A stretch of 52,175 nt of DNA, taken from Elusimicrobiaceae bacterium. GTDB taxonomy: Bacteria > Elusimicrobiota > Elusimicrobia > Elusimicrobiales > Elusimicrobiaceae. A program made the position numbers and the translations under genes. This document shows, piece by piece, positions 1-52,175 of the stretch; position 1 is the stretch's first letter; every line of letters starts with the position of its first letter. The notes under the pieces are model-generated. The model worked only from the letters and a program-made list of their open reading frames with translations, did no database searches and was not told the origin of the DNA. The stretch is taken from assembly GCA_031549165.1 (NCBI GenBank), contig JAVBQE010000031.1, positions 1-52,175 of the forward strand, written 5' to 3'.

Positions 1-269
1 AGTTTAGACGGCTCCGCCACCTGCGCTCCGTTAATATTTACTTCCTTAAACCAGCCGCTGGCTAAGGCGCGGACATTTATTTCGCGCGAAAGGAGCGACG
101 GCTTTGACACTACGGCAAACCTTATATTTTTAACCTCGCTCGTAAGCGCCAGGCCGAACATTACAAGCTGCACTACCGGGATAAAAAAGATAGCCATTAT
201 CATCTTTTTATCTCTAAAGATTTGTATAAATTCTTTTTCTATAAGGCCTCCTAAAACTTTTAATCTCAT
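1..269 (-). CDS. ABC-2 type transporter permease (YbhR-like), runs off the left end of the window
   Basis: Manual translation from the ATG at 269, which overlaps the stop of the upstream permease: MRLKVLGGLIEKEFIQIFRDKRMIMAIFFIPVVQLVMFGLAL, the typical KE..Q..RD N-terminus. Confidence 0.88.
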   Translation of the reverse strand, partial: MRLKVLGGLIEKEFIQIFRDKKMIMAIFFIPVVQLVMFGLALTSEVKNIRFAVVSKPSLLSREINVRALASGWFKEVNINGAQVAEPSK

Positions 270-1363
270 GGTTCCACGTCCGTTTTAAATTTTTTAATGG
301 CCGCCACAACCATAACGCAGGCAAAAAGAGTAATACCTAAAAACGGCTCCCACAAAGCGCCCGGCCCGGCGTCGCTGAGGAACAGGCTGCGGCTTATATT
401 TAAATACCACCTTTGCGGAAACAGCATAGTAAAATACCTAAAAAACAAAGGCATGTTTTCCACCGGAAAAATAAATCCCGAGAAGATGAAAGACGGCAAA
501 AGCCCCACCGCAAAAGCAAACTGTATAGCCGGCTGCTGAGCGCGCGTAACAACCGATATCACAAGCCCCAAAGCCAGCGCGCCCACAATATAAATACAGC
601 AAGCGGCGAGAAATAAAATAAAACTGCCCAGAAAAGGTATCTTAAATACCATAAGCGACAGGCAGAACACAAGCATAATATCAAAAAGCGTCAGTGCGAA
701 ATAAGGCGTAAGCTTACCCAGCACAATCTCCGCCGGGCTGACGGGCGTGGAAAGCAGCAGCTCCATGCTCCCGTTCTCCCACTCCTTAGCCACGGTAAGC
801 GCGGTTAAAAGAATAGCCAGAAAGCCTATTATAATAGTGTTAAGCGCAGGCACGATAAACCAGCGGCTGTTAAGCTCCGGGTTAAAAAGAAAGCGCGTCC
901 TAACAATGTCCTGCGGGAAATTTGTAAATTTTTGCAGCGCAAGCGTCATATAGCTTAAAGTAATGCCGGACTTTGTGTTGTCCGAGCCGTCCAACATCAG
1001 CTGCATCTGCGCAGGGTGGTCCGGGTCCATGCGCTGTATATTTTTGCCAAAACCTTTTTTGATGATAAGCAGCGAGCCCGTGTCGTTTTTTGCAAGCGCG
1101 CCTTCGGCCTGCAGCATGCCGTGCTCCGGCATTAAATCAAAGTAACCCGAAGAGGAAATTTCTGTCAAAAATCTCCTTGACTCGGAGGTTTGGTCATTAT
1201 CGCGCACGCTTACATGCATGTGTTTATAGTCCAGGTCAATTACAAAACCAAAGAAGCCTACAAACACCATCGGCAAAACAAGCGTAACCGTCAGAGTAAA
1301 AGGGTCGCGCAAAATATGCTTATATTCTTTGAGCGCTATGGAGCGCATGCGGCGCAGGTTCAT
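266..1363 (-). CDS. ABC-2 type transporter permease (YbhS-like)
   Basis: KEYKHILRDP start, FNPELNSRWFIVP, AKEWENGSMELLLSTP, SGFIFPVENMP; several TM segments. Confidence 0.92.
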   Translation of the reverse strand: MNLRRMRSIALKEYKHILRDPFTLTVTLVLPMVFVGFFGFVIDLDYKHMHVSVRDNDQTSESRRFLTEISSSGYFDLMPEHGMLQAEGALAKNDTGSLLIIKKGFGKNIQRMDPDHPAQMQLMLDGSDNTKSGITLSYMTLALQKFTNFPQDIVRTRFLFNPELNSRWFIVPALNTIIIGFLAILLTALTVAKEWENGSMELLLSTPVSPAEIVLGKLTPYFALTLFDIMLVFCLSLMVFKIPFLGSFILFLAACCIYIVGALALGLVISVVTRAQQPAIQFAFAVGLLPSFIFSGFIFPVENMPLFFRYFTMLFPQRWYLNISRSLFLSDAGPGALWEPFLGITLFACVMVVAAIKKFKTDVEP

Positions 1364-2100
1364 TTCCGCCCTCCCAGCGCGCTTAGGAAAACCTCTTCTA
1401 AGTTTGCAGCTTTATATGTTTGTTTAAGTTTTTCAGGCGTATCCAGGGCGATAATTTTGCCCTGCTCCATCAGCACTATGCGCGCGCAATATTCGGCCTC
1501 GTCCATATAATGCGTGGTTACAAAAACTGTTTTGCCCTGCGCGGCCAGCGCACGGATGAGCGCCCAAAAATCCTCCCTCGTTTTAGGCGAAGTGCCGGCC
1601 GTCGGTTCGTCAAGGAAAATAAGCGCGGGATTATGCAGCAGCGTGGCTGATAGCGCTACCATCTGCTTAACGCCGCCTGAGAGATTTTTTACTGTTTCGT
1701 CCGTATTTTCTTTAAGACTGATAAATTTAAAAAGCTCTGCCGCGCGGGCTTTAATGTCCGCGCGCGACATGTTGTAGAGGCTGCCTGCAAAGTACATATT
1801 TTCCATAACAGTTAAGTCCGGGTAAAGCGTAAATTTTTGGGACATGTAGCCGATGTGCGGTTTTAAAACTGAGGTGCTGTTTGAAACGTTTTCCCCGTTT
1901 ACAAATACGCTGCCCGCCGTCGGGTTTAAAATGCCGCATATGGTGCGGATGGTGGTGGTTTTGCCCGCGCCGTTAGCGCCTAAAAAGCCGAAGATTTCCC
2001 CCCTTTTAACCTCAAAAGAAATATCATCCACAGCCTTAAAGGAGCCAAAGGCGACTGTTAAATTTTTAACCTCTATGATATTTTCATTTGTATGATTCAT
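1360..2100 (-). CDS. ABC transporter ATP-binding protein (resembles second NBD of YbhF)
   Basis: Walker A GANGAGKT, signature LSGG, Walker B IFLDEP, H-loop TTHYMDEAE. Confidence 0.95.
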   Translation of the reverse strand: MNHTNENIIEVKNLTVAFGSFKAVDDISFEVKRGEIFGFLGANGAGKTTTIRTICGILNPTAGSVFVNGENVSNSTSVLKPHIGYMSQKFTLYPDLTVMENMYFAGSLYNMSRADIKARAAELFKFISLKENTDETVKNLSGGVKQMVALSATLLHNPALIFLDEPTAGTSPKTREDFWALIRALAAQGKTVFVTTHYMDEAEYCARIVLMEQGKIIALDTPEKLKQTYKAANLEEVFLSALGGRK

Positions 2101-2108
2101 ATAATTTG

Positions 2109-2228
2109 TGTCATTGCGAGGGCGTAGCCCGCGGCAATCTCCCGCTTATTGCTGTTCGTCTTTACGGCCGTAAGCGGGGGATTGCCGCGCGCCTGCCCAG
2201 AGCGCAGCGTGGGGTCGCTCGCAATGAC
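2109..2228. repeat. Palindromic element, TGTCATTGCGAG...CTCGCAATGAC subfamily; overlaps the 3' end of the ABC ATPase gene
   Basis: Terminal inverted repeats plus internal CGGCAATC/GATTGCCG pair; homologous to 7353, 40690 and 45729. Confidence 0.9.
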
Positions 2229-2940
2229 GGCTCTTTTTATTATCTGTTTTCATTTTTAAAAATATTTCGGCGAAGTTTTTTATTTTAAATTTTTCTTTAA
2301 GCTCCGCTGGTTTTCCCGCCGCCAGCGCGCGCCCTTCGTCCAGCACAAGCAGTTTGCTCGCGCGCTCGGCCTCGTCCATATAAGAGGTGCTGATTATTAC
2401 CGTCATTTCTTTACCCGCAAATTTGTAAATAAGCTCCCATAATTGCCGCCTGCTCACAGGGTCCACGCCTATAGTCGGCTCATCCAGCAAAAGCAGCTGG
2501 GGGCGGTTTAGCAGCACGCACATGAGGCCTAGTTTTTTATACATCCCGCCGGAGAGCTTGCCTGCGGGACGCTCTTTAAAGTCGGCCATGCCTGTTATGT
2601 TAAAAAGTTCTTCGGCGTGCGAGGTAAAATCTTTTTGGTTAATATCGTACATATCTCTAAAAAATTCCATATGCTCCATACAGCTTAAGTCCGGGTACAA
2701 ACTGGGCTCCTGCGGAAAATAGGCGGTGTACTTTTTGGCGTTTTCTGTATTAAATGTTACGCTGCCGCTGTCCGCTTTTAGAAGGCCCGCGAGTATACGC
2801 ATAAGCGTGGTTTTGCCCGCGCCGTTGGGGCCGATGATACCATGCACAAGGCCTGCCTCAAAAACACATGTGAGCGCACTTAAAGCCTGGGCGGGGCCCA
2901 TCTTTTTACTCACATTTTCAAGGCGGGCTTCTATTGCCAT
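2146..2940 (-). CDS. ABC transporter ATP-binding protein (resembles first NBD of YbhF)
   Basis: GPNGAGKT, LSGGMYKKLGL, LLLDEPTIGVDP, STSYMDEAE; the last ~27 aa derive from the palindromic repeat. Confidence 0.93.
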   Translation of the reverse strand: MAIEARLENVSKKMGPAQALSALTCVFEAGLVHGIIGPNGAGKTTLMRILAGLLKADSGSVTFNTENAKKYTAYFPQEPSLYPDLSCMEHMEFFRDMYDINQKDFTSHAEELFNITGMADFKERPAGKLSGGMYKKLGLMCVLLNRPQLLLLDEPTIGVDPVSRRQLWELIYKFAGKEMTVIISTSYMDEAERASKLLVLDEGRALAAGKPAELKEKFKIKNFAEIFLKMKTDNKKSRHCERPHAALWAGARQSPAYGRKDEQQ

Positions 2941-3659
2941 TAAAAGTCTACCTCCAGCGTCATGCCGGGTTTTAAAGTTAACTGTGCGTCGTTTTTAAAA
3001 CGCGTTTTTACGCCGAACACAAGGCGCTCACGCTCGCTTCTGGTCTGCACGTTTTTAGGCGTAAATTCAGCTTCATCATTAACGGTTAAGATAACGCCTT
3101 CAAAGCTTTGCCCCGTTTCGGGCAAAGTGCCTTTTACTGTTTGCCCGAAGGAAAGAGAGGCTATTTTGTTGTGCTCCACATAAACCCACGCGTCCACGCT
3201 TCTAAGGTCGGCCACAGTGGCAAGTTTGCGCCCGGCGGAAATAAACTCCCCCTGCTCGTAATATTTATAGAGCACTTTGCCGTCTATGGGGCTCAAAATA
3301 TCGCACCATTCTTTGGCAAGGGCGGCATTGTCAAAAAGGTTCTTTCTGTAGTCATAATTTTCTTTGGAGCCGGCGCTTGTTTTGAGCAAACTTTCCGCTC
3401 TTTTAAATTCCTTCTGGGCAATATCATAGTTAAGCGCGGTTTGTTTACACTCAAGCCGGGCCAGCGCCATGCCTTGCGTTACTGCGCTGCCTTCGTCTAT
3501 ATTAAGCTGTGTGATAACGTCATTTAGGCGCGAGGGCACGTCTATCTCCACCGCTTCCACCACGCCGCTGTAAGCAAACGGCGTGTGCCTGAAAAATATA
3601 AGGCTTGCCGCAACCAGGATTAGTAAAATTACTACCGCTAAAATGGCTATCTTTTTCAT
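2940..3659 (-). CDS. HlyD-family periplasmic adaptor (YbhG-like)
   Basis: N-terminal TM, SPIDGKV lipoyl half-motif, AEFTPKNVQT motif, LKPGM. Confidence 0.92.
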   Translation of the reverse strand: MKKIAILAVVILLILVAASLIFFRHTPFAYSGVVEAVEIDVPSRLNDVITQLNIDEGSAVTQGMALARLECKQTALNYDIAQKEFKRAESLLKTSAGSKENYDYRKNLFDNAALAKEWCDILSPIDGKVLYKYYEQGEFISAGRKLATVADLRSVDAWVYVEHNKIASLSFGQTVKGTLPETGQSFEGVILTVNDEAEFTPKNVQTRSERERLVFGVKTRFKNDAQLTLKPGMTLEVDF

Positions 3660-4984
3660 TTATCACCTCTTCCTAAATTGTCAATAACGGCTAAACGGTT
3701 TAACTGCTCTATGTAAATATCTGCCAAAGAAATTTTGCTTTCCAGCAGGCTTACGTTTGCGCTGTCCACTTCTAAGAATGTTAGCGTGCCCGCTTTGTAG
3801 GCGTCGTAAGTAAGTTTGGCGGAGGTGTTGGAGGCGTCTATCATTTGTTTGGTAAGCGCGGTTTGTTTAAGCAGTACTTCAAACACGCTTTTAGAAGAAT
3901 AGAAAAGTTTTTTAAGGCTGTCCAAAGTGTCTGACTTTTGAAACTCCATAGACTCGCCCTGCGCGCTCTGCGCGCTTGCGAGGCTGCGCGTTTTGCTGCC
4001 TTCAAAAAGCGGGAATGTTAAGTACGCCCCCGCGCGGGCGAGCAGCACGTGCTCTTTTATCGGCCCGTTGGGGTATTCCGCATATCCGCCGCCGGAGAGG
4101 GCGATTGTGGGGTATAAAGAAGAGCCCATGCTCTGCGCTAAATATTTGTAATAGTCCGCCATGTGCGCGATGGAAGTTATTTTAGAGGAGTTTTCGTCAA
4201 AATCAAAAGTGTAATACTTTAAAAACAGCGCAAGCGTTTGCTCCAGCGGGTCTGCCTTAATAAGCGTGCTGGCGTTATCTTCACTCACACGCCAGTCGGA
4301 CGGATAAGACGGGTTGAGGCCGTAGTCTGTGCCGGTAAGGCGGAAGAGTTCTCTTAAATTCACGCCGAGAGCGGAGCGGGCGGAAGTTAAATTTATCTGC
4401 GCCCTCAGCTCCTGTTTTTGCGCCATAGACACGTCTAAATTACTTTTGGAGCCTGCCTTAAAAGCGGAGTTGACGTCTTGCAGCTGGCGACGCGCAAGCG
4501 CTAATTGCTCAGACGATAAATAAATACGCTCCAAACTTTGCTGCACAGCAAAGTACGCCTGGCGCACGTTTAGGACAAGGCCCTTTTTGGCAAACTCGTA
4601 TTCATCCTGCGCACTGGCTAGTGCGGAGGCAGCGCTCTTTTCACTCCCGCTTCTGCCTTTATAATCAAAGAGTATATAGTTAATTTCCGGCCCCACGCTG
4701 TAGCCCCAGTTATCGCCGAAACTCTGCGTAATATTCATAATTTGCAACTCGGGCACTTCGCTAACCCATGTGCCGCGCGCCACAAAGTCTATAGACGGGT
4801 AATAGGCGGACTTGCTGGCAGTCTCGCTAAACTTAGCGCTCTTCACCTGCGCGCCCAGCGCTGAAAGCGAGGGCGAATAAAGAAGCGCGTCCTCAGTGCA
4901 GCGCGTTAAACTAAGTTCCTTAATTTCCGCCGCGTTTATAAAAAGCGGCAGAGTTAGTACAAATATAGTTAATATTATTTTCAT
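3656..4984 (-). CDS. TolC-family outer membrane efflux protein
   Basis: Signal peptide, two-repeat OEP pattern (YYPSI.../LYPTI..., FPLFEG, YKAGTLTFLEV); first gene of the efflux operon. Confidence 0.88.
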   Translation of the reverse strand: MKIILTIFVLTLPLFINAAEIKELSLTRCTEDALLYSPSLSALGAQVKSAKFSETASKSAYYPSIDFVARGTWVSEVPELQIMNITQSFGDNWGYSVGPEINYILFDYKGRSGSEKSAASALASAQDEYEFAKKGLVLNVRQAYFAVQQSLERIYLSSEQLALARRQLQDVNSAFKAGSKSNLDVSMAQKQELRAQINLTSARSALGVNLRELFRLTGTDYGLNPSYPSDWRVSEDNASTLIKADPLEQTLALFLKYYTFDFDENSSKITSIAHMADYYKYLAQSMGSSLYPTIALSGGGYAEYPNGPIKEHVLLARAGAYLTFPLFEGSKTRSLASAQSAQGESMEFQKSDTLDSLKKLFYSSKSVFEVLLKQTALTKQMIDASNTSAKLTYDAYKAGTLTFLEVDSANVSLLESKISLADIYIEQLNRLAVIDNLGRGDK

Positions 4985-5016
4985 AAGGCTTTCCCACTAT
5001 AATATATAATATTTCT

Positions 5017-6654
5017 ATGAAGAAATTTATTGCTAAATTACATATAAAGAGCCACTGGCTTATATTAATCGCCTCTCTCTATTTTGCGTTTGTTTTAAAC
5101 TGTAGTTTTTGGCGTTATGTGCTGTTAAATATTGAGATTACCAACTTCAGCGTGGCGCTGTTTGCCTTCTCTCTGCTGTTCTTTATCTTTGTGCCGGTGT
5201 ATATTGCTTTTAACCTGCTATGCCAGCCGTATATCACTAAACCTGTGCTTATAACCCTTCTGCTGATATCTGCGGGCACAAACTACCTTATGTTTAAGTA
5301 CGGCGTATATATAGACGCGGACATGATAAGAAACACCTTTGAAACTAATATGCGCGAAGCCTCGGACTTTCTTACATGGCCGAGCGCGCTGTGCTTCTTT
5401 TTTACCGGGCTTGTCCCCGCCGTGCTTTTGGCTTTAACAAAAATAACTTACGCGCCGTTTTGGACGGAAGTTAAAAGGCGCACTATATATTCGTTAGCCG
5501 CGCTGTTTTCACTGGGCGTGCTGGGCGGAGCCTCTTACAAAGAGTACGCGGCCTTTGGCCGTAACCACAGGGACACGCGCCGCCTTATTAATACCGGCAA
5601 CTACCTCTACGCTACCATGCGCTATTTCCAGATAAAGGCACGCTCCAAAAGAGTGTTTGAAACGCTGGACACAGAGGCTAAACATATGCCCTATGAAGAC
5701 GCGGCCCTTACGGTACTCATCTTTGTCCTAGGCGAAACCGCGCGCGCCAAAAACTTTTCGCTCTACGGTTACGAACGCGATACCAACCCGCTGCTCGCCA
5801 AAGAAGACATTGCCGTTTTTAAAGACGTAACTTCCTGCGGCACCGCAACAGCCGTGTCCGTGCCGTGCATATTTTCAAACATCAACAGGCCGGAGTTTAA
5901 CGCGGACGACGCTAAGTTTGTAGAAAATTTAGCAGACCTGGCCCACAACACAGGCTACGAAGTGCTTTGGCTGGAAAATGACGACGGCTGCAAAGGCGTG
6001 TGCTCGCGCATTACAACCGAAAACATGGTGGAAATTAATAACCCCAAATATTGTGACGGCACCTATTGTAAAGATGAAGTGCTTACGTATAATTTGGAAG
6101 AGCGCCTTAGCAAAATTACCAAAGACACATTTATAATATTGCACACCATGGGTTCGCACGGGCCGACATATTATAAGCGCTACCCGGACGCGTTTAAAAA
6201 GTTTACCCCCACCTGCGACAGCGCTGACATACAAAACTGCTCTCTGGACGCTATCAAAAACACCTACGACAACACTATTTTGTATACCGACTACATAGTG
6301 TCCGGCGTAATAAACACGGTAAAGAAATTTCCTAAGCTGGAGGCGGGTGTTTTTTATGTGTCTGACCACGGGGAGTCTCTGGGTGAAAACAACATGTACC
6401 TGCATGGTTTTCCTTACAAAATAGCGCCCAAAGAACAAACCAAAGTACCCATGATAATGTGGATGAATGAGAACATGAAAAAGTTTGACCATATAGATTA
6501 TGCCTGCCTTAAAGAGAACGCGCAAAAAGGCATTTACACGCATGACAATATTTTCCATTCCATGATAGGCCTTTTGGAAATAAAAAGTAAAACTTACAAA
6601 AAGGAAGAGGATATGTTCTCCATTTGCAGAACAAAAGAACTGCCTGGATACTAA
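5017..6654 (+). CDS. eptA: Lipid A phosphoethanolamine transferase (EptA/MCR family)
   Basis: About 5 N-terminal TMs; GETARA, SCGTATAVSVPC (catalytic Thr), HTMGSHGP, YDNTILYTD, SDHGESLGE, LHG. Confidence 0.93.
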   Translation: MKKFIAKLHIKSHWLILIASLYFAFVLNCSFWRYVLLNIEITNFSVALFAFSLLFFIFVPVYIAFNLLCQPYITKPVLITLLLISAGTNYLMFKYGVYIDADMIRNTFETNMREASDFLTWPSALCFFFTGLVPAVLLALTKITYAPFWTEVKRRTIYSLAALFSLGVLGGASYKEYAAFGRNHRDTRRLINTGNYLYATMRYFQIKARSKRVFETLDTEAKHMPYEDAALTVLIFVLGETARAKNFSLYGYERDTNPLLAKEDIAVFKDVTSCGTATAVSVPCIFSNINRPEFNADDAKFVENLADLAHNTGYEVLWLENDDGCKGVCSRITTENMVEINNPKYCDGTYCKDEVLTYNLEERLSKITKDTFIILHTMGSHGPTYYKRYPDAFKKFTPTCDSADIQNCSLDAIKNTYDNTILYTDYIVSGVINTVKKFPKLEAGVFYVSDHGESLGENNMYLHGFPYKIAPKEQTKVPMIMWMNENMKKFDHIDYACLKENAQKGIYTHDNIFHSMIGLLEIKSKTYKKEEDMFSICRTKELPGY

Positions 6655-6655
6655 G

Positions 6656-7342
6656 ATGCCAAATAAAAAAATCAAAATACTAAAAAACGGGCCATATCAG
6701 GTAAGCGGAAATGTCCCTTTAAAAGAAAATATTATTGAGCCCGGGCCGGACGGCATTTCCAGAGAATGGGGCACCGGCAAAACCTACCCGGGCACGGACG
6801 CAACGTACCACCTCTGCCGCTGCGGACATTCCAAAAACAAACCGTTCTGTGACGGCGTTCATTTAAAAACCAAATTTAATTGTGAAGAAACCGCCGGGCA
6901 TATCCCCTTTGATGAAGCCGCCGCCTTAAAAATAGGCGCGGCGGTGGATTTACTGGATAACGAAAGTCTATGCGCCGTAGCGCGCTTCTGTGACCGTGGG
7001 GCGCAGGTGTGGGGGCTTATTGAAGATTCGGACAAAGAATCCGTGGCTCTTGCCATTGATGAAGCGTGCAAATGCCCGACAGGCAGGCTGGTTATCGTCA
7101 CAAAAGACGGCAAGAGAATTGAGCCGGAACTTAAAAAAGAAATAGGCGCAGTGTATGACCCGGTTAAGAATTGTTTAGGCCCGCTGTGGGTAAAAGGCGG
7201 CATAGAAATAGAAGGCGCGGACGGCGTAAAATACGAAGTAAGAAACAGAGTAACGCTATGCCGCTGCGGCCAAAGCTCCAACATGCCCTTCTGCGACGCG
7301 AGCCATTTGGTCTGCCCTCATATGAGGGTGAAAGGCGGGTAA
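6656..7342 (+). CDS. CDGSH iron-sulfur domain protein (two CDGSH motifs flanking a divergent ferredoxin-like domain)
   Basis: CRCGHSKNKPFCDGVH and CRCGQSSNMPFCDASH; central LCAVARFC...CKCPTG. Confidence 0.92.
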   Translation: MPNKKIKILKNGPYQVSGNVPLKENIIEPGPDGISREWGTGKTYPGTDATYHLCRCGHSKNKPFCDGVHLKTKFNCEETAGHIPFDEAAALKIGAAVDLLDNESLCAVARFCDRGAQVWGLIEDSDKESVALAIDEACKCPTGRLVIVTKDGKRIEPELKKEIGAVYDPVKNCLGPLWVKGGIEIEGADGVKYEVRNRVTLCRCGQSSNMPFCDASHLVCPHMRVKGG

Positions 7343-7352
7343 AGCTTGAGGC

Positions 7353-7440
7353 TTGTCCTTGCGAGCGGAGCGCGGAAATCTACCTCTTAAAGCTGTAAAA
7401 ACATTAGTGGAAAATTGCCGTGCTCCGCTCGCAATGACAA
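7353..7440. repeat. Palindromic element, GTCATTGCGAG subfamily
   Basis: TTGTCCTTGCGAGCGGAGC...GCTCCGCTCGCAATGACAA inverted termini. Confidence 0.85.
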
Positions 7441-7454
7441 CATTTTTTATATAT

Positions 7455-7486
7455 AAAAACTCCTCCCGGTGGGGAGGAGTTTTTTG
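7455..7486. terminator. Bidirectional intrinsic terminator
   Basis: AAAAACTCCTCCC-GGTG-GGGAGGAGTTTTTT between convergent genes. Confidence 0.85.
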
Positions 7487-7509
7487 TTTTGTTTTAAATA
7501 ATGCTTAGA

Positions 7510-8124
7510 TTATTTGTAGAAGTCTTTCCAGCTGCCGGCTTCTTCTTTGGCGGCTTTTTTAGCATCTGCGGCGGCCTTTTTGGCATCGGCTTCTTGGGCT
7601 TTTGCGTCTGCTTTAGCTTTTTCTGCAGCAGCTTTAGCGTCTGCTTTAGACTTTTCGGAGGCGGCTTTCTGCTCGTCTGCTTTGGCTTTGGCCTGGGCTT
7701 TAGCATCGCTTACCTGCTTTTTGCCGTCAGCTTTTACATCGGAAACTTTTTTCTTAGCGTCGGCCTGGGCGTCTTTGCCAGCTTTTTTGGCTTCGTCACG
7801 TTTGGCTTTGGCAGCGGCTTTTTGCTCATCGGTCATGTTTTCAGCTTTCTTTTTCATGTCTTTGCCGGACTTTTTCGCCTCTTCAGCCTTTGCTTTGGCG
7901 GCGGCCTTCTGCTCGGCGCTCATGCTTTCGGCTTTCTTTTTAGCGTCGGCCTGTTTTTTGGCTGCGGCTTCTTTGTTTGCGGCTGCTTTGGTTTTGGCGT
8001 CAGAAACAGCGGTGTTTGCATTTGCGCTGGCAGTGTTTGCTGTGTTAAGCGCGTTGGTAACTACCTGGGCATTTGCGGCGGCCGCAAAAGCTAATAAAGA
8101 TACTAATACTAGTGTTTTTTTCAT
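7510..8124 (-). CDS. Secreted Ala/Lys-rich low-complexity helical protein (LEA/TolA-like composition)
   Basis: RBS GGAG, signal peptide MKKTLVLVSLLAFAAAANA, internal duplication KKAESMSAEQKAAAKAK / KKAENMTDEQKAAAKAK. Confidence 0.85.
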   Translation of the reverse strand: MKKTLVLVSLLAFAAAANAQVVTNALNTANTASANANTAVSDAKTKAAANKEAAAKKQADAKKKAESMSAEQKAAAKAKAEEAKKSGKDMKKKAENMTDEQKAAAKAKRDEAKKAGKDAQADAKKKVSDVKADGKKQVSDAKAQAKAKADEQKAASEKSKADAKAAAEKAKADAKAQEADAKKAAADAKKAAKEEAGSWKDFYK

Positions 8125-8234
8125 TTATTGATTCTCCATTTAGTGCTACAGTTTTATTTTACAATTTTAAAACGCGGCGCAAACACTTTTTATTGCATTA
8201 CGTGCAGAAAATTACTATATTAATAATAATCATT

Positions 8235-8654
8235 ATGTCTATCAAGATTATTAAGCAATACAGCGTATTCCTGACGAACGAGCCCGGCGCACTGGCTAAG
8301 TTTATGGATTTATTTGTAAAAGAGAATATAAACATAATAGCCATCTCCCAGGACGTGCGTTATGACGCGGCTGTAGTAAGAATAGCCGTAGAAACGCAGG
8401 ATAATGACAATGTAAGCCACGCCATCACCAAAGCAGGCTTCACCACGGTTAAAACAGACGCAATTTCCCTTGAAGTAGAAGACCGCGTGGGCGTATTAAG
8501 CGACGTGGGCCACGTGCTTGCAGGCGCGGGCATAAACATAATCTCCGTTTACGGCTCCGTGCCGGACAAGGCAACCTCGCGCATGATACTGGTGGTCAAT
8601 GACATCCCGCGCGCGGTGGCGGCATTAGAAAAGTCCGAAAAATTTAAATTATGA
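8235..8654 (+). CDS. Tandem ACT-domain protein
   Basis: KQYSVFLTNEPGALAK and EDRVGVLSDV...AGINI; start reassigned to the ATG at 8235. Confidence 0.88.
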   Translation: MSIKIIKQYSVFLTNEPGALAKFMDLFVKENINIIAISQDVRYDAAVVRIAVETQDNDNVSHAITKAGFTTVKTDAISLEVEDRVGVLSDVGHVLAGAGINIISVYGSVPDKATSRMILVVNDIPRAVAALEKSEKFKL

Positions 8655-9856
8655 ATCCATTAAGCCAAAAAGAACTTGAAAAGTATGCCTCGGTCCTCCT
8701 CTGGGCTGTAAAAAAGGCCAAACATTCCCCCTTTAAAAAGTATGACTCCGTGCTGCTGCGCTACGACGCGCTCTCCGAGCCGCTGGCGCTGGAAGTTTAC
8801 AAACTGCTTTTAAAAGAAAAATTCAACGTCGTAGCAAGAACCGCCATGAGTGAAAACTTTGCGCGGGAATTTTACATATTGTCCGACGACAAACAACTTA
8901 AGTTTAACGCCGCAGGCGAGCGTGCTTTTAACACGGGTCTAAACGCACTTATAGCCATCCGCGCGCCGCAGGACCTTACTTATTTAAAAAATACAGACCC
9001 CTCACGCCTAGCCCTCGCCGCCAAAGCAAGAAAGCCCATACGCAAAATTTTAGACGACAGAGAGCAGCAGGGCGCCTTCGGCTGGACGCTGTGTAATTAC
9101 CCTACCCCCGCCTCCGCCGCGCATGCGCGCCTGTCTTTAAAAGAATACGCCGAGCAGATAAAAAAGGCATGCTTTTTAGACGATAAAGACCCCATAAGAA
9201 AATGGGAGGAAGTGGACAGGCATACCAGAGAAATCTGCTCATGGCTTACTAAACTTAAAATGGACACGCTGCACCTGGATAGCAAAAACTGCTCTTTAAA
9301 CCTGTCTCTGGGGGAAAGCAGAATTTTCTTGGGCGGGCGCGGATGCAATATCCCCAGCTTTGAAATTTTTACCTCGCCGGATTGCCGGCGCGCAGACGGC
9401 GTTTATTTTGCAGACATGCCCTCTTACAGAAGCGGTGTTTTGTGTAAGGACATCCGCCTGGAGTTTAAAGACGGGCGCGTAATAAAGTCCAGCGCCAAAG
9501 AAGGCGCTAACTTTGTTAAAAAAATGCTGGCCATGGACGCGGGCGCAAGCCGCCTGGGCGAGTTTTCTTTGACGGACAGGCGCTTTTCCAAAATAGACCG
9601 CTTTATGGCGGACACTTTGTTTGACGAAAACTTTGGCGGCAAACACGGCAACTCGCACATAGCGCTCGGCCAAAGCTTTGCCGACGCATACTCCGGCAAC
9701 CAAAAAACTTTTGGCGCGGCGCAAAAAAAAGCCCTCGGCTTTAATGAATCCTCCTTACACTGGGATATCATTAATACCGAGGACAAAACTGTGCACGCCA
9801 AACTTAAAAACGGCAAAAAAATTTTAATCTACGAACGCGGTATTTTTAAACTTTAG
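8651..9856 (+). CDS. Aminopeptidase, M29 (thermophilic metalloprotease) family
   Basis: NIPSFEIFTSP, LGEFSL, LFDENFGG, HIALG, SSLHWDII. Confidence 0.92.
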   Translation: MNPLSQKELEKYASVLLWAVKKAKHSPFKKYDSVLLRYDALSEPLALEVYKLLLKEKFNVVARTAMSENFAREFYILSDDKQLKFNAAGERAFNTGLNALIAIRAPQDLTYLKNTDPSRLALAAKARKPIRKILDDREQQGAFGWTLCNYPTPASAAHARLSLKEYAEQIKKACFLDDKDPIRKWEEVDRHTREICSWLTKLKMDTLHLDSKNCSLNLSLGESRIFLGGRGCNIPSFEIFTSPDCRRADGVYFADMPSYRSGVLCKDIRLEFKDGRVIKSSAKEGANFVKKMLAMDAGASRLGEFSLTDRRFSKIDRFMADTLFDENFGGKHGNSHIALGQSFADAYSGNQKTFGAAQKKALGFNESSLHWDIINTEDKTVHAKLKNGKKILIYERGIFKL

Positions 9857-10184
9857 ACTGGCGCATAAGCGCGGACGTCTCGTTAACCGCGCGCAGCAAA
9901 AACCCCAGAACAAGCTTTTTATCGTCCATTTTTTCCTTTTTTAAAAGTGCGCTTATTTCGCGCTCATTCTTCTGTATCCCGTTTTCAAAAATACGGAAAA
10001 ACTCGTCCGAACAAAGCCTTTTTTTATTTTGAATGTAACAAAGCACCGTTTCCACATTATTGCACGCGCCGTTGATACACCCGCGCTCCGCGTCGTTAAA
10101 ATAATACACGCTCTGACCCACTATCCATAGGGAGTTTAGCACGTCGTGCTTATTCCAAATCTTTTTCATTTCCAGTTCTGTCAT
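9846..10184 (-). CDS. Hypothetical protein
   Basis: 112 aa ORF translationally coupled (ATGA overlap) to 10181..10417; no recognisable motif. Confidence 0.65.
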   Translation of the reverse strand: MTELEMKKIWNKHDVLNSLWIVGQSVYYFNDAERGCINGACNNVETVLCYIQNKKRLCSDEFFRIFENGIQKNEREISALLKKEKMDDKKLVLGFLLRAVNETSALMRQSKV

Positions 10185-10417
10185 AACCCTTCCTGTAAAT
10201 TAAGCAAAACATCCGTCATATAAAAAAAATACCGCCCGCCCTCCGGCGTGTGGTAAATTTCCTTCTTTTTACACTTATCCTGCAAGACACGCAGCTTGCC
10301 GTTGGAAAAACTATTATTCCTGGCGCAAACATACTCCTTAGGCGTAAGTTTAACCCTGCCCTTCATAATGTCAACAGCCTGCGTGCGTAATATCTCTTCA
10401 CTTTTTTCTAAAGCCAT
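10181..10417 (-). CDS. Small putative DNA-binding protein (excisionase/HTH_17-like)
   Basis: RBS GAGG; LTPKEY...LQDKCKKKEI...GGRYFF pattern; divergent from an XRE repressor. Confidence 0.55.
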   Translation of the reverse strand: MALEKSEEILRTQAVDIMKGRVKLTPKEYVCARNNSFSNGKLRVLQDKCKKKEIYHTPEGGRYFFYMTDVLLNLQEGL

Positions 10418-10576
10418 ACTTCGTCCTCATTCACAAAAGTTCGTTTTTTATGCTACAATAAAAAAATATGCACAAAACGTTTAATTTATGCTTTTTTAAT
10501 GTTTATTATAGCCTCAACTTAATATAGCATAAATATACCAGTTAAATAACATTATGTCAACATATCTATTTTAATT

Positions 10577-11179
10577 ATGGCAACGGGAAGAAAAATTTAC
10601 ACTGCGAGGAAGGAATTAAACCTCACCCAAAAGCAGCTGGCAGAAAAAATAGGCCAGCCGGCTTCTGTCGTCGCGCGCTGGGAAGGCGGGCGCTTTAACC
10701 CGTCTGCCAAAAACATGGAAGATTTGGCGCGCGTTTTAAACAAGCCTTACAAATACTTTTACGAGGAAGAAAGCGTGTTCCACACGCCTAACAGTATGGC
10801 AGGCAAAACTGTAGTAAAAGACATGCTGATGCACGAAATATACGCAGAGCCGCCGTCTGCCGGGCTTATCAAAAATGCAGAGGTGCTTTTTCTAAGTTCC
10901 GCCGCGCCAAAGCCGCCATTTATAATAGAAGCAAGAGACAACTCCTACGCGCCGGACTTTGTGCTTACGGACACCCTGCACATAATCCCCGCGCACGGCA
11001 CCGCAGAACTAATCAGTGGCAGGTACTACCTGCTGCAAATAGAAAACAATTATCAAATCTTTAAAGTACAAAAAGATAAAGAAGCGCTTACGCTAAGTAT
11101 CGCCGCCAAAAAACTAAAACTCCCCGCCGCCAAAACCAAAGTAATAGGCCGGGTAGCCTTCGTCAAAAAAATATTGTAA
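10577..11179 (+). CDS. XRE-family HTH repressor with C-terminal S24 peptidase-like domain (CI/LexA-like)
   Basis: ARKELNLTQKQLAEKIG...RWEGG HTH; SAG possible cleavage site, DNSYAP (Ser), IFKV (Lys), VIGRV end. Confidence 0.85.
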   Translation: MATGRKIYTARKELNLTQKQLAEKIGQPASVVARWEGGRFNPSAKNMEDLARVLNKPYKYFYEEESVFHTPNSMAGKTVVKDMLMHEIYAEPPSAGLIKNAEVLFLSSAAPKPPFIIEARDNSYAPDFVLTDTLHIIPAHGTAELISGRYYLLQIENNYQIFKVQKDKEALTLSIAAKKLKLPAAKTKVIGRVAFVKKIL

Positions 11180-11211
11180 ACAAATCCTTTTCTAAGAAGT
11201 AAACAACGACG

Positions 11212-11244
11212 AATGTAACAAGGGGACTGTCCCCTTGTTACATT
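11212..11244. repeat. Perfect palindrome, 16-bp arms, 1-nt centre
   Basis: AATGTAACAAGGGGAC-T-GTCCCCTTGTTACATT. Confidence 0.9.
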
Positions 11245-11314
11245 ACACCTCACCCAACCCCAAGAAGGCCCGGCGAGCAAAAAACATTTGAGCAGTAGAA
11301 AAGCGCATTCCTTC

Positions 11315-11550
11315 ATAAAGATGTGCAGCCAAAGCGAAGCCCCGCACAAAACGAAGCAAGCCCATGCCGTTACATAAGTTGCGCGAACGAAGTGAGCGCC
11401 GCACGCAGCGAAGCAAGTGCAGCTCACAGGATTTTGTGCAGAATTTACACTTTCTCCGATGGCAGAGCGTACACTCGTGTACGCCTCCTTAAGGAAAAAT
11501 GGAAATTCGGCCAAAAGCCGAAGAGCCATCCGCGAGCGGAGCGAGCGCCA
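11315..11550. repeat. Long RPE-1-like palindromic element with a partially duplicated left end
   Basis: ATGCCGTTA...GCTCACAGGATTTT...GAGCGTAC-n-GTACG...GAAGAGCCA; homologous to 25268 and 42062. Confidence 0.88.
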
Positions 11551-11567
11551 TTAATAAAAGTAACTCT

Positions 11568-11600
11568 ATGTTAATAAGTGACCGGGTCACTTATTAACAT
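11568..11600. repeat. Perfect palindrome, 16-bp arms, 1-nt centre
   Basis: ATGTTAATAAGTGACC-G-GGTCACTTATTAACAT. Confidence 0.9.
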
Positions 11601-11619
11601 GGGTCCTCCACAATCCCAT

Positions 11620-11651
11620 AAAAAAGCCTCCGCAATTGCGGAGGCTTTTTT
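11620..11651. terminator. Bidirectional intrinsic terminator
   Basis: AAAAAAGCCTCCGCAATTGCGGAGGCTTTTTT just after the SPFH stop. Confidence 0.88.
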
Positions 11652-11662
11652 GATTACTCAAT

Positions 11663-12598
11663 CTATTTAGTATTTCCTACAAATATATTAGGTATCCCGC
11701 CGTCTTTACCAGTTACTAATGTATTAGGCAGTTTCCCGTCCCACTTATCTACCATGTTAAGAGAAACAATCTCTTTATTGGCCTTAAGCGCATTACCCTT
11801 AAGGTTAAGCGCTTCCGCCTCAGCCTTAGCGCGGATAATCTGTGTTTCGGCGTCAATCCTGGCCTGTTGCTGCTCAAACTTTGCTCTCTCCGCCTTCTGC
11901 TCCTGCACCATTTTTTCTTCAATGGCTTTTTCAAGCATGTCGGACAAGTCTATATTTTCTATAACAACATCTTCAATAACGTAGACATTATATTGTTTAA
12001 TGCGCGCGCTCAAAATTTCGGTAATTCTTGCACGCACCTCGTCTCTGGACTTTACTAATTTTTCCGCTGTATATTTAGCGGAAACTTCTTTAATAGTGTC
12101 GCTTAACTGCGGCATTAAAATAGTGTCTGACAGAGAATCCCTGTAATCAACCACCACGCTTACCACTCTTTCCGGTATAACGCGGCCGACGACATTGACG
12201 TTCATCACCACGCTCTGCAGATCCTGCGAGAAAGCGGTGGTTTTAAGGCCGTACTTATAGTTGGCGGTTTTAATTCTGTAAACGTCGCTGATATAAGGCA
12301 TAACTAGGCTGATGCCCGGCTTAAGCGGCTGCTCTTTGGCTTTACCCAATACTACGACTACGCCGCGCTCATTAGGCTGTATTACCACGATGGCGCTGGA
12401 TATCATGCCTATTACAAAAAGTACAACTACTATTAAAACTATAAGTTTGATTTTTTTAACTAAGTCCATTTTTTCTCCTGTGTTATTTGTATTAAATTCC
12501 CTACGCGGCATTTTGCTTTTGAAAAAAGAAAATACTTTGTCTAAATCTATCTTAAATCCTGGTGCAGTATTCCTTCGGCCGCCGCTCACTTTTTTCAT
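11663..12598 (-). CDS. SPFH/prohibitin (band 7) family membrane protein
   Basis: TM followed by IQPNERGVVV..G, SQDLQSV, KYTAEKLV, AIEEK..QEQ coiled coil, KWDGKLP; alternative start at 12469 has RBS AGGAG. Confidence 0.9.
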   Translation of the reverse strand: MKKVSGGRRNTAPGFKIDLDKVFSFFKSKMPRREFNTNNTGEKMDLVKKIKLIVLIVVVLFVIGMISSAIVVIQPNERGVVVVLGKAKEQPLKPGISLVMPYISDVYRIKTANYKYGLKTTAFSQDLQSVVMNVNVVGRVIPERVVSVVVDYRDSLSDTILMPQLSDTIKEVSAKYTAEKLVKSRDEVRARITEILSARIKQYNVYVIEDVVIENIDLSDMLEKAIEEKMVQEQKAERAKFEQQQARIDAETQIIRAKAEAEALNLKGNALKANKEIVSLNMVDKWDGKLPNTLVTGKDGGIPNIFVGNTK

Positions 12599-12608
12599 TA
12601 TGTTTATT

Positions 12609-15600
12609 TTATAAAAATTTAAGCACACTTTCCACAAAAACCACTGCGTCAGACGTTAAATTTTTTATTCTAAGCCCATCGCCCTTCGGGTTTGGTAAAA
12701 ATTTAATATTGTTCGCGCCGTATTTTTCAAATAATTTGTTTGTCATACCGTCGGGCAGTTTAGCGTGTTTTACAAAATATATTTCGGCAAATTCTTTAGT
12801 TATTTCTACATGTCTTATATTTTTAAGGCCGGCATTATAAGACATCAGCGTCACGCGCGCGAGCATTTTCACTTCCTCGGGCAGCGGGCCGCAGAAGGCG
12901 GCCAGGCGGTCCAGAATTTTAACCGTTTTATTTTCGTCCGCGTTCATCAGTTCCTTATAATAGCGCAAACGCTCGTTATCATCCGGCAAATAGTCCGGCG
13001 GAATAAATGCAGCAAAAGGCACATTTACCGTCGCGTTAATTTTGCGTTCCACAGGTATGCCTTTTAATTTTTTAACTTCATTAGCCACTAAATCCACATA
13101 CATGCTTAAGCCCACTTCGGAGGCGAACCCGTGCTGTTTTACACCCAGCAATTCACCCGCGCCGCGGATTTCCATATCGCGTAACGCAAGCTTAAAGCCG
13201 CTGCCAAGCTCGCTAAATTCAGACAGCGCGCTTAGGCGTTTTTTTGCTTCTTCCGTAGGGTCCTTTTCGTCTTTGCGTTTTTTGGTAAACGCCAAAAGCT
13301 CTTCGTAGGAATCTTCTTTTTCTTTTTTTTCTTTAAACAGCCAGTCCGGGTGGAAGAGATAGCAGAACGCCTTTTTGTCCCCCCTGCCGATGCGCCCGCG
13401 CAGCTGGTACATTTGCGCCAGCCCAAAGTCCTGCGCCTGCTCAATTATCAAGGTGTTGGCATTAGTAACGTCCAGCCCGTTTTCTATTATTGTGGAGGCG
13501 AGAAGAATGTCATATTTTTTATTATAAAAATCCCAGAGCGCTTGCTCAAGGTCAGTCTCTTTCATCTGCCCGTGCGCCATACATATTTTGGCCTCTGGCA
13601 CTAAGCCTTGCAAAAACGCCATGCGCGTGGCCATTGTCTGCACGCGGTTGTAGACGTAGAAAATTTGCCCGCCGCGCGCTATTTCCTGGCGCACAGCGTT
13701 GGCGCACACTTCTTCATTCCACGGCATAACCACGGTTTTAATAGGCATGCGGCCCTGCGGCGGCGTTTCAATTACAGACAAATCTTTAAGGCTGGAGAGG
13801 CTTTGGTTAAGCGTGCGCGGTATCGGCGTGGCGCTAAGGAAAAGCGTGTGCACGCCTTTACATTTGGCTTTAATTTTTTCTTTCTGTTTAACGCCGAAGC
13901 GGTGCTCCTCGTCTATAATAACAAGGCCTAAGTTTTTACAATTTATATCTTTAGAAAGCAGGCGGTGCGTGCCCACCACAATCTCGGCCCGGCCGTCGTT
14001 AATTTTGTCCACCACTATTTTTTGTTCAAACTTTGTTTGGAAGCGGCATAGCATGTCCACCTGGACGGGAAAACCGGCAAGGCGCTTAGAAAATGTTTTG
14101 TAATGCTGCGCCGCTAACACGGTGGTGGGCACTAAAACAAGTGTTTGCGTGCCGCTTAAGGCTGAGCGCAGCGCAGCGCGCATAGCCACTTCTGTTTTGC
14201 CAAAGCCCACGTCTCCCACCAGCACGCGCTCCATAGATTTTTGTTTGGTTAAATCTTCCAAAATTTCGGTGATAGCTTGTTCCTGGTCCGGCGTTTCTAC
14301 GTAGGGAAATGAGGCCGCAAATTCGCTTTCAATATGGCTGTCTCCCTCTAAAGCGGGCGCGGCGGAAGCCGCGCGCTCAGCTTCAAACTTTAAAATTTCT
14401 TCTGCATTTTGACGCGCGTTTTCTTTTACTCTTTGTTTAGTTTCTTTCCATGTTACACCGCCGAGTGAGGAGAGGCTGGGCGCTTTGCCTTTGAGTCCTA
14501 TGTACTTTTGTACTTTAGTAAAGTCCTGCACGGGCACGTAGAGGCGGCTGCCTTTTTTAAATTCAACAAGCAGGCAGTCAGTAGGCGTGTCGCCCTCCAA
14601 AACTTTTAGCCCTAAATATTTGCCTATGCCGTGCGTTTGGTGGACGATATAATCGCCCGCCACAAGGTCCTTAAAGTGCACACGCTTAGTGCCCTCAATA
14701 TCAAAGTTTTTTACAAGCGTGGAGGTGCGGTACTGGCGGTTTAAAATTTCAGAAGAGGTGATGTGCGCTATTTTTTTATTTACGTCGTAAAACCCTTGCG
14801 TTACGGGCGCTATTTTAAAGTTCACTTTGCTTATGCCTTCAGCGACGAACATCTCTGTCATTCTGTCCAGCTCGCCGCGGTTTAGGCAGTAGATTGTGAT
14901 GTTGTAGCCTTGTTCTTTAAGAGAAGAAATTTCCTTTTTAACAAGCGCCATGTTGGCGTTAAACTTAATGTTGGCGCGAAGGCCCGCGTCCACGGCAGAC
15001 GGCAGCGTCGGGAAAACAAGGTCTGCGCCCGTCTCATCATCCGGCTCGTCAAAAATAACTGATGCATTAAAATAGTCATGCAAAGTGTGCGGCGTGTGGG
15101 TGAATGTGAGCGGTATGATGAGTGCACTGTCCTTAAACCCGCGCGGCTCCTGCGTGTCAATTTCAAAGGCGGAAATGGTTTCTATTTTGTTGCCGGAAAA
15201 GTAAAGCCTGAGCGGGTGGTCCTCGTTAAGGCAAAAAATGTCCAGCACGCTGCCGCGCACGGCAAACTCCCCGTGCGCCTCGGTAAAATCCACGCGCGTG
15301 TAGCCTGCGTTATGCAAAAAATCTATCAGCGCGCCGCGCCCGATGGTGTCCCCCGCACGCACCTCGCGCACGGCGGAGAGGAACACGTGCCGCTCCGGCA
15401 GAGGCACAAGCAGGTCTTCATAAGTGGAGCAAAGCGCGACTGGTGTTTTAGCGGAAGCTATTTTATAAAGCGCCAGTGGAAGCACTGTTTTGTCAGATGT
15501 AAACAGCACGCTTTCGCACTTTGTACCTTCGGCCCAGGTGTTGAATGCGTCAAGGAACACTTCCAAATTTTCTTCTTCTTTAGACACAAACAAAAACGCA

Positions 15601-15680
15601 CTGCCGTGAGCAGTGTACTTATCAAACAAGAAATGGGCCTTAGCCCCAAAGTTGGGCAGGCCTGAAATATGTTGCGTCAT
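12609..15680 (-). CDS. mfd: Transcription-repair coupling factor Mfd
   Basis: GEFAVRG UvrB-like region, RID (VHQTHGIGKY), GDVGFGKT, DEEH, SATPIPRT, QLRGRIGR, RDMEIRGAG TRG motif. Confidence 0.96.
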   Translation of the reverse strand: MTQHISGLPNFGAKAHFLFDKYTAHGSAFLFVSKEEENLEVFLDAFNTWAEGTKCESVLFTSDKTVLPLALYKIASAKTPVALCSTYEDLLVPLPERHVFLSAVREVRAGDTIGRGALIDFLHNAGYTRVDFTEAHGEFAVRGSVLDIFCLNEDHPLRLYFSGNKIETISAFEIDTQEPRGFKDSALIIPLTFTHTPHTLHDYFNASVIFDEPDDETGADLVFPTLPSAVDAGLRANIKFNANMALVKKEISSLKEQGYNITIYCLNRGELDRMTEMFVAEGISKVNFKIAPVTQGFYDVNKKIAHITSSEILNRQYRTSTLVKNFDIEGTKRVHFKDLVAGDYIVHQTHGIGKYLGLKVLEGDTPTDCLLVEFKKGSRLYVPVQDFTKVQKYIGLKGKAPSLSSLGGVTWKETKQRVKENARQNAEEILKFEAERAASAAPALEGDSHIESEFAASFPYVETPDQEQAITEILEDLTKQKSMERVLVGDVGFGKTEVAMRAALRSALSGTQTLVLVPTTVLAAQHYKTFSKRLAGFPVQVDMLCRFQTKFEQKIVVDKINDGRAEIVVGTHRLLSKDINCKNLGLVIIDEEHRFGVKQKEKIKAKCKGVHTLFLSATPIPRTLNQSLSSLKDLSVIETPPQGRMPIKTVVMPWNEEVCANAVRQEIARGGQIFYVYNRVQTMATRMAFLQGLVPEAKICMAHGQMKETDLEQALWDFYNKKYDILLASTIIENGLDVTNANTLIIEQAQDFGLAQMYQLRGRIGRGDKKAFCYLFHPDWLFKEKKEKEDSYEELLAFTKKRKDEKDPTEEAKKRLSALSEFSELGSGFKLALRDMEIRGAGELLGVKQHGFASEVGLSMYVDLVANEVKKLKGIPVERKINATVNVPFAAFIPPDYLPDDNERLRYYKELMNADENKTVKILDRLAAFCGPLPEEVKMLARVTLMSYNAGLKNIRHVEITKEFAEIYFVKHAKLPDGMTNKLFEKYGANNIKFLPNPKGDGLRIKNLTSDAVVFVESVLKFL

Positions 15681-15697
15681 ACATACATTTTACCATT

Positions 15698-15727
15698 AAA
15701 AAAGCGCCCTGTTGAGGGCGCTTTTTT
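15698..15727 (-). terminator. Intrinsic terminator of the 15743..16798 gene
   Basis: AAAAAAGCGCCCT-GTTG-AGGGCGCTTTTTT. Confidence 0.85.
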
Positions 15728-15742
15728 ATAATTAGTTTTTAT

Positions 15743-16798
15743 TTATTTCTGGAATAATATTTTTTCTGCTTTGTAAACATTCTGGCCTTTGACTTTAAGG
15801 TTATCCTGTGCGATAACAGGAATTTCAGCTTCAAAAGGTTTGAAGTTTTTAGAATCTTCTGCAAATTTAGCTTTCATTGCAACGCTGGCCGCTTTATCAA
15901 AGGGCACTAAATGCTTAGCGGCGATTGCAAAGTAGCTGCTGTTTTTCTGCTGCTCTTTAGGCAGCACGGCAAACTCATTATTTATCTCCTCAAAAGGAAT
16001 GATGGAATATTTAGAGGCAATCGCAGTGACAGTAATATAATCATCCATATATTTTTCCATGTAAGGATGTTTTAGAAACATCTGCTGCAAATTCCATGTA
16101 TGAACATCTGTTTCTGTAGCACCCGGATTAGCAAATAGAGAGGGCTTTTCCTCCAGCATTGCAACGCGCTCATCCATCGTAACAACCGGTTGGTTGAAAT
16201 AAGAGTATTCAACGCTGCTTGAAAATAATATCTGGGCGGCAATCACTAAAACTCCGCCAAGAGTAAAGAATAATTTATTTTTTGTTGCAGCTGTACCTCT
16301 CAGATGAAGCTTCCAGCCGCTGTCAAACCAGTCTGCCCCTATCAAAGGGGTGATTTTTGAAAACCTTGCAAAGTCTGACAGCGCCCATAAAAACGCTCCG
16401 CCAATAGGAATAGACTCAAAAATAAGGATTCCCTGCCTTTCCCCTGCATCTCTATCTTGCAAAGTAATATGGGCCCAAACGTCGCCTGCTTTATCACCTA
16501 CAGAATTAAAAAAGGCATTTCTCTTAGATTTTTTTAAATCGGAAGCGGCTTTATCTTCAGCTTCGTCTTTAGAAAAACCTTCCCCTATATAAAAGTCATA
16601 AAACATTTTATAATCTGCGGAATCCCTTTCTAATTGCAATCTAAGTTTCTGCTGGTTTTCTTTGACCGCCAGTTCCTTGGCGGTTATCTCCTCTCTACGT
16701 TTTTGCAAAACATCACGAGCCTCGCGAGTCTGTGCAAAAGCAGTATTAGAATTAACTAATAATATTGCCGCCAGTAACATTGATGTCAGTTTTTTCAT
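15743..16798 (-). CDS. Secreted/membrane hypothetical protein
   Basis: Strong RBS AAGGAGG, signal peptide, coiled coil, two hydrophobic segments; loosely similar to 36942..38192. Confidence 0.85.
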   Translation of the reverse strand: MKKLTSMLLAAILLVNSNTAFAQTREARDVLQKRREEITAKELAVKENQQKLRLQLERDSADYKMFYDFYIGEGFSKDEAEDKAASDLKKSKRNAFFNSVGDKAGDVWAHITLQDRDAGERQGILIFESIPIGGAFLWALSDFARFSKITPLIGADWFDSGWKLHLRGTAATKNKLFFTLGGVLVIAAQILFSSSVEYSYFNQPVVTMDERVAMLEEKPSLFANPGATETDVHTWNLQQMFLKHPYMEKYMDDYITVTAIASKYSIIPFEEINNEFAVLPKEQQKNSSYFAIAAKHLVPFDKAASVAMKAKFAEDSKNFKPFEAEIPVIAQDNLKVKGQNVYKAEKILFQK

Positions 16799-16855
16799 AA
16801 CTCCTCCTTAAGAAGTTCTACTCTTAATAACAGTATAGATAGATAGATAAGAGCA

Positions 16856-16918
16856 AGGGACTTTAGACCTATATCATTATGTTCTTTAGGCCCAGGCCCA
16901 TCTGGGCCTTTTGGTCCA
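16856..16918 (-). promoter_or_regulatory. Pair of 16-bp quasi-palindromic boxes upstream of a secreted orphan
   Basis: Minus strand TGGACCAAAAGGCCCA (16918-16903) and TAGGTCTAAAGTCCCT (16871-16856), then TATACT; same layout at 35318-35381. Confidence 0.6.
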
Positions 16919-16931
16919 AAAGAAAGGAGTC

Positions 16932-16962
16932 TGACACAATGGGGTCAGACCCCATTGTGTCA
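16932..16962. repeat. Perfect palindrome, 15-bp arms, 1-nt centre
   Basis: TGACACAATGGGGTC-A-GACCCCATTGTGTCA. Confidence 0.9.
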
Positions 16963-17091
16963 TTTAATGCCAGGCCTACATTGTTCGCTGTAAAATTTAC
17001 CAGAGGAACCGTCTCCATGCTAAATTTGGCGTGCTGAAGACTATAGATCAGCCTTTATCATCAGGGCTTTGTTTTTTGCTAGTATTATAGT

Positions 17092-18801
17092 ATGAGTATT
17101 TTCTCTCGGCTTTTTAGGATGTTTTTGTTTGTGGTTTTGACGCCGCTTATTCCTTTGGCGGCGGTGGTGTTTTTTTACCAAAACTATTCTAAAACCGAAA
17201 GTTTGGAAACGCATGCTAACCTGGGCCGCATAGTCTCCTCCTCCATGGCGCAGCACATTGATAACCTCGGCTGGCGCACATCGTTCGCGCAAAATTTAGA
17301 CAAAAAAATTACTAGTACGCAGGGCACGCAGATCCTTCGTGACGCGCTTAGCGCTAACCCGGACTTCCTTATGCTTGCCGTGCTGGACGAAAAGGGCCAT
17401 CAGCTTTACTCCGCCGGGCCAAAACCCATTTTAAACGCCTTAGGCACTATAGATCTGTCTCAGGAAGACTCATTTGCCGCAGTTAAAAAAGCAGGCCGCC
17501 TGAACGTCAGCAGCTTTGACATTAAGCTCGGCCTGCCGATAGCGGAAATACTTTTGCCCCTTAAAAACGGCAAAACGCTCTTTGGCGTAGTAAGCTTCTT
17601 TAACATCTGGCTGAGGATGGAGGAGCAGAAAATAGGCGAGACTGGCCACATATATTTAGTGCACGAAAGCGGGCAGGTGTTTAACTTTGACAAGGGCGAA
17701 GCGCCCTTTGCCGCAGCCAAAATGGAACGCATTATAAAAGAAGGCTCCGTCTACATAAAAAGTTTAAAGGGCGCTGAAGGCATTACCTGGGCGGGCGCCA
17801 TTGTGCCGAGCCCGGTGGACGAAGCATACATCGCCGTTTTGCAAAACAAAAAAGAAGCCTATAAAGACGTTAACCTTGTAAGTTTAATATTGCTTTTCTT
17901 CTTCCTGGCGATAGCAACGCTGGCATACTTTGCCGCGCTGCAGTTTGCGGGCAAAATATCGGAGCCCATTGCCAACATGATAGCCGCGGCCAAACGCATC
18001 TCCGCCGGCAATTACAGCGAGCCTGTGCCCTTGGACATGGAGTGGCAGGAGTTTGACGAGCTTATTAAAGCCTTCAACCGCATGATGGAAGACATTGAAA
18101 AATACCAGGAACTAAAAGTTAAACAGCAGATTGCCGAGATAAAAGATTTTGTTTTCAACTCCGTCGCGCATGACCTGCGTGCGCCGCTGCTCGGCCTGCA
18201 GGGTTACACAGAGCTCCTTGCTAACGAAAATATAAGCGTAGAAGACAGGCGCACATATGTGGCCACCATGTCCATAGCCGTGCGGGAGCTGCTGACGCTG
18301 TTAGAAGATGTGCTTGACATTTCCAAACTGGAAGCGGGCATGCTGCACCCCAAAAAAGAAAAGTTTGACTTTAAGGAAATGCTGGACGGCGTTTTAGCGT
18401 CCATCACCCCGCTGGCAGACGCTAAAAAGCTGGACATTAAAAAAGACCTGCACACCAAAACCATGTTTTACGGAGATAAAAAGCTTATCTCGCGCGTAAT
18501 GCTAAACCTTATCACCAACGCCATTAAATTTACCGAAGCGGGCGGCGTAACAATAACATATAATGCTGATAAGGACCGCTTTTACGTCTCTGTGGCGGAC
18601 ACGGGCATCGGCATGCAGGAAATTGACAGAGACATTGTTTTTGACAAGTACCGCCAGCTGGACGAGCGTGTAAAAGGCTACGGCCTGGGCCTTACCATCA
18701 GCCGCCAGATAGTGCACGCGCACGGTGGGGAGATAGACATAAAGTCCCACCCCGGCCAGGGCACAACAATAAGTTTTTATACTAAAAGAGAGAAGAAGTA
18801 A
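17092..18801 (+). CDS. Membrane sensor histidine kinase (periplasmic Cache-like domain, HAMP, HisKA, HATPase)
   Basis: 2 TMs, HAMP (PIANM...AFNRM), VAHDLRAPL, NLITNAIKFT, DTGIG, GYGLGL. Confidence 0.95.
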   Translation: MSIFSRLFRMFLFVVLTPLIPLAAVVFFYQNYSKTESLETHANLGRIVSSSMAQHIDNLGWRTSFAQNLDKKITSTQGTQILRDALSANPDFLMLAVLDEKGHQLYSAGPKPILNALGTIDLSQEDSFAAVKKAGRLNVSSFDIKLGLPIAEILLPLKNGKTLFGVVSFFNIWLRMEEQKIGETGHIYLVHESGQVFNFDKGEAPFAAAKMERIIKEGSVYIKSLKGAEGITWAGAIVPSPVDEAYIAVLQNKKEAYKDVNLVSLILLFFFLAIATLAYFAALQFAGKISEPIANMIAAAKRISAGNYSEPVPLDMEWQEFDELIKAFNRMMEDIEKYQELKVKQQIAEIKDFVFNSVAHDLRAPLLGLQGYTELLANENISVEDRRTYVATMSIAVRELLTLLEDVLDISKLEAGMLHPKKEKFDFKEMLDGVLASITPLADAKKLDIKKDLHTKTMFYGDKKLISRVMLNLITNAIKFTEAGGVTITYNADKDRFYVSVADTGIGMQEIDRDIVFDKYRQLDERVKGYGLGLTISRQIVHAHGGEIDIKSHPGQGTTISFYTKREKK

Positions 18802-18812
18802 CGCACATTTGT

Positions 18813-18881
18813 TGTCATCCTGAGTGAAACGAAGGATCTTTCCGCACGAAATAAGATTCTTCGCTTACGCTCAGAATGACA
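18813..18881. repeat. Palindromic element, TGTCAT(C/T)CTGAG...CTCAGAATGACA subfamily
   Basis: Inverted termini plus CGAAGGATCT/AGATTCTTCG. Confidence 0.9.
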
Positions 18882-18906
18882 GCATAGAAGAAAGGGAGAA
18901 ACAATA

Positions 18907-19638
18907 ATGTTAGCTTTTTGGAGAATGCTGCTTGCATATTTAGTGGTGGACTACAGCCTGCAGACGCAGAAGTTTTACAACTGGAAATTCTCCAGCTTTG
19001 CCGGAAGGATGCTGCATGTGGCGTCTTTTTTTGTGCTGGCAATATTTTTGTGCCGGGACCACCTGAGCCACGACTGGGTGAATATGTACGGCATTACAAT
19101 GACAGGTGTGCCGGCCATAGCGCTGATAACTGTTTTGCACCTTTTTATAGATGAGCTTTTTAAAATGACGCGCTATGCGCATATTACCAATTATTCCGCC
19201 GGGCTTACTTTTGTGCTGCATAATTTGCTGCAAATAGGCGTGCTCTTCTTCTTCACGCCGGACCTTCTGGTGGACGACCTTAGCCTGCGCTTCGGCGAAA
19301 CATGGGTGCTTATTTTAACAGGCTTCTTCCTTATGTTCCGTTTTACAGACGCCATGATTTTCGCTTTTGAAAAGGACCTCTGTAAGTTCAGGCATTTGCC
19401 GGAGTGCCCGCTGCCCACCTCAGATATTGCTTTTTTAAGCAGGCTGCACCGCTTTATTTTTTATTTTATTATGCTTATACCGGGGTACTTTTTTGTAGTG
19501 TTTATCGCGCTGTGGGTGTGGGCCACGCGCTACGCCGCTAAACAAAGAATTTTGGACATCTCCCCCTTCTCCTACTACACAGGCACCGCATTTGCACTTT
19601 TTGTGGGCTATATTATAAGGACAATCATTTACAGGTAA
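18907..19638 (+). CDS. Integral membrane protein (DUF3307-like)
   Basis: LLAYLVVDYSLQT, conserved His residues (LH..., HLFID, HNLLQ), about 6 TMs. Confidence 0.7.
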   Translation: MLAFWRMLLAYLVVDYSLQTQKFYNWKFSSFAGRMLHVASFFVLAIFLCRDHLSHDWVNMYGITMTGVPAIALITVLHLFIDELFKMTRYAHITNYSAGLTFVLHNLLQIGVLFFFTPDLLVDDLSLRFGETWVLILTGFFLMFRFTDAMIFAFEKDLCKFRHLPECPLPTSDIAFLSRLHRFIFYFIMLIPGYFFVVFIALWVWATRYAAKQRILDISPFSYYTGTAFALFVGYIIRTIIYR

Positions 19639-19639
19639 T

Positions 19640-20221
19640 ATGAATTTATCAGATATAACATTTGCTTTTTTAGACACGGAAACCACGGGCCTTAGCCCTT
19701 TGCAGGGCGCAAGGCTGTGCGAGGTAGCCATAGTGCTCTCCAAAGACGGATATCACCTGGAGAAATTTTCGTCTCTCATAAACCCGGGCTGCATAATACC
19801 GCAGGAAGTTATCAATATCCACGGCATAACCAATGAAATGGTGCGCACGGCCCCGCGTTTTGCTGATATCGCACCGCAGATTCTTTCTCTTCTGCAAGAT
19901 GCAGTTTTGGTCTGCCATAATGCGGACTTTGACGTGCCATTTTTGCAGGCGGAGATGCTGCGCGTGGGTTTGCGCCTGCCGCAGCTCACTATTTTGGACA
20001 CGCTTAAGCTGGCGCGCAAAAACGGCTCTTTTAAAAGGAACCGTCTGGGCGCTATTGCAGAGGAGCTGGGGCTTAGCGCAGAGGGCTGGCACAGAGCCAT
20101 GGCGGACGCTTTGATGACAGAACAAATCTTCTACCACTTTATAAACAAGTTCAAAGCGCACGGCGTAGAAACGCTCTGCGCGCTGCAAGAGCTGGAAGTA
20201 AAAAAATTAAAAGCGTCGTAG
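19640..20221 (+). CDS. DEDDh 3'-5' exonuclease (DnaQ/Pol III epsilon-like)
   Basis: FLDTETTG, IHGIT, HNADFD, DTLKLAR, HRAMADA. Confidence 0.93.
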   Translation: MNLSDITFAFLDTETTGLSPLQGARLCEVAIVLSKDGYHLEKFSSLINPGCIIPQEVINIHGITNEMVRTAPRFADIAPQILSLLQDAVLVCHNADFDVPFLQAEMLRVGLRLPQLTILDTLKLARKNGSFKRNRLGAIAEELGLSAEGWHRAMADALMTEQIFYHFINKFKAHGVETLCALQELEVKKLKAS

Positions 20222-20293
20222 GCGCTTTTATCCTGAGCGGCAAGCGAAGGATCTGGCTGTAATCTAATTAAAATTATAAAATATAAGTATAGC

Positions 20294-20360
20294 TGTCATT
20301 CTGAGCAAAGCGAAGAATCTTTCTGTAAGCTTAAGATTCTTCGCTTTGCTCAGAATGACA
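20294..20360. repeat. Palindromic element, GTCATTCTGAG subfamily; a half element lies at ~20229-20254
   Basis: TGTCATTCTGAGCAAAGCGAAGAATCT...AGATTCTTCGCTTTGCTCAGAATGACA. Confidence 0.9.
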
Positions 20361-20378
20361 AGACTAAAGGAGAAATAA

Positions 20379-21932
20379 ATGAATAAAGTTCTATTAATAA
20401 TCCGCGACGGCTGGGGCGTGTGCAAGCCCGGCAAATACAACGCGGTATCCCAGGCCAAAACGCCTAACATCAACACATATTTAGAAAAATATCCGCATAC
20501 CCTTTTAGAAGCGTCCGGCGAAGGCGTAGGTTTACCCGCAGGTTACATGGGTTCCAGCGAAGTGGGCCACTTAAACTTAGGTGCAGGCAGAATTGTGGAG
20601 CAGGAGCTTAAGAGGCTTAAGGACGTTATTGAAAACGGCTCCCTTTTCAACGCCCCCGCATTTAAAAACTGCATAGACACAGTTTTGAAAAATAATTCCG
20701 CCCTTCACTTAATGGGCCTTGTGCAGGACGAAGGTGTGCACGCGCATGAGGACCATATGCACGCGCTCCTTAAATACGCTAAAGAAAAAGGTATCAAAAC
20801 AGTTTACCTGCATTTCTTCGCCGACGGCAGAGACACGCCGCCGCAGAGCGCTGTCACCTACGTCAGAAATTTAGAAGCAAAAATAAAAGAGTACGGTCTG
20901 GGCACACCCGCCACATTGATGGGCAGATATTACGCTATGGACAGAAGCGAGAACTGGGCGCTTACGGACAAAGCGTTTGAGCTTATCGTTGACGCCAAAG
21001 GCGTTAATAAAGCAAGCACTTTAGAAGAAGCCGTCACGGCTTCCTACGCTAAAGATAAAACCCCCTCTAACGAACCTATGGTGGACGAATACATCCCCAC
21101 CACCGTCATTGACGGCTATAAAGGCATGCATGACGGCGACGCTGTTGTCTTCATCAATTTCCGCCAGGACAGAGCCATACAGCTGACCAAAGCATTCGTA
21201 GACCCCTCTTACCCCGGCAAACTTTCCCGCCGGCCGAAGGTGGCGTTCTGCGGTTTGACGCAGTATTACGACGGCTTTGAGTTTTACGCATTATCCCCGA
21301 TGAGCGAGGGCGGCGCGATGAACATGCTGCTGGGCGAAGTGCTCGCTAACGCAGGCAAATGCCAGCTTAGAATTGCCGAAACGCAGAAGTTTAAACACGT
21401 AACATCTTTCTTCAATGGCAAAATGCTCGCGCCTTATAAAGGCGAGGACAGAATAGAACTTAAAGGCCGTTTTGACCCTGCTACTTTTGCAGAACACCCG
21501 GAGATGGAAGCCTACCTCGTGGCTGATAAAACCGTGGAGCAGATTAATGCAGGCAAGTATGATTTTATTTTAGTCAACTATGCCAACTGCGACATGGTGG
21601 GCCACACCGGTAATTTTGGCTCCACCGTCAAAGCAGTAGAAGCGGTGGACGAATGCACCGGTAAAATCACGGATGCGGCGCTGGCCAAAGGCTACACCGT
21701 GCTGATAACCGCAGACCACGGCAACGCCGAAGAAATGTGGGACGAAAAAATCAACATGGCCAAGACAGCGCACAGCTGCAACTTAGTTGAGCTCATTTAT
21801 GTAGCAAACGATACTAAAAATGTTAAGCTGGCCAAAGAAGGCGTGCTGGGCGATATTGCACCAACAATCCTGGAAATCATGGGCATAGAAAAACCCAAAG
21901 AAATGTTAAGGAATTCTTTACTGGTAAAATAA
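20379..21932 (+). CDS. gpmI: 2,3-bisphosphoglycerate-independent phosphoglycerate mutase
   Basis: DGWG, MGSSEVGH, DGRDTPP, GRYYAMDR, DMVGHTG, TADHGNAE. Confidence 0.97.
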   Translation: MNKVLLIIRDGWGVCKPGKYNAVSQAKTPNINTYLEKYPHTLLEASGEGVGLPAGYMGSSEVGHLNLGAGRIVEQELKRLKDVIENGSLFNAPAFKNCIDTVLKNNSALHLMGLVQDEGVHAHEDHMHALLKYAKEKGIKTVYLHFFADGRDTPPQSAVTYVRNLEAKIKEYGLGTPATLMGRYYAMDRSENWALTDKAFELIVDAKGVNKASTLEEAVTASYAKDKTPSNEPMVDEYIPTTVIDGYKGMHDGDAVVFINFRQDRAIQLTKAFVDPSYPGKLSRRPKVAFCGLTQYYDGFEFYALSPMSEGGAMNMLLGEVLANAGKCQLRIAETQKFKHVTSFFNGKMLAPYKGEDRIELKGRFDPATFAEHPEMEAYLVADKTVEQINAGKYDFILVNYANCDMVGHTGNFGSTVKAVEAVDECTGKITDAALAKGYTVLITADHGNAEEMWDEKINMAKTAHSCNLVELIYVANDTKNVKLAKEGVLGDIAPTILEIMGIEKPKEMLRNSLLVK

Positions 21933-21960
21933 AAAAAGCCCCGCCTATGCGGGGTTTTTT
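21932..21960 (+). terminator. Intrinsic terminator
   Basis: AAAAAAAGCCCCGC-CTAT-GCGGGGTTTTTT. Confidence 0.85.
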
Positions 21961-22018
21961 ATGCTGTTTTAATGCTATACTTAAATAAGTAAAATCAAAC
22001 GGAGTTAATACAACATCA

Positions 22019-22318
22019 ATGGCCAAACAACTTGTTATAATATGTTTTTTTATCTGCCTGTTAAGTGCCTGCTCAATGGGAAGCGTGAAGGTCTATAAAA
22101 TGAATAATGATGCAGATTTATTCAATAAAGATATAGACAAAAAGCTAAAGAAAGAAGAACCTTTAGAAACTGCTAAACTGCACTGGTTTAAAGATTCGGA
22201 AATAGACATTACAAAATATTGCGGCGGCAAACCCTCTTACAAAATGGCATTAAGGCAATATTCTTCCATTTGGGGCTTTAAAAACAACTTTGCCCTTAAA
22301 TTTGTGTGTAAGGACTAA
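22019..22318 (+). CDS. Small lipoprotein (Bor/Iss-like)
   Basis: Lipobox LSAC; IDITKYCGG...FVC. Confidence 0.7.
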   Translation: MAKQLVIICFFICLLSACSMGSVKVYKMNNDADLFNKDIDKKLKKEEPLETAKLHWFKDSEIDITKYCGGKPSYKMALRQYSSIWGFKNNFALKFVCKD

Positions 22319-22321
22319 TCT

Positions 22322-22654
22322 ATGAAAAAACTAATCTTATTATCACTTCTAATCAGCTTCCTTAGCGCATGCACAAGGGTTTATACCGGGGCGCAGGGTA
22401 ATTATGTATATTACCAAAAATATACTTTCGCCGGGCACAGCGGGGATTTGCAAAATACCACCACAGGCTGCGGAACCACAGGCACTGCCAAAGTTGTTTT
22501 TGGCGGAAACGCCGCGCAGAAAGTATTGTTTCCTCTAGTAACAATCATCTCTTTAGGTTTTATGCACACAAAAGACATGGACCAAATTTGTTATAAAGAA
22601 GAAAAGAAAGAAACCCCGCCGGGTGACTCCGCAGAATCCGAAATAGCAATATAA
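22322..22654 (+). CDS. Small lipoprotein (Bor/Iss-like)
   Basis: Lipobox LSAC; GC...LVTIISLGF...QIC. Confidence 0.7.
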   Translation: MKKLILLSLLISFLSACTRVYTGAQGNYVYYQKYTFAGHSGDLQNTTTGCGTTGTAKVVFGGNAAQKVLFPLVTIISLGFMHTKDMDQICYKEEKKETPPGDSAESEIAI

Positions 22655-22658
22655 TTTT

Positions 22659-22686
22659 AAAAAGCCCCGCGCCAGCGGGGCTTTTT
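22659..22686 (+). terminator. Intrinsic terminator
   Basis: AAAAAGCCCCGC-GCCA-GCGGGGCTTTTT. Confidence 0.85.
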
Positions 22687-22689
22687 ACC

Positions 22690-22925
22690 GCTTGCGCGCC
22701 GTATCCGCGCAACACCGCGCGCGAATGCGTGCGAAACTCCGGGCGAGACAAGTGTCAGGTTAAAACGCAGTAAATTTGAATTAATTTGCACTTTCTTTCG
22801 GGCGACAGTGTACTCGTGTACATTAGTCCCGAAAAAAGTGCAAATTAATTCAAATTTACAAGGCTTTACCGATCTGCCGACGCAAGCCGCCGAAGGAGGC
22901 GAGCCGCCTGCCAACCGCCGTTATC
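22690..22925. repeat. Long RPE-1-like palindromic element (divergent copy)
   Basis: Near-perfect hairpin 22770-22859 with apex GGGCGACAGTGTAC-TCGT-GTACATTAGTCCC, matching the 42062 copy. Confidence 0.85.
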
Positions 22926-22959
22926 ATAAAGGTTTCCACTCCCCACATAAAATGATAAA

Positions 22960-24489
22960 ATGTATTTAATGAACACAGACGAGCTTTTTAATAATTTTTC
23001 GGACGGGCGCACCCCAACTAAGACGGACTTTAACGCAAGCAAAATGTACGCTTTACTTGAAGACCCTTTTTCCCTTTGGTGCACCTACCACGCCCCCATA
23101 GAAGAAGCCGTCCCGGAATTTAACCGCTACGAAAAACTAAGAAGCGCCACCGACCGCAAAAATAAAGACGAATGGATTTTAGAACGCTACCCCGAAGCTC
23201 TTTTTATACGCGCCGAAAACGACGCGGACCGCTTCAAAAAAACGCTTGAAGCTATGTCAAACGGCGCACAGGCCGTAGTGGGCGGCACGCTGTGGAACCT
23301 AAAAAAACGTGTGTGGGGCGGCATCAATCTTCTTGTCAAAGTAGAAAGCGAACAAAGCGCGTTCGGCAACTACCACTACGAAATTTTGCAGCTTAAAAGG
23401 GCGCATGATATTAAGGAACATTACACCCTACAGATGTGCCTAATGAACTCTATCCTCGGCGACATACAGGGCATAACGCCGTATTTTGCCACTATACATT
23501 TAAAAAATAAAGAAGTGCATGTGGACTATTTTAGAAACGTGGACCGCCTTAATAAAGAAATGGAAGTCTGGGGCGCTATAGCCGCCGGGCTTTACGAGCC
23601 GGAGCCGCATAAGCCGCCCAAAGGCGCGGACGCGCCGTGGAGAGTTTACGCCAACAAAATAGTAGCCGAGCGTAAAGATTTATTAATGCTGCCCCACCTC
23701 TCGCCCGAGCATAGAAACCTGCTTAAAATGCACGATATCAAAAACACAGAAGAAGTTTATGCGGCGGGCCTTGAAAAACTTAAGACGCTTTTTGACGAAG
23801 AGCATATTGCCCACGCCATTGAAAGTTATTACAACTCCATGGCCTACCATTTTAATAAACCGGTGTTAAGAACGGCAGACGCTTTTCCTCCCGCACGCAA
23901 AAAGCATAATTTATATTTTGACTTTGAGGCCACCGAAACATTTACCAAAGAGAACGAAAACTACGTCTACCTCATCGGCCTGTGGGACAAAGAAGAAAAT
24001 AAATTTGTAAGCTTTGTAGCCAAAACAAAAGAAGAGGAAGAAAAAATATTTTCAGATTTCCACGATTATATTCAGAACTTTGAAGACACTATTCTCTACC
24101 ACTGGACGGAGTATGAAGTCAAAAAGATGCGTAAGCTTACCGCTAAATACCCCGCCATTGCAGAGAAGTTAAGTAAACTTGCAGACATTTGTTTTGACTT
24201 AAAAATAAGCGTCAACCAAGCCTTCTATCTGCCCAGCCCCAGCTTTTCTTTAAAGGCTGCCGCGCCCGCCTTCGGCTTTCATTGGCGCCAGGACGACTGC
24301 GGCGCCATGGACTCCATGGTCTTCTACACCAACTGGCTAAAAACCGGAGACAGCGCCCTCATCAACAAAGTCCTCATGTATAACGAGGACGACTGCCTGG
24401 CCATGCTTTATTTAGACGACGTGCTTGAACGCGCTGTAAAAAATAACGAAGTAATAATCCCAGAGCAGCACGAAGTTACGCCTTTATAA
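22960..24489 (+). CDS. TM0106-family RecB-like nuclease with C-terminal RNase H-like (DEDD) domain
   Basis: C-terminal YFDFE, YLIG, YHW..YE, FDL, SFSLKAAAP..GF.WR, YNEDDC; N-terminal RecB-like domain looks degenerate. Confidence 0.85.
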   Translation: MYLMNTDELFNNFSDGRTPTKTDFNASKMYALLEDPFSLWCTYHAPIEEAVPEFNRYEKLRSATDRKNKDEWILERYPEALFIRAENDADRFKKTLEAMSNGAQAVVGGTLWNLKKRVWGGINLLVKVESEQSAFGNYHYEILQLKRAHDIKEHYTLQMCLMNSILGDIQGITPYFATIHLKNKEVHVDYFRNVDRLNKEMEVWGAIAAGLYEPEPHKPPKGADAPWRVYANKIVAERKDLLMLPHLSPEHRNLLKMHDIKNTEEVYAAGLEKLKTLFDEEHIAHAIESYYNSMAYHFNKPVLRTADAFPPARKKHNLYFDFEATETFTKENENYVYLIGLWDKEENKFVSFVAKTKEEEEKIFSDFHDYIQNFEDTILYHWTEYEVKKMRKLTAKYPAIAEKLSKLADICFDLKISVNQAFYLPSPSFSLKAAAPAFGFHWRQDDCGAMDSMVFYTNWLKTGDSALINKVLMYNEDDCLAMLYLDDVLERAVKNNEVIIPEQHEVTPL

Positions 24490-24495
24490 TAAAGT

Positions 24496-24525
24496 CTCCC
24501 TCGCCCCCACAAGTGGGCGAGGGAG
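24496..24525. other. GC-rich hairpin between the TM0106 gene and ybaK
   Basis: CTCCCTCGCCC-n8-GGGCGAGGGAG with no U-tract on the + strand. Confidence 0.5.
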
Positions 24526-24543
24526 GTAAAAAGAAAAAATAAT

Positions 24544-24999
24544 ATGATTCCTGCTAAAGTAAAATATTTTTTAGATAAACACAACCTGCCTTTTTATACG
24601 TTTGAGGAAGGTTCCACGGCGACGGCTGTTATGGCTGCGGCGCAGTTGGGCGTGGCTGTAGGGGCCATCACCAAAAGTCTGCTGTTCAAAAATAAAGAAG
24701 GAAAATATTTTCTAATACTAGTCGCCGGGGATAAAAAGGTGTCAGGCTCCAAAGTAAAAACAGTAACCATAACCAAAGCAGACATGGCAAAGCCGGAAGA
24801 AACGCTGGCCGTAACCGGCTACGGCATAGGCGGAGTATGCCCATTCTGTATAGAAAATATAACAATCCACGTAGACAAAAGTTTAGCCGAATATGAACAC
24901 GTCTACCCGGCGGCAGGCACCGCAGCCAGCGCCGTAAAAACCAGCCACAAGCAACTCCTAAGCATCCTAAACGCCAAAGAGTGCGACGTAACAATTTAA
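24544..24999 (+). CDS. YbaK/EbsC-family aminoacyl-tRNA deacylase
   Basis: AAAQLGV, ITKSLLF, TGYGIGGVCPF, YPAAG. Confidence 0.92.
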   Translation: MIPAKVKYFLDKHNLPFYTFEEGSTATAVMAAAQLGVAVGAITKSLLFKNKEGKYFLILVAGDKKVSGSKVKTVTITKADMAKPEETLAVTGYGIGGVCPFCIENITIHVDKSLAEYEHVYPAAGTAASAVKTSHKQLLSILNAKECDVTI

Positions 25000-25150
25000 C
25001 CGCATAATTCAACACGCTGCGCTACAGCCGTTTGATATTGCATTCCATACACCCCCAAAAAGAGAAAGCATCAATTTAATAAAAACAGGTTCCCAAACCC
25101 GCGTAGAAAGCGGCTTTGAGAATAACGGCGATAACGGGTAACATTTCACC

Positions 25151-25256
25151 TGTCATTCTGAGTAAAGCGATAGCGTAGCATCCATATAGAAAGATGGAAA
25201 AATCTTGCAGTAAACTAAAGCGAACAACAAGATTCTTCGCTACGCTCAGAATGACA
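25151..25256. repeat. Palindromic element, GTCATTCTGAG subfamily, with an internal insertion
   Basis: TGTCATTCTGAG...AGATTCTTCGCTACGCTCAGAATGACA. Confidence 0.85.
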
Positions 25257-25267
25257 AATAAAAAAGT

Positions 25268-25457
25268 ATGCCGTTATAAAGATGTGCAAGCAAAGCGAGC
25301 ACCGCACGCAGCGAAGCAAGTGCGGCTCACAGGATTTTGAGCAGAATTTACATTTTCTCCGAGGGGAGAGCGTACTCGCGTACGCCGACCTGAGGAAAAA
25401 TGTAAATTCGGCCAAAAGCCGAAGAGCCAACCGCGCTGGCGCGGAGCAGCCCGCCAT
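25268..25457. repeat. Long RPE-1-like palindromic element
   Basis: ATGCCGTTATAAAGATGTGC...GAGCGTACTCGCGTACG...GAAGAGCCA. Confidence 0.9.
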
Positions 25458-25489
25458 CAATTGAGTACTCCGTCCACCACTATGTATTT

Positions 25490-25529
25490 AAAAAAAGCGG
25501 CGGGAGCATTTGCTCCCGCCGCTTTTTTT
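25490..25529 (-). terminator. Intrinsic terminator
   Basis: AAAAAAAGCGGCGGGAGCA-TT-TGCTCCCGCCGCTTTTTTT. Confidence 0.88.
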
Positions 25530-25544
25530 AAACTTTTGCCGTTA

Positions 25545-26930
25545 TTACTTAACCTGCACTTCCACGCGCCTATTAATCTTCCTTCCAGCCTCGGTGGCGT
25601 TATCCGCCGCAGGGCTTTTCGCGCCCATAGAATAAATCTTCACTCTGCTTCCGTCTACGCCTTTAGACACAAGCTGCCCGGCAACAGCCGTCGCTCTAGA
25701 CTTAGAAAGCGTGAGGGGGTTTGCCTCTTTATTATCGGTATACCCATAAACAGCAACTTCATTATACCCGACATTCTTAAGCTCCGCAGCCTTCTGCGTT
25801 AAATAAGTTCTGGCATTAGGCCCCAGCTCGGCAATGCCAGTGTTAAAATATAGGCTGCCGACATGTACTTCTTCCGTAATCTCTATAACAGGCGCAGCCA
25901 CAACCTCCGGCGTTACATACGCGGGCGGTTGCTGGGTGGAAACTGTTCTCACAGGCTGCGCGGAGCGCTCATAAGTATTATAGCGGCTGTCATCATCACT
26001 CGTGGCAGCGGCGGCGCCAAAGTTAAAGCGCAGCGTGGCTAAACCGGTGTGGCTCTTAAAATCTTTTCTAAAATCGCCCTCATAGGAGAAAATTAAATCT
26101 ACATTTTTACCGAACGAGAACATTAAGGAAGCATAAGGCGCAAAAGCATTTCTCTCACGCGCGGGGCCGTCCATCACAAACACGGAGCCGTTGGGCATGG
26201 CTAAAAACACAGCGTCCTCAACAAGTTTAAAATCACGCGTAAAAGCACCGCCGATTTCCGGGCGGAAAATAACGCTCTCTCCGTAAAAGTCCGCGCCTAA
26301 TTTAAGACCCGCAATACCTGTGTATGTGCTGACATTTGCTTTATCGTAGAGGACAATACCGTTCCAGGTGGTTTCATCCTTTTTAGCGTAGAGATATCTA
26401 ACGCCTGCCTGAGGCACTAAAAAGAAATTGCCCACTCTTATATCAAAGCCTGTTAAACCTTGCCCGCGGAAAATGTTTACGTCCCATTTTTCACCGGGGT
26501 CATTTGGGATATACTGTTCGGTATATTTATAACTGCTCATCGTGTAAGAACCTTCTAAATCAAGGAACCACACGCCGGGCTTTATGCTCATATAAAGGAG
26601 GAAGGTGTTAGCGTTAGCTTTGGTTTTGTCTGCAAAATAGTCCTTAGAGTCAGCCACTGTGTAGGCATAACCCGCACCTATTCTGAAGGCAGCGCCGGGC
26701 CTGCCTTCTATGCCCACCGCTCCGCCGTAGATATCCGCATCAAATATATCTGTATATTTGGTTTTATTATACATACCTTGCAGCCAAAAGCCGCCTGTGG
26801 TACGCTCGTTATTTAAAAAGCGCCGGGGGTAATGTTCCTGCACGGGCAGGGAGAAGTTGGCAGTCTCCTGCGCAAACATGGGAAGGCTTAAAAAAAGTGC
26901 AGCTGCGGCAAAGGCAAGTTTTCTCATCAT
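25545..26930 (-). CDS. Outer membrane protein: autotransporter-type beta-barrel fused to an OmpA-like peptidoglycan-binding domain
   Basis: Signal peptide; GGFWLQG...GLATLRFNF barrel; P/T/V linker; YFNTG, GYTDN, LSKSRATAV, NRRVEV. Confidence 0.85.
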   Translation of the reverse strand: MMRKLAFAAAALFLSLPMFAQETANFSLPVQEHYPRRFLNNERTTGGFWLQGMYNKTKYTDIFDADIYGGAVGIEGRPGAAFRIGAGYAYTVADSKDYFADKTKANANTFLLYMSIKPGVWFLDLEGSYTMSSYKYTEQYIPNDPGEKWDVNIFRGQGLTGFDIRVGNFFLVPQAGVRYLYAKKDETTWNGIVLYDKANVSTYTGIAGLKLGADFYGESVIFRPEIGGAFTRDFKLVEDAVFLAMPNGSVFVMDGPARERNAFAPYASLMFSFGKNVDLIFSYEGDFRKDFKSHTGLATLRFNFGAAAATSDDDSRYNTYERSAQPVRTVSTQQPPAYVTPEVVAAPVIEITEEVHVGSLYFNTGIAELGPNARTYLTQKAAELKNVGYNEVAVYGYTDNKEANPLTLSKSRATAVAGQLVSKGVDGSRVKIYSMGAKSPAADNATEAGRKINRRVEVQVK

Positions 26931-26984
26931 TTCACCTCTTAGGTTTAGAGTATGGGGCGGCTCTATCTGGATTATAACAGATTT

Positions 26985-27464
26985 TTATTTAAATTTACAC
27001 CAGTCTATTTTTTGTTTCGTTTTACCGTGGTACTCCACGGCAAGTTTATTTTTTAAAAGTTCTTGCGCCAGACTTACGCTATTAACCTCAACGTCGCATA
27101 ACAAGCGGAAATATTTGTCTTTGGTACAGTTTAAAAGCTGTATTTCTCCACCGTGCAAAAAGTTTTCGCTAAACTTCTGCGCTTTCTTAGCGGCGGCTTT
27201 TTCGCAAATATCTTCGGTCTTCATTTCCGCGCAGTCAATAGCGTTAACGCGCACTTTGGCATTTTTACACATAGTGTCGCTCTCGCACGGCAGATTGACG
27301 GTAAAAGTGTCCCCGTCATAAACGGAAACAAGCTGGACAGAATTAAAATTCTCGCCTTCGGAGCCCATGTGGTTTTTAGCAATATAAGCCCCCGCCAAAG
27401 CAATGAGTATGCCCACAATAGCATTAATATTTTTCTGCGAAAGCCCTTTTCTTCGTTTAGCCAT
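26985..27464 (-). CDS. Thermonuclease (SNase-like), membrane-anchored
   Basis: N-terminal TM, VYDGDT, VRVNAIDCAE, DKYFRLL. Confidence 0.92.
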   Translation of the reverse strand: MAKRRKGLSQKNINAIVGILIALAGAYIAKNHMGSEGENFNSVQLVSVYDGDTFTVNLPCESDTMCKNAKVRVNAIDCAEMKTEDICEKAAAKKAQKFSENFLHGGEIQLLNCTKDKYFRLLCDVEVNSVSLAQELLKNKLAVEYHGKTKQKIDWCKFK

Positions 27465-28877
27465 TTATTTATTCCAGGCGTCTTTTAAATTATTTTTGTG
27501 CGTCCAGCCAAAGGTTTCTTCTGTAATTATTCTATACCACACACCGTCTTGGGCCACCGCCCAGACGTAGACATTATCTGCTACTTCTGCTTTTATTTCG
27601 CCGTTAGGCGTTTGTCTTATATTTGCAGGGCCGTCTATTTGGTAAAGTTTGGGGCGGATGTCGTATTTCTTTATATAGTCCGTGCAGGAAATTAAGTCCG
27701 TCCCATTTTTAATTTTGGCAGCGTCTGCGCTGACGCTCTCGCTGCTTTTCATAAGAAAATCAATTTGCACATAACCGCTTAGTCCATAATCTTTTAAATA
27801 AAGGTCCGACACTTTAACATATAAAGGTTCTTCTATTTGCAACCTGCGGCCATAGCGCACTCCTTTCTCGGGAAAATAAATTGACGTGTGCTCAGACCAT
27901 GTTTTATTATTAAGGTCCAGCTCTGCATAAACCTCGCTAATACTTATTTTACAAAGGGGTGTTTTGCCTTCATCCTTATAAAGAACTGCATTTTCTCCAA
28001 TGCCTACCCTGAATTCATTTTTACTCAGCGTTCTGTAGGTATCATCTACCCGCAAATTTTCCCTGTTGAAATAAAAGGTTAGATTCTCTTGCGGGGTGAA
28101 ATTTTCTTTATGAGCAGTGTAATAGCCTCCGATAGATTTGCCGACGGCAGTATCCATTATATACTGCGGATGCTCTACAAGCAGATCAAACTGAGCTATA
28201 GGCCCTTGCCAGTTATTAGCGGTGGTTAAGATATAAGCAACTGTTCTGCCGCCGATGGAACTGTATGACATAGACGGCGCATAAGTGTGTTTAATATATA
28301 AATTTTTATTTTTAAAAAATTTCTGGTCCCAGTAAAAAGATATCCCCATGCTGCAAGCGGAAAGAGAAGGGTAGCCCATCTCATCATGCAAGCCGTACTC
28401 TGGCTTAATTTGTTTTTGCAAATCTTCGGGAAGAGAAGAGACTACCTTCATAAATTCTTCTTCGGTTGGGAGCTGAGTATAGCTTTTGTAGAGGTGTTTA
28501 AATTTATCCGTAAGGTCTTGTCCGACAAGTGTGATAGTGAAGGCGGTTTTATAGGGCACGCTTTTGCCGGAGGCAAAAAGTTTAAAGTTAAAGTCATGCC
28601 CTTTTTCCTCATCCTCTGTCAAAAAACACGGCATCGCGGGCACGGGGAAGAGCACTGTAGTTTCTATATCTTTATTAGTAGTATTTTTAAAAATATAATT
28701 AACTTCTATTTCTCCATTTCTTATCAAAAGGGCTTCCTTAAGCATGGAGATGCCGTCTTGCTTTAAAAACTTAACCCCGCCCGTCTCGGAGACTATGCCT
28801 GCGGTGTCGTTAGCAAAACATAAAACTGAAACTAACAGAAGAAAAGCAAGCGTTAAATTTTTTTTCATATCAACCAT
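27465..28877 (-). CDS. Secreted DUF4424-like protein with C-terminal SH3-like domain
   Basis: Signal peptide then AND...GG, ISMLKE.L, YILTTANNWQGPI..F.L; C-terminal ANIRQTPN...WYRI...GW. Confidence 0.75.
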   Translation of the reverse strand: MVDMKKNLTLAFLLLVSVLCFANDTAGIVSETGGVKFLKQDGISMLKEALLIRNGEIEVNYIFKNTTNKDIETTVLFPVPAMPCFLTEDEEKGHDFNFKLFASGKSVPYKTAFTITLVGQDLTDKFKHLYKSYTQLPTEEEFMKVVSSLPEDLQKQIKPEYGLHDEMGYPSLSACSMGISFYWDQKFFKNKNLYIKHTYAPSMSYSSIGGRTVAYILTTANNWQGPIAQFDLLVEHPQYIMDTAVGKSIGGYYTAHKENFTPQENLTFYFNRENLRVDDTYRTLSKNEFRVGIGENAVLYKDEGKTPLCKISISEVYAELDLNNKTWSEHTSIYFPEKGVRYGRRLQIEEPLYVKVSDLYLKDYGLSGYVQIDFLMKSSESVSADAAKIKNGTDLISCTDYIKKYDIRPKLYQIDGPANIRQTPNGEIKAEVADNVYVWAVAQDGVWYRIITEETFGWTHKNNLKDAWNK

Positions 28878-30120
28878 TTATTCTTTTTATCTTTGCGCCG
28901 AGGGCAGTTAACTTGCCTTCAAAGTTTTCGTAGCCGCGGTCTATGTGGTATATGCGCTCTACTGTGCTTTGCCCTTCGCCGGCCAGCGCGGCCAGCACAA
29001 GCGCGGCTCCGCCGCGCAGATCAGACGACATTACATTAGCGCCGGAAAGTTGTTTGACGCCGTACACGCGCGCAATGCTTTTTTCTATACGTATATCCGC
29101 GCCCATGCGCGTCAGCTCCGCCGCGTGCATGAAGCGGTTTTCAAAAATATCTTCTTCCACGGTGGAAGGGCCGTCCGCTACACACAAAAGCGCCATGTAT
29201 GGGGCTTGTAAATCCGTCGCAAAACCGGGGTAAGGAAGTGTTTTTATGCTTACTGGTTTAAGCTGGTTAACGCAACATACGCGCACGCTGTTACCGTTTA
29301 CTTCCACAGTGGCGCCGGATTCTTTTAATGTTTCAATTAAAAATTCGTTATGCTCCGGCACGCAGTTTTCTACCGTAACGTCACCTTTGGTAAGCGCGGC
29401 GGCTATCATGTAGGTGCCTGCCTCAATGCGGTCCGCCACTACGGTGTGGTCCACCCCGCCGAGCGTGGGTTTACCTTTGATAATTATTTTATCTTTCTTT
29501 TCTGTAATATCTGCGCCCATGTCGTTAAGCATGTCTATGATATCGTAAATCTCGGGCTCTTTGGCATAATTTTCAAGCGTGGTATCGCCCTCTACAAGAG
29601 CGGCCGCCATAAGTAAATTCTGCGTCGCGCCTACGCTGGGGAAGCGGAAAACTATTTTTGCGCCTTTTAATTTATCGGCGGTGATGACGATGTCGCCCTT
29701 TTCCGTGTGGTGCGCCGCGCCTAATTTTTCAAACCCTTTTAAATGTATATCCACCGGGCGCACGCCGATGGCGCAGCCGCCGGGGAGAGGAATTTGTGCT
29801 TTTTTAAGGCGGGCAAGTATCGGCCCTGCAACCCAGAAGGAGGCGCGCATTTGTTTAACCAAATCGTAAGGAACAGAAGTTTTTAACTCACCCACCGTAG
29901 TAATGGTGGCAATGCCATTTTTATATTCAACATTTTTACCAAGGTGTTCCAAAATTTTAAATGTGGTGCGGATGTCTCTTAAGTCCGGCACACGGCGAAG
30001 AATACATTTTTCGTCTGTAAGAAGCGTGGCTAAAAGCTGCGGCAGCGCAGCGTTTTTCCCACCGGAAATTTTTACCCTGCCTTTAAGGCTTACGGGGCCG
30101 TCTATAATAAATTTGTCCAT
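28870..30120 (-). CDS. murA: UDP-N-acetylglucosamine 1-carboxyvinyltransferase
   Basis: SGGKNAALP, MRAS, LPGGCAIGVRPVDIH, SVGAT, DLRGGA, HIDRGYE; start set at MDKF. Confidence 0.98.
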   Translation of the reverse strand: MDKFIIDGPVSLKGRVKISGGKNAALPQLLATLLTDEKCILRRVPDLRDIRTTFKILEHLGKNVEYKNGIATITTVGELKTSVPYDLVKQMRASFWVAGPILARLKKAQIPLPGGCAIGVRPVDIHLKGFEKLGAAHHTEKGDIVITADKLKGAKIVFRFPSVGATQNLLMAAALVEGDTTLENYAKEPEIYDIIDMLNDMGADITEKKDKIIIKGKPTLGGVDHTVVADRIEAGTYMIAAALTKGDVTVENCVPEHNEFLIETLKESGATVEVNGNSVRVCCVNQLKPVSIKTLPYPGFATDLQAPYMALLCVADGPSTVEEDIFENRFMHAAELTRMGADIRIEKSIARVYGVKQLSGANVMSSDLRGGAALVLAALAGEGQSTVERIYHIDRGYENFEGKLTALGAKIKRING

Positions 30121-30121
30121 T

Positions 30122-30955
30122 TTATTTCCTCGTTGCAAATAGAAATCTGTTTACATTAAATATATCTTTTTTTATCTCGGTTGTCTGCCAAATGTCGGGG
30201 CTTAATAATTTTAAAATTTTGTATTCTGCGCCTATCACAAACTCCATGGCCAAAAGTCCGCCGGGGTTTAGATATTCCGGCGCAGCTTTTAAAATTCTTT
30301 TTATTATTTTAAGACCGTCTTTTCCGCCGTCAAGTGCTAAATGCGGCTCTGCCAAAACTTCCTTGCTTAAGGCCGCCAGGTCGCCGGTGGGAATGTAGGG
30401 CGGGTTGGTAACTATTATGTCAAACACGCCTTCTACTTTTTTAAAAATATCGCTTTTAATAAAATTAATATTTTTAATAGACATATTCTGCGCGTTTTTG
30501 CGCGCTGTATTAAGCGCCTCCTCCGAAATATCCACCGCAGTAACCTGCGCCGAAGGGAAACGTAATGCAAGAGAGCACGCTATGCAGCCCGAGCCCGTGC
30601 ACATATCTAAAATTTTAGACGGCATTTTTTTGGCGCGGCGGATGACCTCGTGCGTCATTTCTTCCGTCTCCGGGCGTGGAATAAGCACAGAAGGGCCAAC
30701 CTCAAAAATACGGCCCATAAACTGCTGCTCCTTGGTTATATATTGCAGCGGAAGGCCTTTTAGTTTTTGTGAGACAAAGGTTTCAAACACCTTCTCCTGC
30801 TGACTTGTAGCTTCCTCATTAGGAAACGCCAGAACGCGCGTGCGCGAGACGTTTAGCACGAAGCATAATAATGCTTCGGCTGTGGCGCGTCCCTCTTCAA
30901 TGCCGGCCGCCTCAAAGCGCTCTGCGGCAGCGGATATTAAGTCTTGCAGTTTCAT
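30122..30955 (-). CDS. prmC: Release factor glutamine methyltransferase
   Basis: PLQYI, VLIPRPETE, LDMCTGSG, NPPYI; follows prfA. Confidence 0.97.
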   Translation of the reverse strand: MKLQDLISAAAERFEAAGIEEGRATAEALLCFVLNVSRTRVLAFPNEEATSQQEKVFETFVSQKLKGLPLQYITKEQQFMGRIFEVGPSVLIPRPETEEMTHEVIRRAKKMPSKILDMCTGSGCIACSLALRFPSAQVTAVDISEEALNTARKNAQNMSIKNINFIKSDIFKKVEGVFDIIVTNPPYIPTGDLAALSKEVLAEPHLALDGGKDGLKIIKRILKAAPEYLNPGGLLAMEFVIGAEYKILKLLSPDIWQTTEIKKDIFNVNRFLFATRK

Positions 30956-30969
30956 TGTTATTTTCCAGA

Positions 30970-31037
30970 TGTCATCCTGAGCACAGCGAAGGATCTTTTA
31001 GTGCAAGGCAGGATTCTTCGCTGTGCTCAGAATGACA
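30970..31037. repeat. Palindromic element, GTCATCCTGAG subfamily, between prfA and prmC
   Basis: TGTCATCCTGAGCACAGCGAAGGATC...GATTCTTCGCTGTGCTCAGAATGACA. Confidence 0.9.
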
Positions 31038-31044
31038 GAGTATT

Positions 31045-32103
31045 TTAAAGGTTTAGGTTTTTAATTTTTTCTTCTACGCGCAGCTTGCGTAAATCTTCTA
31101 AAATTACGTCTATAATACCTTCCATAATTTCGGTAATATTATGGTAGTTTTTGTCTGTGCGGTGATCCGTCACGCGGCTCTGCGGGAAATTGTACGTGCG
31201 TATCTTCTCGCTCCTGTCTCCCGTGCCTACCTGGCTTTTACGCGTGTCGTAAATTTCTTTGTTGCGCTTTTCTTCTTCCATCTGGTAAAGTTTGGCGCGT
31301 AACATGGCCATGGCTTTTTCTCTGTTTGCGCCTTGGCTTCTTTCCTCGCGGCAGGAGACCACTACGCCGCTGGGTTTGTGGATTATGCGTACCGCAGTTT
31401 CTACTTTGTTAACGTTCTGCCCGCCGGCGCCGCCGCTTCGGCACGTCTCAAGCTCAAGGTCTGCGGGGTTAATTTGTATGTCAATATCTTCCGCTTCGGG
31501 CATTATGGCAACTGTGACAGTGGAGGTGTGCACACGGCCGGAAGTTTCTGTGTCGGGCACGCGCTGCACGCGGTGGGTGCCGGCTTCGTCCTTAAGCCAG
31601 GAATATGCACCGTCGCCTTTTATAAACATGCTGGCGTATTTACACCCTTTAAGGCCGGTGGGGGTGTATTCCAAAATTTCTGTTTTCCAACCCTTTGTGT
31701 CGGCAAAACGCTGGTAAACGCGCATAAGCTCGGCCGCGAAAATGGCGCTTTCATCCCCTCCCGCGCCGGGGCGGATTTCCAGGTAAATGTTTTTAGAGTC
31801 ATTCGGGTCCGGTGGAATTACGAGGACGCGAAGCTCCTGCTCCAAACCAGGCAGTTTAGCGTTAAGCGTTTCTAATTCTTCGGCGGCCATTTGGGACATT
31901 TCTTTATCTGAACCGTCTGCAATAATTTCCTTAGCGTCTTTGATGCCTTTCTGTGCGGCTTCAATTTCTTCCCCCTTTTGCACGATGGGGCGCAGGAAAG
32001 CGTGGCGCTTACTTTTGTCCCTAAGCGTGCGGCTGTCTAAATTACCTGTTGCAAGTTCGCTCTCAAGAGTGTTAAATTCTTCTCTGTATTTTGAAATGTC
32101 CAT
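31045..32103 (-). CDS. prfA: Peptide chain release factor 1
   Basis: HRVQRVPDT (PxT motif), [18 protein letters not shown]. Confidence 0.98.
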
Positions 32104-32118
32104 TTGGTTTTACCTCAT

Positions 32119-32166
32119 AAAAAAACGAAGGCGCTACCCGCGCTTAAGCGGGTAACGCCTTCGTTA
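32119..32166 (-). terminator. Intrinsic terminator after rpmE
   Basis: AAAAAAACGAAGGCG-C-TACCCGC...GCGGGTA-A-CGCCTTCGTT. Confidence 0.75.
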
Positions 32167-32172
32167 AAGTCG

Positions 32173-32529
32173 CTACTTAGATTTTTTTTCTACTGCTTTT
32201 TCGTCTTTTTTAGCTTTTTTGGCCGGCTTTTTAACTTCTTCAATTATCACCTGTTTAATTTTAACGGGCTTTTTAATTTTGGCCTGAGCCTTAACTTCTG
32301 TTTTGGCCTTTCTGGTAACAAGCTTGCCTTCCGTGGCGGCAAATTTTTTGTTAAATTTATCCACTCTGCCTTCGGTGTCAAGCATCTTCTGTTTGCCGGT
32401 GAAGAAAGGGTGGCATTCGGAGCAGATGTCCAGCTTTAAAGTTTTGGCGGTGGAGCGCGTCTGAAACTTAGCGCCGCACGCGCAGATAACGTCTACTAAT
32501 TGATACTTCGGGTGTATTTTCTCTTTCAT
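32173..32529 (-). CDS. rpmE: 50S ribosomal protein L31 (Zn-binding type) with a Lys-rich C-terminal tail
   Basis: [29 protein letters not shown]; RBS GAGG. Confidence 0.97.
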
Positions 32530-32616
32530 TTTTCTTCCTCTAGTTAAAAACTGTTGTAATAATTGTATCAAATTATAAACCGCCATACAAATTTTATATT
32601 TTGCTATTATATAAAC

Positions 32617-33804
32617 ATGGCTAAAAAAATATCTTTTTCACATTCTAAAATGGGGCTTTATAAGGAGTGCCCGCAGAAGTATAAGTTCCGCTATGTCTGG
32701 AAATTACCGGAGGAGCCTAAATACTACTTTGCCTTCGGAACTGCTATGCATAAAGTGATGGAGTTTATCTACGGCGTGGCAAAGCCGCCGTTTCCCACAT
32801 TAGACGCCTCCTTAAAATTCTTTGAAAAAGACTGGAACTCCACTTCCTTTAAAGACAAAGGCTACGCCACCGCCTCCAAGGAAGCAGAAGGTTTTATTGA
32901 AGGCAAAAGCATTATTAATGAGTATTATAAAAAGAACGAAGCTGCCTTTTTTATACCGCTTTCTACCGAGATGAAAGCTACGCTGGACGCAGACGATATT
33001 TCCTTAATAAGCATTATAGACCGCGTGGACTACTTGGGCGGCGGGCATGTTAACATATTAGACTACAAAACTGGTAAAAATGTGGACCGCGAACCGGACC
33101 AGCTTTACCTCTACCAAAAGGTGGTGGAAAACTCCCCCCTCATCAAACAAATAGTACAAACTAAAGACCCAAAGACCAAAGAAGTTATCGTAGATAAAAT
33201 GAGCTTTTATCACCTACCCAGCCAGAGCGAAGTGACCTTTGAGCGCGCGCCGGACAGCGTGATAGGGGATCTCTGGAGCGAAGTGCTGCGCATTGTAGAC
33301 CATATCCGCGCAGAAAAGTTTGACCCAACCCCCGAAGAGAGCAAATGCCGCTGGTGCGACTTTAAGGACCGCTGCCCCGTTTTTACCGGAGTAGAATTTA
33401 CTGGTATTAAAACTGCTAAACCTATAATGACAGAGCCTGTGTTCGGCGCGGCGGACGCGCTGGCCGAGAAGATAGACAGCTACGGCATAAAAGTGGCCGA
33501 GCTTAAAAATTTAAGAAAAGAAATTTTGGACGAGATGAAACTAAAAGGCTTCAACCAGCATTTTGGCAAACATTATAAAGCGGAGTTTAAAGAAACTGAC
33601 GCGCTGGATTTTGAAGATAAAGAAGCCGTTATCAATTTATTAAGAGAGCGTGACCTGCTTAAAAAAACGCTTGTGCCCACAATGAGCACCATAAGCAATT
33701 TATTAGCCGACCCAAACGTTAAAGAAGAAGATAAAACAGCGCTTCGCGCCATGGCTAAAGTAAAAAAAGAAGCGGAACTCAGCTTTAAAAAAACGGAAGA
33801 GTAG
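32617..33804 (+). CDS. PD-(D/E)XK nuclease, RecB/AddB/Cas4-like, with a 4-Cys Fe-S motif
   Basis: SHS...CPQKY, FGTAMH, TE...[26 protein letters not shown]. Confidence 0.9.
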
Positions 33805-33809
33805 TATAT

Positions 33810-33879
33810 TGTCATCCTGAGTGTTAGCGAAGGATCTTCAGACGCACGACAAGATTCTTCGCTAACGCTCAGAATGACA
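33810..33879. repeat. Palindromic element, GTCATCCTGAG subfamily
   Basis: TGTCATCCTGAGTGTTAGCGAAGGATCT...AGATTCTTCGCTAACGCTCAGAATGACA. Confidence 0.9.
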
Positions 33880-33890
33880 TTCGTGAGATT

Positions 33891-35321
33891 ATGGACAAAA
33901 AATATTTTATAGTTCTTGACCAAGGAAGCTCCAGTTCCAGAGCGCTACTGGTAGACAACTCCGGCAATATTTTAGTGCAGGAGGCGCATGCGTTTTCCGC
34001 GCGCATGACGGGCCCCGGCATGGCCGAGTACGACGGCAAAGAACTTCTTGAAAGCCAGATGGCCGCGTTTAACGAGCTGCTTAAAAACATACCTAAAGAT
34101 ATTAAACCCACGTCCATAGCAGTAACATCCCAGCGCTCCACAATAGTTTTTTGGGACGCGGACACCGGCGACGTGCTGGCCCCCGTGCTCTCCTGGCAGG
34201 ACGTGCGCGCCAAAGAAGAGAGCGACGCCGTTACCATCCCCCAGGAAGAAATACATTCTATTACCGGCCTTTACAAAACGCCTGCTTTTTCCGCGCCTAA
34301 AATAGCCTGGGTGTTAAAAAAATACCCGGAGCTTAAAAAGAAAAATCTGTGCATAGCGCCCGTAGCGTCCTATATAATATGGTTTTTAACGAACAGAAAT
34401 ATTTTTGCGGTGGACCCTACACTTGCGCAGCGCACGTTGCTGTTTAATATCAAAACGCATGAGTGGGACGAAAAGCTTTTGCAGGCCTTCGGCGTGCAGC
34501 GTGCTATGCTGCCGGAAATAAAACCCACTCTCTCCCACTACGGCCATTACCAAGGGCTGCCTATCACCGTGTGCGTTGGGGACCAGCAGGCGGCCACTGC
34601 AGGCATAGGCGCCATGCGTAAAAAGGACGCGGCGCTTAACTACGGCACAGGTGCGTTTTTACTTGTAAATATCGGCGAGGAGTTTAGGGATATCCCCGGT
34701 ATTTTAACATCCTGCGCGGCCAGCATCAGCGGCAGCAAAAGTTATATTTTAGAAGGCCCGGTTAATGCGGCGGGCTCAATATTTAAGTGGCTTAATATGC
34801 TGGGGTTGTCTTTTGAACTTAATGATTTGGACGCACTTGTAAACAAGTCACACACCGAGGATTTGTTTTTCCTGCCCGCATTCGGCGGGCTGGGCGCGCC
34901 GTATTGGACAGCGGAAATAGCCACCACCATCACAGGCCTTACGCCGTCTACAAAGAAGGAAGACATTTTAGCTGCGTCGGTCAAAAGCGTGGGCTATTTA
35001 ATAGCGGATATTTATTTTTATCTTAAGAAAAACGGCGTAAAAATAGACAATATCAAAGCCTCCGGCGGCATGGCCAAAAGTGAGTGCGTGCTAAAATTCC
35101 AGGCGGACATTTTGCAGCAAACAATAACGCAGGCGCTCCACCCCGAGGCCACGGCCTTAGGCGCGGCGTACCTAGCCGCCGAAGCCGCCTTTGCAGACAC
35201 CCATTCCTGGGATAAAACCCAAAGCATAAAAGTATTTGACCCAAATATTTCCCCCGAAGAAGCACAGAAGAAATATCTAAAGTGGCGCAAATTCTTTGAC
35301 TGGAATAAAACCTTAAAATGA
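33891..35321 (+). CDS. glpK: FGGY-family kinase, probably glycerol kinase
   Basis: LDQGSSSSRA, SQRST, WQD.R, FSAPK, GDQQAA, YGTGAF, PAFGGLGAPYW, EATALGAA; near plsY/gpsA. Confidence 0.8.
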   Translation: MDKKYFIVLDQGSSSSRALLVDNSGNILVQEAHAFSARMTGPGMAEYDGKELLESQMAAFNELLKNIPKDIKPTSIAVTSQRSTIVFWDADTGDVLAPVLSWQDVRAKEESDAVTIPQEEIHSITGLYKTPAFSAPKIAWVLKKYPELKKKNLCIAPVASYIIWFLTNRNIFAVDPTLAQRTLLFNIKTHEWDEKLLQAFGVQRAMLPEIKPTLSHYGHYQGLPITVCVGDQQAATAGIGAMRKKDAALNYGTGAFLLVNIGEEFRDIPGILTSCAASISGSKSYILEGPVNAAGSIFKWLNMLGLSFELNDLDALVNKSHTEDLFFLPAFGGLGAPYWTAEIATTITGLTPSTKKEDILAASVKSVGYLIADIYFYLKKNGVKIDNIKASGGMAKSECVLKFQADILQQTITQALHPEATALGAAYLAAEAAFADTHSWDKTQSIKVFDPNISPEEAQKKYLKWRKFFDWNKTLK

Positions 35322-35381
35322 CCAAAAGGCCTATGCAAAACATAGGCCTTTTATCTGTTATTCTTTAGGTCTTAAGGCCCT
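35318..35381 (+). promoter_or_regulatory. Pair of 16-bp quasi-palindromic boxes upstream of the poly-C gene; the first also forms a terminator-like hairpin
   Basis: ATGACCAAAAGGCCTA (35318-35333), TAGGTCTTAAGGCCCT (35366-35381); hairpin AAAAGGCCTATG-n5-CATAGGCCTTTT. Confidence 0.6.
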
Positions 35382-35415
35382 GGTTTTGCATTGCAAGTTC
35401 TAATAATATAAGAGT

Positions 35416-36937
35416 ATGAAAGCTAAACTCACACTCTTAATAAGCCTCTTCTTATTCTGCACCTCCGCTAGGAGCGCGGGAAATTTTGGTTTTGTGCCCC
35501 CCCCCCCCCCCCACTAAGTTAGAAGTTCTAAAACAATTTGACAGTTTTAAAATACAGATTAAAGGAACAAGCACCATAACCTCCTGGGCAGAGCAAGTAC
35601 AGACGGGGAATATCAATATTCCCACCCTTATTGCCATACTTGAAGATACTCATTATGTAAACTCCGACAATGTCTACACCGAGGAGTCCTGCCTGTCAGA
35701 CTACGAGGGCCCGCTGGAATGCGAACTGGGACTGCTTACTACAATACTTCCGCACTTAACTTATACTTCTGCCGAAGGGCAGATGTTAACAGGTTTCTTT
35801 TTGAGAAAACTTACGCATCCTTATAATAGAAGAGATAAAAACTATTCTCTTTATTACCGCTACTCATTAATTGCATCCTCCATAATACCCAGCAACACCG
35901 CCGGGCGGGACATTTTAGACGGCCTTATACGCGTAGTAAAAGGCGAGTTTGGCAGCAAGCCGGAAACCCACGTGTGGAGTGCGCGCACATTGGCAAATGT
36001 GCCCTATTTCAGCCCCGCGCAACAGCGCAAAGTTATAAAAGAACTCTCCTCCATTATCCAGAATTACAGCTACACGCTTAAAGATACTTATGACGACAAA
36101 AATGCCCTCGGCTACTTTACTAAAAACGAACATATAGCCCAAAAAGTATTCGCCGCTAAAGTTAATTTTTTTGCCAAAAATGCTGAGCACAGCATAATGC
36201 GTTCTATGCTTACCAGCGCGGTCTTTGTAGAAGAGGGCCGCGCGTTTTATTTACAGAACGACCTGCCCGGCATGGACGGCAAAAACTTTGCTTCCACCGA
36301 CAACGGCAACCGCCACAATATTTCCTTCAACCTTATAAAAACGCTTTTCAAAGCCTACGTCTTAAGCGGACATCCGGAGGAGATGAATAACTTCATCATC
36401 AAATACGGCAGGCTCAATACTTCTAAAACAGGCTTTGACAATTACCTCCTATTCGCCATGTATGGCATGGACGAAGCATTCAGCTATAACGACTCCAAAC
36501 ACATAGACGGCTGGCTGGACCAGTATAATATTTTCCTTTCGCAAATAGCCTCAAACATCTGGGCCACAGCGCCGGCGGCTATAGTGTTAACCACCATACA
36601 GGGCGGCGCGGAAGTAAGCGCGGAGTGGATAGGCATAACAAAACTTTTTAAATACGGCGGCAAATTCTTTGGCGCGGTAGGTAAAGCGGGCATGGGCGCG
36701 TTCCTGCGTTTCATGCCAAAGCAGTATTTTACTACCGGAGCAGTACTTGCCCTCGGTAAAGCCGCGTCCAAAAAACTAATAATGACCGCGCCTAAAAAAG
36801 CATTAAACAAAGCGGTGCGTATTTTAATGCTAGCCTCGCCTCTTGCATTAACCGGAGACGAAAATAACAGCATAACACAAACAGAAGCAAGAAACATAAC
36901 TATGAACAAAGAAGAAGTAAAAAAACTAATGGAGTAA
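35416..36937 (+). pseudogene. Secreted hypothetical protein frameshifted at a C16 tract (phase-OFF allele or sequencing error)
   Basis: ATG 35416 gives the signal peptide MKAKLTLLISLFLFCTSARSA...FVPPPPPH*; removing one C joins it to the long ORF (..PPPPPTKLEVLK..). Confidence 0.8.
35497..35512 (+). repeat. Homopolymeric C16 tract
   Basis: Direct count of 16 C; the longest G/C run I saw in the window. Confidence 0.95.
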
Positions 36938-36941
36938 GAAT

Positions 36942-38192
36942 ATGAAAAAAATAATAGCAAGCGCAGTAATAGCAGCAATGCTGCTTACAAGCAATACCAC
37001 CCTGCTCGCCGCCACCGTGACAGAGCAGCCCAGAACGTTGGCCGAATACAGCCAGCGCTTTGTGGAAGAAACAAAAAATTATAATCTGCAAAAGAAAGAT
37101 GCGGTTACCCTTTCCGTAGTATTTGCCGCGATAGCCACAGCTGCAATGGTAAGCTATGCTGCAAAAAAAGAATGGCAGCAAAGCAGGCGAGCTTACAACG
37201 GCAATTCTGCTGGTGCTGTTGCCGAATCAAAGTATATAAATGGCCTTGCCTCACCGCAGGAATTTAAATTTAATCAGAACATATCTGGCGGCAATATGTC
37301 GTTTATAACAGACGGGCAGGAGGTTTCCCAGAATATCAAGCCCATCACTTCCGGCCAAGCTCCGTCTAACATAATTAATATTGAAGAAAAAACTGCATCT
37401 ACAAAAGCTGCTGAGTTTAAAAACATTATGAGTGATGAGGCGACAAATATTACGAAAAATGAGTTAAAAAGTTTTACGCAATTTGAGATGAGTGCTATAT
37501 CTAAGCGTATAGATCACCTGGCAATTGGTCTTGGCTCCTCTGTTAATCCTGAAGCTTATGCCATGCTAAAATTAGATCTTTTTAATTTAGAAAAGCTTAA
37601 AGCGCGCACCCTTTCCTCGGAACACAAAAAAGTGATACAAAACTTTATAGACATATATCTTACGGATATACAATATTTTCTAAAACTGGATTCTGATAAC
37701 CTTGCCTCATATGTTTATACAAAGCAAAATTATTTTAACCATGATAGGTTTGGCCAAAGCAAAGAGTTTATTTCAAAAGAAAGCCATACTATTTTAAAGA
37801 ATACTTTATCCAAGAGATTTTGGATATTTTTAGCTGTATTGGGCACAGCTTCGCTTGTTATGAGCAATGAAACGCAGGCGAAAGTTCAGGCAATTGCTTT
37901 GCAGCCTTCGCTTGCCTTTAACATGAACCCTGAAGATTCAGAACACAGAAAAATCTTTAATGCTATAGACAGTCTTAAGGATCAGCGTCTTAGAGAATCT
38001 TTGGTACAGGCTTTTGAGTACGCGCATGAGATTCACACTCTGCCTTTTGAGCAGAGAGAGGCCAAAGTAAACCAAATTGAAAAAGATTATATTAAGGAAA
38101 GCAAAGAACTAAATTTTGATCAGAACAGACTTAAAGGTATCAAAGACAATGCAAATAAAAAATACACAATAATGAATTCTCAGGCTGAATAG
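36942..38192 (+). CDS. Secreted/membrane hypothetical protein
   Basis: RBS GGAG, signal peptide, two hydrophobic segments, AT-rich core. Confidence 0.85.
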   Translation: MKKIIASAVIAAMLLTSNTTLLAATVTEQPRTLAEYSQRFVEETKNYNLQKKDAVTLSVVFAAIATAAMVSYAAKKEWQQSRRAYNGNSAGAVAESKYINGLASPQEFKFNQNISGGNMSFITDGQEVSQNIKPITSGQAPSNIINIEEKTASTKAAEFKNIMSDEATNITKNELKSFTQFEMSAISKRIDHLAIGLGSSVNPEAYAMLKLDLFNLEKLKARTLSSEHKKVIQNFIDIYLTDIQYFLKLDSDNLASYVYTKQNYFNHDRFGQSKEFISKESHTILKNTLSKRFWIFLAVLGTASLVMSNETQAKVQAIALQPSLAFNMNPEDSEHRKIFNAIDSLKDQRLRESLVQAFEYAHEIHTLPFEQREAKVNQIEKDYIKESKELNFDQNRLKGIKDNANKKYTIMNSQAE

Positions 38193-38200
38193 TACGATAT

Positions 38201-38237
38201 AAAAAACAAGCCCCGCTTTTGGCGGGGATTGTTTTTT
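38201..38237. terminator. Bidirectional intrinsic terminator
   Basis: AAAAAACAAGCCCCGC-TTTTG-GCGGGGATTGTTTTTT. Confidence 0.8.
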
Positions 38238-38245
38238 ATTTGGGG

Positions 38246-39010
38246 TTAGATTCTTACGGTTCTAGTTTGCGTAGGCATTACCAGGCCAGTCTTAGAACTT
38301 ATAAACATGCCGTTGCTGCTGTCTATGGGGGCGATGTACAAAGTGCCGTCTCTTTCCGAAGACAACACGCCTATAAACTTTTTGTCCTTATTATAAACGC
38401 CTGCGCCGGTGGCGGCGGCGGGGAAGTTTAGGCCTTTTTTGGCTACGTAATAGGACTTATCGTAGGTGAATTCCTGCTCAAAAGGCGTCATTCTGCACTC
38501 TACATCATCGTCACACTCAACGAATGTGATGGTGAAAACCTCTTTAACCTTCTCATCCCCGGCGGGCGGAGCGGCAAACTGCACCTTCTCAAAAGGTTTA
38601 ATGCCATTTACGCGCAGGATGCCTATGTCGTGCGCCGCCTTGTCTTTTACGGTACGGGACTCCATAAAAAAATCTGCCTTGGGAAACAGCATAACGCCCA
38701 AACCGGGCTTCTTCAGTTTCTTTGTTTTATTTTTGGACATGTTGGTAAGGTCGTACACTAAAAACATATCGCACTTCATCTGCACGCACCACTGCACGCA
38801 CTGCGCGGCGGTGAGGATATGGTTGTCCGCTATTATGGTGCCGGTGCAGGTAGAAGGCATAGCGCCATCGTAGGAGGCCTCGTTATAAATACCTATCTGT
38901 ACGGAGTTGGGGCTGAAAACTTTTTTGCCAGGCAATGTCTGCGCCGCAGCAAAGATGACGCAGAGGATTAAAAAAATAGAGCATATTGTTGCCGTAAGAA
39001 TTTTATTCAT
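38246..39010 (-). CDS. Secreted trypsin-like (S1) protease homolog, probably inactive
   Basis: CTGTII...ILTAAQCV (His to Gln), HDIGIL (Asp kept), AATGAGVY in place of GDSGGP. Confidence 0.78.
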   Translation of the reverse strand: MNKILTATICSIFLILCVIFAAAQTLPGKKVFSPNSVQIGIYNEASYDGAMPSTCTGTIIADNHILTAAQCVQWCVQMKCDMFLVYDLTNMSKNKTKKLKKPGLGVMLFPKADFFMESRTVKDKAAHDIGILRVNGIKPFEKVQFAAPPAGDEKVKEVFTITFVECDDDVECRMTPFEQEFTYDKSYYVAKKGLNFPAAATGAGVYNKDKKFIGVLSSERDGTLYIAPIDSSNGMFISSKTGLVMPTQTRTVRI

Positions 39011-39069
39011 ATATATTATTATAATGTTTTTAGAAAAAAATAACAGATTCTTTTTTGATATAATTAAAT

Positions 39070-39708
39070 ATGGACAAAAAATTAATACTTGAAATACTTA
39101 CCTTCGTTTTCAGCTTTATCATAGGCGGTATCCCCACAGGCTACCTTATTACCAGAAAAATACTGGGCGTGGATATCCGCACCTTAGGCTCCGGCAACCC
39201 CGGCGCGGCCAACGTATACCGCACAGTGGGCAAATGGCCCGGCATTACCACTTTTATCATTGACGCTACCAAAGGCTTCATCTGCGTGCGCGTAGCGCTC
39301 TGGCTGTTCCCGGGCAACTATATTATAGCCGTGGCGGCGGGCGCATTAGCCATTTGCGGGCATATGTGGACAATATTTCTTAAATTTAAAGGCGGCAAAG
39401 GCGTGGCTACTTCCGCCGGCGTATTTGCGGCTTTAATGCCTATACCTACTTTGATAGCATTTGGTTTTTTTGCATTTTTTGTGTGGCTCAGCGGGCACAT
39501 TTCCGTAGGATCCATTATCGCTGCAGCAGTCCTTCCGATAGCAGGTTTCTTTATCGGCAAGCACCCGTGGCAGATAGACGCTGTGTGCGCCGTTATAGCC
39601 GCAGTGGTTATCTACAAACATATACCTAACATGAAGCGCCTCTGGGCCAACAGCGAGTTGGCTTTTGAAGACGGCTCCAAAAAAAGAAAGAAAAATGAAA
39701 ATAAATAA
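39070..39708 (+). CDS. plsY: Glycerol-3-phosphate acyltransferase PlsY
   Basis: GSGNPGAANVYR, DATKG, GH, FKGGKGVATSAG, HIPNMKRL. Confidence 0.96.
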   Translation: MDKKLILEILTFVFSFIIGGIPTGYLITRKILGVDIRTLGSGNPGAANVYRTVGKWPGITTFIIDATKGFICVRVALWLFPGNYIIAVAAGALAICGHMWTIFLKFKGGKGVATSAGVFAALMPIPTLIAFGFFAFFVWLSGHISVGSIIAAAVLPIAGFFIGKHPWQIDAVCAVIAAVVIYKHIPNMKRLWANSELAFEDGSKKRKKNENK

Positions 39709-40678
39709 AGCAGCAGTGTTCGGCGCAGGCGTGTGGGGCAGTGTTATTGCGGACCATTTGGCCGCCGTATGCCCGCAGGTTGTTATTTGGGAATATTTTC
39801 AAAAACTCGTGGATGACATCAACACCTCCGGCACACACCCCAACATCCCCGGCTTTAAGTTCTCCACCAACGTAACCGTTACCAACAATTTAGAAGAAGC
39901 TGTTAAAGACGCGGACATGCTTGTTTTTGTAATCTCCTCCAAAGCGGTGCGTAACTTTTGTAAAGATTTAGATAAGCTGTTAAAAGGCAGAGTTGTCCCC
40001 GTAATCAGCGCGTCAAAAGGCATAGAGGATAAAACCTTCAACACCGTCTGCGAAGTTATTGAAGAAGAACTGCCTTACCTTAAAGGCCATGTGTTGGCCT
40101 TCAGCGGCCCCAGCTTTGCACTTGAAGTAGCTAAAGGCATACCTACGAGAATTTTACTTGCCGGCGACAAAGCTTTGGCAGAAGAGCTGGCGCCCGTTTT
40201 CACCCACGGACCCATAGCCACTGTGCCTTTTGAAGACAGAAGAGGCGCGGAATACGGCGGCGCTATTAAAAACGTAGTAGCCATCGGCTGCGGCATTTTG
40301 GACGGCATCGGCGACGGAGCCAACACCAAAGCTGCCCTTCTCACCGAAGCTATGGACGAGATGAAACAGCTAATGCTTTCCCAAAACGCGAAGCCCGAAA
40401 GCGTGTACTCTTTGGCAGGTTTAGGAGATGCAGTGCTTACCGGCATGAGCGCGATATCCAGGAACCGCCGCTTAGGCGAGAAATTAGGAGAAGGACTTTC
40501 CTTAGAAGAAGCTAAGAAGCAGGTGGGAACCATCGCAGAAGGCGCAGACAGCGTTAACAGCGTCTACAATATTGCGCGCAAGAACAATTTACACACACCA
40601 GTCATAGACGCTATTTGGCAGATTTTAACCAAAGACGCAAAAGCAGAAGTATTGCTGCAAGCTTTAGGTTTTAAATAA
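39695..40678 (+). CDS. gpsA: NAD(P)H-dependent glycerol-3-phosphate dehydrogenase
   Basis: GAGVWG, SKGIE, SGPSFA, GAIKNVVAI, GLGD, SRNRRLG. Confidence 0.96.
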   Translation: MKINKAAVFGAGVWGSVIADHLAAVCPQVVIWEYFQKLVDDINTSGTHPNIPGFKFSTNVTVTNNLEEAVKDADMLVFVISSKAVRNFCKDLDKLLKGRVVPVISASKGIEDKTFNTVCEVIEEELPYLKGHVLAFSGPSFALEVAKGIPTRILLAGDKALAEELAPVFTHGPIATVPFEDRRGAEYGGAIKNVVAIGCGILDGIGDGANTKAALLTEAMDEMKQLMLSQNAKPESVYSLAGLGDAVLTGMSAISRNRRLGEKLGEGLSLEEAKKQVGTIAEGADSVNSVYNIARKNNLHTPVIDAIWQILTKDAKAEVLLQALGFK

Positions 40679-40689
40679 AAATAAAAGTC

Positions 40690-40782
40690 GTCATTGCGAG
40701 CCGAAGGCGCGGCAACCTCCCGCTTAAAGCTGTAACAACGATAAGAGGGAGATTGCCGCGGCCTTTCAGGCCTCGCAAAGAC
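40690..40782. repeat. Palindromic element, GTCATTGCGAG subfamily
   Basis: GTCATTGCGAGCCGAAGGCGCGGCAAC...GATTGCCGCGGCC...CTCGCAAAGAC. Confidence 0.88.
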
Positions 40783-40790
40783 AACCTTTA

Positions 40791-41051
40791 ATGAGAAAAG
40801 ACGAAATTGTAGCAGAACTTTCCAAAACTATGCTGGACAGAGCGCAGGCTGTTAGCGCGCTGGACAGCCTTATTGCAATCATCAAAAAGGGCCTTGAGCG
40901 CGACGGCAAGGTAATCATTTCCAACTTTGGCGCCTTCAATGTAGTACGCCAAAAAGCCGTGGTGCGCCACAACCCGAAAACGCTTGAAAAAGTAAACGTA
41001 CCCGAAAAAAAGAAAGTGCGCTTTAAACCGTCAGATAACATTTTAGAATAA
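40791..41051 (+). CDS. HU/IHF-family DNA-binding protein
   Basis: MRKDEIV, NFGAF, RHNPKT, VRFKPS. Confidence 0.93.
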   Translation: MRKDEIVAELSKTMLDRAQAVSALDSLIAIIKKGLERDGKVIISNFGAFNVVRQKAVVRHNPKTLEKVNVPEKKKVRFKPSDNILE

Positions 41052-41069
41052 TAATTCCTAGAGGTAAAT

Positions 41070-41528
41070 ATGAAAAACAACAGTGCATTCACGCTTATAG
41101 AACTTCTGGTAGTAGTATTAATTATCGGCATATTAGCTGCTATTGCCTTGCCGCAGTACACACAAGCGGTAGAAAAGAGCCGCGCCATGGAAGCCGTAAC
41201 CATACTCAAAGCAATTAACGATGCAGAGGAGCGCTTTTTTTTGGAAAACAATACGCCCCCTACGTCTACAGATGATCTGGATGTATCTATCCCAAGCAAC
41301 ACTACATTTACCTATAGCTGCTTCTTCCCCAGAGGTAACTGCCAGGCAAAAAGAGCAAATACTGATTATAGTATGGAATTTACGGCCTCTTTTGACAGCG
41401 TTTTCCCAGGGCAGCGTAACCGCTGGTGTGTGGCCGCTAATGACAAGGGAAAAAGAATCTGCACTGCTATTGGCGGTAAAGACACTGGGTGGGGCGCGCA
41501 GGGCGGATTTTATTATTACAATTTATAA
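41070..41528 (+). CDS. Type IV pilin-like protein (PilE-like)
   Basis: AFTLIELLVVVLIIGILAAIALPQY; four C-terminal Cys. Confidence 0.93.
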   Translation: MKNNSAFTLIELLVVVLIIGILAAIALPQYTQAVEKSRAMEAVTILKAINDAEERFFLENNTPPTSTDDLDVSIPSNTTFTYSCFFPRGNCQAKRANTDYSMEFTASFDSVFPGQRNRWCVAANDKGKRICTAIGGKDTGWGAQGGFYYYNL

Positions 41529-41565
41529 ATAAAAATCTTGTTTTTCACCTCTATCTTATTAAACT

Positions 41566-42015
41566 ATGGAAAAGGAGGCATTTATGTATAGCGTAGATTT
41601 GGCGCAGATGTCCGCTTTTGCATTAGGCACGCTGATAACGGGGCTTTTCTATTTTACTTTGCACTTTGTTCTCCCGCTTAAGATTCTACACGTATTTGAA
41701 ATACACCGTAAAAAACGTATGACGGAGATTATACTTACAATTTCCTTTCTGGCGTCTTTTTATTCATTTGTATTTTGGTATTTTTTGAAGTATATTTACT
41801 TAAACCATTACCAAGTTCCAATGACGATAGCGCTGCTGATTTCCTATATGTTTAACGCGACGTCCTTTAAAGGGCTTTACCGCCATATTGCATACTGGAA
41901 GTGCTGGGTAATTTTTGCAGGCGTCTTTATAGCTAACTTTGTTATTTACTGCGTAATAGTGCCCTGCGTAATGCCCACAATGGCCCAAATGGCAAACATG
42001 CTAAAAATGCCCTGA
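41566..42015 (+). CDS. Hypothetical membrane protein (about 4 TMs)
   Basis: Hydrophobic ORF followed by a terminator; possible start at 41584 after AAGGAGG. Confidence 0.75.
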   Translation: MEKEAFMYSVDLAQMSAFALGTLITGLFYFTLHFVLPLKILHVFEIHRKKRMTEIILTISFLASFYSFVFWYFLKYIYLNHYQVPMTIALLISYMFNATSFKGLYRHIAYWKCWVIFAGVFIANFVIYCVIVPCVMPTMAQMANMLKMP

Positions 42016-42028
42016 TTTCCCCCAAACG

Positions 42029-42058
42029 AAAAGCCCCGCTTAAAGCGGGGCTTTTTTT
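42029..42058 (+). terminator. Intrinsic terminator
   Basis: AAAAGCCCCGC-TTAAA-GCGGGGCTTTTTTT. Confidence 0.85.
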
Positions 42059-42061
42059 ATA

Positions 42062-42250
42062 ATGCCGTTATAAATATGTGCGAACAAAGTGAGCGCCGCC
42101 TGAAGCGAAGTAAAGGCAGCTCACAGGATTTTACGAGAGATTGCATTTTCTCCGGGGCGACAGCGTACTGGTGTACGTTAGTCCCCGGAAAAATGCAATA
42201 TCTCGTAAAAGCAGAAGAGCCATCCGCGCGCCCCCAGAGGGGGCGCATAA
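42062..42250. repeat. Long RPE-1-like palindromic element
   Basis: ATGCCGTTATAAATATGTGC...GGGGCGACAGCGTACTGGTGTACGTTAGTCCCC...GAAGAGCCA. Confidence 0.9.
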
Positions 42251-42264
42251 AATGAGTCATCCTC

Positions 42265-43131
42265 TTATTTTGCTGCTTTAAAAATTCTGCTCCAGGAGAA
42301 CGAGACGCCTACATATAAGTTCTGCCCCAGCTCAGACGTATATTTGCCCTGCGCTATGTAGTAATTAATAAACGGCGCCACAACAAAGTTTTCAAAAACC
42401 AAAACGTCCATGCGCGCGTCTAATTCCATCTCATAATCCAGGTCGGTGGGGCGCTTTTCTGAATTATGAAAATAATCTCTAAAAAGGCCGCTGTAAATTG
42501 CCTTAACGCCTTCGCGTATGGGCTGCTCCACCTTAAGGCCGGCTTCCCAGGCGGTGTTATAAGAGGTGGGAGAATAGGTTAAATCCTCTTCCATCACGGC
42601 TGCGATGTAGAGGTCTTTTACATATTTACCGTCGAAGGCTTTAAAGCCGGCTCTCTCACGGAAAGCCTGCTTTCTGGGGGAAGTTGCATTGCTGGTAAAC
42701 TCTGTTTCGTAAGAGCCGGAGGCGAAGGGACCAAAGTCAAACCCGCCTAAAACGTCGTCCACTTTAAGCATGCGCCAGGCATAATCTGTGTTAAAAAGTA
42801 TTTTGTCTACGCTTTCTGTGGTCAGCTTTTCGCCTTGTACAGGGCGGATTTTGCTTTTGCCGTATTCCATAAGCAAAGTGTTGGACCAGAGGTATTTGTC
42901 GCCGTGTAAGTCCGCGCCAAAGTTAAAGTAGCCTTGTATAAGGCTCTGGCTGTCGGCGGTTAAGCGCGGGTTGGGGTACCCTTGGTAAACGTCTGCGTTT
43001 TTAACTTCGGTGGAAGTTATGTTTAAGGCAATTTTTTTAAGCTCCAACTGCCAGCCGCGTTTGTCATCTTCAGCAAAAAGCGAAGTGCAAGCAACGGCGA
43101 GTAAAACAAACAACAATGCTGTCTTTTTCAT
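42265..43131 (-). CDS. Putative outer membrane beta-barrel protein (DUF3078-like)
   Basis: Signal peptide, alternating amphipathic strands, WSNTLLMEYG, DKI, C-terminal YVGVSFSW. Confidence 0.65.
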   Translation of the reverse strand: MKKTALLFVLLAVACTSLFAEDDKRGWQLELKKIALNITSTEVKNADVYQGYPNPRLTADSQSLIQGYFNFGADLHGDKYLWSNTLLMEYGKSKIRPVQGEKLTTESVDKILFNTDYAWRMLKVDDVLGGFDFGPFASGSYETEFTSNATSPRKQAFRERAGFKAFDGKYVKDLYIAAVMEEDLTYSPTSYNTAWEAGLKVEQPIREGVKAIYSGLFRDYFHNSEKRPTDLDYEMELDARMDVLVFENFVVAPFINYYIAQGKYTSELGQNLYVGVSFSWSRIFKAAK

Positions 43132-43580
43132 CTAAACAACTCCTCTTTAATATAATTTACCGCCGATAAAACTGCAGGGCAGGGCGCAGAGCCTAAAGCA
43201 GTGCTTCCCGCCTGTACGGCGATAAAGATTGTTTGTAAATCTATAATCTCACTTTCCAAAAATTTAATCAACATGCCCAAAGGCATGCCGTGCGTGGAAA
43301 AAGATGCGTTGGTAATATCGGAAGAATTTAAAAGCCTTACTTCGCCCGCCACGCCGCCGAAGGCGGCCGCGTCCGCCACAATAAGAAGCTCAGGGGCGAA
43401 GCGTTTAATCTGCCCGCTCAAAGCCTCAGGCACTTCCCCGCCGTCAAGAACTAAAAAATTATCCGTCTGCGCGCCCTGCATCGCAGCGTAAAGGAGCGGC
43501 CCAAAAGCGTCATCCCCGCGCAGCTCCGACCCCACGCAAAGCAAAACAGTTTTTTTATTTTTTATATTTGGCAGGAACAT
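43128..43580 (-). CDS. hycI: Hydrogenase maturation endopeptidase (HycI-like)
   Basis: CVGSELRGDDAFG, VPE, DAA, FSTHGMP. Confidence 0.9.
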   Translation of the reverse strand: MFLPNIKNKKTVLLCVGSELRGDDAFGPLLYAAMQGAQTDNFLVLDGGEVPEALSGQIKRFAPELLIVADAAAFGGVAGEVRLLNSSDITNASFSTHGMPLGMLIKFLESEIIDLQTIFIAVQAGSTALGSAPCPAVLSAVNYIKEELFR

Positions 43581-44335
43581 TATTTTATTTTATTACACGG
43601 GAACGCATTTATATCCCCGCTAAAATAAATATCGGACATTATATTTTTGATATTTCCATCTTCTAAATAGTCTGCTAAAACAAGAGGAAAACCGTCGCTT
43701 ATAGTAGGAGCGCCAAAATAATATTTCCCCTCCTTTAGCTCTAGATAGAAAGGTATTGGGGCACCGTCATTTTTAGCGGCAAAAGCAACATATCCAGCCG
43801 CATATGCATACACGGTATATATCAAATATTTTTCTATGTCTTTTGTCATTGAAAGATAGCGTGCCTTAAGTTCAGGTTTTACAAGCGTTTTCTTAAGTTT
43901 CTCCTGGTCCGCAGGTAAATAGGCCTGCATAATAGCATCCAGATCTTCTGCGCGCTGGGCAGCCATTAATTTGCAGAAGGCCGAGGGAATTGTAGGCGCA
44001 GCGGCATCACTGCTCATACAAAAAGAAGCGTCAACTGCCCATGGCGTCCCGTCAGACGGAGTAGCCGCGTTTACTAGTTTATAGAAATATTTATCACATA
44101 CGCTTTCCATTCCGCTGGGATAAAGCATATCTTCTTTTTGGGGAATTAAAAAAGCAGTCTGCTTAAAATCTAAGATAGGAAATAAAGAGTTCTGCGGCAT
44201 AGGCTTATTATCCTTTTTAGATATAGAGACAGGTGCGACAGCCCCCTGGTCTGGATGTACATTGAAATATAAATAGCCGACACCTGAAACAATCAGTAAA
44301 TCCAGTATTAGCAAGATCTTGTTAAGAGTATTCAT
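43580..44335 (-). CDS. Hypothetical protein with an N-terminal membrane anchor, inside the hydrogenase operon
   Basis: RBS AGGAGG, single TM, 4 Cys; no hydrogenase-related motif recognised. Confidence 0.75.
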   Translation of the reverse strand: MNTLNKILLILDLLIVSGVGYLYFNVHPDQGAVAPVSISKKDNKPMPQNSLFPILDFKQTAFLIPQKEDMLYPSGMESVCDKYFYKLVNAATPSDGTPWAVDASFCMSSDAAAPTIPSAFCKLMAAQRAEDLDAIMQAYLPADQEKLKKTLVKPELKARYLSMTKDIEKYLIYTVYAYAAGYVAFAAKNDGAPIPFYLELKEGKYYFGAPTISDGFPLVLADYLEDGNIKNIMSDIYFSGDINAFPCNKIK

Positions 44336-44346
44336 AACAACGCCTC

Positions 44347-44760
44347 CTATTTTTCCTCAGGATGTTTAAACTCGTCTTTGAGGGCGTTCTTATCAAACGC
44401 CGCAAGCTCATATTCCTGCGAAGAATGCAGCGCGTCTTTAAGGCAGCTGTCCACGCACTGCGCGCAGAAAATACATTTACCTAAATCTATCTCCGCCTTA
44501 AACTTACGCTTAACCGGTATAACCTTGCCGTCCTCACCGATTGTAGGTTTAACTTCGGGGTTAATCTGTATAATTTTGATAGCGTTAGCCGGGCAGTTAC
44601 GCACACAGAGCTGGCAGCCTATGCAGTTTGCAGGGGAGAACTTAATGCGCGCGCGGAACTTTTTGTCCGTCTCTCTTTTTACATGCGGGTAAGCGGAAGT
44701 GCTGTGCGGCGAAAATAAATTATGCAAAACTTCTTTTAAAGCCTTCAAAGGTTTAGCCAT
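44347..44760 (-). CDS. 2x[4Fe-4S] ferredoxin-like hydrogenase subunit (NuoI/EchF/MbhN-like)
   Basis: CIGCQLCVRNCP and CIFCAQCVDSC. Confidence 0.93.
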   Translation of the reverse strand: MAKPLKALKEVLHNLFSPHSTSAYPHVKRETDKKFRARIKFSPANCIGCQLCVRNCPANAIKIIQINPEVKPTIGEDGKVIPVKRKFKAEIDLGKCIFCAQCVDSCLKDALHSSQEYELAAFDKNALKDEFKHPEEK

Positions 44761-45718
44761 GGTATGCCCTCACTAAAATATTAATGGCAATTTGCAGAAG
44801 GCTTAAAGGCGCAAGGTACTTCCAGCAAAAGTCCACCATCTGCTCTATCCTCACACGCGCCATAAGCGCGCGCATTAAGGAAAGTAAAAATACCAAAACC
44901 ATCGTCTTAACAAAGAAAACCAAAAAGCCCAAAATGCCGCTTAAGCCAAAAGTACCGCCTAAGAAAATGCTGTTAGCTAACGCGCACACCACCACCATTT
45001 CCATAGAAAAAGTAAGGCGGATGAAGCCGTATAATCTGCCGGAATACTCCGTAAACGCGCCGCCCACAATTTCCGTTTCCGCGTGCGGAATATCAAAAGG
45101 CACGCGCTCCAGTTTACCTTGTAAGGTAATAATGGCAATAATAAAGCCCAGCAAATTAACAAGCATCATCCACGGATGCGAAACAAAATAAGAGGACACC
45201 TCATTAATATTCCAACTGCCCGCCAAAATGGCCGGGCCTAAAAGCACTAGCAACAAAGGCACTTCGTAGGCAAAAAGCTGCGTGAGCACGCGCATAGCGC
45301 CTATGCCAGAATACGGGCTCTGGCTGCTCCAGCCGATTAAAAAGAAACATATTGTAGGAATGGAGAGCAAATAAACCACCGCCACCAAATCGCCGGGGAA
45401 GCTTATGATGCCCGCCATAGAGTCAAAAGGAATAATAAGCGCCGCCGTCGTAAGTGCGGCAATGGCTGCACAAGGAAGCGTAAGGAAAAGTTTTTTGTCT
45501 ATAGTGTTGGTAGGAACGATAACTTCTTTACTTAAAAGTTTAATAAAGTCCGCCAGCGGCTGAAGGAGAAAGGGGCCCTTTCTGTTCTGCATTTGGGCGT
45601 ATAATTTCCTGTCCACCCACTCGCAAAAAAAGCCGTACACAGCGAGAAACAACATACCCGGATAAATGGCAATGTAGCACAACTGCTGTAAAATGTCTAA
45701 AAAAGTTTCCATCATCAA
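44753..45718 (-). CDS. Membrane subunit, NuoH/EchB/MbhM-like
   Basis: RKLYAQMQNRKGP, QPLADFIKLLSKE, RVPFDIPHAETEIVGG..TEYSG. Confidence 0.95.
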   Translation of the reverse strand: MMMETFLDILQQLCYIAIYPGMLFLAVYGFFCEWVDRKLYAQMQNRKGPFLLQPLADFIKLLSKEVIVPTNTIDKKLFLTLPCAAIAALTTAALIIPFDSMAGIISFPGDLVAVVYLLSIPTICFFLIGWSSQSPYSGIGAMRVLTQLFAYEVPLLLVLLGPAILAGSWNINEVSSYFVSHPWMMLVNLLGFIIAIITLQGKLERVPFDIPHAETEIVGGAFTEYSGRLYGFIRLTFSMEMVVVCALANSIFLGGTFGLSGILGFLVFFVKTMVLVFLLSLMRALMARVRIEQMVDFCWKYLAPLSLLQIAINILVRAYHG

Positions 45719-45728
45719 TTCCTTTTGC

Positions 45729-45817
45729 TGTCATTGCGAGGCCGAAGGCCGCGGCAATCTCCCTCTAATGCATGCACAGAAGTAAGCGGGAGATTGCCGC
45801 GCTGCGCTCGTAATGAC
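45729..45817. repeat. Palindromic element, GTCATTGCGAG subfamily
   Basis: TGTCATTGCGAGGCCGAAGGCCGCGGCAATCTC...GAGATTGCCGCG...CTCGTAATGAC. Confidence 0.9.
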
Positions 45818-45845
45818 TACATATTTTATTTAATATTAAAATCTT

Positions 45846-45925
45846 TGTCATTCTGAGCGCAGCGAAGAATCTTGCTGTAAAACTTTAGTTTACACAAAGT
45901 TCCTTCGCTTGCGCTCAGGATGACA
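45846..45925. repeat. Palindromic element, GTCATTCTGAG subfamily
   Basis: TGTCATTCTGAGCGCAGCGAAGAATC...CTTCGCTTGCGCTCAGGATGACA. Confidence 0.9.
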
Positions 45926-45928
45926 ATA

Positions 45929-47128
45929 TCACTTCAATGTAATCTTAGAAAAGTCTATGCCTTTTCTTTTGTAAAACTCTATTCCGTTTTTCCTAAGCGC
46001 GGCCCAGTCCATATGGCCCCCGGCAACGCCGCTTCTAAAAATTGCGGCTCTGTCTGTGCAGGAAAAGCACGGGTCAATGGCGGCAATAATCAGCGGCGCG
46101 TCCGCCAAAAAGTCGCCCTTTAACATATAGTCCACCGACTCAAAATTTGCTAATGTGGGCGCGCGCACCTTCACTCTGTCCGGGCTTAAGCCGCCGGTGG
46201 AGCGCACATAATGTATGTCTTCCCCCCTCGGCGCTTCGTAGCGGTTAACAGCTTCGCCAGGCGGTATTTTTATAGGCGCTTTGACGGCTATCGCGCTTTC
46301 GGGCAGCCAGTTTAAAAGCTGTTTTAATATTTTGCAGCTTTCAAGCATTTCAAACACGCGCACTTCTAGGCGGCCTAAAACGTCACACTTCTCAGAGGTG
46401 ATTACTTTAAAATCTAATTCTCCGTAAAGAAGATACGGGTCGTCCTTCCTAACATCGGCCGCTATGCCCGAAGCGCGGGCCAGCGGGCCGCAGGCGCAGC
46501 GTTTAATAGCTTCTTCTTTAGGTAAATGCCCCACGCCTTTTGTGCGGGCAATCACCGTCGGCTCTTCTGTGCCGAGCGCGGCGTAATATTTTATTCTCTT
46601 TTCTAAAAAGTCCACCTTTTCAAGGATGGTTTTAACCTGCGCTCTGTCCAAATCTCTTCTCACGCCGCCGATGGTGTTAATGGAATAATGCACGCGGTTG
46701 CCCGTTACGTTTTCCAGGCAGTCCATCACCACTTCTCTGTCGCGCCAGGAATACATAAAGAGTGTGTCAAAGCCGATTTCATGCGCGGCTACGCCCAGCC
46801 ATAATAAATGGCTGTGCAATCTTTCCAGCTCGCCCACGATGGTGCGTATGGCGGCTGCGCGTTTGGGGATTTCAAGGCCGGCAATTTCTTCCACATTAGT
46901 AATGTAGCATGTGGCGTGTGCGTGCGAGCAGATGCCGCATACGCGCTCTATCAAATACATGGCCTGAATATAGTTTCTGCTTTCGGCAGCTTTTTCTATA
47001 CCTCGGTGGTTATAGCCTAAGCGAAGCGTAGCGTCTACAATTTCTTCGCCTTCAAGGCAGAGCATAAAGTTGCCCGGTTCTTTTAACGCCGGATGTTGGG
47101 GCCCTAAGGGCACGGTTATTTTTGGCAT
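45929..47128 (-). CDS. Group 4 [NiFe] hydrogenase large subunit (HycE/EchE/MbhL-like)
   Basis: L1 ERVCGICSHAH and L2 DPCFSCTDR (all four Ni ligands), EAPRGE, cleavable C-terminal extension. Confidence 0.96.
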   Translation of the reverse strand: MPKITVPLGPQHPALKEPGNFMLCLEGEEIVDATLRLGYNHRGIEKAAESRNYIQAMYLIERVCGICSHAHATCYITNVEEIAGLEIPKRAAAIRTIVGELERLHSHLLWLGVAAHEIGFDTLFMYSWRDREVVMDCLENVTGNRVHYSINTIGGVRRDLDRAQVKTILEKVDFLEKRIKYYAALGTEEPTVIARTKGVGHLPKEEAIKRCACGPLARASGIAADVRKDDPYLLYGELDFKVITSEKCDVLGRLEVRVFEMLESCKILKQLLNWLPESAIAVKAPIKIPPGEAVNRYEAPRGEDIHYVRSTGGLSPDRVKVRAPTLANFESVDYMLKGDFLADAPLIIAAIDPCFSCTDRAAIFRSGVAGGHMDWAALRKNGIEFYKRKGIDFSKITLK

Positions 47129-47604
47129 GCTTCTACCTCCGCGTTTTTAATGTACTCGTCCGCCTTCCAGGTTTTGCGCAGCGGGTACTGGTTTGCAGGC
47201 CAGTCCTCCGGCAGCGGGTAGCGGTTGCCCGCGGGTAAATTTTTTACGTTTATGCCCAGCACGTCCACCAGCTCGCGCTCATAATAAATAGCGCCGGGGA
47301 TGATAGGAGTAATTGTATTTAACTCCGCGTTTTCTGACGGTAAAGCTACCGTTATGGTAAACAGCACGGCGCGGCTGGCGTCTTCAAAATGATACTTAAC
47401 CTCAAAGCCTGCGCCCGTGTCTAAGCCTGTGATGGTGCCTATATAATTTACGCCCATTTTTTCGTTTAAGAGTTTAACTATTTCTAAAATATCCACCGTG
47501 GCTTTAGCGTAAATTCTGCGCGGCCTTCTGGCCACAACATCCGTCACTTTCCCCTCAAGGATTTTATTAAAATCCTCCAAAAACTTTTCTTCTTTACTTG
47601 CCAT
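47116..47604 (-). CDS. NuoC/EchD/MbhK-like subunit
   Basis: ITGLD, YERELVDVLG, PEDWP..YPLRK. Confidence 0.93.
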   Translation of the reverse strand: MASKEEKFLEDFNKILEGKVTDVVARRPRRIYAKATVDILEIVKLLNEKMGVNYIGTITGLDTGAGFEVKYHFEDASRAVLFTITVALPSENAELNTITPIIPGAIYYERELVDVLGINVKNLPAGNRYPLPEDWPANQYPLRKTWKADEYIKNAEVEACQK

Positions 47605-48052
47605 CGCCGTTACCCCCTTCTACTTTTGATAAGAGCTTAACAATGCCGTCAATCAAAGCTTCCGGCCGAGGCGGGCAGCCGGGTACGTAGGCAGACACGG
47701 GGATAATTTTATCCGCGCCGCCAAGCACGCCGTAACACCCCTGCAACACGCCGCCGTTACACGCACATGCGCCTACGGCCACTACAAATTTGGGCTCGGC
47801 CATCTGGTCATAAATTTTCTTAAGCCTCTTAGCCTGTTGGCGAGACACCGCGCCCGTTACCACTAAAACGTCCGCGTGCCTAGGCGTGCCCTTGAGCAAA
47901 ACGCCAAAGCGCTCCACGTCAAACTTAGGCGTGAGCGAGGCCACCGTCTCAATATCGCACCCGTTGCACGAGCCTGAGTTAAAGTGTATTATCCACGGGC
48001 TCTTTCTTCTAGCCCATCTTACTACCTGCTCTCTAATTGAAGGTATGCCCAT
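47594..48052 (-). CDS. Group 4 hydrogenase small subunit (NuoB/EchC/MbhJ-like)
   Basis: GSCNGCDIE, PRHAD, GACAC.GG, PGCPPRPE. Confidence 0.95.
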   Translation of the reverse strand: MGIPSIREQVVRWARRKSPWIIHFNSGSCNGCDIETVASLTPKFDVERFGVLLKGTPRHADVLVVTGAVSRQQAKRLKKIYDQMAEPKFVVAVGACACNGGVLQGCYGVLGGADKIIPVSAYVPGCPPRPEALIDGIVKLLSKVEGGNGDGK

Positions 48053-48056
48053 AAAA

Positions 48057-48401
48057 TTAATCTCCGTACAGCATGGCCAGTACTACAAAAACGCCTGCTG
48101 TGTAAATTACCGCCACGCCCGCCATCGCGTGTGTTAATGTGCTGGAGGCGATGCTCGCTATCGTAAGGCCCGCCACGTGCATTACCGTAAAAAATATGGC
48201 GAAGGGAAAATAACGGTGATAGTCCGGCTCAATTTTTGTGTCCTTAAAATCTTCGCCGCAGGCATACGGGTCCAACTTGCCGCAGCCTTCTTCGTTTTTA
48301 GGTTTAGGCTGCAGTCCTGAGGTAAGTTTGGAAAACCCCAAAATTACCAGGAAGCTTACTACTAAAGCCACAGGCGGAAATAATAAAATATATTCTGTCA
48401 T
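48057..48401 (-). CDS. NuoA-like membrane subunit
   Basis: 3 TMs, K..PYACGE loop, YF.FAIFF. Confidence 0.8.
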   Translation of the reverse strand: MTEYILLFPPVALVVSFLVILGFSKLTSGLQPKPKNEEGCGKLDPYACGEDFKDTKIEPDYHRYFPFAIFFTVMHVAGLTIASIASSTLTHAMAGVAVIYTAGVFVVLAMLYGD

Positions 48402-48414
48402 TTTTAGTCCTTTT

Positions 48415-48493
48415 TGTCATTCTGAGCGTATGCGAAGAATCTTTATGTAAGCTAAAGTTTACTACAAGATCCTTCGCTTCGCTCAGGATGACA
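48415..48493. repeat. Palindromic element, GTCATTCTGAG subfamily
   Basis: TGTCATTCTGAGCG...GATCCTTCGCTTCGCTCAGGATGACA. Confidence 0.9.
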
Positions 48494-48501
48494 GCAAAAA
48501 A

Positions 48502-48843
48502 TTATCCTTTGAGGTTCTTAAGGCCCCAGGTGTCTAGGTTGCCTTTTTGTTTGTATGTTAAAATTATTAGGCCGAGGCCCACGGCTAAGATAACCACTTC
48601 CACGCCTATCATAACCATAATTACGGCCTGCGCAAAGTTAATATTGCCCGTGGTGTAGCCCACAGATAAAAACGCAAGCATGCCGCCCTTAGACGAGATT
48701 TCCATGCCGATAAGCGTGCGTAGCAGGTTCCTGCTGGCCGCCATGCAGTACACGCCGATAAAGAACAGCATTACGGAAGCAAATAAATTAAGCTGCAAGA
48801 TTGCAGGAGAAAAGAAGTTTTCCATAACTATTTCCCCCTCCAT
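48502..48843 (-). CDS. NuoK/MrpC-like membrane subunit
   Basis: IGVY...RNLLRTLIGMEI, Q...I..E.VILAVGL, L.NLKG; the true start may be the second Met. Confidence 0.9.
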   Translation of the reverse strand: MEGEIVMENFFSPAILQLNLFASVMLFFIGVYCMAASRNLLRTLIGMEISSKGGMLAFLSVGYTTGNINFAQAVIMVMIGVEVVILAVGLGLIILTYKQKGNLDTWGLKNLKG

Positions 48844-49307
48844 AAAAAGAACGCCTTAACCATTAATACGCCCGCCACAAAAATGCATAGCTGGCCGAGC
48901 AGAGCAAGCCGGTTGGCCCCCCAAATATAATCCCCCACCGCCATCTGCGGCACAACGGGCAGCGTAATGTCCAGCCTAAGGCCCGCCTTAGAAGAAATAT
49001 ACCATACAGCCACGCCGAATACAAGGAGCGCCACGGGTAAATATTTAAATAATCTGCGCTCGTTCGCCGCGTACTTTGTGCCTTTGCCCACTAAGCTTGC
49101 CGTGCTGGCAAACAGCACCGTTATTAAGCCTGCGCAGACGGAAAGTTCAAACACCGCCGCCCACGAAGCGTCCATAGTAAACATAATTAACGTTACCGTA
49201 ACGCTTAAGCTGGCCAGCCACATGGCGGCGTATAAAAAGTTCCTGCTCATCGCCGCGAGCAGCGCCGCAAGAATGAGCGCGATTAACAAAACTAAATGTA
49301 AAGTCAT
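48828..49307 (-). CDS. NuoJ-like membrane subunit
   Basis: About 5 TMs, AAVFELSVCAGLITVLF; lies next to the NuoK-like gene. Confidence 0.82.
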   Translation of the reverse strand: MTLHLVLLIALILAALLAAMSRNFLYAAMWLASLSVTVTLIMFTMDASWAAVFELSVCAGLITVLFASTASLVGKGTKYAANERRLFKYLPVALLVFGVAVWYISSKAGLRLDITLPVVPQMAVGDYIWGANRLALLGQLCIFVAGVLMVKAFFLWRGK

Positions 49308-50746
49308 TTAAGCCCCCGGACAAATGGTTCTATAAAAGAGTTATAAATAAAAGGGAAATACAAGCCCGCCGCCACCATTATGGCAACGAACACTCCCGAC
49401 GGTAAAAGATACGTTAAGGAAACTTCTTTAACCTTCTTCATCTCCCCGTCCGCACGGCCCCAGAACACGTTTCTGTAAACGCGCAGACAATACGCAAGGC
49501 TGATAACGCTGGCAAAAATGGCAATGGCTGCAAATGTATAATACCCCGCCTGCCAGAGCGCCATAACAATAATAAGCTTGCTCCAAAAGCCGGAGAGCGG
49601 CGGTATGCCCGCCGTAGACAGCATGGCGGTCAATGTAAAAGCCGAAGTAACAGGCATCTGCTTTTCAAGGCCGTAAAGCTCCTTAATATTGCAAGAGCCC
49701 GCCGCCGCTTCTAAGGAGCCCGCAGTAAAGAAAAGCGTTGTCTTAAAAGTAGCATGGTTAAATAAATGAAACACCGCGCCTGCTAAACCCAATGGCGTGC
49801 CGAGGCCCGCAGCAAGGAAAATATAGCCCATCTGGCTGATTGAAGAATAGGCAAGCACGCGCTTTAAATTAGTCTGCCTGAGCGCGAGGAACGCGCCAAA
49901 AACTATGGAGAGCGCGCCAAACACCATTATCGCCTTACCCGACGCGCTGACCGTGGTAAAGTGGCTCGCCAGCCCCATAAGCATGGCAATTTTAATTAAA
50001 GTGTACGCGCCCGCCGCCTTAGTAATAATACCCGCCAAAAACGCAGACACGGAGGACGAGGCCGCCTGGTACGCGTCCGGCACCCAGGTGTGGAACGGGA
50101 CGAGGCCTGTTTTTATCATAAAACCTATTGTCAGTACTCCTAAGAAAATGTTGACAAGGCCTTTGTTTGCCGAGGGCGTTTGCAGAAGCGCAATTAGCGC
50201 TTCAAACGTTGTAGAGCCCACAGCTAAGAAGAGAATGGCAAGGCTGAAAACTATAAACACCGAGGCCAGAGCGGAAAGATAAAAATATCTTATCGCGCCT
50301 TCTGTAGCCTCTTCGTTATCATAAAACGCTATCATGGTAAAAGAACACGCAGACACCACTTCTAAGAAAACGTAAGTGACAAAGAAATCTCTGTTAATAA
50401 TAATGCCGCACATGCCGGCGGACGCCGTTAAAATAAGGCCGTAGAAAATGCCTTTAACTTTGGTCTTTTCAGACGCCCAGGCGTAGACGCAGACGGCTAA
50501 TGCCACGCCGTACACCATAAATAACATCAATGAGCCGAAAATAAATTCACCTGCAAAAATCTCCCTCTGCAAAGCCGCGCCGCTTTTGATTAGCAGGAAA
50601 TTATTAATGGTCATCCCCAGACAAATAAACAGCGTGACAAGCGCTATGATATAAGGATTCTTAGGCGTTTTGTTCTGCTTGTTGGCAAAAGAGCCCAGAA
50701 CCGCACCCACGACGGGGACAATTACAAAATAGTATAAAGATATCAT
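49304..50746 (-). CDS. Antiporter-like proton-conducting subunit (MrpD/NuoN/MbhH-like)
   Basis: YVFLEV, IKTGLVPFHTWVPDAY, LKRVLAYSSISQMGY, GIPPLSGFWSK. Confidence 0.93.
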   Translation of the reverse strand: MISLYYFVIVPVVGAVLGSFANKQNKTPKNPYIIALVTLFICLGMTINNFLLIKSGAALQREIFAGEFIFGSLMLFMVYGVALAVCVYAWASEKTKVKGIFYGLILTASAGMCGIIINRDFFVTYVFLEVVSACSFTMIAFYDNEEATEGAIRYFYLSALASVFIVFSLAILFLAVGSTTFEALIALLQTPSANKGLVNIFLGVLTIGFMIKTGLVPFHTWVPDAYQAASSSVSAFLAGIITKAAGAYTLIKIAMLMGLASHFTTVSASGKAIMVFGALSIVFGAFLALRQTNLKRVLAYSSISQMGYIFLAAGLGTPLGLAGAVFHLFNHATFKTTLFFTAGSLEAAAGSCNIKELYGLEKQMPVTSAFTLTAMLSTAGIPPLSGFWSKLIIVMALWQAGYYTFAAIAIFASVISLAYCLRVYRNVFWGRADGEMKKVKEVSLTYLLPSGVFVAIMVAAGLYFPFIYNSFIEPFVRGLK

Positions 50747-52175
50747 TAAAAAAATCCTCCGCTGAGCGCTAGCGCGGCAAATACGACAGCGCCTATAATG
50801 GCCCAGATAATATAGTCCGCCGTGTAGCCGCTGTGGAACACAGAGCCCTTTTTGGACAGGCGTTTAGCAATGCCGGCGGGCAGCTCGTCTATCAAAAAGT
50901 CAAAAGTTCTGTCCGCGCCGTAAAGCGCGGCGCTTAAAGCCATGCCTGCTTTATTAAAGAAGGAATATGTGTCTGCCAATTTTAGTTTGGCAAATATTTT
51001 TTCTTCAAACTTAAATCTGCTTACTAAATAATAGAGCACCGCTGAAAGCGCCATTATGCCAAGGGTAAGAAAAAACTCCCACCCAAAGTTAAAGTGCGCG
51101 TGGTCTAAATTTAAAAAGCGCCCCGCGTCCCAATGCCAGCCTGCCTGGTACGCCAGTACCAAAAGCGTGGTAAGCACCACCGCTATATGCACACCGCCCT
51201 TATCCTTAGACTTATAATAGTTCTGTGCAAATATCCTTATAAAGGATGTTATTACCACTATGCTTAAAAAGGACATAAGCAAAATTTCGCCTATATGGCG
51301 CGTGTTCGCCCCGTAAAAGCTGTGCCTGAAAAATACGTCTGAAAACGCTACCCCGCACACTGCCGCGGCCTTAATAATAAAGCACACAGCATTTCCCCTG
51401 CTCTTGGGGCTGAAAGCCAAAAGAAATAATGCAAACAGAGCCGCCGCCTTGTAAACAGCATGGTTAGCCATATTTGCAAGTTCCATTTTGCGCCCAAGAG
51501 ACATTTCAAAAGCAAACAAGCCTATCTGAAACACCACGTTATAGGCAACAAACTTCTTTAAATCCTTCTCAGAAAACATCATGAAGGCGGCATACATCAT
51601 GGATATTATAGCCAGCGCCAGAAGGATGGAGCGCGCGCCAAGGGCGCTGAAGGAGTAAAAGTCAAACACCATTACTATTCTGGTAAGTAAAAAGACTGCC
51701 AGTAATTTTTCCAAAGCGCCCGGAAGGAAAGCTAAGAACGAAGCCTTGCTATTTTGCGCAGCCAAAGGCAGCCATGTTTGGAAAGGCACAGCGGCAGCTT
51801 TACTTAATGCACCTAAAGTAAGCAGTGTAAAGGAAAGCAGGTTGGACTTTGATATTAAAGACAGAGGCTCCTGGGCAATCTCTCTGCTTATATAAGAGCC
51901 GCCTTTGAAGGCCAAAATAATTACGCCTGCTAAAAGCAGCACGTCACCCACAGCGTTAATGATAAACGCCTTATAAGCCACCTCTCTGGACGTTTGCACC
52001 AGGAAGAGATACAGGCTGATAAGCAAAGCTTCCCAGCAAAATAAAAGTGTAATAAGGTTAGCAGACATTACCGCCCCGCACGCAAAGGCAAGCGTAAACA
52101 GAAAGGCAAAGTGATAAATAAAGTTATTGTCCCGCTCCTCTCTAAGAGAGTAAACCAGAGAAAGAAAAGAAAATA
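50746..52175 (-). CDS. Antiporter-like subunit (MrpA/NuoL-like), 5' end outside the window
   Basis: FCWE, GD, SKAAAVPFQTWLP; the frame stays open from 52068 to the window edge (FSFLSLVYSLREERDNNFIYHFAFLFTLAFACGAV-MSANL). Confidence 0.85.
   Translation of the reverse strand, partial: FSFLSLVYSLREERDNNFIYHFAFLFTLAFACGAVMSANLITLLFCWEALLISLYLFLVQTSREVAYKAFIINAVGDVLLLAGVIILAFKGGSYISREIAQEPLSLISKSNLLSFTLLTLGALSKAAAVPFQTWLPLAAQNSKASFLAFLPGALEKLLAVFLLTRIVMVFDFYSFSALGARSILLALAIISMMYAAFMMFSEKDLKKFVAYNVVFQIGLFAFEMSLGRKMELANMANHAVYKAAALFALFLLAFSPKSRGNAVCFIIKAAAVCGVAFSDVFFRHSFYGANTRHIGEILLMSFLSIVVITSFIRIFAQNYYKSKDKGGVHIAVVLTTLLVLAYQAGWHWDAGRFLNLDHAHFNFGWEFFLTLGIMALSAVLYYLVSRFKFEEKIFAKLKLADTYSFFNKAGMALSAALYGADRTFDFLIDELPAGIAKRLSKKGSVFHSGYTADYIIWAIIGAVVFAALALSGGFF

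Follow-up and report, generated by a model that had tools for sequence, protein, structure and literature searches.

A promoter element that is real and class-wide, and apparently unpublished, lies ahead of genes for predicted secreted proteins in Elusimicrobia. The usual unit consists of two 16-bp quasi-palindromes (WRGGYC-N4-GRCCYW) that are 24 bp apart, and we have hardly any doubt that it is a regulatory site. On balance, the boxes are probably bound by a NarL-family response regulator encoded in a Tad pilus locus; as a class II activator, this protein would switch on the predicted secreted-protein regulon.

Two promoters in the window and their parts

The window is the whole stretch of DNA that was analyzed (52,175 nucleotides, contig C101 of genome G000, which has 1.66 Mb on 151 contigs and is 86% complete). 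It holds only two of the about 45 promoters that carry the element in this genome. Scores are from the position weight matrix (PWM) described below.

16903..16918, minus strand: distal box of locus 1, 24 bp from the middle site (PWM 15.0 bits)
16879..16894, minus strand: middle site of locus 1, which lies 23 bp upstream of its proximal box and has an intact left half-site and a degenerate right one
16856..16871, minus strand: proximal box of locus 1 (PWM 21.2 bits), abutting a TTG-type -35 (16851-16856)
16838..16849, minus strand: (TATC)3 repeat inside the -35/-10 spacer of locus 1
16832..16837, minus strand: -10-like TATACT of locus 1, 18 nt after the proximal box (usual spacing 22)
15743..16798, minus strand: target 1, a 351-aa protein with a signal peptide (heuristic); Shine-Dalgarno (SD) sequence at 16801-16809
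17092..18801, plus strand: divergent dCache-HAMP-HisKA histidine kinase beside locus 1 (context gene)
35318..35333, plus strand: distal box of locus 2, only the right half-site good; includes the glpK stop codon
35324..35352, plus strand: hairpin of locus 2, in which the distal right half-site pairs with the middle left half-site; T-rich run after it
35343..35358, plus strand: middle site of locus 2 with an intact left half-site, located 23 bp ahead of its proximal box
35366..35381, plus strand: proximal box of locus 2 (PWM 25.4 bits), centered at about -42.5 from the predicted start
35404..35409, plus strand: -10 TAATAT of locus 2 at the class-wide 22-nt spacing, followed after 6 nt by the ATG at 35416
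35416..36937, plus strand: target 2, predicted leaderless, with a signal-peptide-coding start (35416-35517) and a 474-codon frame downstream
35497..35512, plus strand: C16 tract in target 2, where the reading frame is broken
36942..38192, plus strand: second gene of locus 2 (4-nt gap), a 416-aa orphan with a signal-peptide-like start

The original prediction had named four boxes at these two loci. All are present, and each of the four 16-mers occurs only once in G000. The distances of 47 and 48 bp between distal and proximal boxes are correct as measured (24+23 bp at locus 1, 25+23 bp at locus 2) but do not represent the unit: the usual period is 24 bp, and a middle half-site had been overlooked. 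Both window loci thus have a three-site arrangement (24+23), and a left half-site in the middle position, 23 bp ahead of the proximal box, recurs in 8 of 45 promoters of G000. The -10-like elements that had been noted (TATACT 18 nt and TAATAAT 19 nt past the proximal boxes) exist; at locus 2, however, the -10 is TAATAT at 22 nt, and the one noted is too close.

The distal box of locus 2 is weak (PWM below 11 bits). Because the hairpin at this place (about -19 kcal/mol) lies behind glpK and is followed by T residues, it probably does double duty as glpK terminator and as part of the box. With the (TATC)3 repeat in the spacer, TATACT of locus 1 comes 4 nt closer to the box than is usual for the class. 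This repeat is a possible repeat-length promoter switch. No repeat-length variants of 16838-16849 were seen in metagenome contigs, which come from one study, and Logan contigs of run X1, possibly the source sample, have no differences at either window locus. The best-matching run is an invertebrate gut metagenome; RNA runs cover only small pieces of the window. In G019, a homolog of the adjacent kinase (46% identity) has a three-site 24+23 element next to it, facing away, with a -10 at 22 nt and an ATG at 34 nt. The site of locus 1 is therefore shared with G019, and its short -10 spacing may be derived.

Neither window target matches a Pfam or NCBIfam family, target 1 having seven distant relatives. 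The structure models have mean pLDDT values of 52.6 and 58.3, that of target 1 being all-helical and of low confidence. Foldseek returned nothing at E <=0.001 with these models, and the best VIA-align match (Z 7.4) involves short helices. The homologs of target 2 are whole (482-519 aa), and this gene also stands behind the element in G003 and in a gene cluster of G020. In the window, its two parts are in different frames, with the poly-C tract (C16) between them, and metagenome contigs break at this tract (35497-35512). The frame break reflects either phase variation or an assembly error.

Several further features of the window were noticed. Just upstream of locus 1 (16932-16962) is a palindromic GGGGTCAGACCCC-type repeat, two related cores of which have 5 and 11 genome copies; a RAYT-like gene is found elsewhere in G000 (C4:15102-15851). 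Metagenome contigs are very deep over a short intergenic repeat at 18810-18885. The region 9846-11179 resembles a remnant phage switch, with a divergent CI-like HTH_3 gene (200 aa, no S24 match) and two small ORFs with an AT-rich intergenic region. The HTH_3 gene has a family-wide paralog at C49:3607-4215. There is no Rfam match within the window.

Enrichment, position and range of the element

A PWM that started from the proximal boxes settled on WRGGYC-YWWR-GRCCYW. At a threshold of at least 15 bits it gives 74 strand-hits in G000, corresponding to 62 distinct boxes; three genomes generated by an order-4 Markov model give 3, 2 and 4 strand-hits. The boxes are mostly intergenic: only 7 of the 62 are inside called genes (at least 100 aa), though such genes cover 88% of the genome. 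When two boxes lie within 120 bp of each other (23 pairs), they are 24 bp apart in 19 cases and 47 bp apart in two. Of 124 oriented rows in G000, 29 have a TAnnnT hexamer that starts 22 nt past the box (background 2.2%). The offsets to the first ATG peak at 34 nt (11 rows) and also at 58 nt, because the same start is then measured from the distal box. With a cut-off of 18 bits, a composite model of two boxes and the -10 has 62 matches in G000 versus 0 when the genome is reversed. Both models were trained on G000 itself, so that the relatives are the independent test; the 45-46 oriented promoters were curated by eye from the PWM and composite lists. The enrichment and positional bias that had been set as a test of the original prediction are thus found, the boxes being fixed relative to the -10 and the start.

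The final base of the proximal box often begins a TTG, 17 nt from the -10. Given this overlap, the box abuts the -35, and its center would lie near -42.5 if transcription starts 34 nt past the box. There are two or more tandem boxes per promoter. By sequence, and counted from the predicted start, the layout is that of class II promoters, which have a dyad site near -41.5/-42.5 at a fixed distance from the -10. Such sites are known for CRP and FNR (-41.5), LuxR (near -42.5) and lambda PRM. In class II promoters generally, too, a dyad site adjoins a weak -35 at a set distance; the sequence of the site differs.

The scan of relatives, which the original prediction had proposed along with that of the genome, found the two-box pattern in 28 of 41 order relatives, and the reversed-pattern control gave 0 in all of them. 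Among 201 phylum genomes searched, a short pattern of the element is present in 95, in some at control level. The single box is found in 59 of 61 family genomes and has 7-52 copies in all 14 genomes of families f6-f9, while outside the class there are 0-2 copies per genome, which is the control level. Some genomes that had gone undetected with the strict box (G070, G207, G024, G036 and, weakly, G027) are recovered by a pattern of half-site pair plus -10. In-class genomes in which the element was not found are those of f4, f5, f10 and f11 as well as G008, G014, G031, G034 and G002.

At least 116 stretches in GTDB species genomes match, and among the matches listed, 80 of 80 are from Elusimicrobia or unnamed bacteria. 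Together with the gene content of G000, the named records suggest that G000 belongs to Elusimicrobia as well. A lone viral match was rejected as a tandem repeat. With this spurious locus included, TAnnnT is found at 21-23 nt in 103 of 117 GTDB loci; at the position 34 nt past the box, 87 of 108 aligned rows of the GTDB set have a purine. The matches listed include records of two cultured species, Elusimicrobium simillimum and E. posterum. The literature searched on Elusimicrobia did not describe the motif or the regulon; key genome papers were outside this search, and a published mention is possible. In the accessible part of a preprint on giant genes, the phylum receives no more than a brief mention (10.1101/2023.11.21.568195).

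Target genes and their context

The proposal that the motif lies ahead of secreted-protein genes agrees with the signal-peptide counts. A signal peptide is called for 31 of 34 targets of at least 45 aa in G000, versus 155 of 713 first-in-operon genes, the call being our own heuristic, the choice of starts favoring ORFs with a signal peptide and the target set omitting promoters with a short, broken or no ORF. At the GTDB loci, the heuristic calls one for 91 of 101 promoter-side ORFs versus 30 of 81 other-side ORFs. The regulon is real, and its scope had been underestimated: it comprises about 45 promoters in G000 and extends across the class.

No family is assigned to 27 of the 34 targets of G000. 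The other seven have Pfam families (M10 and M12B-like peptidases, VanY, 5'-nucleotidase, ankyrin, Sel1 and the cytoplasmic Ham1). For targets of the relatives, a Pfam match was obtained in 7 of 21, 7 of 19 and 20 of 50 ORFs scanned, the 50 being hand-chosen (45 of the 101 promoter-side and 5 other-side ORFs, with short pieces and obvious repeats skipped). Peptidases among them belong to M14, M20, M28, S8, C1, C11 and trypsin families. Other targets are a lytic transglycosylase, an amidase, a ribonuclease, a phosphatase, MBL-fold and repeat proteins, together with one beta-barrel and one receiver protein. A D,D-carboxypeptidase is also among the nameable targets. To judge from their family assignments, the nameable targets are mainly peptidases, wall hydrolases and nucleases; a digestive reading of the regulon rests on a minority of its targets.

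At four loci (L033, L038, L041 and L044), a 2'-dG-II riboswitch directly follows the two-box promoter, and in three of them the next gene codes for a secreted MBL-fold protein. This combination would couple transcriptional activation with nucleoside feedback on a likely nuclease.

Some target genes appear broken: in C38:4767-4856, C127:78-191 and near position 14114 of C90, the frame stops soon past the signal peptide or there is no clear start. This may be decay or may be due to low-coverage errors. Directly downstream of regulon targets, and in the same direction, pilE-like genes were seen on C95 (two loci), C123 and C65; some pilins may be co-transcribed with regulon targets.

G000 has 31 poly-C/G tracts of 10-17 nt that are at most 100 nt past an ATG and ahead of a long open frame (e.g., on C4, C6, C11, C60, C86 and C145, and in the window at 35497-35512). 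About 26 of the 31 fall where a pilE-like gene encodes its leader; our caller finds about 57 such genes in G000. The tracts are in frame in 11 of 31 cases; 13-mers are mostly in frame and 14-mers are all out of frame. The pattern suggests that a large pilin repertoire is phase-variable through strand slippage, or else that the assembly has homopolymer errors.

The candidate regulator and other readings

Of the two GerE-domain proteins in G000, the candidate regulator is the one encoded at G000:C57:8503-9180, a NarL-family response regulator. Its gene follows those for a dCache-HAMP-HisKA kinase and a receiver-HisKA hybrid, amid TadB/C-like and TadE genes. An ortholog (61-89% identity) is found in 38 of 40 order relatives, the two misses being genomes that are 74% and 83% complete. 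In 50 further genomes, an ortholog at 57% identity or more occurs in exactly the 16 of 16 that are motif-positive. The eight motif-negative in-class genomes among the 50 have none, or only homologs with 42-49%, and outside the class 3 of 26 genomes have homologs with 41-53%. Any gene inherited with the clade would share this profile, and kin genomes are not independent.

The regulator is kept in five genomes in which the motif is not above control (G002, G008, G014, G031 and G034). Three of the five have an intact recognition helix; the two others, G008 and G014, carry Asn in place of the first contact lysine. We rejected loss of the sensor kinase as the cause of motif absence, since 40 of 41 genomes have a match to the upstream kinase. 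Homologs from motif-negative genomes (G089, G167, G043 and G049) share the K-T-x-K-N helix, which is therefore not diagnostic. The helix of DegU is similar to that of the candidate, and DegU binds an AT-rich consensus, which also speaks against the candidate.

The search for regulators in G000 comprised nine family searches in a genome that is 86% complete, so another regulator may be missed. The second NarL-type gene (on C7) was rejected, having a different helix and several motif-positive genomes with only one match. A CRP/HcpR-like protein (C90; 4 of 30 genomes) and a MarR protein (C72; 3 of 30 genomes) were also rejected, and there is no LysR match in G000. A second close NarL-type copy outside the Tad locus is seen in L173-L181 and L154 (families f6 and f8). 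Several of these second copies precede genes with secreted-protein-like beginnings.

The closest known systems were compared on the basis of the accessible parts of the respective papers. DevR/DosR promoters of Mycobacterium tuberculosis have two to four tandem palindromic boxes (e.g., at -42.5 and -63.5), the proximal one 33-34 nt from the start (PMC3177182). The Elusimicrobia element resembles them in tandem arrangement, proximal center and distance to the start, in GC-rich half-sites around an A/T center, in pairs of a strong and a weak site, and in some promoters being divergent. The candidate retains the three base-contacting residues of DevR, its K186, K189 and N190 aligning with K179, K182 and N183 (PMC4082495). 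Differences are the period (24 or 24+23 bp, while for DevR the boxes must be in phase, at a distance of 21 bp; PMC3177182), so that the boxes are not in phase in the sense of DevR, the half-site (RGGYC versus GGGACT) and the kinases (dCache-HAMP-HisKA and receiver-HisKA versus haem-GAF sensors). The targets also differ (secreted orphans and hydrolases versus hypoxia and dormancy genes, in a different phylum), and no dormancy or USP targets were found among those scanned.

OsdR of Streptomyces coelicolor, with the consensus AGGGCCGATCGGCCCT (PMC5069765), provides nearly identical half-sites in a 16-bp 6-4-6 palindrome (AGGGCC-N4-GGCCCT). As far as the accessible part of that report goes, the two systems also share a NarL-family (candidate) regulator, and OsdR has a few secreted protease targets. 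The central 4 bp are, however, A/T-rich in Elusimicrobia and GC-containing in OsdR sites, the OsdR regulon is made up of genes for stress and dormancy that surround the OsdR locus, and the accessible part shows no fixed 24-bp pair. DegS-DegU of Bacillus subtilis is a functional analog, with a response regulator that activates secreted-enzyme genes (such as aprE and sacB). According to the part of the source at hand, DegU binds the AT-rich consensus GNCATTTA (PMC2245950), which is degenerate and occurs in varied arrangements, without a rigid palindrome pair at -42.5. Mechanistically, the element belongs to a familiar type, a DevR/OsdR-like class II promoter. It is placed outside the DevR dormancy regulon because period, sensor and targets differ.

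The same class II regulon might have another binder, such as a clade-specific DNA-binding protein that lacks a Pfam model or is absent from the incomplete assembly, while the NarL-type protein serves only the Tad locus. We regard this as possible, if rather unlikely. It would accommodate the period of 24 bp versus the 21 bp reported for DevR, the five regulator-positive genomes without the motif and the 86% completeness of G000, and also that no conserved site was found beside the regulator's own operon, where autoregulation might have left one. It is at odds with the fact that every motif-positive genome tested has an ortholog of the NarL candidate, and with the match of box sequence and position to DevR and OsdR sites as given in the accessible sections. 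In addition, no further conserved box was found from -140 to about -35 in 43 G000 or 107 GTDB promoters, and no regulator-like family recurs in 172 neighboring genes.

Two other readings would dispense with an activator. Operators of a cooperative CI/XRE-like repressor, blocking the -35 region until induction, could look similar: the lambda right operator has periods of 24 and 23 bp, reminiscent of the three-site 24+23 arrays, which are combined with leaderless starts, and G000 codes for two CI-like HTH_3 proteins. This is nonetheless highly improbable. The rigid 22-nt spacing to the -10 with a weak -35 is what an activator requires; the CI-like gene of C49 is found in 16 of 16 genomes of its own family but in 0 of 34 other in-class genomes searched, being limited to f1 and one outside genome; S24 is absent from G000; and there is no box in the intergenic region of the window's CI-like gene. 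The element might instead be a REP-like repeat or a terminator hairpin and not a protein site at all, which now seems scarcely credible. The 40-bp unit is indeed an inverted repeat, both window loci can fold (about -19 to -21 kcal/mol), G000 contains further palindromic repeats and a RAYT-like gene, and self-complementarity of the outer bases of the spacers slightly exceeds that after shuffling (1.02 versus 0.81 +/- 0.07). The spacers are, however, distinct in 111 of 116 cases, the arms do not co-vary in pairing (0.52 versus 0.50 +/- 0.016 when shuffled), a T-rich tail follows at only 21 of 180 ends, and the distance to the -10 and the secreted genes is fixed and one-sided. Given the diverse spacers, the absence of arm co-variation and the rarity of T-tails, the explanation is largely refuted and fits only the distal hairpin of locus 2. 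The original prediction had itself allowed that the distal boxes might be terminator stems; this holds in part for that box (hairpin at 35324-35352) and not elsewhere.

Proposed function and its meaning for Elusimicrobia

We thus favor activation by the NarL-type regulator of the Tad locus. The adjacent dCache sensor kinase and the receiver-kinase hybrid would phosphorylate the regulator, dimers of which would occupy the distal and proximal boxes cooperatively. At a weak -35, the proximal dimer near -42.5 would recruit a sigma-70-type polymerase, and many of the resulting transcripts would be leaderless. The output would be orphan exported proteins together with peptidases, wall hydrolases and nucleases, which may break down outside macromolecules or cell material.

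It is tempting to speculate that the regulon serves the lysis of other cells, under control of an ancient contact- or starvation-triggered phosphorelay of the Tad locus that is shared by Elusimicrobia from groundwater to animal guts, even though we consider this unlikely. If true, the operator would mark a set of exported proteins for predation or scavenging, with nucleases, proteases and wall hydrolases as well as orphan effectors that evolve fast, and hundreds of orphan proteins would gain a common function class. Elusimicrobia are not called predatory in the literature that was searched. The element provides a regulon-level handle on a poorly known class, as a short pattern flags co-regulated exported proteins, most of them family-less. 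The lytic and digestive targets bear on how small Elusimicrobia feed. Since the element is present in cultured species, the regulator, its trigger and the proposed lifestyle are directly testable.

Follow-up and report, generated by a model that had tools for sequence, protein, structure and literature searches.

A C16 tract behind the signal peptide of an Elusimicrobiaceae gene as a likely slipped-strand switch in a genome rich in pilin-leader G/C runs

Results

The two-gene unit and its C16 tract

The window, i.e. the whole stretch of DNA that was analysed (52,175 nucleotides from an uncultured gut bacterium of the Elusimicrobiaceae, whose genome is referred to below as the source genome or G000), carries on its forward strand a unit of two genes, here called A and B. 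The following features were assigned.

35324..35352 (+), terminator-like hairpin ending the upstream FGGY-kinase gene (FGGY domains); 5' boundary of the A-B unit
35416..35517 (+), start of gene A and peptide of the C16 state, with a Sec-type signal peptide at about codons 1-18/21; GNFGF-VPP aligns with GQHGFTLPP of homologue P0011
35470..35488 (+), AGGAG and TTG, a possible but improbable start within gene A for a protein lacking the signal peptide, in frame at no tract length but the assembled one
35497..35512 (+), C16, putative frame-setting slipped-strand tract
35513..36937 (+), 474-codon body of gene A, free of interruptions; modelled as an all-alpha, solenoid-like fold against which a short C-terminal helix packs
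36515..36670 (+), helical hairpin of mild hydrophobicity (residues 344-395, counted in the TTG ORF), with the family motif Q-G-x-x-E-V-x-x-E-W at its end
36626..36850 (+), Gly/Ala/Lys-rich cationic amphipathic tail (residues 381-455), net charge +13, helical moment 0.59, of low confidence in the model
36931..38192 (+), gene B, 416 aa, with ATG at 36942 and its own GGAG at 36931-36934; two hydrophobic segments besides a signal peptide; weak similarity to the gene adjoining A in its nearest homologues
38211..38227 (+), GC-rich hairpin resembling a terminator; 3' boundary of the A-B unit

The homopolymer at 35497-35512 was found to be a pure C16 that begins at codon 28 of gene A, and it is the sole G/C run of at least 7 bases within the window. 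The chance expectation of a G/C run of at least 16 bases in the source genome is 1e-4. The only ATG within 35381-35500 lies at 35416; the peptide read from it, MKAKLTLLISLFLFCTSARSAGNFGFVPPPPPH, ends at a TAA stop at 35515-35517, and the product of the C16 state therefore has 33 residues (signal peptide, GNFGFV, five Pro and His). By a simple test of hydrophobicity and charge, the only means by which signal peptides were called in gene A and its homologues alike, this peptide is signal-peptide-like (best 9-residue hydropathy 3.0, charge +2), and the product of the TTG at 35486 is not (0.39). The preliminary description had stated that the ORF track starts at this TTG (483 aa) and that the signal-peptide frame opened at 35416 ends just after the run, and both statements were borne out. 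It had also placed the tract right after the signal peptide; the tract does lie behind it, but starts 6-9 codons past the likely cleavage site, as judged by eye.

When the frame was computed for tract lengths of 8 to 22, lengths of 9, 12, 15, 18 and 21 gave 504-508 codons, and all lengths not divisible by three led to a stop at codons 31-36. A length of 3n joins the ATG 35416 peptide to the 474-codon body, in which no second lesion was found, so the fusion proposed earlier for C15 and C18 was confirmed. Gene A shares with homopolymer phase-variable genes a G/C run of at least 9 in the 5' coding region whose length alone sets the product, and the product is exported according to the predicted signal peptide.

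An AGGAG motif lies 11 nt 5' of TTG 35486. In the C16 state, translation from this TTG might therefore yield a protein that lacks the signal peptide. The tract could then switch location, with a cytoplasmic protein started at the TTG at C16 and an exported one at lengths of 3n. The AGGAG and the 483 open codons fit such a switch, but it is improbable: a TTG initiates weakly and here stands rather far from the AGGAG, a motif that the signal-peptide codons already account for; full-length family members are exported by the heuristic test; and the pilin tracts described below have no such arrangement.

Upstream of ATG 35416, sigma-70 consensus sites were about as frequent as expected (6 versus 5.5), and no promoter of this type was called. 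A TATAAT-like box is seen close before the ATG at 35404-35418 and at the homologous loci L002, L032 and L033, with no clear SD sequence, and the transcripts are possibly leaderless.

Gene B and its relatives

Among the neighbours of gene A homologues, the best four matches to gene B were the genes next to A in L032-L035 (E values of 0.0006-0.055 in a small set). Gene B was also retrieved, at an E value of 0.012 among 122 proteins, by a profile from which it had been left out, the next unrelated protein being at 1.5, and in L036 a similar gene precedes A. No gene-B-like gene was seen within ~1.5 kb of the 23 loci of genus g2 or of the locus in G003, and many g2 homologues of A stand alone at conserved chromosomal sites. 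From this distribution, the A-B pair appears to be old but optional. Gene B had no match in Pfam or NCBIfam and no sequence match in the PDB, and neither a search of 40 relatives nor one by words recovered it. Prediction of a complex of A and B gave a score of 0.00, the partner fold being uncertain. Switching may also affect gene B, as had been suggested; this gene has its own ribosome-binding site (GGAG). RNA run X2 has short contigs that fall on gene B, and on gene A no more than a chance piece of 18 bases; coming from one study at low depth and with possible DNA carry-over, X2 was not taken as evidence of expression or polarity. A gene for a secreted trypsin-like protein (38246-39010, minus strand) converges on the terminator of the unit.

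Gene A belongs to a family of predicted exported proteins

Gene A had been described as an orphan. This did not hold: its profile matched 33 of 144 other family genomes (29 strong and 4 weak matches). Four proteins matched it at 40-42% identity over 93% of the length, and the profile retrieved 40 cluster representatives. The ten homologues that were looked up included Elusimicrobium minutum Emin_0319, a protein of Parelusimicrobium proximum, one of an Elusimicrobiota MAG and one in a record labelled Bacteroidia. Taken with the many pilins described below, these homologues suggest that the window belongs to Elusimicrobiaceae. The body of gene A aligns end to end with the family, and no paralogue of gene A was found in G000.

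At 27 of 29 homologous loci from other genomes, a full frame and, by eye, a signal-peptide-like start were present; one locus starts downstream, in a listing restricted to ATG starts. Among 39 stored homologues, 27 passed the simple signal-peptide test and most of the failures look N-truncated. Where gene A carries the tract, F-x-(L)-P-(P/G) is found in the homologues P0011 (GQHGFTLPPQP), P0012 and P0016. These starts and this alignment indicate that ATG 35416 is the real start and that the run probably expanded from Pro codons in its own lineage. It had been suggested that orthologues be checked for a pure run of CCC-coded Pro of variable length, and no such run was found: none of the 29 loci has a G/C run of at least 8 (one has a C7 near codon 40), nor do L032-L036. 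The tract is absent from the orthologues and is lineage-specific, not part of a core phasome.

Two homologous loci deserve mention. P0010, the closest homologue (47%), is annotated from an internal Met with no signal peptide and labelled Bacteroidia; it may carry a frameshift at the position of the tract or be mis-binned. G020 has a tandem of three paralogues (L002:2974-3140 and L036), the middle one of which is frameshifted near its 5' end with no homopolymer.

Predicted structure of the gene A protein

The AlphaFold2 model of gene A, built with 38 sequences, had a mean pLDDT of 83. It is helical over residues 25-395, of low confidence over 414-462 and ends in a confident last helix. A fold search returned only generic HEAT/ARM-like rows, with a best Z of 9.4 and rmsd of 5.9-7.7 over 211-244 residues, in which the tail was barely covered; no pore-forming or colicin-like fold was among the rows listed. 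Searches of gene A against Pfam, NCBIfam and PDB sequences gave no match. The gene A protein is predicted to be an exported alpha-solenoid with a cationic amphipathic tail.

The earlier reading of a Gly/Ala/Lys-rich amphipathic C-terminus was upheld, as the tail has the joint highest helical moment in the protein and its character is conserved. Most family members carry a cationic Gly/Ala/Lys tail of varying sequence behind the same motif, and two end at the motif. The best 19-residue hydropathy is 1.37, which indicates that the protein has no typical transmembrane anchor. Binding to membranes by the hydrophobic hairpin and the tail is plausible, and the two may also enter the membrane.

Polymorphic toxin carriers have a Gly/Lys-rich helical linker before the toxin, and the gene A family resembles them in an exported conserved N-terminal body, an amphipathic linker and variable C-terminal extensions in some members. 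Extensions of 288-431 residues past the conserved motif were found in 4 of 38 aligned members, most others having ~55-160 residues, and they fall into two or more kinds with no relation to each other. Long members are P0028, P0035, P0038 and P0039 and those at L064-L066; one kind of extension contains a conserved R-F-G-x-H-E...H-I-H. The extension of P0039 has R-G, S-x-S and E motifs which, by eye, we take to be ADP-ribosyltransferase-like. On these grounds, and because the family is patchy (strong matches in 29 of 144 genomes), it could be of the polymorphic-toxin-carrier type, gene A being a cargo-less and possibly membrane-active form. We regard this as rather unlikely. The extensions gave no match in Pfam, NCBIfam or PDB, and a search with that of P0039 returned only itself. 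The model of a long member was poor (pLDDT 51.5) and had no significant fold match; its top Foldseek rows, in which lethal-factor and ADP-ribosylating-toxin entries stand among importins, had an E value of ~0.02 and a TM of 0.09 and were rejected. Gene A itself differs from such carriers in having no match to a delivery or toxin domain and no extension, its neighbour encodes a 416-aa exported protein instead of a small immunity-type protein, and many g2 homologues are found alone, as noted above. The likeliest site of action of the gene A protein is the cell surface, where it would meet other cells, although this functional step is somewhat less probable than not.

G/C runs in the source genome lie mostly in pilin leaders

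A scan of the genome for other long G/C runs in secreted genes had been proposed, and it placed the C16 tract in a wider pattern. G000 (1.66 Mb, 45.5% GC, 86% complete) contains 59 G/C runs of 11-16 bases with a peak at 13-14, and 6 longer ones at contig ends; the expected number of runs of at least 11 is 0.22. The longest A/T run has 10 bases. After runs of at least 9 were merged, 59 loci were obtained, comprising 36 leaders of type IV pilins (called by the motif xF(T/S)LxE), 3 5' ends of secreted genes, 1 intergenic run and 19 otherwise unclassified loci within 120 nt of a contig end. Of the remaining 40 classifiable loci, 39 sit where a gene for a pilin or a secreted protein begins, compared with 9.8% of random positions (counted as falling no more than 100 nt past an ORF start). 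The four non-pilin loci are gene A, two secreted proteins of one family and the intergenic run. At 11 of the 19 edge loci an SD sequence and an ATG lie 22-54 nt upstream, suggesting that assemblies break at gene starts that carry runs; G/C-rich noise is common where contigs stop at a run.

The pilin motif was matched 87 times in G000 (one match is not a pilin), and 37 of the matches have a run of at least 7 upstream. The 36 tract pilins with a run of at least 9 were mixed in state, 13 being in frame; another 14 had one base too many, 3 lacked one base and 6 were left unassigned. In 12 of the 14 pilins that are one base long, the run is C/G14 where 13 would be in frame. Two near-identical leaders on contig C145 have G13 (in frame) and G14 (out of frame). 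Four pilins with short or interrupted C runs are all in frame. The tract pilins share only 41-56% identity with their nearest paralogue, yet their runs are pure, and they are scattered over a weakly resolved tree of 83 rows (a quick version, 51 of 80 forks being open).

The pilin-leader runs sit at codons 5-13 and consist of C on the coding strand in 30 of 36 loci and of G in 6. When 49 clean runs were read as C, ATA preceded 31 of them and T followed 34. The resulting motif ATA-C13/14-TG is found on either strand in pilin leaders, encoding poly-Pro or poly-Gly (e.g. C86:15454, C145:1304, C4:16500 and C6:4769), and even sister paralogues carry runs on opposite strands (a C run in C86 and a G run in C145, support 96). 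The C16 of gene A differs from this motif in its flanks, GTG and ACT, and in its position at codon 28. It likely grew from existing Pro codons and would not have been copied from the pilin motif.

Several further observations were made on these runs. Secreted proteins at C11:4188, C19:14391, C109:7942 and, cut, C29:68 share an N-terminal domain and have variable C-termini; their genes lie near pilin genes, with C12-15 before the hydrophobic core of the signal peptide, and the products are possibly pilus-tip adhesins. The third member of the C11/C19/C109 family falls among the edge loci. The only internal long run outside a gene start, a G15 at C86:17031, adjoins a terminator-like inverted repeat. 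In the window, the type IV pilin gene at 41070-41528 (Pfam N_methyl) has no run.

Domains of MutS, MutL and Rho were present in G000. A mismatch-repair defect as the cause of the long runs was rejected, the MutS and MutL domains being in open frames. DNA inversion as the origin of C-then-G runs at contig ends was discarded in favour of the simpler read-end noise, and a role of the G000 motif as an antisense promoter was dismissed because no TTGAC stands at the matching place.

Runs in related genomes

A C11 run was present in 15 of 60 other family genomes and absent from 45, indicating that heavy use of such runs is patchy. Runs of at least 10 numbered 30 in G076 and 14 in G066. In G076, 8 of 12 examined runs were in pilin leaders. 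In G066, 11 of 12 examined runs were promoter-like spacers, after TTGAC and before a TATTAT- or TATGTT-type box, and 9 of these lie 56-74 nt before a pilin. The poly-G spacers of 10-16 bases at L070-L096 of G066 look like a transcriptional version of the same switch. The single-contig genome G012 has three runs, two in pilin leaders (one in frame, one out) and one, out of frame, in an epimerase-like gene (L022:601); G047 has two pilin leaders with runs. The layout of gene A recurs in G071 (L017:606), where a C12 stands behind the signal peptide of an unrelated secreted protein, in frame. Long G/C runs were also seen near the starts of methyltransferase-like (L011:597, G076) and radical-SAM-like (L019:601, G007) genes; these labels, like that of the epimerase-like gene, rest on motif reading by eye.

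These data bear on the notion that the frame of gene A is incidental, either because the gene is a recent pseudogene or because the runs do something else, such as G-quadruplex-driven recombination between pilin paralogues or spread as a selfish motif. The occurrence of ATA-C13/14-TG on either strand, even in sister paralogues, would suit a copied cassette, but independence of strand is also predicted by slippage. The G066 runs lie in promoter spacers, where length tunes transcription, and the body of gene A has no second lesion and its flanks are not those of the cassette. We therefore consider an incidental frame very improbable.

Tract length in assembled contigs

The evidence on length at C16 consists of assembled contigs from one study, with no second genome of the genus among the genomes searched. 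Run X1, which may be the source sample, has a Logan contig that starts with the same 16 C's and is identical to 35497-35695; none of the Logan contigs of three runs spans the tract. For contig C86, which carries four G/C runs, the Logan contigs list no length difference at any of them; of the 394 pieces, 20 were inspected, one of which bridges a run with at least 31 letters on each side, and its C13 agrees with the assembly.

The depth is ~6-7x, and 3x on the contig that starts at the tract. With such depth, with contigs ending in G/C-rich noise and with 14 of 17 out-of-frame pilins one base long (14 versus 3 short), the switch could be real and the assembled C16 a one-base overcall, gene A being ON in the sampled population. 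This appears unlikely on balance, because a second assembler likewise puts no fewer than 16 C's at this tract and C13 at C86, 13 pilins were called in frame in the same data, and out-of-frame alleles also occur in the single-contig genome G012.

Discussion

The placement of G/C runs at pilin and secreted 5' ends, the mixed frame states of the pilins and the like design in relatives together support reading gene A as a contingency locus. The earlier proposal that gene A is phase variable is thereby strengthened, and the C16 is likely a slipped-strand on/off switch within a pilin-centred phasome. Under this reading, cells would gain or lose one C by slippage at C16; at lengths of 3n the full gene A protein would be exported, and at other lengths a stub of 31-36 residues would be made. 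Across a population, the pilins, three secreted proteins encoded next to pilins and the gene A protein would then be displayed in varying combinations.

More tentatively, the runs may form a switchboard in which about 40 of more than 80 pilin paralogues, adjacent secreted adhesin-like proteins and gene A are each toggled by G/C tracts. It is conceivable, at a similar level of doubt, that a strand-independent ATA-C13-TG module has spread among diverged paralogues, sister lineages using promoter spacers. Equally speculative is the function, which might be to randomise recognition of prey, partner or phage receptor by pili together with carriage of the contact protein of gene A. E. minutum has about 60 pilE genes; dozens of pilin paralogues kept in small genomes would be a library from which a random subset is expressed per cell.

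G/C runs of 9-20 bases slip in replication far above background, and they switch genes such as Neisseria pilC and lgtA; random on/off switching of surface proteins in this way is familiar from pathogens. Neisseria pilC1/pilC2 resemble gene A in that a long, uninterrupted G/C tract lies early in the reading frame of an exported protein and sets it ON or OFF, and in the link to type IV pili. In gene A, however, the tract comes just past the signal peptide and the protein is unrelated and alpha-helical, and whereas pilC1/pilC2 are two pilus-tip genes, the other runs of the source genome are in 36 pilin subunit genes. Genic tracts of G9-20 are given for Neisseria pilC and lgtA, and genic CTTCT repeats of 7-21 for opa, which has up to 12 copies (PMC5953494). 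SSR mutation rates are put at 100-10,000 times basal (PMC11868660), and a further source gives 5-81 genes per strain, with runs mostly of 9-10 (PMC6321876).

G000 is like C. jejuni in being a small genome of a host-associated bacterium with G/C homopolymers at dozens of loci. Its runs differ from those of C. jejuni in being most frequent at 13-14 bases, in usually having C on the coding strand and in targeting one paralogue family. C. jejuni is not known to have MutS and MutL, whose domains are present in the source genome. In Mycoplasma vlp, paralogues of a surface family each have their own repeat switch. This, as in Neisseria opa, yields combinatorial display and resembles the arrangement proposed for the pilins described here. 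Unlike these families, the source genome has mononucleotide runs in prepilin leaders, on either strand and with about three times as many paralogues, and its relatives reach the same end via promoter spacers.

Most likely, then, gene A is a contingency gene of known mechanism; the novelty lies in the phylum, in the protein family and in a phasome centred on dozens of pilin paralogues. No report of this switch in Elusimicrobiota, nor a description of such homopolymers in pilin leaders, was found in the openly accessible literature searched. An uncharacterised, Elusimicrobiaceae-wide exported family would join those surface factors on which selection fluctuates. About half of the tract pilins, and gene A as well, are truncated or given a wrong start by gene callers, and assemblies break at the runs; as a consequence, the surface repertoires of such genomes are under-annotated.
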